A stretch of 64,000 bases of DNA from Octopus vulgaris (taxonomy: Eukaryota): assembly GCA_951406725.2 (NCBI GenBank), contig OX597827.1, forward strand, positions 43,338,001 to 43,402,000. The letters are read 5' to 3'. Within the stretch, counting starts at the first letter, position 1; each line of letters starts with the position of its first letter. Position numbers and translations under genes: made by a program. The notes under the pieces are model-generated. The model did no database searches, had not been told where the DNA came from, and worked only from the letters and a program-made list of their open reading frames with translations. Of this stretch, positions 1-64,000 are shown piece by piece.

Positions 1-46
1 GTAGACTGACCACTACCACCATTACCACCACCATCACCGCAACTCC

Positions 47-530
47 ATGCCTACATTTCATGCTTATGAGCATTTCACATATAACTACATTTCACATGTA
101 TGTACATACCTACATTTCCCACCAACATACATTTCACGCATACGCAAGTTTCGTACACAGCGTTCTGCATATACCTACATTCCTTGTACACTCACATTTC
201 ACAAATGCCAACAATTCACACATACCTATATTCCTCACAAACATTCCATACATGCCGGTACTTCATACATACCTACATTTCATACATGCTTACAATTTCC
301 CCACATATACATTTCACACCTACATTCATTCCACCACACATACATTCCACTACACATACATTTAACCACACATACATTATACCACACATATATTCCAAAC
401 GTGCTTATATTCAACACAAGCCTACACATCAGATACGTCTACATTCCACGCATTCATACATTCCACCCGCACGTATATTCGATATGTGCCAATATTCCAT
501 ACACACCTACATCAGACAATCTTACACTTC
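47..530. repeat. Degenerate ~17-bp minisatellite-like tract (CCTACATTTCACACATA-like)
   Basis: Recurrent TACATTTC/TACATTCC and CATACC words; the three overlapping ORFs are low-complexity H/T/Y/I translations. Confidence 0.6.
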
Positions 531-550
531 ATGTAATTTTTACGTTTTAT

Positions 551-919
551 CTTTTACTTCTTTCAGTTAATAGACTGCGGCCATGCTGGGGCATTGCCTT
601 AAATTTTTAGCTGAATAAATCGACCCAGTACTTATTTTTTTTAAACCTTGGCATTTATTCTATCGGTGTCTTTGACAGAACCGCTAAGTTACGGGTACGT
701 AAACAGACTAACAAAAGTTGTCAAGCGATGATTTAAAACAAACACAGACACAAAGAGATACGCGCACACACACACACACACACACATACGACGGGCTTCT
801 TTCAGTTTCAGCCAAACAAATCCACTTTGGTCGGCGCGAGGCTATAGTAGAAGACTGAAGCGGGACTGAACCCGGAACCATGTAGTTGCGAAGCAAGGCA
901 AGCTTCCTACCACACAGCT
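551..919 (-). mobile_element. tRNA-derived SINE family A, degenerate copy
   Basis: Reverse-complement match to the full copy at 12587-13006 (tail GACTGCGGCCATGCTGG, body CCGCTAAGTTACGGG, head GGGACTGAACCCGGAACCATG). Confidence 0.85.
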
Positions 920-2942
<2,023 letters not shown>

Positions 2943-3224
2943 TCATAAGGCAAAAAAACATTTTTTAATAATAATAAAATGAATGCTATAACGAACACTG
3001 CGAAAGGGAAGTCTATATGTTTTCGCTTGACCTGTTAGAAACACCAGGTAAAGCTTCTTCAAATACTATTGTGCAGTCTTGGTAAATTAATTCTTTCTAC
3101 TAAAGCCGCAGGGTCTTAATTGTGATGGGTGGAGAGGATAGTCGGTTACAGCAGCACTAGTGCTCAACTGGTACACATTTTATCGACTCATATCCTTAAA
3201 TTCTCCGCATACGCATACACGCAT

Positions 3225-3259
<35 letters not shown>

Positions 3260-3522
3260 CTTACCTACATTCTTGACATACCTTTCCTATATGACTACAC
3301 TACCTCCTCCCCTTGCTCCCCTCACCTTCTGTGTTAAAATCACGGCGCGGCTAAATTTCATAATTTACTGATATTAAGTAAGATATACTGATGGCTATTT
3401 TAATCAAATACTACTTTTGGTGAGTGTAACAGGAATTCTGTTCAACTGGGATTATTTATTTACTGGTTTCTTACATCTGTAGCGACAGATTTTCTCATAG
3501 CTTGAGAGTGACTGTGAGTACA

Positions 3523-3563
3523 AGCTACTGACGAAGGGCAATGAGGGAGAAATGCATCTAACT
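3523..3563 (+). ncRNA. Degenerate minimal hammerhead ribozyme motif
   Basis: AGCTA-CTGACGA-AGGGCAATGAGGGA-GAA-ATGCAT-C^-TAACT. Both core boxes present, palindromic helix III (ATGCAT), helix I 4/5 pairs, helix II no longer pairs. Confidence 0.45.
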
Positions 3564-3752
3564 GTTGATAAGACGATTTTCGTCTGCCTTCGATATATAT
3601 ACATTGTGTTTTTAAACACAGTACGTCCGTAAGACATGTTGTTTCCGGACAAAAACCGCACAAAAATTTGCTTTTTCTCTGCATCATTAGCTCCGACACA
3701 TATTACAATTATAATCTAATACTGCTTTTGATACATAATGTACACACACACA

Positions 3753-3799
<47 letters not shown>

Positions 3800-4237
3800 A
3801 CACATTCACACACACACACGCACTCACACTCACACACACACATACACACACACACACACACGTACGCACACACACTCACTCATATATGTTCTGAACAGTC
3901 ATTTAGACAGAGAAATGACAACGATCGCAAGCAGTCTGTCAATAAGGCTATCAATTAACGAGTCAATTGATCATGAAGCAATCAAATATTAAACCAATCA
4001 TTAAAATCAATATACGCATGGACACACACGTACTCATATGATATGTTTGCCATCTATGTATCTTACTTAACGCACATACTCCGCCGAAAGGCAAATTTAC
4101 TGTGGTATTCGTCCAGAGATAACTTCTTCTACCGATGGATAGATAAATAGCTGTGCATTCAGAAAAGCCTGCATACGTACATGCATACACGTGTTTGTGT
4201 ATATGTGTCCACGCGCGTGTAAATACACACACGCACG

Positions 4238-4272
<35 letters not shown>

Positions 4273-4550
4273 GCACACACATATAGACGAAATTAATATA
4301 GACTCCAATTTGCAATGCTTTACTAAAAAGGAAAGCTCAAGGGCAATAGCAGCGGTAAAGGGGTAGGGGACAGGGCTGAGAGGATGGTCATAGTGCTAAA
4401 AACAATCACACACACATACACACACGCACACACACACGCACACACACACACACACAGACACACAGATGCAAACGCATGCGAATATACGGATACACATTAT
4501 AGATGAACTTAATGGAATAAACGGAGCAAGAGCCACACACGAAGACGGAA

Positions 4551-4599
4551 ATTGTCGCTGAAGAGGTCACAGGTGTGTGACGAAAGATTTCCGGACAAT
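4551..4599 (+). ncRNA. Minimal type I hammerhead ribozyme (pseudo-LTR copy 1)
   Basis: ATTGTCG-CTGAAGA-G-GTCACA-GGTG-TGTGAC-GAA-AGATTT-C^-CGGACAAT. 6-bp helix II, 7-bp helix I with one bulge, near-palindromic helix III. Confidence 0.75.
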
Positions 4600-4687
4600 G
4601 GACATGGGTTAGAATAACGAGTGAAGAACGAATATATAGTGCGTGTGTTTATTTGGCAAAAAAAAAAACAATTACCATTCCGAAATA

Positions 4688-5076
4688 TGGAGTGGAAGCA
4701 CTCCGTCGGTTACGACGACGAGGGTTCCGGTTGATCCGAATCAACGGAACAGCCTGCTCGTGAAATTAACGTGTAAGTGGCTGAGCACTCCACAGACACG
4801 TGTACCCTTAACGTAGTTCTCGGAGATATTCAGCGTGACACAGAGAGTGACAAGGCTGGCCCTTTGAAATACAGGTACAACAGAAACAGGAAGTAAGAGT
4901 GAGAGAAAGTTGTGGTGAAAGAGTACAGCAGGGATCGCTACCACCCCCTGCCGGAGCCTCGTGGAGCTTTTAGGTGCTTTCGCTCAATAAACACTCACAA
5001 CTCCCGGTCTGGGAATCGAAGCCGCGATCCTATGACCGCGAGTCCGCTGCCCTAGCCACTGGGCCATTGCGCCTCC
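4688..5076 (-). mobile_element. Full-length tRNA-derived SINE family C (octopus OR-like) with TSD
   Basis: Minus-strand head GGAGGCGCAATGGCCCAGTGG (A box) and GCTTCGATTCCC (B box). TSD ATTCCGAAATA at 4677-4687 and 5077-5087; the empty site is preserved in the paralogous repeat near 6273-6285. Confidence 0.92.
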
Positions 5077-5180
5077 ATTCCGAAATACAACGCTATGTAG
5101 AAACACCTATATTGCAGAAATAAGAGTTGAAAAGCACTAATGCTGCAGGCAAAACATAATTTCCTATATATATATATACA

Positions 5181-5316
5181 CTGACAGGGACTGTAATCGT
5201 CCGGAAACACCGTTCGAGAATTACTCATACTGATCGGTCAGTTTCGGCAATATCCATTGTCTCATCAGTAAGGACTGGCTCGACTCCGGCATATTCCGGA
5301 CATATTTCTCTGTCAG
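5181..5316. mobile_element. 136-bp fold-back (MITE-like) element enclosing a hammerhead ribozyme
   Basis: Termini CTGACAGGGA...TCTCTGTCAG, inner inverted blocks GTCCGGAA/TTCCGGAC and TCGAG/CTCGA, TA-repeat flanks on both sides. Confidence 0.65.
5224..5272 (-). ncRNA. Canonical three-helix type I hammerhead ribozyme
   Basis: Minus strand CTTA-CTGATGA-GACAAT-GGAT-ATTGCC-GAA-ACTGA-CCGA-TCAGT-A^-TGAG. All core nucleotides present; helix II 5/6, helix III 5/5, helix I 4 bp extended past an internal loop by TCGAG/CTCGA. Confidence 0.88.
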
Positions 5317-5412
5317 TATATACGTTTTCCTCATAAATATCTATGGATGATTTAGCGAAATAGCTAATGTGTATTGAGGAAATTAATATGGACGAGCTCG
5401 GTTAATAGCATA

Positions 5413-5520
5413 ACGGTTAAAGTATTATCAACGCATAGAAATGATGCGACACTTTGACAGGCCATAGAAGCTACACATATAGCAATAGACCGACCGAGCC
5501 TCAACAGAAAACATGAATGG
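5413..5520 (+). pseudogene. Penelope-like GIY-YIG endonuclease C-terminal relic
   Basis: Manual translation TVKVLSTHRNDATL*QAIEATHIAIDRPSLNRKHEW, with the EA...P.LN pattern that ends Penelope-like ORFs; one internal stop. Confidence 0.55.
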
Positions 5521-5980
5521 AGCAATAACACCAACCACACACCACACAACATGATTACTAAAGACAGAAGGGGAAAAAATACCAGATACAAACTCTGTAA
5601 TACACACAATAGACAAATGTGTACATACCTATGATAAATATAAGAAATAGAGATAGCTATATAAAAAAAAAACTGTATAAAGGGCACGGATACAAACAAC
5701 ATAGGAAGCGAACCCATACACACACACAAACATACATACAGTAACTTCATAGACGACCGCAAAAATATCAATACGACCAGCAACGACTACAGCAACATCG
5801 GTAACAACAATAGCAACAACAACTACCACGATGGCAGTAGCTTAGGCGAACATACAAACACAGAGGGATACAGGAACGATACCAAAAGTGGGGCTCAAGG
5901 GCAGTAGCTGCAGCAACGGGGTAGGCGACAAGGCTGAGAGGAGGGTCACAGTGCTAAAACAATCACACACACTAAAACAA

Positions 5981-6023
<43 letters not shown>

Positions 6024-6121
6024 ACACACATACACAGACGCAAAGGCATGCGAATATACCGATACAGATTATAGAAGAACAGGATGGAATAAACGGAGCA
6101 AGAGCACACACGAAGATGGAT

Positions 6122-6170
6122 ATTGTCACTGAAGAGGTCACAGGTGTGTGACGAAAGATTTCTGGACAAT
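6122..6170 (+). ncRNA. Minimal type I hammerhead ribozyme (pseudo-LTR copy 2)
   Basis: ATTGTCA-CTGAAGA-G-GTCACA-GGTG-TGTGAC-GAA-AGATTT-C^-TGGACAAT; the core is identical to 4558-4591. Confidence 0.75.
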
Positions 6171-6593
6171 GGACATGAGTTGGAATAAGAACCGTAATAA
6201 AATAGTGATAGTGAAGAACAAATATATATGGTGCGTGTGTTTATTTGGCAAAAAGAAATGGAAAAGAAATTACCATTCCGAAATATAACGATACCTGTTT
6301 CAACACATGGTTTCACATCAGGAATATTGTAACACAAATTCATAAACGCATTTTGCAATGTTTTACCACAAAATAAATACTATAATTGTCACTAAATGTG
6401 ACTAGGGTGTTAGAAGCACCTACATTGCTAGAAATAAGAGCTAAAATGCTCTAATGCTTGGGATCAGCAGTACTTTATTATCTCCCTTTCTTTCAACCTC
6501 TTCTTTCAGACTCTTTTTAAAATCATTCGCTATGATTGACCGCTAAATCTATAAGTTTTTTCTCATTCTCTCTCTGTTTATTTTCTCTTATTC

Positions 6594-6629
6594 CTTTCTG
6601 CCGAAGAGCATAGGCTCGAAACGTTAAAG
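6594..6629 (+). ncRNA. Minimal hammerhead variant (A6C core) in a Penelope-type terminal repeat (~6470-6710)
   Basis: CTTT-CTGCCGA-A-GAGC-ATAG-GCTC-GAA-ACGT-T^-AAAG. Same layout as 40026-40060; pyrimidine-rich flanks end in (TA)n. Confidence 0.6.
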
Positions 6630-6699
6630 ACTTTTTGGATTTCCCAAGCGTCAAACTAATACACTTGCTTCTTTTTCATACGCCTGTCTTCGTCATTTG

Positions 6700-6734
<35 letters not shown>

Positions 6735-6829
6735 GATACCGACGTGCCAGTATTAACCGAAAGTAACAATGAGTTGTGATTTCAGCAGGACACCACTTTG
6801 TTTGTAGGGTGGGGGATTAGTTAATAATA

Positions 6830-6980
6830 TCGCCCCCAGTATATGACTGGTGCTTTGTTATATTTGTAGCGGTGGGATAACATGTAAAGTTAAACTCGAT
6901 AGAATTTGAACCCAGAACGTAAAGAATTTGAATAATATCACAGGGACATTTTTTCAGACTCTTTAACGATTCTACCAGCG
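6830..6980 (-). mobile_element. Old SINE family B relic
   Basis: GAATTTGAACCCAGAACGTAAAG and TAACGATTCTACCAG match the reverse complement of the family B head. Confidence 0.6.
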
Positions 6981-7019
6981 AGTGTTGATACTGGTTTCTG
7001 ATATTTTTTTCTCTTCAAT

Positions 7020-7212
7020 TCTATTTGCTTCAGTCATTTGACTGCTGCCATGCTGGGGCACCACCTTGAATTGTAAGTCGAAAGAATCTATTCCCCCACC
7101 AGTACTTCGGTTTTAAGTCTTTTGCAGAACCGCTAAGTTACAGGGATGCAAACACACCGACACCGGTTGCGTAACAGTGGTGGGAGACAAACACAGACAG
7201 AAACATAGACAG

Positions 7213-7266
<54 letters not shown>

Positions 7267-7429
7267 ATACGCACACCCGACGGGGTTCCAGTTTTCCCTC
7301 TACCAATCCACTCAGAAAGCTTTGATTGACCTGCGGCTATAGTGGAAAGCACCTGCCCAAGGTGCCACGCAGTGGGACTGAACCCGAAACCATGTGGTTG
7401 TTAGGCAAGCTTCTTACCATAGAGCCACG
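7020..7429 (-). mobile_element. SINE family A copy
   Basis: Tail TTCAGTCATTTGACTGCTGCCATGC through head CCCAAGGTGCCACGCAGTGGGACTGAACCC. Confidence 0.88.
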
Positions 7430-7459
7430 TCGAGGGGATGTCAAGGACGGGTTCTTCAT

Positions 7460-7802
7460 TTTATGACTAGTACTTTGTTTCATCGATACCAAAAGGATGA
7501 AGGGCAAAATAGACTTCGGCGGGATTTGAATTCGGAACTTAAAAGAACTGGAGTGCATAAAGTACTTAACTAACTCCCCCAACGATTCTGTCTGAGAGTG
7601 AAATTAATGGCACCAAGGTCGGCAATTTTGAGGGGATGCGACAATTCGATTGCAGCGCCTCCTCTCCGCTACTTTATTTTATCCATCCTCGGAAGCATAG
7701 AAGTTGGCCTCGGGGTTATTTGAACACAGAACCGTAAAGAGCCGGAAGAAATGTCACTAAGCAATTTGACCGGCACGCTAATGATCTTGTTAGCTCGCCG
7801 CT
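7460..7802 (-). mobile_element. Two old SINE family B relics
   Basis: AAGGATGAAGGGCAAAATAGACTTCGGCGGGATTTGAA and TTTGAACACAGAA...AGCTCGCCGCC segments. Confidence 0.6.
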
Positions 7803-7976
7803 TTTACTAGTGTTAATAAATAATAACTGTAATTTTTCTTGTTATTGTTGTTGATGTTCTTTTCTCTTCTTCTTCCCCTCCTCCTCCTCCTCTTCCTCCT
7901 CCTCCTTCGTTTTCTCATCTTGCTCCTCATCCACCTCCTTCTTCTTCTGCTCCTCCTGCCCCTGTTCCCACTCCTT

Positions 7977-8041
<65 letters not shown>

Positions 8042-8839
8042 CATCATCATCATCATCATCATCACCATCATCATCATCATTATTATTATTATAATTATTA
8101 TCATGATCATTATTATCCTACTTGATTCTCCACTCCAACTCCCCACCTTCCTACACCTCTTCCCGCTTCTGTCCACCTCCCACCAACCGTCTCCTCCTTC
8201 CCGCTCCTTACGTCAACAATAGGTTTAGTGAAAAACATACAAAGCTAGCAACGCTATTCTAAATAGGTGTTTTACCGTCTCAGAGAAATTGGAACATATC
8301 TACAACAGCCGCGTCAACAACATCGAACACAAAATAGATATACAAAATGGCCGTCTGATATTTTCGCCCGATCTCTTGTAAACATAATAACGTCAAACAA
8401 CGAGTTGAGAACGGTGGTAATGACGGTGTTGGTGTTGGTGTTGGTGTTGGTAATGGTGTTGGTGATGGTGGTGGTGGTCGTGGTGTCGGCGTGTGGAGGC
8501 GGTAGTTGTAGCGATGGAAGATGGAAGGACAATAAAGAGATTTACAGGAAACCTTTGTCAACATTGTGACGGCCACAATCAAACGTTGGCTGCATAGAAG
8601 AGCTGCGTATACATATATTCATGTACAGAGAGACATACACATACGTACATACATACATACATACGTACGTACATACATACATACATACATACATATATGC
8701 ATGCATGCATACATACATACATACATACATGCATACATACATACATACACAAACACATATATATACACACACATATATACAGACATATGTTTGTGTGTGT
8801 ATATATATATACAGATATATATATATATGCGTGTGCATG

Positions 8840-8877
<38 letters not shown>

Positions 8878-8939
8878 GACATATGTATGTGTGTGTGTAT
8901 ATATATATATGTGTATGTGTACAGACATATGTATGTGTG

Positions 8940-8977
<38 letters not shown>

Positions 8978-9493
8978 GTATATAATTTATCGACTTATAA
9001 TTCATACACCATTTTACAGACACTTTACTCAAATTGCCTTGCTTGTATACACACACACACACACACACACACAAGCCCACTTGCAAAATTACACACAGGC
9101 GCACACACACACATACATACACGCACACACACAAACACAAACAGAAGCACGCATGGCTCATGAACAAGCACCTACACACACGCCTATATTCGCCATATAT
9201 ATATATATATATATATATATGCTTTTTTTCCAGTTTATATTTATTAACATTTTTTGATATGCAATTTATATTACGATGTTCTTGTAAAAAAAACTTTTCA
9301 GACTTCTGCTTTTACAGTTGAACAACAACAACAACAACAACAACAACAATAATAACAATAATATGCGAAGCTGTCAATCATTGGTAGTCGATCTACTGAG
9401 TTAGTTTACAAACAAATATATTGATATCTGCTTGTGTTCGATTATTATGAGAGATTTTGGAAACTCTGTGAGAATGGTTATAAGATTTATACA

Positions 9494-10375
9494 ATGGCTG
9501 ACGTATTCAATCAAGTCGTCTGCATTAAATTTTGCATGAAACTTGATTAATGTTTCGCTAAGATCTTTCAAATTCTTCGTCACGTTTTTATTTATTTATT
9601 TATTTATTTATTTGTCGTGGAAATTCTTTTGACAGAACAGAAAATTTTTGAGTGACAAGCACGTTTCAAGGCTGGTCGTGTGTCGGTTCTAGACCGATGG
9701 CCCTTGAGAGAGAGAGAGAGAGAGAAAGAGAGACAAACAGAGAGGGAGAGAGAGAGAGAGAGAGCCAAGTCATTAGCAAAAAAATCAGTCATTGGGCTGC
9801 GGCCATGCTGGAGGTCTACCTTGAAAGGTTTATCGATACACAGTACATATTGTTTCAAAGCCGAAGTACTTATTATATTGGTTTCTTAAGCCAAAACGCC
9901 AAATTACAGGGACGTAAACAAACCAACACCTGTTGGCAAGCAATGGTGGAGGACTAACATAGCCACAAAGACACACACACACTCACACACATACATACTA
10001 CATACATACGTACGTACATATATACGTACATACATACATACATACATATGTACGTACACACACACACATATATACGACCGACTTCTTTCAGTTTCTATCC
10101 ACCAAAAGCCACTCAAATGTTTTAATAGACCCGGGCCTATAGTAGAAGGCATTTGCTCAAAGTACCATGCAGTGGGACTGGATCCAGAAACATGTGGTTC
10201 AGAGGGAAACTTCTTACCAGACAGCCACGTCTGGAAGCATTTTGTGAGCTCCTCATCCATAAGATTCGTCGCCAAACTCTCAACCGATTTTCTGACTTGA
10301 CTGGAATCAGTTCTAATTATTTGCCAGGAGATTCTCACAGACGACCTCAACATGCATGGCATTCCTGCGAACTTT
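9494..10375 (+). pseudogene. Decayed mariner transposase N-terminal (DNA-binding) region, split by microsatellites and a SINE
   Basis: Three in-order pieces: MADVFNQVVCIKFCMKLD*CFAKIFQILRHVF (9494), IFE*QARFKAGRVSVLD (~9645), ELLIHKIRRQTLNRFSDLTGIS/CQEILTDDLNMHGIPANF (10245-10375). These match mariner CIKFC, W..RFK.GR and HTH-to-AKFVP motifs. Confidence 0.8.
9785..10229 (-). mobile_element. SINE family A copy nested in the mariner relic
   Basis: TCAGTCATTGGGCTGCGGCCATGCTGG ... AGTGGGACTGGATCCAGAAACATGTGG. Confidence 0.85.
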
Positions 10376-10890
10376 ACCCCCTTGGTTTCTTCCTTGGTTC
10401 TTTCTTAGCACAATTAAAAAGTAACAGCGTCTTGATGTATGTGAGCTCTAAGGTTCGTGAGAAGGTTAATGACATTACAAAACCTCAGGTAAATAACAAA
10501 ACACCTGCTGATAGCATGAAGCCTATTTGCAGACTAATTCAACAGGCTGGCGACCAATGAGCTACACCTGTACAGACTCTTCCATTGACGAACAGCAGAA
10601 CCACAGCACTGTGCATTCCGGCAACTTTTTGATATCACGCCATGTTAGATAGAACGTAGGTTTAGAGAGAAAGTAGATTTTGTTTTCAATGTAAAATTGT
10701 TTATTGCACCTCCTTTATTTTTTTCTATCATAAATGTTTAGGTTTATGTTTTGTAACCGTTCTAAGTATGAAGTAAAATAGATTATAAATTAAAAATAAT
10801 GAAAATGTCTTCGTTCGCTGAGTCAACGTAAATAACACCTAAAGTAAAATGAGATAATAGTATAGAGTTGTCAGCAAAACACGAGTAATG

Positions 10891-11290
10891 AAATATCATA
10901 AAGAAAACTGCACATTAAACCTAAGGTGTAAGCTGATAAGAGCGAGCTTTTTGTAGTTAGCAAGTACATTGTTAATACTATCAACAGCAAAATCAGAAAA
11001 GTTAGTAAACTACAACAGCGGCATAGAAGTAATGTCGTAAATGACTAGTTCAATAGCGTCAATAAAAAGTAGATGCAAGTTCGTTCAATTTAACATGGTA
11101 GAATTTTACTCAAGGCATTCGTATTTAGAAAGAAACACAGTAGCGTGAATAGTAACGATGTTTAGATAATAATGCAGTCTAGGAAATATCTGCTTTTCAA
11201 CAGCGACTGCTCATAGTTGGAAACCGTTTGATGTCAGCACGAGCGCCTAAGGCAAAGCAGATATACTGAGCTGGATGGAAGATGCTTTCT
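10891..11290 (+). pseudogene. Highly decayed Penelope-like reverse transcriptase
   Basis: Frame-hopping translation KYHKENCTLNLRCKLI / SELFVVSKYIVNTINSKIR / KFVQFNMVEFYS / IIMQSRKYLLFN / PFDVSTSA*GKADI..EL. Collinear with the KDHKEN..P.CRLINP.KSE, F.QFDI.EFYPSI and FDVTMG.YDGAE.CEL motifs of Penelope-like RTs. Confidence 0.7.
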
Positions 11291-11469
11291 AGATACATTA
11301 AAAACAAAATTCATAACCTTAGACAACGAAATGCACAAAGATCATGCCTCAAAGTTCCGTATCACAAAAACGACCATACTTTACGTGAATGTAGAGAAGA
11401 TTTAATTAGCACAGTAAAGGAGGTCGACCTTAGTAACAAATATATTTACTTTCTTTAACATCAATAATT

Positions 11470-12470
11470 CTTTTTTATTAGAAAGTCTCTAACAAGGCGA
11501 AAAGCCACTTAGTGTAGGGGGCTATGAAGAAGGATAAGTTAAGATGAAAGGAATGAATTTATTTTGGACTTGAAAGAGTTCAGGTCATAAGGAGAGGGGA
11601 AACAATGAGATGGAAGAGAGTTTCAAAGTCTGGTAGGTCGAGGGAAAAAGCTACGATCGTAGAAAAATTTTTCTTATTCGTGGAAGCACAACAGCATTTG
11701 GAATAAGATGATGTGAGTTTCGAATCAGGCAATATGGCACAAAGTGATCTAGAACTAAGAGAGGAAGTTCATCAGAACACTTCTTGTGTGGCAGTAACAG
11801 TAGGAAAGACTAACATTAGAAACGCCATGTCGAGGCGACAAGGGTTCCAGAGTTGAAGCAAGAGAAGGACCAATCAAATTAGGGACTCGCTTCTGAACCA
11901 AATCAAGGAGATCCAAGTGACAAGATGGTGCGCCTGCCCAAATATGACAACAGTATTCCATGCATGGAGGCATTGTGGACTTTTAAAAAATACAAAATGG
12001 CCTCATATGTGAGGAAATCATTGACCTATACAACGACCCAACCTTACGGGAAGCAAACCTACTAAATGATTGTATGTAAAAACCCCAAAGAAAGATCAGG
12101 TGAGAAAGTAAATCAAGGAAATATCAAAGAATACCTTTCCTCAAGTGGTTTGATTGCCTCACCATGTGATATCTCAGACCAATAACTTATAAAAATGAGA
12201 AGAAAATAGGTATCCCGCTTCCCACTGAATGACATGAATTTTGTCTCTCCCAGGGTTGAAAGTTACTGGCCACTTCTCGCCCTATTTCTTAGCTTGCAGC
12301 TCCACCTCAAGATTTGCAGCAAATTCTAACCGTTTCAAGGGAGAGGGATTGCCAGGAAAACCAGAATAAAGAGTAGCGTGATCAGTATAAAGACAGATGA
12401 ATTTGTGAAGGACATTAGCAGTAAGATCGTTGATGTAGAAGAGTAATAGCAGTGGACGGAAAATACTACA
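11470..12470 (-). mobile_element. 5'-truncated CR1/Jockey-group LINE (RT C-terminal half and 3' UTR), decayed
   Basis: ORF pieces PLLLLFYINDL...LYTDHATLY (decayed YADD) and PCMEYCCHIWAGAP..HLDLLDLVQKR...LEPLS; 3' end near AATAAAAAA on the minus strand at ~11471. Confidence 0.85.
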
Positions 12471-12586
12471 TATAGTAAAGTTCCTACGCATAACATTAAT
12501 TATTAAGATAATGATAGACTCATGTGCATATTGATCCAAAAATCTTTCTCAATATATTAAAGTATTTAGTTAACAATATAAGCAAA

Positions 12587-13006
12587 GGCGCAGGAGTGGC
12601 TGCGTGGTAAGTAGCTTGCTAACCAACCACATGATTTCGGGTTCAGTCCCACTGCGTGGCATCTTGGGCAAGTGTCTTCTGCTATAGCCCCGGGCCGACC
12701 AATGCCTTGTGAGTGGATTTGGTTAGACGGAAACTGAAAGAAGCCTGTCGTATATATGTATATATATATAAGTGTGTGTGTATATGTTTGTGTGTCTGTG
12801 TTTGTCCCCTTAGCATTGCTTGACAACCGATGCTGATGTGTTTACGTCCCGTCACTTAGCGGTTCGGCAAAAGAGACCGATAGAATAAGTACTGGGCTTA
12901 CAAAGAATAAGTCCCGGGGTCGATTTGCTCGACTAAAGGCGGTGCTCCAGCATGGCCGCAGTCAAATGACTGAAACAAGTAAAAGAGTAAAAGAGTAAAG
13001 AGTAAA
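12587..13006 (+). mobile_element. Full-length tRNA-derived SINE family A (reference copy)
   Basis: Head GGCGCAGGAGTGGCTGCGTGG with B box GGTTCAGTCCC, internal TA/TG tract, tail ATGACTGAAACAAG(TAAAAGAG)n. Confidence 0.93.
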
Positions 13007-13148
13007 GGATAATGAAAACTTTAAAAAAACTGCCAGTTATTATAATAACATATTTGAATTAAAAAAATTCTTACTTATAAGCAGCTAAAAAAGAAAAAAA
13101 GAAAAAGAGACCGTCGACCCGTTTAATTTACTCCAGGACAATATTTGA

Positions 13149-13336
<188 letters not shown>

Positions 13337-13764
13337 AACCCACTTCCTAGTAGCTCATAAGTACCGAAATTTATTGAACATAGACAACGTTAAGGTCAGT
13401 TATACCTGTCTAGAAACTCGCCTGAACAGAATAACAATGAGCAAGCTTCCTAAAGACACCGTATAATGCAAAAATGTATAACGAAATTAGAAAATACTTT
13501 CAGTAATTATTAATGAAGCGAAGTTAAAGTTTCAGACGACTAGAAAAAAAGCTTATTGGTGTGATTAGAAACAGCTGTAATGATAGATTTCTCTATCGCA
13601 ATCTCTTCTTCCCGACGCAGACATGGTACAACCTTATCGAAATATTTAAAATAATTAAAAGAATGATGTGTTGACCATCTGTGTCGACTTCAACTGGTCA
13701 ATCGGGTTTATATTCACACCTCCCCAATATAAACACATACACACATTTATAGATATGTATATGT

Positions 13765-14045
13765 ATGTCACTACTTTTCCGAATTGGGAGGTCAGAGTCC
13801 CGATACTTTGGACATTTGATTAGAATGACGCTGGAAAGAATCCCAAGATGGATTCTTCAATCCGAGTCAACCGGAAGGAGACCTAGCGATAAACGAAGAA
13901 TGAGCTGGTTGGATTGTAGCCATTCTCTCGGTTGGTCAGGCATGTGAATTCAGCCGCAAAGTGTAATGACTGTTGCATCTGATAGGACCCTATGGAAAAG
14001 GGAACTGAGGTCCCTAGCTCCATCACCCTCCGAAGAACAGTAGGC
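13765..14045 (+). mobile_element. RTE-group LINE 3' fragment (ORF C-terminus)
   Basis: LLFRIGRSESRYFGHLIRMTLERIPRWIL..ESTGRRP..K.RMSWLD...VASDRTLW, matching the R.FGH..RM...G.RPRGRP...W...A.DR..W pattern. Confidence 0.8.
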
Positions 14046-14457
14046 GGAGGAAATGGATACGGGCGTAATGGATGTTTTAGAGTAGCAGCGATGAGATATA
14101 AATTGAAATCAATGATTTGAAATAGAATGGAAAAAATTTACTCGAAGCTGAGCTGGTAAATATTATGTGTGTGTATGTGTGTGTGTGTATGTGTGTGTGT
14201 ATGTGTGTGTATGTGTGTGTGTGTGTATGTATGTGTGTGTGTGTGTGTGATTTTATGATTACAGTAAATAAATATAAATACATAACTACCTACACATACA
14301 CACACACACACACATACATATAACTACATATGTACATACACATATAACCTAACACACTTTTAAACGATATATATATCCTGAAAACGCATATTTATATATG
14401 TAAATCCAATTGTATACATACGTATACATGCCTAGATAGATAGATAGATAGACAGAC

Positions 14458-14523
<66 letters not shown>

Positions 14524-14573
14524 GTAGGTAGGTAGGTCGGTAGGTAGGTAGGTAGGTAGGTAGGTAGGAAGAC

Positions 14574-14648
<75 letters not shown>

Positions 14649-15062
14649 CAGATAGATAGAGTGATAAAGTGATATATAGATAGATATATAGATAGATAGG
14701 TAGGTAGATATATCTAAACCCATATATACAGGTATATATTTTCTGACATCAAGGAAGAAATACAATACTTTGCATACAGAAGCACACAAACACACACACA
14801 CACACAGAGACACACACACGCATACACACACACACATGCACATATGTTTATGTATATATATATGTGTATGTATATATATATATATATATATATGCATATG
14901 TACGTATGCATGCATGTGTGTATCTATCTATCTATATATATATGTATGCATATGTACACACACATATATCTTGATACACAGACACATACATACATATATA
15001 CATACATATATACAAACATGCTCAGACAAGTCCAGATTCATATGCACACACACACACATGTA

Positions 15063-15099
<37 letters not shown>

Positions 15100-15208
15100 A
15101 CAGCGTTAACTTGATGTGAAGTGACATTTCTATTTAGTGAGGTGAACATTCTGTAATTGGTTTTTACACCGCCGCCGCAGCCACCGCCACCACCACCACC
15201 ACCACCAA

Positions 15209-15265
<57 letters not shown>

Positions 15266-15516
15266 AAGTGACAACAACCATAACGACAGTCAATGCCTGG
15301 TCATTCAATTTGGTAGAAACAACAATTGAATTTTCGCCCCAGATCATGCTCCGTCCGATGTCCCGAAAACGAAAACGACACATTGGTTTATGTAGCCCTA
15401 GATAGATATAGTATATTAGTCAAAAAAAATTTTTTTAATCTGTAGGATAGTCACGACTAAATCACATTTGCTGATAGGTGATCTGTGAGGCTTATTCAAA
15501 TAACGGCTACTGTTGC

Positions 15517-15840
15517 CTCTCTTCTTCTTCTTCTTCTTCTTCTTCTTCTTCTTCTTCTTCTTCTTCTTCTTCTTCTTCTTCTTCTTCTTCCTCCTCCTCC
15601 TCCTCCTCTTCTTCTGCCTCCTCCTCCTCCTCCTCCTCCTCTTCTTCTTCCTCCTCCTCCTTCTTCTTCTTCTTCTTCCTCCTCCTCCTCCTCCTCTTCT
15701 CCTTCTTCTTCTTCTTCTTCTTCTTCTTCTTCTCCTTCTTCTTCCTCTTCCGCTTCTTCTTCCTCTTCCTCTTCCTCTTCTTCTTCTTCTTCTTCTTCTT
15801 CTCTTCTTCTTCTTCTTCTTCTTCCTCTTCCTCTTCCTCT

Positions 15841-15887
<47 letters not shown>

Positions 15888-15978
15888 TTCTTCTTCTTCT
15901 TCTTCTTCTTCTTCTTCTTCTTCTTCTTCTTCTTCTTCTTCCTCTTCCTCTTCCTCTTCCTCTTCTTCTTCTTCTTCT

Positions 15979-16070
<92 letters not shown>

Positions 16071-16156
16071 TTCTTCTTCTTCTTCTTCTTCTTCTTCTTC
16101 TTCTTCTTCTTCTTCTTCTTCTTCTTCTTCTACTTCTTCTTCTTCTTCTACTTCTT

Positions 16157-16208
<52 letters not shown>

Positions 16209-16238
16209 AATTACAAATACTACTGCTACTACTACTAT
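15517..16238. repeat. Very long (CTT)n/(CCT)n tract grading into (CTA)n
   Basis: Directly visible; explains the three poly-S/L/F ORFs. Confidence 0.95.
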
Positions 16239-16454
16239 TGTAGTGCTGTAGCTGGTGCTGCTTCTGTTACTCGATGTGTGATTACCTGATTTGCTAGAAA
16301 TAGCAACTAAATCTTTTTAAAACTCATTCTGTTTTCAAAACGTAAAGACATATTTCTATCGCCGTAAAAATATATATATGGAATGGACACACCTGGAGTG
16401 ACGTTTGTTCATCGGCATCCCTGATTTAACAACGGTTGCAACACCAGCAGCGGT

Positions 16455-16648
16455 GGAGGCGCAATGGCCCAGTGGTTAGAGCAGCGGACTCGCGGTCGTA
16501 AAAACGTGGTTTCGATTCCCAGACCGAGCATCGTTAGTGTTTCTTGAGCAAAAACATCTATGCTCCACGAAGCTCCGGTGGGGCGAGGTGGTGAACCCCG
16601 CTGCACTCTTTCACCACAACTTTCTCTCACTCTTTCTTCCTACTTCTG
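16455..16648 (+). mobile_element. SINE family C, 5' half
   Basis: GGAGGCGCAATGGCCCAGTGGTTAG...GTTTCGATTCCCAGACC...CACCACAACTTTCTCTCACTC. Confidence 0.88.
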
Positions 16649-17475
16649 CCACAAAGCAGAGGAACCACGGTGTAACCCTTTATGGTGTGGTAAACTTTCA
16701 GACCCTAGTCTAGATTGCGAATCCTCTGTACCCAAGGATGGTTCAGCTCTCCACCCGTTAAAGGTCACCGTTTACGGAATGAGGATAACAAATGTAGCTT
16801 TCGCGCCCGTGCAACCGCCAGTCTATCGCGTGTGGTGGGTGGATCTTCAAGTTGCCACACGCATTCTTAGTAGCTTAGAGTAGGCTCGAATTAGAGATTA
16901 CTCTTTGTGGCTAATGGCGTGAGTCCTGATTGGAAGAAGACACCAGCAGTAGAAGCTTCAGCACGAGCAGCAACAACAATAACAAAGACAGCGACGACGA
17001 CGATAACGACGATGATGATGACAACATCGAAGACGACGACAACAATGCCAACAGTGGCCACGGTAGCAGCAGCAGCCGTCCAAGAATTTGGACCTGTAGA
17101 TCTCCATTTCCAGCGACATCGAGGGCCACCTCCTAGTGGTGTCGGGCGTCAACGAAGAACCCTCGACTACAACAAGACGACCACAGTTTTTTTCCGAGGT
17201 CCGGGGTCTCCCGCCCCCTAAGCCCTATACAATCACCTAATCCCCTTTACCCGTCTTGTTGCTTAACAACAACAACAACAACAACAGCAACAGCAACAAT
17301 TATAGCACTATAACACTCAGAGGTAAATAGTTTTTGAATTGGTAGTGCTGTTGTTGTTCTTGTTGTTGTTGTTGCTGTAGCTGTTGCTAAAGTCTGCAAT
17401 GGGATAATGGCGTAGGGGTTGGTGTTAGGTTTGTGTAGGTGGAGCTTTTGGGATATATGAGGCAAATGGGACACA

Positions 17476-17692
17476 CGAAGGGTGCTGAAAAGTTCTTGAC
17501 TTTAAGTAAAAGAAAATACAGGAGGATTAATTAATTATGATTTTATCAAACATATTCCCCTCTCGGATTCACACACTTATTGCAGCGGTCCTTCAGTTTT
17601 TCTAAGCCCTGTAAAAGAACTTGGAAGGCTGGGCCTCCAGCCAGGCCCCTTCGCGACACCCTTAAATCCAAGATCTTTTCAGCACCCGTTCG
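17476..17692 (-). mobile_element. Mariner-derived MITE retaining the transposase C-terminus
   Basis: ~31-bp imperfect TIRs (CGAAGGGTGCTGAAAAGTTCTTGACTTTAAG / CTTAAATCCAAGATCTTTTCAGCACCCGTTCG), TA on the right and CA on the left. The minus strand encodes AWLEAQPS/LQGLEKLKDRCNKCVNPRGEYV*. Confidence 0.88.
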
Positions 17693-18506
17693 TATGTTCC
17701 CAAGGAAGAAACAAGTTTCTAATGAGGATACAAAGTCCCGCGGTTGCAGATAATGTAGATTATCAAAATAAATTCAGATTTTGAACTTGAGAAAAAGTCT
17801 TGCATACTTTTACTGTTCCGCTTACAGATTGTTTTTGTAATATGCGAATTAGGAGTCGATTTGTTTTTCTAAACACTGTAGCTTATCCAGATTATAAGTT
17901 AGGCATTTACTCACAAAACCAAGTGCACAAACCATTGTAGGTATAAATGTGAATTTATAATCTGGATATAGGAGCCAAAGGTTTCAAAGTAGTTGTAGAT
18001 ATGTAATGTATATATGAAAGTAGATGTACATTTTTTTACTTCCTGAAATACTGTAAACCTGTGTCTTTCTTTTAATGAAAGGTTGTGTTTAAGGAGAGAT
18101 TTGACTGCTATTTATAGCAACTCAAGTCACCACAGACACAGCCGTGTGTGTATATATGTGTGTGTGTGGTGAAAAAATAGTTTTTCTAAGAATATTTTGC
18201 ACAATAATGTTTTAAGAAACCTGAGCATATTTCTTACTGCTAACCATTCAACTTTAAATTACAGTTGTTAATTGTTGGAAGTCAAGTAGACTGAGATGCA
18301 CATAGAGTGTTATCGTATGGAGTGGGAATTCAATACGAAGTTTTGAACGCATTATCTTGTGGATAGTAATCCATCACCTTAAATTTGAAGCCATTAAGTC
18401 TTTAAACATTATTTTATTGGGTTCGGTCTTTCGACTATCATCATGATAGGGTATCACCCAACAAAATTAAATTGATCATACTGACCTCAGTATGTATTTC
18501 AATCTG

Positions 18507-18870
18507 TATCCCTGGGGATTACATCGCCAGGGATACAGACATCCAGCAACAGGACCTCCGTAATGCTATGATGGACCGTGAAGTCTGGCGGGGATTACAT
18601 CGCCAGGGATACAGACATCCAGCAACAGGACCTCCGTAATGCTATGATGGACCGTGAAGTCTGGGCGGGGATTACATCGCCAGGGATACAGACATCCAGC
18701 AACAGGACCTCCGTAATGCTATGATGGACCGTGAAGTCTGGCGGGGATTACATTGCCAGGGATACAGACATCCAGCAACAGGACCTCCGTAATGCTATGA
18801 TGGACCGTGAGGTCTGGCGTAGCACAGTAAATTCCATTGTCTCGACCACGGTCGAACAATGATGATGATG
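18507..18870 (+). mobile_element. Short RTE-like LINE 3' end with 15-bp TSD, 5' fold-back and four 76-77 bp tandem units
   Basis: TSD ATGTATTTCAATCTG at 18492-18506 and 18871-18885, (TGA)n tail. The last unit reads IARDTDIQQQDLRNAMMDREVWRSTVNSIVSTTVEQ*. Units start at 18514, 18590, 18667 and 18743. Confidence 0.85.
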
Positions 18871-18976
18871 ATGTATTTCAATCTGGCATTTATTTTATAG
18901 ATCTCTGCTTGATGGGCTTTGAGGCATAGTGGGACATAATAATCGATTTAACAACAAATGTAAACACACACACATA

Positions 18977-19122
18977 GGTGCAAGAATGTGTGATTGAGAC
19001 GTTTGCTTCCCAACCACATGGTTCTACGTTCAGTCCCTCTACATGGTACCTTGGGCAAGTGTTTTTCTACAAAAGCCCTAAGCCAACCACAGTCTTGTGA
19101 CTGAATTTGTAAGACGGAAACT
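18977..19122 (+). mobile_element. SINE family A 5' half, degenerate
   Basis: CAACCACATGGTTCTACGTTCAGTCCC...CTTGGGCAAGTG...GACGGAAACTG. Confidence 0.8.
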
Positions 19123-19254
19123 GCAACGTTGTTCATCAGAAAATGACCGAGAAACATGTTTACAAGGAAGAGTTGTTTGCTTCATACTCCTCGTGTGCCG
19201 ATTCTGCCCATAAGAAAGGAACAAATAATACAATGTGACTGTAGGTCATAACAG

Positions 19255-19282
19255 CCAGGCAACACCGGGGTGCATAACTAAT
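19255..19282 (+). mobile_element. Possible decayed Helitron 3' end
   Basis: CCAGGCAACACCGGG GC-rich imperfect hairpin followed by CTAAT (canonical CTRR-T); no matching 5' end found. Confidence 0.3.
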
Positions 19283-19372
19283 GTGTGTATATATATATAT
19301 ATATATATAATTATTTATTTATTTATATATATACATATACATACACACACACATATATATATACATAAATAT

Positions 19373-19434
<62 letters not shown>

Positions 19435-19586
19435 GTACACACACATATATATATATACATATACATTTACATATAATATATAAATACATGTATATGTAAA
19501 TATATATATATATATACATACATCCACTTGCTTGTAATGTGTGTATATATATATATATACATACACTTACACTCAGACACACACAG

Positions 19587-19622
<36 letters not shown>

Positions 19623-20105
19623 CCTTAGATGCGTGTTTGTGCTCGCGAATACATTTGTCTGGTGCATATTCCTTTCACTTTAATATACAAATGTTTGCTC
19701 TTCTCACGTCCATTTGGGTGTACGAGTGTATAATGCTTCACTGGCACGTGGGTGCGTTTACGCATTCCGTATGTGTATGTGGATGTGTTTACATGCCTGA
19801 CTCACGGAATTTACCTAGCGATGGCGATGGTGGTGGCGGCGGCGGCGGCGCTGGCGGTAACGGTGGTGGTGGTGGCAGCGGTGGTGGAAATGTTGGTTGT
19901 GGTGTTTCCTGGAGCATTTTTCATGTTCATATGTTTAACATGGAATACTGAACCAGTTATGTATGTATGTATGTATGTATGTATGTATGTATGTATGTAT
20001 GTATGTATGTATGTATGTATGTAGATACGTATGTATGTACGTATGTATAAATGTGAGTGAATATACACCCCACCATACATGTATGTATGTATGTATGTAT
20101 GTATG

Positions 20106-20227
<122 letters not shown>

Positions 20228-20429
20228 CATTCAGCATTTTGCATACTCGCATGACACTGTATGAATTCATGTTTTCACTAATATATTTGCGTACACACAT
20301 ATATTCATTCATGCATACATATATACATACATACATGCATGATCTCAGACATAAATACATATATATACATGCATTCATAGATACATACATAAATATATAT
20401 ACATCCATACAAACATGCATACATACTTG

Positions 20430-20470
<41 letters not shown>

Positions 20471-20934
20471 GTTCAGTTTTCTCTGAACATGTGTCTTCGT
20501 ACACACACTACAAACGAACACTTATGGAGTCTGTTTTCATGCCATTACAATTCCATTATTGCCTTGTAATTATAAATTATAATTACTTGCGTCCGTTCTG
20601 ATTCTCCGAAGCCGCCATTCCACCTCAAGACTTAACGCAGAGGCAGTGTTACGTAACTAAACAATATTCCAGTAATCACGTGTAGAAATTTAAAATTATA
20701 ATTCCGTTGTAATAACTTGCATATTTTTGCTTTCATTGGTTGCCATAGAAGCTTTCTTTGTCTTTTATCTTTAACATTAAGTTAAACATCTGGCGGACAA
20801 GTGATTTCTTCAACTGTACAGCTCAGCTTTCTTTTCTCTGTCCAACATAATTACGTTCGGTCTGTTGCGTCTTTTACGTTTTACAGGGTTTTCACAGAAG
20901 CATTCTGACAATGTCTGTCTGTCTGTCTGTCTGT

Positions 20935-21006
<72 letters not shown>

Positions 21007-21348
21007 TTCTCTTGTTCCTTTTCCTTTTCCTTTTTTTTATTTTTATTTATTTATTTACTTTTTTTTGTTCTTTTCTTCCCTTTTATGATCCCTCTTGATC
21101 GAAAACCTACGCCACCCCCCTTTTTTTTTGTTTTCTTCATCCCCCAAAAGAAAAGCTCTACCTTGTAACTTATTAATTAATCAATTATCTATCTATCTAT
21201 TAATAATCTATTTGTCTGTTTGTCTGTCTGTCTGTCTGTCCGTCTGTCTGTTTGTCTGTTTATCTATCTGTCTATGTATGCATGCATGCATGTATGTATG
21301 TATGTATGTAAGTACGTATGTATGTATGTATGTATGTATGTATGTATG

Positions 21349-21395
<47 letters not shown>

Positions 21396-21484
21396 CATCT
21401 ATCTATCTGTCTGTCTGTCTGTCTGTATGTCTGTCTGTCTTTGTGTCCGTCCGTCTGTATGTCTGTCTGTCTTTGTGTCCGACC

Positions 21485-21518
<34 letters not shown>

Positions 21519-21903
21519 TTATTTATCTATCTATCTATGTGTGTGTGTATGTATATTTGTATGTATGTATGTATGTATGTATGTATGTATGTATGTATGT
21601 ATCTGTCTATAATAATAAAGGTTAAAATTAATTAATCAATTAATAATTAATAATTTTACCAAGTAGTTCGGTATGTTAAAAGAACTATTATCGGTAACCT
21701 TAATAATAATTATGCTCATAATTATAGAATTTATGTATCTGTGTATCTATTTACTAATCCGTCTGTCTATCTATGTACACACACACATACACACACAACT
21801 GTTAAAATACTGTTCTACAACCACAGATATCTCCCAGACAGCAATACTCTACAACTCACGCAGCTTTGATTAACTATATACACACATGGATTCGTTATTT
21901 TCA

Positions 21904-21975
<72 letters not shown>

Positions 21976-22409
21976 GCATATCCATACTATCATTGAATGA
22001 GTTTTTAAGTCTGTATTCCAATTAGATCGTTTAAACGGAGTACTACTGTATGGAGCAGGGGAATGAAAATGCGCAGCTGACTTTCAAGAATGAGGCAAAA
22101 AGAAACCCACCCGGAAATTCTTCACAGCATTGGTATGAAACCAGATATTGTACGCCTCTCTTTTAAACTTGAATTTTGAGGGCTCTGCTGCACTACATCT
22201 CCTAATACAGGACTCGATAATTCATCGGGTGAAGTAGATTTGTATGTGCTTTGGCTCTTTTTTGCAGCATGACATCATTGCTTGCCGGGTTCATACACCA
22301 ATGTAAGTGGGCAAGACTCCCATACAATAGCACGAGTTTTGCTGAGTCAGATATAGTGACTCTGGATCAGATGTTTCTGTCATACTGACTGTTTGTTCTT
22401 GCCGCACCA

Positions 22410-22620
22410 CAAAGCCTCTCTTGCGTTAGATATAATAGCTTACCATTTCAGTGGCTTCTGAAAATTTTCTGGTAACCACTTTTATCTCCTTCACAGTTTG
22501 TCCAAGACTCCTGATCATCCAGTGAACCCTGATTTCAACGAACCTTTTGACACCTATCTCTGCATATTATCTCCGATCCATCGCTTCAGCCAATTCTCTG
22601 ATACCTTTCTCTCTATTATA
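22410..22620 (-). pseudogene. HERO-like (R2 group) LINE C-terminal relic
   Basis: Minus translation AEIGVKRFVEIRVHWMIRSLGQTVKEIKVVTRKFSEATEMVSYYI*RKR, resembling the VEVG.RGF...LG.....SEAAE.AS.W.W.KR end of HERO ORFs. Confidence 0.5.
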
Positions 22621-22659
22621 GAGATAGTGAGTAGTGGATAGGGATTTTCTTCGCTACTT

Positions 22660-23020
22660 CAGGGAGTGACATCCCTGCCTGGCACGAGTCCCGGGCTCAG
22701 CTGGCTCCCGCTGACTGTACCCGGTATGGACCCCTATGTAGGGTTACGGAAAGGAGGCAACCTTCAATGAAATCTGCAGTGGAGCCCCGTAGGCGGTTTA
22801 GTGTTTGACTCGGCACTCTTTCGGAAGCTCCTGCAACCAAGCTGGTGCCAAACGTAATGCTCTGCACTCCTTTGGACTACGTCAGAAAGGTCAAGAGAGG
22901 AATCCTGACGATTGGGCTACTCGAGATTTTCTTACATCTAGCTCAGACCGGCGCAAAACTGGAGAGGACACTTCAGTGCTGCTGCGAAATTTGGTAGATG
23001 CGCAACTCCATTGTCTCCCG
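22660..23020 (+). mobile_element. GC-rich repeat resembling an RTE-type LINE 5' UTR
   Basis: Unusually GC-rich segment with GTGGAGCCCC.TAGGCGGTT and AAGCTGGTGCCAAACGTA words that I recall from RTE leaders; no ORF support. Confidence 0.35.
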
Positions 23021-23059
23021 AGACAAAAGGATGCCAACAATCTCTACATATTGTCTCCG

Positions 23060-23290
23060 ATCCATTGTTTCAACGAATCCTCTGACCCCTATCTTTACAA
23101 GATGGCTTATTGTCTCCGTTCCGTTGTTTTCACAGAGTTCAAAAAATTTACCATATTTTCTGTTTTTCCTGAGAAAAGCGTCTTTGATGTTGGTTCCTCG
23201 GAGACCTGTCATCACTACCGTCTTTACAAACTTTCTTTCTGTGCACCATATGAGAAGACTTAGTCTTTTGGTGCCAAAAGGTTGCGAAGA
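23060..23290 (-). pseudogene. HERO-like restriction-like endonuclease relic
   Basis: TKRLSLLIWCTERKFVKTVVMTGLRGTNIKDAFLRKNRKYGKFFELCENNG....LVKIGVRGFV (ORF 22973-23215), fitting decayed RPD..IW...ELT.P.E.N...A..RK..KY..L...C...G.....VE.G.RGF. Confidence 0.6.
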
Positions 23291-24034
23291 CTGTTGATGT
23301 TTTCCTTCATTCGTTATCAGTCAGTTGCCTCGGTAATTATGTAGAGAGCATGCTGTTGATAGCATCAGTTACATGTTGTTTAGCCCTGAGTCAGTTGTAG
23401 CTAGAGAGTTCAATGATCAAAAGCATTTCAAGCGTGATCAACCTTTTGTATATCTCGTATATCTTAACCAATATTGGCCAATGCGTTATTTTTTTAAGAC
23501 AGCGAGGTGTGATTTGGCTGCTACTTCTGGCAGATCGAGTAGGGTATTTTTAGTGTTTGAAATTAAAAGCGATTTAGAAGGTATTTATTGTCATGTCTCC
23601 ATTTCGACACCATCTCTTGTCTTCCATGCAATATCTAATATGAACACACACACATGCACATACACACACACGGACGCACCCACGCACGCACACACTTATA
23701 CGCACACTCACACACACACACACACACACACATAAAAGCTACAACAACACAGATGCACAGACAATTGATTGCCTACTCATGCGTCGTGCATATCAGATGC
23801 GGAATAGCCGAATCTCAAGCCTGTGTCATAAGCCGTATGCCCGTACTAACCACTACACTGGAGTGAGCCCACACCTTCAACTGTCTAAATCAAATGCCTT
23901 AATATGACAAGCTAGGATATATGTAAGTATGTATGTATGTATGTATGTATGTATGTATGTATGTATGTATGTATGTATGTATGTATGTATGTATGTATGT
24001 CTGTATGTATGTATGTATATATATATATATATAT

Positions 24035-24193
<159 letters not shown>

Positions 24194-24516
24194 TATGTGT
24201 CTGTGAGAGAGAGCACAGGCGATGCTCCAGCATGGCCACAGCAATTCGATTGAAACATGTAAGTGTATAAAAGAAAGAATGAATGAATATGGGCTGGCCA
24301 GATTGGAGCAATCTCAAGTATAATCATCCGAAATTGAGAAGATAATCTGATACTTGACTGAGGAGAGAAAACTTCGAAAGACCCGTCCTTGTTTTCCTTG
24401 TATCGTCTTTCTAGATGTTTTGTTGTCCCATTTTAGTATCACCTTACTCTCCGGATGTTTTGCGCACTTGTCCCATTTTGTATTATATATATATATATAT
24501 ATACACACACATATAT

Positions 24517-24549
<33 letters not shown>

Positions 24550-24586
24550 CATATATATATACATATATATACATATATATATATAT

Positions 24587-24631
<45 letters not shown>

Positions 24632-24703
24632 AAGATAGTAACACCGTCCTAATTAGGATTTTCCACGTTACTTTGACAAATAGACTTTACTCTCTCTCTC
24701 TCT

Positions 24704-24739
<36 letters not shown>

Positions 24740-25559
24740 CTATCCAAAGGTATATATGTATATATGCATCATGTATGTATATATATATTTATGTACGTAT
24801 GTATGTATATGTGTGTGTATATGGATGTATATATTATTAAGTTTGCCATGGAAAAATTTAAGAAATATATACTCTACTTGAAAACATTGAGTAACACTTC
24901 GGTTTAATGTAAATTGCTTTTTCGTATTTAATATAGAAACAAACATCAAATGAGTGCGCACGCGCGCGTTTGGTCTCGTGTTATTTCTCTTAAAATTTAT
25001 GCGTATATAAAAAGTAGACAGACGAAAAATTCAGGAAGAGTCAATGAGTCACAGAAGGGACAGAAGAAGCAAAACAGCGAAGAACAAACAAGAAAGATTC
25101 TCAAGCTGAAGAGGGTACGAGAGAGAGAGAGAGAGAGAGACTGGGGGGAGGGATGAACAGGGAGAGAGAGGGGAGATGTGATGGAATTATTACTGTTTTT
25201 CTTGTCTTTTTTTTTTTGATAAAATAACGTATGAAATAAGTTAACAAAAAGGAGAGCTCTGTCGGGCAAGACAACATATTATTTCCAGGAATTTAGTACA
25301 AGAAACACGACAACGCAGACATTTTTTTATATGATGCGATAGAGCAAAGAAAATTAAAGTGCAATAATAAATAAATAAATAAACAGATAAATAAATAAAC
25401 GAATAAATAGGAAATGCTTTTGGCTAATACATTTTGCACATATCTCCATTCGTCGGGATCGGATTACACATTCTGCAGTTGGAAAGGTGGAAACAACGTA
25501 TCTAACATTAGCGGAATAATTGTGTTGTTTACGACTGTAGTTTTGTGTTTGACATTAGT

Positions 25560-25870
25560 GGAGATACGTGGCTAAGTGGTTAGAGATATTCGGCTCACGA
25601 TCGTAAAATCGTGGGTTCGATTCCCGGCGGCACGTCGTGTCCTTCAGCGAGACACTTTTTTTCTGGCTGTTCCACTCAGCTGGCAAAAAAAATGTGTAGT
25701 GCATGTAATTCCATGGTCCCAGCCTTGTCACATTATATGAATCGCCCTGAGAACTACATTAAGTGTACGCGTGTCTGTGGAGTGCTCAGCCACTTGCACG
25801 GTAGTTTCACGAGCTGGCTGTGAAATTGATCGGATCAACTAGAACACTCTTCGTCGTAATCGACGGAGTA
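25560..25870 (+). mobile_element. tRNA-derived SINE family D (shares its 3' half with family C)
   Basis: A box TGGCTAAGTGG, B box GGTTCGATTCCC, then GTGTCTGTGGAGTGCTCAGCCACTTGCACG...TCGTCGTAATCGACGGAGT as in 4688-4870. Confidence 0.82.
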
Positions 25871-26207
25871 CCGCTTTTTAACATTGTGATTACATTTTTT
25901 TTTTTACTGCTTGTTGGTGTTTCAGCGTTTTGTGTCCTACTATTTTCGTTGTTGCTTTTGTTTATCCGTTGACCAGCCGCGACTAATCAGACATATGCCC
26001 AAAGAAATTCTAACTAACAACCACCAAACCGTCCCGCCTCATCTCTCCTCCTCTTTCTTAGTCATTGTATATCATGTACTACAATGTCACCTGCCGTTTT
26101 CAAACCGGCAAGGTGTAATCGACTGAGGATTTCGCTGGTATTTCTAGCAGATCAAGCGACTACATAGAGAAAATCCCGTTGGCTTTCATGTCGTATGTCT
26201 CGTTCCT

Positions 26208-26258
<51 letters not shown>

Positions 26259-26353
26259 ATAGTAGTAGTAGTGGTAGTAGTAGCAGAAGCAGCAGCAGTA
26301 GTAGTAGCAGTAGTAGTAGTAGTAGTAGGATTAATAGTGTCATCGTCGTCGTC

Positions 26354-26394
<41 letters not shown>

Positions 26395-26914
26395 CGCTTT
26401 TGATGACGCTGTTACAACTGCTGATCTTGCTGCTGCTCTTGTTCTTGTTCGTGAGTAGTCTTAAGAGTGCTCTATACACAGCATGCAAGTAGTCGGACGA
26501 AAGGTGAAGCGTAATTTACATATTTATCTTCCTCGTAATACCATATCTTTGTCAAGCTAAGGAATACAATAAATACCCCCACGTACAGAGGTAAAAAAAA
26601 TAAATGAAATAAAATAAAAGGAATATAATAGAATGTTAGTACTTGGGGTACGAACTCGTATCTGCAGTTTCAAATTGGGCTTGAAATAATTGAATTATTT
26701 CTTCTCAACTATTAAATGATTAGCATGATGCTATATTTACAGGCATGCCTAATCGTTAGTAGCCACTTAAGTAAAACCGCAGTGTGGATAAAATAAATTA
26801 TCAGTTAGACACAGACGGGTGATGTAATACACTAACCCTCTCCATCTCCCTCATTTCCCCAAATTTCAAACCTTGGGCCTGTATTAGAAGAATTATTATT
26901 GATGTTACAGATTA

Positions 26915-27545
26915 AAGGAGCGATCAGGTAGAATTGTCACTGTACCGAAGTAAATATTTAGCGGCATTAGCATAGGCGGCGAGCTGGCAGAATCGTTAGC
27001 ACGCCGGGCGAAATGCTTAGCGGTATTTCGTCTGCTGTTACGTTGTGAGTTCAAATTCCGCCGAGGTCGACTTTGCCTTTCATCCTTTCGGGGTCGATAA
27101 ATTAAGTACCAGTTACGCACTGGGGTCGATGTAATCGACTCAATACCTATGTCTGTCCTTGTTTGTCCCCTCTATGTTTAGCCCCTTGTGGGTAATAAAG
27201 AAATAGGTATTTCGTCTGCTGTTACGTTCTGAGTTCAAATTCCGCCGAGGGCGACTTTGCCTTTCATCCTTTCGGGGTCGATTAAATAAGTACCAGTTAC
27301 GCACTGGGGACGATATAATCGTCTTAATCCGTTTTTCTGTCCTTGTTTGTCCTATCTGTGTTTAACCCCTTGTGGGTAGTAAAGAAGTAGGTATTTCGTC
27401 TGTCATTACGTTCTGAGTTCAAATTCCGTCGAGGTCGACTTTGCCTTTCATCCTTTCCTGGGTCGATAAATTAAGTACCAGTTGCGTACTGGGATCAATG
27501 TAACAGACTCCCCCTCCTCCTTCACCCCAATTCCACGTCCTGTAC
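26915..27545 (+). mobile_element. SINE family B array: old head, young full copy (26975-27205) and two further body units
   Basis: Head GGCGGCGAGCTGGCAGAATCG; core GCCTTTCATCCTTTCGGGGTCGAT...AAGTACCAG repeated with a 184-bp period (27022, 27206, 27390). Confidence 0.9.
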
Positions 27546-27627
27546 CTACTTTGTTATTATTGTGTGTATATCGTTGTTTTTGTTGTTGTTGATGACGTTA
27601 CCAACCTCTATTCTTTACTCGTTAACC

Positions 27628-28066
27628 TTTTACTTATTTCAGTTATTGCACTGTGGCCATGCTGGGGTTCCATCTTAGAAGGTTTAGTAAGACGAATAAA
27701 GTCCGATGCTTAATTTATTGGTTCCTTTCTACCGAACCGCTATGTTACAGAGAACATAAACAAAGCAACATTGGTTGTCAAGCGGGTGTGGGATACTGAG
27801 ACACACAGACACGCACACACAGACACAGACACACACAAACACAGACACACACACACAAATGATGTGTGTATACACATACACACGCAAATACACACATTCA
27901 CACATACATACATATATACATACATATATATATGCATATATATATGTATACCCACAAATACACACACACACATATATATCTATATTTATACTAACAGACA
28001 CACACATATATGTATATTTACACACATCGGGTTTCCGCAGTTTCTGTCCAGCAAATTCCCTCACAA
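27628..28066 (-). mobile_element. SINE family A, degenerate and head-less
   Basis: TTTCAGTTATTGCACTGTGGCCATGCTGG...CCGAACCGCTATGTTAC...CAAATTCCCTCACAAG. Confidence 0.75.
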
Positions 28067-28133
28067 GTATTATCGCGTTTGTTATTGTTCTTTGCAGCAA
28101 TTCAAATGTTGGTACTGTTGTTGTTGCTGTTGC

Positions 28134-28188
<55 letters not shown>

Positions 28189-28246
28189 GCTGTTGTTGTT
28201 GTTGTTATTATTATTATTATTATTATTATTGTTATTATTATTATTA

Positions 28247-28290
<44 letters not shown>

Positions 28291-28330
28291 GCTGTTGTTG
28301 TTGTTGTTATTATTATTATTATTATTATTA

Positions 28331-28368
<38 letters not shown>

Positions 28369-28402
28369 GCTGTTGTTGTTGTAGTTATTATTATTATTAT
28401 TA

Positions 28403-28473
<71 letters not shown>

Positions 28474-28582
28474 GCTATTGTTATAGTTGCTGAAGTCGAT
28501 TTTATTTTTATCAGCGTTTTTCTTTCTTTTCTCTTTTTTGGGTGGGGTGGGGTATCTATGTCGTTACTGTTGCTGCTGCTGC

Positions 28583-28628
<46 letters not shown>

Positions 28629-29047
28629 CGTTGTTTTTATAGTATTTGTTGCTGTTGTTGGTTTCGAAAATGATGGAAGTTGTTTTTACTCTTGTTGTCG
28701 GCCATGTTGCTGTTATTGTTGCTGCCGGTTTTGTTGTACTTGCTGCTGCTGCTGCTGTTGTTGTTGTTGTTTTTGTTGTTGTTGCTGTTGTTCTTATTGT
28801 TTTCGGTGTGTCTGTTGTTGTGTGAAAGCCAGTGTTTGGAGACTTTGGTAAACACACCCGGAAAGACGTATAATGAATAAATAAATAAATAAACAAATAA
28901 GTAAATAGATAAAACAAAAAAATAAAAGTAATATATAATAGAAAAAACAAGACAAATACAAAAACAGGAAATATTTTAATTTCAGCGTGTCCATTAATAA
29001 CCATGGCAACCGATTGAATATTTCTCGCTTGTATACACACATGCACA

Positions 29048-29084
<37 letters not shown>

Positions 29085-29514
29085 ACACATACACATACAT
29101 ATGTAGATACACACAACCATTGACACATATGCATACATACACATGCATATACATACATTACATATATAGATATATACATACACACGCACATATATATATA
29201 TATATGTACATACATACATACATAAATACATATACATACACATACACTCACAAACACAAATATATTCATACATATATATACTCACACTGTAGCATGTATA
29301 TACATTTCTGTATATTCATGCACACCTTTACCTAAGTATAGACATTCATTCACAGATTTACAGTTACAATAGCAACTCTGTCTCTCTCTCTCTTTCACTA
29401 TTTCTCTCTCTCTCTCTATATATATATATAGAGAGAGAGAGGGGGGGAGAGAGATGGATAGGTAGGTAGATAGATAGGTAGATAGATAGATAGATAGATA
29501 GATAGGTAGGTAGG

Positions 29515-29566
<52 letters not shown>

Positions 29567-29585
29567 TAGATAGAAAGATAGATAA

Positions 29586-29727
<142 letters not shown>

Positions 29728-30029
29728 GGAAAGATAGATAGAGAGATAGATAGAGAGATAGATAGAGAGTTAGATACACCCACTCATACACTTAAATCGT
29801 GTATGCATACATTTATACATGTGAGTATGTGTCTGTATGTTTGTATGTGTGTATGTGTGTGTGAGTGAGTGTGTGAGTGTGTGTGTCTGTCTGTCTGTCT
29901 GTCTGTGAAAGTATGATAGATTTTACATGTCTGCGTGCAAAGAGATTGTGAATGATTGTGTCTCTATTGAGGCATCTGACTATGTATGTATACATACATA
30001 CTCACGCACGCACACACACAAACACATAG

Positions 30030-30064
<35 letters not shown>

Positions 30065-30359
30065 TACATACATACATACCAACCAGTCTGGAGCAAAGTA
30101 TGATTAAACCTGGAATCATGGGGAGAGGATGGAAATCCTTAATTTACAACCTACGCGATATTTTGGATTTTAAAGACATGCAGGAACTTTTTAAGATTTA
30201 AGGGTTTAACAGTTAAATCAAGTACACATTACTTCGCAACCTTATCACCGAGCCAGGGGCCGATGAAATTGTACTCTAAACTATAAAAAAAAAATAGAAA
30301 AGACATACACACATAAATATATATATACATATGTGTGTGTGTGTGTGTATGTATATGCA

Positions 30360-30391
<32 letters not shown>

Positions 30392-30508
30392 ACCAATCCC
30401 CCAAAACGAAGAAAATACACGACAACGCGAGGACGTAGTACATACAAAGTATTAATACATATATATATATATATATGTAAGTATGAATGTATGTATGTGT
30501 GTATGTAA

Positions 30509-30597
<89 letters not shown>

Positions 30598-30601
<4 letters not shown>

Positions 30602-30778
30602 GACGATACCACGAAACTTGACCTTGAAAGGATTTAGCTAATCCTATATATATATATATATATATAAACTTAGATATGTTTTGGCAAAAGGTTGTCTCAG
30701 GCCATATCTGACTTAATATCACCACCTAATAGGATTAGCTAAATCCTTTCTAAGTCAAGTTTCGTGGTATCGTCCCTT
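30598..30778. repeat. ~50-bp inverted repeat at the start of a Penelope-type terminal repeat (duplicated at 32779-32962)
   Basis: AAGGGACGATACCACGAAACTTGAC..GAAAGGATTTAGCTAATCCTAT and its reverse complement at 30729-30778. Confidence 0.9.
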
Positions 30779-30854
30779 TTTGTGTTACATTTTTTTCGTG
30801 CTTGTTTTTAACCCTCTGCGAGGTTATTTTATTTTAATTCTCTCGCAGGAAGGC

Positions 30855-30909
30855 TTAGTATTGACGAGTCGTGTCCTGTCTTGCCTTCGAAACACGCTAA
30901 GTCTACTAG
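30855..30909 (+). ncRNA. Type I hammerhead-like motif with C3U core
   Basis: TTAGTA-TTGACGA-G(19 nt)C-GAA-AC-ACGCTAA-GT-C^-TACTAG. 6-bp helix I, GUC site, helix II reduced to one G-C pair. Confidence 0.5.
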
Positions 30910-31190
30910 TGACAGCTGATGAAGGGGATTTTTCCTTGTGTAGCATGTCCTGTACCTTGTTTTTCTGTTGTAAATAATGTTTTTCCCGTTTTCGTTCTCG
31001 TCCTGTTCCACGTCTCTGTCCTACTGTTGTAACAAAATGGCTTTTCCGTTTTCGTTTCTGTTGAGTTTTACGTCTTTTTGTGGTGTCCTGTACGTATATA
31101 TATTTATATATGCATGTATATATACATGTAGATATCGGCACGTACATATATGTTTGTATGTATGCATATATTTTTTTATTTATTACACTA

Positions 31191-31278
<88 letters not shown>

Positions 31279-32170
31279 TATAATATTAATATAAACAGCC
31301 AAGGGCAATGTGGCACTATAACGGAAAAATTCAAACGCGATTAAGTGCGACTACAAATGCCGGAGCACCTACATTGCTGGGAATAAGAGTTAAAAGACTC
31401 TTAAGGCTGTAAGAAGTGCGTAGAATGTATATGCACATGCTAACAGGGGAGGCAACCGTCCCACGACCCACGACGTATGAATGCATGAATGCATGTATGT
31501 ATGTATGTTTGTATGTATGTACAAATGATCAAATCTCATTGGTTTTCGACGATAAGGCTTAAGTTGTTCGATCAACCGAACTCATTGATTTGGCTTAGCA
31601 GTAATCGAATATTTCGCAGGTACGTGTACCTTTAATGCAATCCTCAGGTAGAATCAGCAGGTTGCTCGGACGAAACTTTGAATCACAGGTGAAATCTGGT
31701 TGACAAATTTCGATAAAGTTTCCATCGATAGATGCTAACTCAGAAGGCATTTATTCCAAAAAGGTTATGGTAACTGTCTACCGCCCACCTCCACGCCTCA
31801 GGTGCCATATTGAGGGCTCGCATCCATTGTCCCAAGATTGCGAACCAAGCGTCCTTAAATGTTATTTAGTCATATCTCAGCCATACGCATGTGCACAACT
31901 ATTCACGCACACTCACACAAACGAACGCGCACGTACGCACGGGTACGGACGAATGCATACACAGTGTAAAGGGAGACAATCATACACTGGCATAGAACGG
32001 TAGACACAAAGTTGGAATCATATGACCGGTTGTCACGTGATATTGTGTCATGTGAGATGTTATCTGAGCAGGGAAGAAGCAAGCTAGGGTGCCTTTGACG
32101 CCTTACAATTTTGTAAACGACAATGTCATTGCCATCGTCTACGTCATCATCATCATAATATGCGTCGTCG

Positions 32171-32213
<43 letters not shown>

Positions 32214-32620
32214 ATCATCATCATCATCCCCATCATCATCATCATCATCATCATCGTCGTCGTCGTCGTCGTCGTCATATTCGTCGTCGTTGGCATCATC
32301 ATCATCATATTCGTCGTCATATTCGTCGTCGTTGACGTCATCCTCATCAACAACACCACCTCAACAACGTCCATCATCATCATCATCATTTCATCCCCAT
32401 CATCATCATCATCATTTCATCCCCATCATCATCATCATCATCATTTCATTCCCATCATTATCATCATCATCATCATCATCATCATCATCGCATCATCACC
32501 ATTATCACCATCATCATCGTCGTCGTCGTCGTGGTTGATGTCACCATCATCATCAACAACACCACCTCAACCAAGTTCATCATTATCATCATCTTCATCA
32601 CCACCATCACCACCACCACC

Positions 32621-32701
<81 letters not shown>

Positions 32702-32737
32702 GTACCAATAATCGTATGTATGTATGTGTGTATGTAA

Positions 32738-32779
<42 letters not shown>

Positions 32780-32825
32780 AGGGACGATACCACGAAACTT
32801 GACTTAGAAAGGATTTAGCTAATCC

Positions 32826-32857
<32 letters not shown>

Positions 32858-33042
32858 TAGATATGTCTTGGCCAAAGGTTGTCCCAGGCCATATCTGACT
32901 TAATAGCACCACCTAATAGGATTAGCTAAATCCTTTCTAAGTCAAGTCTCGTGGTATCGTCCTTTTTTGTGTTACATTTTTTTCGTGCTTGTTTTTACCC
33001 CTCTGCGAGGTTATTTTATTTTAATTCTCTCGCAGGAAGCGC

Positions 33043-33097
33043 TTAGTATTGACGAGTCGTGTCCTGTCTTGCCTTCGAAACACGCTAAGTCTACTAG
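33043..33097 (+). ncRNA. Duplicate of the hammerhead-like motif at 30855-30909
   Basis: Identical sequence in the second duplication unit. Confidence 0.5.
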
Positions 33098-33373
33098 TGA
33101 CAGCTGATGAAGGGGATTTTTCCTTGTGTAGCATGTCCTGTACCTTGTTTTTCTGTTGTAAATAATGTTTTTCCCGTTTTCGTTCTCGTCCTGTTCCACG
33201 TCTCTGTCCTTCTGTTGTAACAAAATGGCTTTTCCGTTTTCGTTTCTGTTGAGTTTTACGTCTTTTTGTGGTGTCCTGTACGTATATATATTTATATATG
33301 CATATATATATGCATGTAGATGTCGGTACGTACATATATGTTTGTATGTATGCATATATTTTTTTATTTATTA

Positions 33374-33428
<55 letters not shown>

Positions 33429-34331
33429 ATATTAATATAAACAGCCAAGGGCAATGTGGCACTATAACGGAAAAATTCAATCGCGATTAAGTGCGACTAC
33501 AAATGCCGGAGCACCTACATTGCTGGGAATAAGAGTTAAAAGACTCTTAAGGCTGTAAGAAAAGCGTAGAATGTATATACACATGCCAATAGGGGAGGCA
33601 ACCGTCCCACGACCCACGACGTATGAATGCATGTATGTATGTATGTTTGTATGTATGTATGTTTGTATGTATGTATGTACAAATGATCAAATCTCATTGG
33701 TTTTCGATGATAAGGCTTAAGTTGTTCGATCAACCGAACTCATTGAATTGGCTTAGAAGTAATCGAATATTTCACAGGTACGTGTACCTTTAATGCAATC
33801 CTCAGGTAGAATCAGCAGGCTGCTCGGACGAAACTTCGAATCACAGGTGAAATCTGGTTGACAAGTTTCGATAAAGTTTCCATCGATAGATGCTAACTCA
33901 GAAGGCATTTATTCCAAAAGGTTATGGCAACTGTCTACCGCTCACCTCCACGCCTCAGGTGCCATATTGAGGGCTCGGATCCATTGTCCCAAGATTGCGA
34001 ACCAAGCGTCCTTAAATGTTATTTAGTCATATCTCAGCCATACGCATGTGCACAACTATTCACGCACACTCACTCACACAAACGAACGCGCACGCACGTA
34101 CGGGTATGCACGAAGACATACTCAGTGTAAAGGGAGACAATCATACACTGGCATAGAACGGCAGACACAAAGTTGGAATCATATGACCGGTTGTCACGTG
34201 ATATTGTGTCATGTGAGATGTTATCTGAGCAGGGAAGAAGTAAGCTAGGGTGCCTTTGACGCCTTACAATTTTGTAAACGACAATGTCATTGCCATCGTC
34301 TACGTCATCACCATCATCATATGCGTCGTCG

Positions 34332-34383
<52 letters not shown>

Positions 34384-34557
34384 TATCATCATCGTCGTCG
34401 TCGTCATCGTCATATTCGTCGTCGTTGACGTCATCATCATCAACAACACCACCGCCACCGACACCACCTCAACAACGTCCATCATCATCATCATCATTAT
34501 TTCATCCCCATCATCATCATCATCATTTCATCCCCATCATCATCATCATTTCATCCC

Positions 34558-34601
<44 letters not shown>

Positions 34602-35256
34602 CAATCATCATCACCATTATCACCATCATCATCATTGTCGTCGTCGTCGTTGATGTCACCATCATCATCATCAACAACACCACCACCACTAACACCACCT
34701 CAACCAAGTTCATCATCATCATCATCTTCATCATCACCACCACCACCACCACCACCACCACCACCATCATCATCATCAACAACACCACCACCACTAACAC
34801 CACCTCAACCAAGTTCATCATCATCATCATCTTCATCATCACCACCACCACCACCACCACCACCACCACCACCATCATCATCATCATTATCATCATCATC
34901 ATCGTTACCGTTGTCGACATCATCGTCATCGTACCAATAATCGTAATTTAAGCTCCGGCACCATCTCTACTACGGCAACAAAAACTGCTACCGACGCCAT
35001 TGTAATCTCCCTTCACCACTACCGTCACCACCATCACCACCATCACCTTGACCATAATGACTGACACTATCAGCAGCAGCAGCAGCAGCAGTAGCAGCAG
35101 CAGCAACATGAGAAGCAACAGCAACAGTATCAGTTTTGTTTAATCAACCTTAATTATCAGAAATATACCGCCCCAGACACCATAACAACAGCAACAAGCA
35201 TCATCATCACCACCACCATCACTACCACCACCTTCTTCATCATCATCATCTTCATC

Positions 35257-35287
<31 letters not shown>

Positions 35288-36191
35288 CCATCACCATCAC
35301 CGTCATCATCATCATCATCACCATCATCATCATTGTCCACAACAACGACAACGTCGTTATCATCAAATGCCACTACAACCACAACCACAACCACCCCCAC
35401 CACCATAACCACTACCACCACCACCACCACCCCCACCACCACCACCACCACCACCACCACCGATCTCAAGTGCAAAAAATTGGCTGTAATCATACTGTGC
35501 AACCAGCTGCATTTGAACTGAGACCGAAGGCGACATGGAATAAACAAAACAAGAACAATAACAACAACAACAGCAACAAACAGCAATAATAATAACAGCA
35601 GCAATGGTGGAAAGCCAAAGACAAAGCGGCATGTGGTCACTCGACATGCTAGAAATAGTAGTCAAATCTTCCTCAAAGACTGTCGTACTGTCGTCCATAA
35701 TGTGGTACCGTGATTCTTCTAAATAAAAAAAATAGAATTAATGGTCACGGCTGGATTGGTTTTGATGGTAAGAATGCTCAATTAGAGGTCATAAAAAAAG
35801 CAAAGGTGAGAAACGCAACAATATTATAAACGAGACGAAGAGTCAAATAGTAAGTGGTTGCTAGAGCTGCTAAAAGTAGCAGTGAAAATTCCCTCACTTC
35901 ATACCCTGCTGTCTTGGAAATGGTAAAGACACTCAGAGGATGTAGTTCCAGATACATAGAGCCGGAAAAAATAGATTAGTTGGTCGGTCAGTCATGGATA
36001 AAAGGAATTTATTTTAGATCTGGTTGATGAGGGCTGAACTGGGCGGAAACAACAAAAATAGCTGCAAAGCGACAAGTGTTACTAAAAATAGTAACAATAA
36101 CAAATGGGTTTTAAGAGTTGATAACCGCAACAACAGCAAAACCAGCAGTAGCAGCAGAACCACCACCAACACCACCAACAGCAACAACAGT

Positions 36192-36560
36192 GGAGGCGCA
36201 ATGGCCCAGTAGTTAGGGCAGCGGACTCGCGGTCGGAAGATCGCGGTTTCGATTCCCAGACCAGGCGTTGTGTGTGTTTATTGAGCGAAAACACCTAAGG
36301 CTCCACGAGGCTTTGGCAGGGGGTGGTGGCGACCCCTGTTGTACTCTTTCGCCCCAACTTTCTCTCACTCTGTCTTCCTGTTTCTTGTCCCCGACTTCCT
36401 ACGCAACCGCTGAGCCTGGATGCGCATTCATCCATCCGTCGATGCTCTCGGTGTCGGGGGTTCACCTGCTTTCTCTTCTGCGGGTCTTACGAACAGCAAA
36501 GGACCACGTTTCGGACTTCTCCCATCTTGCGAGCTCTGGGACGAAGACCGTTCGCTCAAC
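36192..36560 (+). mobile_element. SINE family C head joined to a different 3' body
   Basis: Matches family C to ~36385 (CTTCCTGTTTCT), then an unrelated GC-rich 170-bp segment ending in (CAA/CAG)n. Confidence 0.75.
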
Positions 36561-36604
36561 AGCAACACCAGCAGCAACAACAATCACAATAACTGGCGCT
36601 CCAA

Positions 36605-36901
36605 CGAGCGTTCCAGTTGATCTGATTAACAGAACAGTCTGCACTTGAAATTAACGTGCAAGTGGCTGAGCACTCCACAGACAGGTGTACCCTTAACGTA
36701 GTTCTCATGGAGATTCAGCGTCACACAGAGCGTGACAAGGCTGACCCCCTTGAAATACAGGTACTCAGCATTTTTGCTGAGTGGACTGGTGCAATGTGAA
36801 ATAAAGTGTCTTGCTCAAGGACACAACGCGCCGGTGGGAATCAAACGCACGACCTTACGATTGTGAGCCGAACTCTCCCAACCACAAGAGCACGTGCCTT
36901 C
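36605..36901 (-). mobile_element. SINE family D copy
   Basis: GTGGCTGAGCACTCCACAGAC body plus AAAGTGTCTTGCTCAAGGACACAACG and a tRNA-like head on the minus strand. Confidence 0.82.
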
Positions 36902-36985
36902 ACGCTCTCACAATAGCAACAGCAACAATGACAAGAACAGAAGTATGATCAACAACATTACCTATAGCAACCTGAATAGCAAAAC

Positions 36986-37037
<52 letters not shown>

Positions 37038-37087
37038 AACTACTACTACTACTACTACTACTACTACTGCTACTGCTGCTGCTGCTT

Positions 37088-37118
<31 letters not shown>

Positions 37119-37176
37119 TACTACTGCTACTATTACTACTATTACTACTGCTGCTGCTGCTACTACTACTACTACA

Positions 37177-37210
<34 letters not shown>

Positions 37211-37332
37211 ATAATAATAATAATAATAACAACAATAATAATAATAATGATGATAATGATAAAAATAACAATAATAATAAAATAATGATAATGATAATAA
37301 TAATGATGATAATAATATAAATAAAAATAATG

Positions 37333-37387
<55 letters not shown>

Positions 37388-37389
<2 letters not shown>

Positions 37390-37466
37390 TTTTGTCTTGG
37401 TATAAAAGATGGGCTCGTATATTTTACCCCAGTGTCACTTTGATGGCATGAACTGCTCTCTCACTC

Positions 37467-37467
<1 letters not shown>
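37388..37467 (+). mobile_element. Internally deleted copy of the (TAA)n-embedded element at 53350-53832
   Basis: TGTTTTGTCTTGGTATAAAAGATGGGCT fused directly to CGTATATTTTACCCCAGTGTCACTTTGATGGCATG...CTCACTC, with (TAA)n on both sides. Confidence 0.85.
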
Positions 37468-37501
<34 letters not shown>

Positions 37502-38035
37502 TGATGATAATAAATACGAAGCGGTTGTTATCATGCATGATAACCTAATATTAGATTGCTAAGTTCTGTCCCTTATTCTGTCTCTATCTCTGTCTCCCTC
37601 TCTCTCTCCCTCTCTCTCTCTCTCTTTGCCAGTTTCCTACTTGTCAGTGTATCTGTTTATACTACGTCTCTTTATAATATTCTCTCTCCCTTTCTTTCAC
37701 CTTTCTCAGCGCAGTCACTCTTTACTCATTTCAGTTTAACGAAAGGTAATATGCGACAAACACAAAAACTTGACGCCTGTCTTATCCTACATATGTACAT
37801 GCGCACACGCCCGCCCGCTCTCCCGCACACACGTACATACACACATACACATACGCACATGTGAATACATAAATTCAAAGCAGAGTGGAGGAGATAATAC
37901 CCGAGTCTAAAAGGTAGAGGAAAATGTATTCTATTAAAACTGAAAATCTTCACGAACAGTTACTCAAGGGTTTCATGTTTCAGATCGTCAGACACAAGTG
38001 AAATCTTACCGATAGTTCCTCAGAGAGATTGACTA

Positions 38036-38089
38036 CGACTTCTCTGAGGAGTGACTTACAAATTACGAAACAATCCGCCAGGAGAGTCG
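38036..38089 (+). ncRNA. Type I hammerhead with a mutated cleavage triplet (GCC)
   Basis: CGACTTCT-CTGAGGA-GTGA-CTTACAAA-TTAC-GAA-AC-AATCC-GC-C-AGGAGAGTCG. Helices I and II pair; U16.1 is C. Confidence 0.6.
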
Positions 38090-38209
38090 CTTCCGCTGTT
38101 TTTCTGCAAACCACTCGCATAAGAATAATCAGTTTATGTGAAGCATTGTAACGTTTAAATAATTTTCCAGTCGTCCTAATTGATGCGGTGCTTCTGCACG
38201 AAATATATG

Positions 38210-38277
<68 letters not shown>

Positions 38278-38398
38278 TAAAAAAATGGAGTTAACGCAGG
38301 TGTAATCAAATATTTTTACTTTCGACACATTTGCTGCCTGGTAACTATTTATTTATTTTCCGTTAATTGTTAACAAGGTAAAAAATACACTCATCTAT

Positions 38399-38461
<63 letters not shown>

Positions 38462-38462
<1 letters not shown>

Positions 38463-38823
38463 TTCTTTATTAGCCACACAGGGCTGCACACAGACGGGAC
38501 AGATTACAAAGTAGAGCTTTTCTTTTTGGGGGAGGGAAAAAAAAAGATGGGTTAAGGTTTTCGATTAAAAGGGATCGTAAAAGGAAAAGAAGAAAAAAAG
38601 GGGAACAAAACGATCAATAGGGATCATATATCACAGTGTCATGGTGTAAAGTGTAAAGGAGGAAGCAGATAAGGTTTCTCCGTGGGAAGAAAAGCCTACG
38701 GAAAAGACCACCTAACCTCGGTCAACGATGTTACATGTTACCATATTTGTCTGCATGTAGGTAACCCTCTGTTTTAAATTTTCCGGGTTCATAAGATTAT
38801 GCTAAAGGTGGCTTCGTTATTCA
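38462..38823 (-). mobile_element. LINE-like 3' end (last codons and 3' UTR), clade uncertain (possibly L1/Tx1)
   Basis: Minus strand NNEATFSIIL* then a pyrimidine-rich UTR ending CTGTCCCGTCTGTGTGCAGCCCTGTGTGGCTAATAAAGAAA next to a CA/TG tract. Confidence 0.5.
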
Positions 38824-38863
38824 AGTATATATATAAGTATGTATATATGTATTTGTATGTATG

Positions 38864-38924
<61 letters not shown>

Positions 38925-40025
38925 CTGTTTCCTTAGGATACTCTCCAAATAATATTTTGTTGGAACAGATGAGACACTAGACGCTTGTTATTAAATGTGA
39001 AAGAATTGATAAATGACAACATTGATAATAAATATTGTTAATGAGAAAATCCATCAGGTGATAATTGCTCAAATATCTACTTATAATCATATTAATTTAA
39101 ATAAATGAATAATGAAAAAGCGTAATCCGGTTTAGGTCTATATATCTTTCAATTTATGCGTCTGTTCAAATATGTTTGTGTCACTGTGTGTCAGACTTTG
39201 TGTGCGCCCCCGTGTTGGTGTGTACGTTGAAAAGGTTAAATATCATCACCGCGAAATAGTTATCTGTAAAACCGTCTCATTCTTTATTATGGCAATCTGT
39301 AATGCGACTGGCAGTAAGTCACAAGACTTGTCAGGTATTGGGAAAGTTTTCCTTTGGCTTCTATATATATATATATATTTGGTTGGCTCTCTATGTTTTC
39401 TCATATTACTCTTCGTCATCATCATATAAAGTTTTACATATATATATATATATATTGATAGATATAATGATAAGAGTAAATAATTTCTAAATATATGCCT
39501 GTCCCTTTTTCTTATATATTGATAGATAGATAGATATGTATGTAGAATTATTATTCTTTAGTTCTTTAAATATATTAGTCTTTCTTTCACCTAACGACGT
39601 AGCTGAGATTCTACGTTATTTTGAACGATTTTTTTGCAGTTTACATTAATGCAACCATATAAGTCATTTATTTATTACTAAATATGATAGTATACATTAT
39701 TTGCTTTTTTGTGTTATGAAACAATTTGTTGTGATATTAAGATTTTTCGTATTGTTCATCAAAACATTTCTCTGTCATTTATAACTTTATATACACTACT
39801 TATCGTTTTCTCTTCTATAGTACTATATATTCTATGTTTTGGAGAATGATACATTCAGAAGATTTATTTATGCGTACCGCCGGATTACTTGTACCCATAT
39901 ATTGTGGCTTTTATACATACATTTACATATATATATATATATATATATATATTATGTGACCGCGTGTGTACCGTTGGCGATTTTCTTTCTCCGTCTTTCC
40001 TTCCTTGGACCTTTCCTTTTTCTAT

Positions 40026-40060
40026 ATTTCTGACGAAGAGCTCCGTTCGAAACGTTAAAT
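40026..40060 (+). ncRNA. Minimal type I hammerhead in a Penelope-type terminal repeat (~39950-40160)
   Basis: ATTT-CTGACGA-A-GAGC-TCC-GTTC-GAA-ACGT-T^-AAAT. 4-bp helix I, 4-bp helix II, loop-less palindromic helix III; the repeat is bounded by (TA)n. Confidence 0.8.
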
Positions 40061-40154
40061 CCTCCTTCTTTCTTTCCTTTCCTGAGCGTCCAATAACACT
40101 ATACATGTTCCACATCCTAGCCTTGTTGTGGTTTCTCTTTGTTCATATTTGGAT

Positions 40155-40203
<49 letters not shown>

Positions 40204-41404
40204 ATATGTATATATATATTTACATATATATATATATGTGTGAGTGTGCCGTGGTTGGTGGTTGTCTACTCCTTATGCAGAGTTTGACCACGTCCTGTAC
40301 TTTAAAACCATCATGGCATGGCACCTGATGTGGTTTTTTAAACCAGACAATGTTCTGAAAAGACACCCACATAGATTGCATATCCGATTTGGACCACCAA
40401 GTGCTTCAGATAAGTTCTAATCTTTGCGGATCTTAAAATGTCTGTTGAAGCTTCCGTTAGACTTGCAAACCTTATATATATATATACACACAATGTATAT
40501 GTGTATGTATGTGTGTGTATGTATGTATGTATGTATGTATGTATGTATGTATGTATGTATGTATGTATGTATGTATGTATGTATGTAGGTAGGTAGGTAG
40601 GTAGGTAGGTAAGTAGGTAGGCAGGCAGTATGTACCGTCCAGAGAAGAGTGTATATGTATATATATATATATATATGGGTTTTCTATATATACGAGTGCG
40701 TATGTATGTGACTATTTGGTTATCAGTTTACGTAATAATTAATTACCGTGTAATGGCTTGTAATATTGTGAGAAACAGAAATTCCGGGAACATGAAAGGA
40801 ATTTTTTTCAACGAGGAGTAAATAAAGCATAAATTCAGAATACGAGAGATATGAATAGAGATATATTCTTCTAAATGACATCCATATGGTTACAGCCGTT
40901 TCGTTACCTTCTTCCAAACAGCTGCAATTCGTTTCAAATTATTAATAATACTATATATATCGCTGGACAGAATCATACGGACACGTTTGTATCAATATGT
41001 CTACTAAGCATTATTCAATACAAGGTTGTATATTCACATATCAAGGCAAAGAAAGAAAGCTAACTCAACTCATCTACGGATCGTCACAGTTATATCCAAC
41101 ATTCAACTCTAAATATACACACAAAATCCACGCTATTAACAATGTATGGAAAACAAGAATTGGACAAAATTACGTGGATTTGGTTAGTAAGAGGAAAACA
41201 AAAAGGCAAAAACCACGCTGCGGTGCTATTCATTATAGAAGAATTTCACACTTAGACCAATCAAGTGAAAGTGATCGAATGAAAACAAAGAATTTATCAT
41301 TCTTAATTTAAGCAAAATGCACAATTAAAATGAATTAAAAAAACGTAATTTAAGCATATAACATCAAAAATAGCATGACATAATTCACAGACAGGACTGC
41401 ACAC

Positions 41405-41445
<41 letters not shown>

Positions 41446-41491
41446 CAAACAAACAAACACACTCTCACGCATGTATATATTTATAAACTAA

Positions 41492-41918
41492 TACTCTTTA
41501 CTCTTTTACTCTTTTACTTGTTTCAGTCATTTGACTGCGGCCATGCTGGAGCACCGCCTTTTTTTAGTCGAGCAAATCGACCCCGGGACTTATTCTTTTT
41601 GTAAGTCCAGTACTTATTCTATCGGTCTCTTTTGCCGAACCGCTACGTGACGGGGACGTAAACACACCAGCATCTGTTGTCAAGCAATGCTAGAGGGACA
41701 AACACAGACACACAAACACACACACACATACATATATATATATACATACATATATACGACAGGCTTCTTTCAGTTTCCGTCTACCAAATCCACTCACAAG
41801 GCATTGGTCGGCCCGGGGCTATAGCAGAAGACACTGCCCAAGTTGCCACGCAGTGGGACTGAACCCGGAACCATGTGGTTGGTTAGCAAGCTACTTACCA
41901 CACAGACACTCCTGCGCC
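41492..41918 (-). mobile_element. Full-length young SINE family A with TSD
   Basis: Near-identical reverse complement of 12587-13006; TSD TAT(A/T)TATTTATAAAC at 41474-41488 and 41919-41933. Confidence 0.93.
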
Positions 41919-42368
41919 TATTTATTTATAAACACACATACATATATATATATATGCATGTATGTGAATGCATATATATGTATTTTTATATATATAGACA
42001 TACACACACACCAACCTTTTCACGCTTCGTTCTTTCTTTCCCCCCTCTCTCTCACATTTCTTTGTCTTTCTTACTCTTCACTTCACTATGTCCCTGTCTC
42101 TTTTTTTTCTCGCCACTCCTTAATTCGTTTGTCTATCTGCTTCTACAACTCTCTCTCTGTTCTCCTTCCCCTCCTTAATTATTTTGTTCCTCTTTTTCTC
42201 TCTCTTCTCTTCTCACGTGACCGAGTGGTCAGACTGCTACTCCCACTGCTACATCGATATTCTTCCCTGTGTTCGTGAAAGTTTTATATCAATGCCGTAA
42301 GACTTCATTTCTACACACGCCAGCTGAATTCAATTCGTCCCCAGTCGAAAGACGCCTGTTGTTATGTC

Positions 42369-42578
42369 CTTTTACTTGTTTCAGTCATGTGACTGTGGCC
42401 ATGCTGGAGTATCGTCTTTAGTCGAGCAAATCGACCCCAGGACCTATTCTTTGTAAGCCTAGTACTTATTCTATAGGTCTCGTTTGCCGAACCGCTAAGT
42501 TACGGGGACGTAAACACACCAGCATCTGTTGTCAAGCGGTGTTGGGGGGGGGGGGCAAACACAGACATAGAAACATAT

Positions 42579-42611
<33 letters not shown>

Positions 42612-42663
42612 AATATATACGACAGGCTTCTTTCAGTTTCCGTCTATCAAATCTACTCACAAG
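42369..42663 (-). mobile_element. SINE family A, head-less
   Basis: Tail through CAAATCTACTCACAAG. Confidence 0.88.
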
Positions 42664-42892
42664 TGTCAGAAACCATAGATAAAGCCAAGCTTATGGAAGC
42701 CATGCAAAATGTCCCGTGCAATGTGACAAGTCTAGTTTCTTACTGCAAGCCTCTTTACTGATTCTCATAAAAACTTATAGAATCAAACTAACTCTTTACA
42801 CGCAATTATTTTGCTACAATAAAACTTTACCACAATATCTCTCACTCACTCCTTCTTTCTCTCTCTCTTTATATGTACACAGGTATTTATAT

Positions 42893-42953
<61 letters not shown>

Positions 42954-42985
42954 TATGAATGTATCTTTATACATACATACATATA

Positions 42986-43028
<43 letters not shown>

Positions 43029-43047
43029 GTATATAAATATGTATTGC

Positions 43048-43110
<63 letters not shown>

Positions 43111-43211
43111 ACATAAAGATTTATATTCATATGCATGCATTTATTGTTTATACATTCCTCTAAGGATACAATCACATATATATTAAGTATATATATATAT
43201 GCGTGTTTGTG

Positions 43212-43243
<32 letters not shown>

Positions 43244-43307
43244 ATCTATGTATACATGCATACATACATACATATATATACGTATGCATATCTACATACA
43301 TATATAA

Positions 43308-43340
<33 letters not shown>

Positions 43341-43564
43341 TGTATGTATGTATGTATGTATGTATGTATGTATGTATGTATACAGACACACACACAAGCA
43401 CACATTTTGCTATACTCATGTATGTGCGTGCGTATGTGTGTGTCTGTGTATCTGAGACATGAAGCTACACCCCTAAATCATAAGTTTTTGTTATTCATGT
43501 TTTCTCTTATCTTTGTATAAGTTCTTTGCATATTATTCGCGATGATGAAATTTCTAAATATATC

Positions 43565-43795
43565 TGTTTCTTTATTGCGCACAAGGGGCTAAACATAGAG
43601 GGGACAAACAAGGACAGACAAATGGATTAAGTCGATTACATCGACCCCAGTGCGTAACAGGTACTTAATTTATCGACCCCGAAAGGATGAAAGGCAAAGT
43701 CGACCTCGGCGGAATTTGAACTCAGAACGCAACGACAGACGCAATGCCGCTAAGCATTTCGCCCGGTGTGCTAACGTTTCTGCCAGCTCGCCGCC
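43565..43795 (-). mobile_element. Full-length SINE family B with 20-bp TSD
   Basis: TSD ATGAAATTTCTAAATATATC at 43545-43564 and 43796-43815; reverse complement of 26975-27205. Confidence 0.93.
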
Positions 43796-44258
43796 ATGAA
43801 ATTTCTAAATATATCGTTGATCATTCTAAATTTTCTCAGCCTCTTCATCAGGATGCGGTGTGTTTTGGCTTCTGTAATTGTATTAACTATTGGATCTGTG
43901 GACCTTAACTCCGGAATTCTGAAACTGAACACCTGATTTCTGCACCTCTAGTCACGTGTTAGTCTTTTATTTACATACATAAATAGATATTGCCTGTTTG
44001 TTTTGTTCAATGCTGTGTTTTACTTCTTGTAAAACTTTCTCATTAATCGTCTGTTGTTGCGTGCAGTTCAGTGCAGTATGATTGCATTTTTCTCTAATCT
44101 TTTCTTCCCTAAATTATTTTGTGTTATATGCTTCTTAGTCTAAGTATATTGTGCAACTGCTCCTTGTTGTAAATGCATAATGACTCTACGATAAATAGAT
44201 AGATAGATAGATAGATAGATAGATTGATAGATAAATAGATAAATAGATAGAGAGATAG

Positions 44259-44289
<31 letters not shown>

Positions 44290-44409
44290 GTTAGATAGAG
44301 AGATATAGATAGAAAGAGAGATAGAGAGATAGAGAGAGAGATAAATAGTCTAAGTATATTGTGCAATTGCTCCTTGTTGTAAATACATAATGACTCTACG
44401 ATAGATAGT

Positions 44410-44545
<136 letters not shown>

Positions 44546-45462
44546 TAATGGGGAGAAAAAACGCGAAGAAAGAATCAATATGCTCTCTTTGTATGCCATG
44601 CCCGATGTGAGAGTCAAAGCCACGAAATTTACAATTTTCACATTTACAATAGTATAAATCTCATTCGTTATAATAGCCATTTATCGTTTGTTGTTGGGAA
44701 AAGGGTTTTTCTTATTATAATGTTTTTGTAACGTTTTATTCGTGTTAGTGCAGGGTGTGGGATGAAGAGTTTCATGAGATCTTTTATATATTAATATGTT
44801 CAATAGTTATGCCTTGGATAAGACATTGAACTGCATTCGAGGTGGGACTCCAGTTCTGGATTTCATAACTCTGTCGGGAAACATCTTTTGGTCATTACTG
44901 CTCCCACCTCTGCTCTGGTCTCGCGTGGCATTACCTATCGATTTGGGCTCCAGTGATAGAATATATAGCAGAAGATGGTCCTGCAACCGAGGCATACGGT
45001 ACTCCGGGGGGAACTGGCCTTCAGAGATGTGTCACACAGGTGGCTAACCAGTGTGTGGATATGCCGTGATGTCACGTCAAATGATTCCCCTGCCTAAGAG
45101 TTAAATATGTCTTGCTCTGATGAGCCGAAGACTAGCAGAGTGAACAGTAAAGGAACCAGAAGAAGACAATTGGAAACTAGTGATCAATCTGTTCCAAGAA
45201 AAACCAGGAATATTCAAATTTTGGTATAGAGGTCTATGATCGGCGATATCTGAAGGCACAGCACATGAAGGAAGTGAAAGAGGGTTTTAGAGTTAACCCT
45301 GTAAGTATTACTATCACCGACATTGCCGTCATCATCATCAGCAGCAACAGCATGATCATCATCATCACCATCACCACCACCATCACCATCATCATCTTCA
45401 TCATCATCATCAGCAGCAGCAGCATCATCATCATCATCACCATTACCGCCACCACCACCACC

Positions 45463-45496
<34 letters not shown>

Positions 45497-46873
45497 TCAT
45501 CTTCTTCATCACCACCACCATCGTCATCGTAATTTCCGACATCATCGTCATAATCGTCTCATCATCATTCATATCGTCGACGTCCTCATCATCACCGCCA
45601 TTTTCATTATTTTTTGCCTAGTCATCGTCATCGACCTCATCATCAATATTGCCATCTCGTCATCATCATCGCCGTTTTCATCATCATTCTCTCCCACATT
45701 ATCGTCATCGTCCTCCTCCTCTTCACCACCGTCATCGTCATCGTCATCCCAGGAATCGTCCGCGTCATCATTATCATTGTTATTGTAGAGTTAATTCAAA
45801 ACCTAAACGCTAGACACTCGGTCATACATCGCGAGTGAACCAAGTTCACGTGATCGGTCTATAAATTGGTCATGAGGCTATGGCGTGATATGGTTTACTC
45901 GAATTTATTTGTATCCCCTGTAAAATCCGTCCTTGACGCTTTTCTAATTCCAGAGTGTTGAAGGCGGCTTGCAAACTAACGCGTCTTAAATCTTGCTACG
46001 CAGACGGCCAACGGATCTCAGTAGCCATTGAGGTTTTCACAATTGACTTCGTATATTTTTGGACCGACCGCACGTTGTCACACAGGTAGCTTTCTATAAT
46101 TTTAGATCAGGTTGTCTTTCTTCCAGCAAGCAATTATTTATATTGTCCATTGTAAATAGCCAACACCGAATATCTTTATGTCCAGCAATAAATATTTCAG
46201 TTAAATGCTCACGCGTTTGCTTTAGTTATTATTCACGCAGTCAACGGAATATATTCTCATTTCTCCGCTACCGTTGCGACAAGCAACCAGCGACGCCATC
46301 ATTAGCGCTATCATCATCATCATCATCATCATCGCCGTCATTATAATCATAGTCGTCTTCGTTGCTGCCGTTGTTATTGCTGTCCTCCTCCTCCTCATCA
46401 TCATCACTATTATCGTCGGTCGTCGTGGTGGTCGTCGTGGCCGTCGTTGTTATGGTTGTCACGGTCACCGTGGTCATCGTGGTCGTCGTCGCCGTCGTGA
46501 TCGTGGCCGTCGTCGTTGTCGTCGAATCATCAAGGTGAGTAAAATAAAGTAGGAAGAGGAAACAATGAGACGCGGCCTAGTGTCTCATTGTTTTCTATCA
46601 TTCCAACGATAGAAACATCCAAGGGGTAAAAAGCAAACTTTGCTGGGCTGTGATAGTGACTCAGGGGGCTGAGCTTGGTTCCACTATGTGCCAGGCCCAC
46701 TCTGTCTGTAGATTGCTTTTAGGATTCGAATCACAGGTTTCTCTGCCATAAACCCGAGTGACTTTCACTTTGGTAGAATCATTTTTTTTGCGGTTCTTGT
46801 TGTTAGAGTAGCATCGAGAGCAATACTTCATTTAACCCGAGTCCAGGAAAGAGCCAATCGTTTATTTATAGGC

Positions 46874-47569
<696 letters not shown>

Positions 47570-48205
47570 ATGCTGGTGGTGGTGGTAGGGGTGTCATAAG
47601 ATAGGAAATACAACAGGTGCTGTGCCGGTGATTGGGTGGCGGTCGAGATGGTTGAGGTAGGAATTACTGTATGTGCTGCGGTATTGCTAGCAGCCGTGTC
47701 TGTGCTTATGATGGTCAAGGATTCAGTATTTGTAGTGGTATTGGTGGTGGTGGTGGTGGTGGTAGTGGTGGTGGTAGTGGTGGTGGTAGTGGTGATGGTT
47801 GTTTGGTGATGGTGGTGGTGGTTGTGGTGGTGGTGGTGATGCTGGTGGTAGCCCGCGGTGGTGGTAGTAGTGTTGGTGGTGGTGGTGGTGGTGATGGTAG
47901 TGGTGGTGGTAGTAGTGATGGTGGTAATAGAAGTGGTTGTGGTAGTAGTAGTAGTAGTGGTAGAGGTTGTGATGGTGGTGCTGGTTATAGAGGTAGTGCT
48001 GGTTGGGCTGTAGAGTTGGTGGTAGTGTTAGTAGTGGTGGGTGTGTTAGTGGCGGTGCTGGTGGCGGTGGTAGCAGTGGTAGTGGTGGTAGTGGAAGTGG
48101 TAGAGGTTGTGACGGTGATGGTGGTGGTAGTGTTTACGATGTGTCAAGTGTTCGCAGCAGAGGTGGACATTATCGTAGAGGTAATAGTATTTGTAGTACA
48201 AGCAA

Positions 48206-48260
<55 letters not shown>

Positions 48261-48738
48261 TCCGGTTGTAGAGTTTGCATTATAATTGATGATGGTGATG
48301 GTGGCGGAGGAGTAAGCAACGGTTTTAGCATTAGTGGCGCTGATTACAGTATAGGTGACAGCATTCGAGTTGGTTGTGGTAGTGGTTGCGGTTATGGCCA
48401 TATGTGTGAACATGCGCGCATGAGTATGCACAAGTATGCCTTTATGTATGTATGTATGTATGTATGTACGTATGTATGTATGTATGTGTGTGTATGCATG
48501 TATGTATGTGTGTATGTATGCATGTATATATGTATATAGGAATGTGTGTGTATATCTGTATGTATGCATGTATGTATGTATGTATGTATGTATGTATGTA
48601 TGTATGTATGTATGTATGTATGTATGTATGCATGCATGTATGTATGTATGTATGTATGTATGAATGTGTGTATGTATGTATGTATGTATGTATTTGTGTG
48701 TATGTATGTATGCATGTATGTATGTAGGAATGTGTGTG

Positions 48739-48774
<36 letters not shown>

Positions 48775-49428
48775 TGTATGTATGTATGTATGTATGTATA
48801 TGCATGTATGTAAATGTGTCATTGTTCAGTTTTATTTCAAGATTCCTTTATATGTATGTATGTATGTTTTTATGTATGGATGTATGTGTGTATGTGTTAG
48901 TGGTTATGGATGTTTGCGTATATGAGTGCGTGTATATGTGTGTGTCTGCGCTCGCGCGTGTGTGTGTGTGTGTGTGTGAGACGAGAGAATTAGTCGGTAT
49001 TTCTATAAAGGCCTTGATGACGCAATAAATCCATTTGTCTTTTCTTATACTGGCGGTATCCATGACTACAGTATATTCTAGCTGCAACCCAACACCCACC
49101 CCTCATCCTGCACACACAGACACTCACATACACACACTCACACACACACACATACACATACACATATACACACACGCACATACACAGAAGCAACATTTCG
49201 CTCTGATGAACATACACTCATACATACATATATACACACATGCATACACTCATACATACACACATACACACAGGCACACGCACAATACATATACATACAT
49301 GCTGGTACACACATTCGGAGACTCTCATCAATACATAGACGTACCTGTATAGGTAGAGATCACACGGAATGGAATACAAATACACACACAAACATATATA
49401 CATACATGCATACATAAATACGTAAAAT

Positions 49429-49469
<41 letters not shown>

Positions 49470-49470
49470 G

Positions 49471-49511
<41 letters not shown>

Positions 49512-49563
49512 GTAAGTTTGTATGCATGTATGTATATATGTACATATGCATGTGCCTATGTAA

Positions 49564-49600
<37 letters not shown>

Positions 49601-49623
49601 ATATGAATATTTATATAAATATG

Positions 49624-49713
<90 letters not shown>

Positions 49714-50077
49714 TGTATATGTATAATTGTTTATACAAAATATACAAAATTACATGTATGCATATATGTATAGAAACACACACACACACTCATATATGTA
49801 TAGTATAATATTTAAGTAATTTAAGTAATTTTAGAGAGAGAGAGAGAAAAAGAGAAAGAGAAAAAGAGAGAGATAGAGAGTGATATATATGCACATACGC
49901 ATGTGAGTATGAATGCGTGATTGTATATGTACGTGTGTTTGTGTATATCAAACTATGCTGTGAAATGATTATAGCAAATGAACCCACGCATACGCCTACA
50001 GAATATCCGACATGTTTATATACATTTATGCATACAGCTATACCCGCTATACATTCACATATACACATACATATATG

Positions 50078-50109
<32 letters not shown>

Positions 50110-50126
50110 ATATATACGCACACACA

Positions 50127-50171
<45 letters not shown>

Positions 50172-50849
50172 TTATTTATGTATGACTAAATACTGATTTC
50201 AAATAATGGAATATTTCTTTGTATTACGTTTCGTCAACCATAAATATTTTCGTCGGACTGATGAGCATTACATAAGAGAAATACTAACGGTGTATTTAAT
50301 GAGCGCATTTTTCATCTACATCTGTTTTCCACGCAAAAACACGAAAACCCAAAATATTTTCGATCACTTTCTCACTTCAACACCTAACCTTTCTTTTCTC
50401 CTACCTTAAACCTACTCTGCACCTGTCAGGTCACCTAACTACTGCATTGCAACAATGGCTCGTCACGCTACTGCTCACAACACCACAAACCTCTTCCCCG
50501 TCGGTGCTATGGTTCTTCTTTTGAGCCGGCTCATCAGAACTCCGCCAGTTCTATACCAGATAACCCTAAGGTTTTTATTTGCTGTTTATGCATTATTATC
50601 AATTCGTTGTCTTCGTGTGGCCTTAAGCCTTTATTCTGTTTATTGTTTTGTCCCTCGTTTCGGTATGTTTTGGTCCCCCTCCCGGCAGGTATCTTGCCGG
50701 TGCCTCCAGGGTGGAAGCAATATTATCGATAATGACCGAAATTGCGCTTGACTTTATGGCCAATAACTGAATAGGAGTTTCCGTTCGTCTGTGTATTTAG
50801 TATAAGTTCGTATATTTATTTACTACACGCTGTTTTTAAAAATTATGCG

Positions 50850-50899
<50 letters not shown>

Positions 50900-51799
50900 C
50901 ATACAGGTATACAGACATGAAAAGAGTAATTTGCACTATGTTAAGCGAAAAATATAGATTAAATCGAAATATGACATGAAATATACAACGTAAAGTATAG
51001 AATTTCAATAGAGAAATTCATATAGTCAGAGTGAATAAATGCATTCGAGCGGTACAGACGACGTCAGAACTAAATTGCTGAAGTATTTTATGCTAATATT
51101 CATAGACATGTGATGGTGGCGGTGGAAATATGGTGTATGTCGTTGTATGAATTACGAAGAATAGTACCTGCGTGGGAAGTGTTAAGCAGCAGGTCGGGAA
51201 ATCTCGAGTTGCAGGATGTGTGATAGGTTACAAATTATAGGTTACAAATCCTAAAGTTTGAAATACATTTTGCTGTCACAAAAAATATTGTTTATGTGGT
51301 GTCAGTTAAACGTGGGAGTTTGGGAAGAAAGAATTTGAATACTGCGGTATGTAAAGAGTGCCAATAAAAGCGAGCTTTTTCTTATCTGTTGTGTAATTTA
51401 GATACGCTTCTCCATTCTAAGTTAGTTTATTGTTCATTTCTAAGCTTCGAATACACGCAGTAACTAAAAAGCAAGTGACATTTCTTTTACTTGTTTCGAA
51501 ACTTGTATGTATGCTGGTTGGTGCTGAATTTAAATGGATTTGGAATTCAAACAAATATATACATCTCATGCATTATTCAGTTAAGGGAGGTTGATGGGAC
51601 GATATTTTGAGCAAAGTTGGATGTAGTAGAGTTAGTGATTTTTATAGTATCTTTCATTAAAACTTCTTTAATCTCTGGACAAGGTGTTTAAATAATTTGC
51701 AGAAAAGTTTCATAATCGGGTTAGCCATCCCTAAATGAAGAGAAGGATCATATTGAATAACAATTATTTTCGCGCCTAGCTGCAGTTTCCAAGTTATCA

Positions 51800-51818
51800 A
51801 AACTGAAAAAACCCCGTC

Positions 51819-51866
<48 letters not shown>

Positions 51867-51965
51867 GTATGTGTCTCTATTTACCACCCCATGGGGTCGA
51901 TTTGTTCGACTAAAGGCGTTGTCCAGTATGACCGCAGTCAAGCAAGTAAAGGAATAAAAGAATAC
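51800..51965 (+). mobile_element. Internally deleted SINE family A 3' part
   Basis: AAACTGAAAAACCCCGTCGTATAT...GGGGTCGATTTGTTCGACTAAAGGCG...CCGCAGTCAA. Confidence 0.75.
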
Positions 51966-52136
51966 GTTAGTGTATGTGTGTAGGTGTATGTGTATGTTTG
52001 TATGTGTGGGTGATCGTGTGTGTGTGTGTAAGTGTAAGTGTAAGTAGGTGTAAGTAGGTATGTAAATAGGTGTGTAAATAGGTGTGTATGTATATAAATA
52101 TATTGTCTGTATGTCTGCATGTATGAATACATGTAT

Positions 52137-52510
52137 ACTCTCTTTTTACTCTTTTACTTGTTTCAGTCATTTGTTCGTCGCCATGCTGGAGCAAATCGAC
52201 CCCAGGGCTTAATTTTTGCAAGCCTAGTACTTATTCTATCGGTCTCTTCAGCCGAACCGCTAAGTTACGGGGACGTAAACACACCAGCGATGTTGGGAGG
52301 ACAACACAGACACACAAACATATACACACACACATGCATATATATATATATATATATATATATACGAGGGAGCTTCTTTCAGTTTCCGCCTACCAAATCC
52401 ACTCACAAAGCTTTGGTCAGCCCGAGGCTATAGTAGAAGACACTCGCCCAAGGTGTCACGTAGTGGGACTGAACCCGGAACTTACTTACCACACAGCCAC
52501 TCCTACGCCT
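52137..52510 (-). mobile_element. SINE family A with small deletions
   Basis: (CTCTTTTA)n tail through CACAGCCACTCCTACGCC head. Confidence 0.9.
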
Positions 52511-52849
52511 ATATGTGTATGTATGTATTTTTATAAGTACCAGACCAGAATCTTGACCACAAACAGGCAATTATCTGTTATCTATTTTCTAAATGGGTGA
52601 TACACATACACATACAAACATACACGGAGAGGCTCAGATAGTTTCATAAACAACAATTCACTTGCACGCACTCAAAATCCAGTACACATAGAAGACTGTC
52701 TATTGTTCCGTTTCACGGGAGACAGTTCACCATATTAGATATCGAGGAGCATTGTGGGAAATATTCATCAACTGATTCATGTTAAAAACAACAGCGTTAT
52801 CTAGACCAACTTCTTTTAACTTCTTATTTCCTCTCTCTTTCCCATTCTT

Positions 52850-52895
<46 letters not shown>

Positions 52896-52909
52896 ACTTG
52901 CACAAACAC

Positions 52910-52947
<38 letters not shown>

Positions 52948-53191
52948 TATATATACATACACACACACACACACATATATATATACACATGTATATATAC
53001 ATATATATACTGCATATATATGTATATATTATATATACACATATACACACATATACGAATATATATATATATATGAAATACGATATAATATAATATAAAT
53101 ATTTGGTAATCTGAAACCTGAACGAACCACGTTTCTGCTAGAAGCCTGCGAAACTTCAAGTCGTATGGAGCTAAATCGAACTGGTACTATT

Positions 53192-53328
<137 letters not shown>

Positions 53329-53349
53329 TAATAATAATAATAATAATAC

Positions 53350-53832
53350 ATTGTTTTGTCTTGGTATAAAAGATGGGCTACAGCAAATATTCTGCTCAAT
53401 ACCACAGATTTGCTTGTCAGTTGTTTGACCTTAACCAGTTGAGCATGTCCCTTAGTGGCTGACGATATGTGCATCTCTGATCACGAGCAGAAGTAGTGGC
53501 GGAGCATCATAGCCATGTGTTGAGAAGGATTCTTTGGGGTTTGAATAATTCACCTCTGGAAACATGGGTGTTTCGTTCATAGTCCTTAAACAACCCTTAT
53601 TCAGGGACCTTTTGAGCGGGATGGGTTACTCGATCTGAAGAAAATTCTAACTGGGCTCCACCTGCAAGGTCATGTGCTGTTTATCTTGATATGAGATCAC
53701 CATGTCGCGCACATATGGTTGTGATGCATGTGCCTGGTGTACCCTTATCAGACGGGTAGTCATGATGGGTATACTGGTCTTCGTATATTTTACCCCAGTG
53801 TCACTTTGATGGCATGCTCTGCTCGCTCACTC
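53350..53832 (+). mobile_element. ~480-bp non-coding element embedded in (TAA)n
   Basis: Unique-complexity segment with pure (AAT)n on both sides; both ends recur in (TAA)n at 37388-37467. Strand is nominal. Confidence 0.7.
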
Positions 53833-53902
<70 letters not shown>

Positions 53903-53914
53903 TAGTTATACTTA

Positions 53915-54021
<107 letters not shown>

Positions 54022-54088
54022 ATATATATATATATGAAAAAACAAGTCAAAAATAGAAAATGCTAAAATAATTTTACAGTGAACATTT

Positions 54089-54126
54089 CAGTACCGGTTT
54101 CGGTCATTTTGAGACCTTTTCAACTG
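54089..54126 (-). ncRNA. Minimal type I hammerhead with U3-A8 core
   Basis: CAG-TTGAAAA-GGTC-TCAAAAT-GACC-GAA-ACCGGT-A^-CTG. Compensated 3-8 pair, perfect helix II, palindromic helix III, GUA site. Confidence 0.8.
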
Positions 54127-54706
54127 TAACGATTAAATAATTAAATTTAGAAAAATTAGAAGAAAAGTTTTTTTAAAGGAATATTTCTATAGTAGTGTTC
54201 AGATATAAGTGGCATTCTGCCTTTCTCTGACTCCCTTGTTTGCACTTGTGTGTTCGAGGTCGTTGTGAGTTCTTGGTAGGGTAGTAGAGGAAGAGGGCTG
54301 GTGAGGAAAGGGGGTGGGAGAATCTGGGAGTGCCCTGATGGTCGTATTTTGAATGGTCAGTGGCGGCTGGCAGTCTCAGTTCAATTCAGGAGAATATTTA
54401 TATTGACAGGCTTGTTTATAGAATTAGCGTAGGTGTTATACTAAAAAACATTAGTGACAAAGTTAAGGGGTAGGGGGTGGAGAAGTAGAAGAAGAAGAAG
54501 AAGAAGAAGAGAAGGAAGAAGAAGAAGGAGAAGGAGAAGGAGAAGGAGAAGATGACGATGATGGTGATGGTGGTGATGATTATGACGACGATGATGATGA
54601 TAATGATGATGATGAAGAAGAAGAAGAAGAAGGAGGAGAAGGAGAAGATGGTGGTGATGATGGTGGTGATGATGATAACGACGATGATGATGATAATGAT
54701 GATGAT

Positions 54707-54739
<33 letters not shown>

Positions 54740-54874
54740 AAAAAAACAGAGAAGGGAGAATATGAATGGGTGTAAATATAGCTATGAAGGGGCTGATTAG
54801 TAATGGATTCTATGGAGTGTAGTATTTGTGTGTGTATATATATTTTTTTTCTTTTATTCTAAAGTTGAGGTATA

Positions 54875-55632
54875 TTAATTGTTTGTCGTAGACCCGTTAA
54901 GAAGTGGCTTGTATTTTGTAATAAAGAGATTTTCTTTACTTATTCGTTGTCTCGAGGTTGTATCGTCCCTAAATTGGTAGAGGGGGAAAATTCTGAAGTT
55001 TGGTGTTTTTTTGTTGGCGCAAGTATCTATGTGTTGCCTAAAAGCTATTTTTCTGTTTTGGGGAATTTTTATCTGGGATCTGTGCAGGGCCATTCGTTTA
55101 CGCAAACCATTTTTTGTTTGGCCTATGTACTGCTCTTGACACCCGGAGCAGGTTAGTGAGTATATTAGGTTCTCCGAAGCACATGTGAAGTTGCTTTTCA
55201 CTGTAAACCGTTGTCCCTGTTTGAAGGAGAACTCTGATCCCTCAATAAGATAGTCGCATATCCCGCAATTGGGTCTTCCACAGTTTTTTTACTGTCGGCT
55301 TCTGTGTTGAAGAGTGAATTCGGGCTTGTGTAAGGAGACTTTTCATGGATCTAGGCTGTCTTTTGCTTTTTATGATCGTGTGTGTTTGGAGGATTGTGTT
55401 CATTCTGTGGTCTTTTTTTAGGAGGGGTATGTTGTGGAGGATGGTGTCGAAGGCTTCGTTATTGAGAGGGTTGTGTGTGGAGATGTATGGTAAGGCTTTT
55501 GGTTGTAAGTTTTTCTTGGATTTGGGATGTCTCAGTTCCTTGATGTTAAGTTGAAGGGCACGTTGAATGCACTTGTCAATAAGTGAAGGTGGATAGTTCC
55601 TGGTGATTAGGGTATCTTTTAGTTCTTGTAGT
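54875..55632 (-). pseudogene. Penelope-like RT thumb/linker plus GIY-YIG endonuclease with one frameshift
   Basis: RLQELKDTLITRNYPPSLI...LPYISTHNP...KRQPRSMKSLL, a frameshift in the T-run near 55283-55290, then CGRPNCGICDYL...FTCASENLIYSLTCSGCQEQYIGQT...LRKRMALHR...KE..FI....PLLN. Confidence 0.9.
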
Positions 55633-56029
55633 CGTGTGTCTCTGGTGTTTGCGTATATATATATATATATACTCATATATATGTATGTATGTATGTTTAT
55701 GTATATATACACACATAAACACAAAGAAAATATATGTCCACCCATACACACATGTACAGTGAAAAACATATCAGATACATCCACCCAAAGTAAGACGGGA
55801 ATAAAAGCACACAGCTAAATCGCGAAAGTACAAGCCCTTTAAATATTCACTTACACAAAGACACAGGCACTGACACACATGCTCAGATTGTCACACGCAT
55901 ATACTCATGTGCGTATATTTACATCTACCCACTCAGCTTTACACGCAACACACACACACACACACTTAGACATATAAAGACTTGCATGCAGAAACACACA
56001 TGTACACACATACTGCATTTCGCTTAAGA

Positions 56030-56212
56030 AGTGGCTGCGTGGTAAGAACTTTCCTGCCTAACTACATGGAATCTTGGGTAGGTACCTTGTTCTATAGCCT
56101 CGAGCCGACCAAATCCTTGTGAATGGATTTGGCTGACGGAAACTGAAAGAAGCCCGTCGTGTGTGTGTCTGGACGTATTCATGTGTGTGTGTGTATGTAC
56201 ATATTCCTGTAT

Positions 56213-56265
<53 letters not shown>

Positions 56266-56457
56266 CGTGTGTGTGTAGTCTTTGTATCTGTGTTTGCGTC
56301 CACACCAATGCCAGACAACCGGTATTGGTGTGTTTATGTATCCGTAACCTAGCGGTTCACTAATAGGAAGCGATAGAAGAAGTACCAGACTAAAAAATCT
56401 TGAAAGCGCTGCCCCAGAATGGCCGCAGTCGAATGAATGAAACAAGTGAAAGATAAA
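56030..56457 (+). mobile_element. SINE family A, diverged
   Basis: GTGGCTGCGTGGTAAG head through GAATGAATGAAACAAGTGAAAGATAAAA tail. Confidence 0.82.
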
Positions 56458-56627
56458 ATGTATCGGTGACGGCGTGGCTGTGTGGTAAGTAGCTTGCTTG
56501 CCAATCACACGGTTCCGGGTTCAGTCCCACTGCGTGCCATCTTGAGCAAGTGTCTTCTACTATGGTTTCGGGTCGACCAAAGCCTTGTGAGTGGATTTGG
56601 TTGATGGAAACTGAAAGAATCCCGTCG

Positions 56628-56681
<54 letters not shown>

Positions 56682-56682
<1 letters not shown>

Positions 56683-58596
56683 TTGGGTTCGTCAAGTACT
56701 AAAGGTTGTCGCGGTTACGTGGGATCAGATCCTAGTGACAACGTAGGTGAGTTGAGTATAGAAATTCGGGGTGAGTACTTGATAATTATAAGCACCTGTG
56801 TATACCGTTTGGTGGTGTAGGTGGTGGAGTAAATTGATCAAAATAAAAACATGATGCGAAGGATTCAGCGGTACATATGTTTCGGGCCTTTATTAGACAG
56901 ATTTATAACAATGCATAATGTATGTCTATTTTATTTTATTTTATTTTATTTTTATTTTTACTTTTATTTTTACTTTTATTCTACTTCGATTTATTTTATT
57001 TTATTTTTATTTTTACTTTTATTTTTACTTTTATTCTACTTCGATTTATTCTCATTTTTATTTTCATCCCTTACCTTAACTCTTATAATTTTTATAATTT
57101 TTATATTTCATTTCTAACTTTTACATTGTATTTCTTATTTTATACTGTATTTCTTACTTTTATTTCTAATTTTTACCCTTACCCTCATTCTTACCCCTAA
57201 CTTATCGCTTTATATCTCTATATATGTCTATTTTTTTTGCTTATCCCTTATTTACTTACCTATGGATCCACTTTATGATTATACGAGCGTCCGTGTACGT
57301 ATGTATACGTATACATATATGTACATATGTACGAGTAAACATCTACGTCTGGATGTACATACCCCGTATTTCTTTTTTTTTACATGTTTTCTTATATTCA
57401 TATGTTTACACCTATTTGTATACACCTTTTAATATCTTATAGCTATACCCATATGCGCGTATGTCTCTGTGTGTATGTAAGTGTATACGTGCACGCACAT
57501 ATGGACACACAGCCGTGTGTGCGTGCACGTGTAGACGTGAGTGCGTGATTCTTTACATACGTTCTTATATACATCCTTTAATATCTTATATCTAAACCTG
57601 GAAGCGTGGGCATATGCGTATGTGTATGTAGGGATGGGCGCACGTATGTACATATGGGTGTGTACACGTATAATGTCCGTGTATACATGCGGATATTCTG
57701 TTGTATGTATGTATATGTACGCGCGTGCGTGTGGGTGTGTGTGTGTTTATGTACATGTTTACACGCGAGTGCGTGTGTATGCTTATAGGCTTGGAGGCGT
57801 ATATGTACGCGTGTATATGGGTGTATGTATCCATGATGGTATGTATGTACTAGATGACCAATTAATTCAAAGAACCAGATTAAACGCTCAACAGCTCTGA
57901 TTTACAACACATTAGGTCCCCAGACGAAACTGTTGATTTATTGACACCCAAAACTTCTACAACTAAATTTTATCAATCTCCTGACCACCATGTTTGGTCC
58001 ATAACCTTCTATACATCCCTTATCTTTATATTTTTTTACATTTTTATCATGTTTATTCCTATTTTTATTTTTTTACTTTTTACTTTTATTTCTATTTCTA
58101 TTTTTACTTTATAACCTTATGCCTTTACATTTATTTATATTTCTTTATATTTCTTTATATTCTTTATACCCCCTCTACATCTCCTTATATCCCTTTATAT
58201 CTTTACACTCTACATTTTTATATTTTTCTATACTTACACTTTTTATACATTTTTTATCCCTCGTCCTGAATTCTCGCCCCTCCATCTTCACGTCTATATA
58301 TGTATTTATTTATTTACATTACTTCAACATCCAAATTTCCTCATTCTACATTGAGAGAAGAAAGAGATGGAAGCTTCAATTCTATGCTGCTGCCGCATTA
58401 TGTCGTACGCGAATGAGAGGATTTGCATCCCCAACCAAGAATTTTTGATGTAACACATGTCCTTGTGGAAGCTGTTGTGCGCGGCTGAAGAAGGCCACAG
58501 ACATACATTATGCATTGTTATAAATCTGTCTAATAAAGGCCCGAAACATATGTACCGCTGAATCCTTCGCATCATGTTTTTATTTTGATCAATTTA

Positions 58597-58598
<2 letters not shown>
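56682..58598 (+). mobile_element. Non-coding Penelope-like insertion with a perfect 100-bp inverted repeat
   Basis: 56828-56927 is the exact reverse complement of 58499-58598; T-rich body, HHR at the 3' end, (TA)n at both boundaries. Confidence 0.75.
58481..58558 (+). ncRNA. Type I hammerhead with a large loop II
   Basis: GCGG-CTGAAGA-AGGCC-(41 nt)-GGCCC-GAA-ACATATGT-A^-CCGC. 4-bp GC helix I, 8-nt palindromic helix III, A.C mismatch at the first pair of helix II. Confidence 0.75.
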
Positions 58599-58653
<55 letters not shown>

Positions 58654-58990
58654 ATGTGTGTGTGTATGTATGCGTGTGTGTGTGTGTGTGTGTGTGTCAA
58701 TCTGTGTGTCTGTCACTCACCATCGTTTGACAACCGATGCTGGTCTGTTTATGACACGGTAACTTACCGGTTCAACAAAATAGACCGATAGAATAAGTAC
58801 TAGGCTTACAAAGAATTATGTCCTGGGGGTGGATTTCTTCAACTAAATCCCCTTTTAGGCGGTGCTCCAGCATGACCCCCGTCAACTGACTGCAACAAGT
58901 AAAAGAATAAAAGAATAAAAGAATAATATTTATACACACACACACACACACATGTATGTGTGTGCGTGAAAAGAAACATTTCTAAATTGC

Positions 58991-59404
58991 AAGAAGGAGG
59001 AAGAGAAAGAGGAGGAGCAGGAGAAGGAAGAAGAAGAAGAAAAAGAAGAAGAAGAAGAAGAAGAAGAAGAAGGAAGAAGAAGAAGGAGAAGAAGAAGGAA
59101 GAAGAAGAAGAAAAAGGAAGAAGAAGAAGAAGAAGGAAGAAGGAGAAAGAAGGAGAAAGAAGAAGAAGAAGAAGAAGAAGAAGAAAAAGAAGAAGAAAAA
59201 AAAGAAGAAGAAAGAAGAAGAAGAAGAAGAAGAAGAAGAAGAAGAAGAAGAAGAAGAAGAAGAAGAAGAAGAAGAAGAAGAAGAAGAAGAAGAAGAAGAA
59301 GAAGAAGAAGAAGAAGAAGAAGAAGAAGAAGAAGAAGAAGAAGAAGAAGAAGAAGAAGAAGAAGAAGAAGAAGAAAAAGAAGAAGGAAAGGAAGATGAGG
59401 AGGA
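58991..59404. repeat. (AAG)n purine tract
   Basis: Directly visible. Confidence 0.95.
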
Positions 59405-59673
59405 GCAGTGACAGCAGCAACAGCCAAACAGACTTCTTAAGTCGGTTATTTTCTGTAGATGGTTATTTTCAACATTAACAAATAATCATGGCAGCTTGCT
59501 TCCAACAGAAACGCCTGTGCGGAGAGGGCTTTCATCCATGATCAGATATTTGTTTCTCGTTTTCTCTCTGTCGCTCTCTCTTTCCTTTGTTTTTCTCTGT
59601 CTCTCCGTATTTGTATGTGAGCATATGTTTGTGTATGTGTGGACGTACATACACACACACATATATATCTATT

Positions 59674-59735
<62 letters not shown>

Positions 59736-59737
<2 letters not shown>

Positions 59738-59896
59738 CGCAGGAGTGGCTGTGTGTTAAGTATCTTGCTAACCAACCACATGGTTCCGGGTTCAGTCCAC
59801 TGCGTGGCATCTTGGGCAAGTGTCTTCTGCTATAGCCCCGGGCCGGCCAATGCCTTGTGAGTGGATTTGGTAGACGGAAATTGAAAGAAGCCCATC

Positions 59897-59952
<56 letters not shown>

Positions 59953-60197
59953 ATATATATGTATATATATATATATATGTGTGTGTGTGTTTGTGTGTCT
60001 GTGTTTGTCCCCCTAGCATTGCTTGAAAACCGATGCTGGTGTGTTTATGTATCCGTTACTTAGCGGTTCGGCAAAAGAGACGATAGAATAAGTACCGGGC
60101 TTACAAAAAGAATAAGTCCCGTGGTCGAGTTGCTCGATTAAAGGCGGTGCTCCAGCATGGCCGCAGTCAAATGACTGAAACAAATAAAAGAGTAAAA
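59736..60197 (+). mobile_element. Full-length SINE family A
   Basis: GGCGCAGGAGTGGCTGTG head through AATGACTGAAACAAATAAAAGAGTAAAA tail. Confidence 0.93.
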
Positions 60198-60229
60198 TAG
60201 TATATATTTGTGTGTGCGTGGTGTTTGTG

Positions 60230-60500
60230 TGTGTGGATTTGTACGTGGATTTCGTCGACGGAAAGTGAACACAGCACATAATCTGTATGTGTGTGTGTGT
60301 GTGTGTGTCTTTGTCTCGTACCCACCAGGCTTGTCAACCGGTGTTGGCTTCTTTCCGTCCTCGGTGACGAAAAGAGATCGATAGAGTAACTAACAGGCTT
60401 TAACAAAGATTAATCAATGAGCTCGATTTGTTCGGCTCGAACCCTATAATCCGTTGCCCCAGTAGGGCCACAGTCCAGTGATTGAAAGATAAAAGAGCGA
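60230..60500 (+). mobile_element. Old SINE family A relic
   Basis: GTGGATTTCGTCGACGGAAAGTGAA...CCAGTAGGGCCACAGTCCAGTGATTGAAAG. Confidence 0.65.
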
Positions 60501-60539
60501 AGAAAACAGTCTCTAAACCTATGATGCATTTTTTTTTAT

Positions 60540-61330
60540 TCTAGGTACAAGGCCCGAAATTTTGGTAGAAGGGGCCAGTCAATTAGACCGACCCTAGTGC
60601 GCAAGTGGTACTTAATTTATCGACTCCGAAAAGATGAAAGGCAAAGTCGACCTCTACAGAATTTGAACCCAGAACGTAAAGACAGATGACATATCTATTT
60701 CTTTACTACCCACAAGGCGCAAGGCTTGAAATTTCTTGGTGGGGTGGGGGCTAGTCGATTACATCGACCCCAATGCATCACTAGTACTTAATTTATCGGC
60801 CTCGAAAGGATGGAAGGTAAAGTCGACCAGGGTGGAATTTGAACTCAGAACGTAGCAGCAGACGAAATACACCTAAGCATTTCACCCGGCGTGCTAACAT
60901 TTCTGCCAGTTCACCGCCTTTAAACACCAGTTAAATATCTTTTCTACTCTAGGCACAAGGTCCGAAATTTTGGGAGAAGAGGAAGTCGATTAGATCGACC
61001 CCAGTACGTAACTGGTAGTTAATTTATCGACCCTGAAAGGATGAAAAGCAAAGTCGACCTCGGCGGAATTTGAACTCAGGATGAAATACCTATTTCTATT
61101 TCTTTACTACCCACAAGGGGCTAAACACAGAGAGGACAAACAAAGACAGACAAAACGGATTAAGTCGATTATATCGACCCCAGTGCGTAACTGGTACTTA
61201 TTTAATCGACCACGAAAGGATGAAAGGCAAAGTCGACCTCGGCGGAATTTGAACTCAGAACGTAGCGGCAGACGACATACCGCTAAGCTTTTCACCCGGC
61301 GTGCTAACGTTTCTACCAGTTCAAAGCCTT
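60540..61330 (-). mobile_element. Cluster of four SINE family B units
   Basis: GAAAGGATGAAAGGCAAAGTCGACCTCGGCGGAATTTGAACTCAG-type core four times; heads end near 60920 and 61330. Confidence 0.88.
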
Positions 61331-61391
61331 ATGACACATTCAGTATTTTGTCGTTGAATTTTCTTTCTATTTCGGAACAACAAGAGCGTAT

Positions 61392-61530
61392 TCTTCAAAT
61401 TCTGCCGAGGCCGTCATTGCTCTTTATCCTTTCGGGGTCAATAAAATAAGTACCAGTTGAATACTGAGGTTGATGTAATCGATTTGCCCCTACTCCCGAA
61501 ACTGCTGGCCTTGTGCCAATTTTGAAACAA
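61392..61530 (+). mobile_element. SINE family B body, old
   Basis: TTCAAATTCTGCCGAGG...TTTATCCTTTCGGGGTCAATAAAATAAGTACCAG. Confidence 0.75.
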
Positions 61531-61531
61531 A

Positions 61532-63344
<1,813 letters not shown>

Positions 63345-63354
63345 CGTAAGTACA

Positions 63355-63510
63355 GCGAGCTTCTTTCAGTTTCCGTCTACCAAATCCACCCACAAGGCTT
63401 TGGTCGGCACGAGGCTATAGTAGAAGACACTTGCCCAAGGTGCCATGCAGTGGGACTGAACCCGGAACTATGTGGTTGGTAAACAAGTTACTTAGCACAC
63501 AGCCACTCCT
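63355..63510 (-). mobile_element. SINE family A 5' half
   Basis: CTTCTTTCAGTTTCCGTCTACCAAATCC...CACAGCCACTCCT. Confidence 0.88.
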
Positions 63511-63543
63511 AAACACGCGCATACATATGTACTTATGCATATA

Positions 63544-64000
63544 TGTGTGTATATGTATGCATATGTTTATGTACGTGTGTTTGCATATATATATATGTGT
63601 ATATATACATACGCGTTGTACACATATAAGTGTATACATACGCATACCTATAGATGAATATATATGTTATATGTATGTATAGATATGCGTTCAGATAAAT
63701 ATATATACATGCGGATGCATACAATTGCGTGTATATGTATGTATATGTTTATGTACGTGTGTTTGTATATATATATATATATGTGTATATATATATACAT
63801 ACGCGTTGTATACATATAAGTGTATACATACGCATACCTATAGATGAATATATATGTTTTATATGTATGTATAGATATGCTTTTATATGTATAGATATGC
63901 GTACAGATAAATATATATACATGCGGATGCATACAATTGCGTGTATATGTATGTATATGTTTATGTACGTGTGTTTATATATATATATATATATGTGTAT
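63544..64000. repeat. Tandem repeat with ~185-210 bp units running off the window end
   Basis: CATACGCGTTGTA...CGCATACCTATAGATGAAT...CATGCGGATGCATACAATTGCG occurs twice; units start ~63544, 63727 and 63938. Confidence 0.88.

Follow-up and report, generated by a model that had tools for sequence, protein, structure and literature searches.

The repeat analysed here has its closest described counterparts among the metazoan non-LTR retrozymes, for which the scheme of tandem transcripts that are cut by a hammerhead ribozyme and circularised has its basis in Cervera and de la Peña 2020 (PMC7229834). A link between animal non-LTR retrozymes and Penelope-like elements (PLEs) is argued in a preprint (bioRxiv 10.64898/2026.07.22.740005). 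PLEs themselves are described as leaving partial tandems and inverted 5'-truncated copies, with a 30–40-bp tail and a bias towards microsatellites (PMC8557442), and a palindromic helix III with its loop has been noted for metazoan type I hammerhead motifs (PMC4209133). In the in vitro work reported in PMC11167929, a lizard PLE started reverse transcription at two internal positions and extended both strands at AT-rich DNA; insertion proceeded from uncut RNA, ribozyme cleavage being dispensable. Within the giant squid genome, 235 Rfam hammerheads have been counted (PMC6962438).

We analysed a 64,000-nucleotide stretch of the Octopus vulgaris genome (contig OX597827.1; hereafter the window), together with copies of one of its repeats elsewhere in the genome (2.8 Gb, 227 contigs). 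Loci bearing such copies, or PLEs, are designated by L numbers.

A hammerhead-capped rod within a repeat unit of about 350 bases

Inspection of the minus strand of positions 5181–5316 revealed a full type I hammerhead core. The hammerhead (5222–5274, minus strand), delimited from the sequence, from pair counts and by comparison with the column majority of 29 copies, comprises helix I (5274–5269/5227–5222), the core CUGAUGA (5268–5262), helix II (5261–5257/5250–5246), GAAA (5245–5242), helix III (5242–5238/5233–5229) and a GUA triplet, with the cut predicted between 5228 and 5227. The window copy thus has all the parts by which a type I hammerhead is defined, namely CUGANGA, GAAA, NUH and helices I to III, with helix I open. 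A previous sequence-only reading of this DNA had reported every core base, a looped helix III of 5 bp and the same cut site, and on these points we agree with it: helix III measures 5 bp if A15.1–U16.1 is counted and carries a 4-nt loop, and prediction from the minus-strand core leads to the same position.

Two mismatches are private to the window copy, at 5260 in helix II and at 5223 in helix I. The former, an A.C mismatch where 35 of 41 lineage-A copies have G-C, had been overlooked; the latter is a C.U (5273/5223) where 33 of the 41 have C-G. In the family consensus, drawn from lineage-A copies, a 6-bp helix I is followed by a CCAG/AUU loop and then by a 5-bp stem. The internal loop previously read as CCAGUC/UAAUU is therefore genuine as a loop, while its full size is in part due to decay of the window copy. 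The ribozyme region of this copy departs from the column majority of the 29 copies at 12 of 136 places, the mean difference among the 29 being 11.8%. Rfam Hammerhead_1, suggested earlier as a check, does not match the window copy; Hammerhead_3 alone does so, with 22.3 bits (E 0.022) where its gathering score is 48.5, and at the gathering score the copies at L005 and L077 give no match. The Rfam matches listed for the window as a whole are microRNA models on microsatellites, and are uninformative.

The arms on either side pair in blocks and continue helix I, as had been proposed, forming a rod with the hammerhead as its cap (5177–5320, minus strand) that covaries between lineages. Beyond the internal loop the rod has a 5-bp stem (5283–5279/5218–5214), two further stems and an outer stem of 11 bp (5320–5310/5187–5177), where compensatory changes are found. 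On the minus strand the fold-back of 5181–5316 exceeds 200 of 200 shuffles (z −4.27); the plus strand likewise folds back (z −5.28), and the value for the longer 5177–5320 on the minus strand is z −4.93. In the minimum-energy fold of the window copy, the core is paired with the 3' strand of helix III and there is no hammerhead, the hammerhead fold lying 6.9 kcal/mol higher. Over 55 copies this cost ranges from 0 to 22.5 kcal/mol, and the alternative pairing of core and helix III is the lower-energy fold in 54 of the 55. On these energies the window copy is predicted to favour an inactive fold and to be a poor cutter. Whole natural units folded as circles were weakly better than shuffles in six cases out of six (z −0.4 to −3.5). 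Since decayed copies break pairs, RNAalifold returned near-zero energy and an unusable structure for 29 copies, and a named structure was used in its place for pair tests.

CTGACAG...CTGTCAG, a perfect 7-bp inverted repeat with TA-rich flanks at 5181/5316, lies within the outer stem and had been taken for the termini of a MITE-like 136-bp element with a TA target and a hammerhead aboard. The genome yielded 340 candidate copies, of which 40 were scored and all 40 matched; the best other copy among those scored has 87% identity. When 29 other copies were aligned by BLAST, 27 ran past both of these termini, none stopped at both, and all 29 extended at least 30 bp beyond one terminus or more. The supposed flanking TA repeats are conserved unit sequence that lengthens the stem to 5177–5320, and the termini themselves covary, as the two strands of an RNA stem would. 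A TA duplication is absent, the bases next to the segment being CA on the left and TA on the right. We give the MITE virtually no credence. What survives of that reading is a non-autonomous, ribozyme-carrying, retrozyme-like element; its 136-bp extent and TA target do not. Extension of copies past the termini, which it had named as evidence against itself, does occur, into a protein-less unit of ~350 bp and not into any identified Penelope pseudo-LTR.

Direct partial repeats are present in 10 of 30 loci, with a period of 344–357 bp in nine, indicating a circularly permuted unit of ~350 bp. Within this protein-less unit, the 136-bp fold-back forms the inner arm, capped by the hammerhead. We numbered the unit along a profile of 353 positions, u1 being 5181 counted on the plus strand, which places the cut between u47 and u48.

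The largest piece of the unit in the window (5098–5393, minus strand), identified by BLAST to natural copies and by profile mapping, covers about u275–353 and then u1–211. A piece with u191–246 (4282–4337, minus) starts at the usual RNA-3' end of the family beside a (CA)n/TA tract, and another with u213–322 (6348–6458, minus) continues the numbering from 5098–5393. Two inserts of another element, Z, both on the plus strand, interrupt the unit without breaking its numbering. One is a 3' fragment (5396–6347) with a GIY-YIG coding end at 5398–5538, a 3' UTR and its own hammerhead-like core at 6129. The other is a shorter 3' fragment (4335–4687), 81% identical to 5893–6286 and with a hammerhead-like core at 4558, whose last ~10 bp lie beyond the next insert. 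The latter, at 4688–5074 (unstranded), is young, abundant and putatively SINE-like, with 96% identity to copies in L010 and L015 and a 13-bp target duplication (4675–4687 and 5075–5087). On the simplest reading, the window copy is a passively decayed arm of 1.4 units into which other elements later inserted, at its two TA-rich sites or close to them; alternatively, the unit pieces and Z fragments may represent one complex insertion. Having a single ribozyme, the copy falls short of the two motifs by which "active" elements are recognised in bioRxiv 10.64898/2026.07.22.740005. Two further diverged fragments (67–87%) of the non-ribozyme part of the unit lie in the window at 31282–31448 and 33428–33584.

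Covariation, core conservation and lineages

Pairing was evaluated on a named structure of 44 pairs, in an alignment (A2) of 55 of 61 ribozyme copies, six with large indels being left out. Paired cells amount to 87.4%, versus 30–42% when the structure is slid. Cells changed on both sides number 69 as against 35 in shuffles, and none of 500 shuffles is as high; the count of pairs showing change on both sides (21) is equalled by 46 of 500. As the copies are related, pair counts do not represent independent events. Because the lineage-B copies of A2 had been picked by core pattern, the counts were repeated on 40 ribozymes from independently picked loci. Helix I pairs in this set read C-G in 11 and U-A in 17, or U-A in 18 and A-U in 17; a helix II pair reads A-U in 27 and U-A in 8, and an outer-stem pair G-C in 12 and A-U in 14. 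Helices I and II and the outer stem have been rewritten in the source lineages with pairing kept. Helix III with its loop occurs in several lengths, perfect palindromes still being found in 17 of 96 copies.

Of the same 40 ribozymes, 23 have A and 12 have C at position 17, and 20 retain all 11 core positions intact. Non-CpG changes affect 25 of 400 core letters, 130 of 1,096 in helices and 337 of 2,363 elsewhere; 53 would be expected by base in the core, although profile alignment may favour core letters and the copies are related. These counts exclude L143, an antisense self-match. A comparison made on 29 BLAST-picked copies (2% versus 9%) is biased by the search seed and was left unused. We read the divergence as about 6% of post-insertion decay added to a diversity of source lineages that spares the core. 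That the core changed half as often as expected argues that cleavage was likely under selection in those lineages.

Locus L070 matches Rfam Hammerhead_1 at 45.5 bits, which passes the gathering score, and led to an older homologous lineage, C, with 45 candidates (profile E down to 2e-25). Its helix I reads ACACUG/CAGUGU in 13 of 20 loci parsed, with 8–13 of 13 paired per position, and the cleavage triplet is GUC in 8 of the 13 parsed loci. The outer-stem words were recovered in 13 of 20 loci, partly by construction, as they were sought with lineage-A words. Other Hammerhead_1 matches, at L071, L072 and L075, span 108 nt with a very long helix II and belong to a separate family.

None of the assembled RNA contigs listed spans the window copy, and such contigs cannot show ends or circles. 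The copy at L019 (924–1988) is situated within a 1063-nt intron, antisense to a gene that is well expressed, and is itself covered at low depth in assembled contigs; among sequencing runs on record, none was listed as holding this copy as RNA. Contigs at depth 565 and 416 derive from L298, where the copy has twin arms and a broken core and is probably a passenger in a host transcript.

Insertion ends and Penelope-like elements

A 31-mer located upstream of the ribozyme, at about u285–315, has 1,520 matches in the genome with up to three mismatches, compared with 191 for a 32-mer of the ribozyme; such an excess is expected from 5' truncation, and reversed control words for both gave none. In order to map ends irrespective of the ribozyme, we selected 89 arms at 87 loci by exact match to the 31-mer, and determined their ends by anchored extension, arm lengths from three-fold profile mapping being unreliable. 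The RNA-3' ends fall within u182–211 in 47 arms, within u245–250 in 15 and elsewhere in 27, so that 62 of 89 lie in two zones. Both zones are TATA-like words that for the most part border on (TA)n or (CA)n tracts, and the first zone is blurred as a result. The RNA-5' ends are ragged.

Sixteen of the 89 arms are longer than one unit, the longest measuring 539 nt, and no long arrays were seen among them; L094 has about 2.5 units and L019 has 1.5, with two ribozymes each. The cut site is reached by 32 arms and passed by 30, and the mapped arms show no run-off peak of ends there. With 19 ambiguous ends at the TA-rich base of the stem left out, the first arm of the rod holds 27 ends in 2,143 nt, a higher density than the 23 in 4,537 nt outside it (P 0.001). 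An inverted arm adjoins at 36 of the 87 loci, a clear twin-arm example being L298, and in all 36 the join is on the RNA-5' side. The ends of unit copies are permuted and variable, unlike those of an LTR pair. Fixed internal 3' starts, 5' truncation, an inverted arm and a microsatellite or AT-rich target are all found, and the insertion pattern of the unit is a Penelope-type footprint.

At four loci (L117, L102, L125 and L127) the arm breaks off where it enters the rod, and what follows directly is either the rod's other arm or an inverted copy, a pattern suggestive of template jumping over the hairpin. Locus L091 (4510–5450) has a young 360-bp tandem array, 99.8% identical, within a TA tract that ends an old arm; its core reads CCGAUGA, and the array has no homology to the old unit.

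PLEs are abundant in the genome, and many have open frames of 781 or about 1312 aa. The Z fragments of the window are on the opposite strand from the retrozyme unit and form a separate family. Relatives of Z have decayed reverse transcriptase (RT) and GIY-YIG sequence upstream, and an intact one has an RT plus GIY-YIG frame of 1312 aa, similar by blastp (E 2e-11) to an RT element of this genome in which Pfam recognises GIY-YIG. Since window positions 5395–5538 match the C-terminus of this frame at 60% identity, Z is, on sequence grounds, a Penelope-like element that carries a hammerhead-like core as well. The broken Z frames themselves gave no match to Pfam or PDB. In the Z family this core is placed ~200 bp from the element end (window fragments; L218–L236, L262–L266), and there are two fixed 3' ends ~60 bp apart that run into (TA)n. 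Its core position 9 is C in the young relative with the 1312-aa frame (L262) and the canonical A in old copies. A further Penelope-like RT and GIY-YIG fragment is present in the window at 54896–55652 (minus strand), with 57% identity to a protein of L193.

Searches with the unit profile and an RNA model (R1) found no PLE terminus resembling the unit in 30 GIY-YIG loci, nor did any appear in 16 ten-kb regions, 15 at PLE loci and one around L070; at one PLE locus there is a separate, diverged unit fragment upstream. Among the PLE loci examined we found no autonomous partner for the unit, that is, no RT plus GIY-YIG frame joined to the repeat. At L270 (4465–4700; also L208, 1–230) a diverged relative of the unit with another helix II lies just upstream of a truncated old PLE, and is possibly a further lineage. 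Five near-identical loci, flanks included (L033, L034, L037, L038 and L039; C6, C7, C31), have an RT fragment beside the repeat and constitute a larger duplicated block.

Origin of the family and relation to known systems

Taken together, we consider it highly probable that this is an old and decayed family of animal non-LTR retrozymes, cut by its hammerhead and copied into TA-rich DNA by a Penelope-like RT. The unit of 344–357 bp is non-coding and has one type I hammerhead, within the range of ~150–450 bp that characterises retrozymes, and its tandem copies take the form of partial tandems. Tandem transcripts would be cut at GUA or GUC into monomers of ~350 nt and ligated into circles, self-cutting at the hammerhead being likely. 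A Penelope-type RT with a GIY-YIG endonuclease would then nick both strands of a (TA)n target and begin internally at two zones of the RNA, about u193–205 and u247; the mapped ends make copying by such an enzyme likely. It would run through the cleavage site, for which a circle or an uncut multimer is an equally fitting template, and its stops would be more frequent at the entrance to the rod. The window copy may be viewed as a passively decayed arm of this kind, split by later insertions. Weighing against this reading are the absence of an autonomous partner at the PLE loci searched, the lack of long arrays and of a run-off peak at the cut site, the weakness of the circle folds, and the finding that insertion in vitro can dispense with cleavage (PMC11167929).

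The same footprint could have arisen if the unit were the pseudo-LTR (3' UTR) of an extinct autonomous PLE and the copies its 5'-truncated tails. Partial tandems, inverted 5'-truncated copies and a 30–40-bp tail are features of PLEs (PMC8557442), opposite-strand ribozyme pairs 100–700 bp apart are described for them in PMC4209133, and the preprint cited above presents retrozymes derived from pseudo-LTRs. We find this origin quite unlikely, given that the 16 arms above one unit re-enter the unit and not coding sequence, that no PLE terminus tested is similar to it, and that helices I to III are full, unlike the minimal metazoan PLE motifs described in PMC4209133. Another proposal concerns a single step and overlaps the others: uncut multimeric RNA might have spread, with the ribozyme acting only as a folded protein-binding or hitch-hiking motif. 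The passage of 30 of 32 arms through the cut site with no peak of ends, the dispensability of cleavage in the PLE assay (PMC11167929), the lack of cleavage in 8 of 9 Xenopus dimers (bioRxiv 10.64898/2026.07.22.740005) and the lower-energy pairing of core with helix III in 54 of 55 copies all fit with it. We nevertheless judge it unlikely, because three helices were rewritten around a core that itself changed about half as much as the remaining positions, and because 35 of 40 copies have A or C at position 17.

Beyond the retrozyme reading, we tentatively raise the idea that the superfamily documents, in fossil form, the evolution of a circular RNA under selection, in which at least four lineages rewrote helices and triplet within a fixed rod whose outer-stem sequence was kept, the rod being a roadblock that sets RT stops and twin-arm joins. 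Were this so, cleavage would be required in vivo for the spread of retrozymes, even though PLEs can insert in vitro without it, and the mobilising protein would recognise the conserved stem.

The locus itself is ordinary: the element is of a known kind, and this copy of it is decayed. As data, the family offers natural compensatory changes in three helices and a core under apparent selection. Its insertion ends agree with the mechanism of two starts and extension of both strands that has been demonstrated in vitro with a Penelope element (PMC11167929). The pattern supports the proposal, as yet unproven, that Penelope enzymes mobilise animal retrozymes, and names candidate start sites. Our searches, which covered the literature and not repeat libraries such as Repbase, turned up no description of this octopus retrozyme family, the nearest report being the giant squid hammerhead count (PMC6962438). 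The family itself is new; animal non-LTR retrozymes of such size are already known.

Indeed, the metazoan non-LTR retrozymes described in PMC7229834 have units of the same size (350–390 bp in mussel, 330/350 bp in axolotl), and share with the octopus family the lack of protein, one full type I hammerhead, low G+C, tandem or partial-tandem copies and the presence of PLEs alongside. The octopus family differs in being old and mostly shorter than 1.5 units, the comparison being one of descriptions and not of sequences; its helix III has 5 bp versus 1–2 bp in axolotl motifs, and its expression, cleavage and circles are predictions. The vertebrate retrozymes of bioRxiv 10.64898/2026.07.22.740005, presented there as non-autonomous derivatives of Penelope, likewise occur as dispersed monomers and partial tandems in a PLE-rich genome. 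In that preprint 24 of 57 Xenopus families match annotated transposable elements, mostly PLE pseudo-LTRs, whereas at the PLE loci searched we found no homologous pseudo-LTR for the octopus unit, and its link to PLEs is the insertion footprint.

With PLEs the unit has in common a type I hammerhead with a palindromic helix III and loop 3 (PMC4209133), inverted 5'-truncated arms and microsatellite or AT-rich targets (PMC8557442, PMC11167929), and two internal RT starts about 40–55 nt apart (PMC11167929); it differs from them in having no open reading frame and a full, not minimal, hammerhead. The type I topology and core are shared with Rfam Hammerhead_1 (RF00163), whose threshold the older sister lineage passes through L070, whereas the window copy and those at L005 and L077 differ from the model in helix II, loop 2 and a longer helix III. 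The cleavage triplet, compared with that of RF00163, is GUA in most octopus copies.
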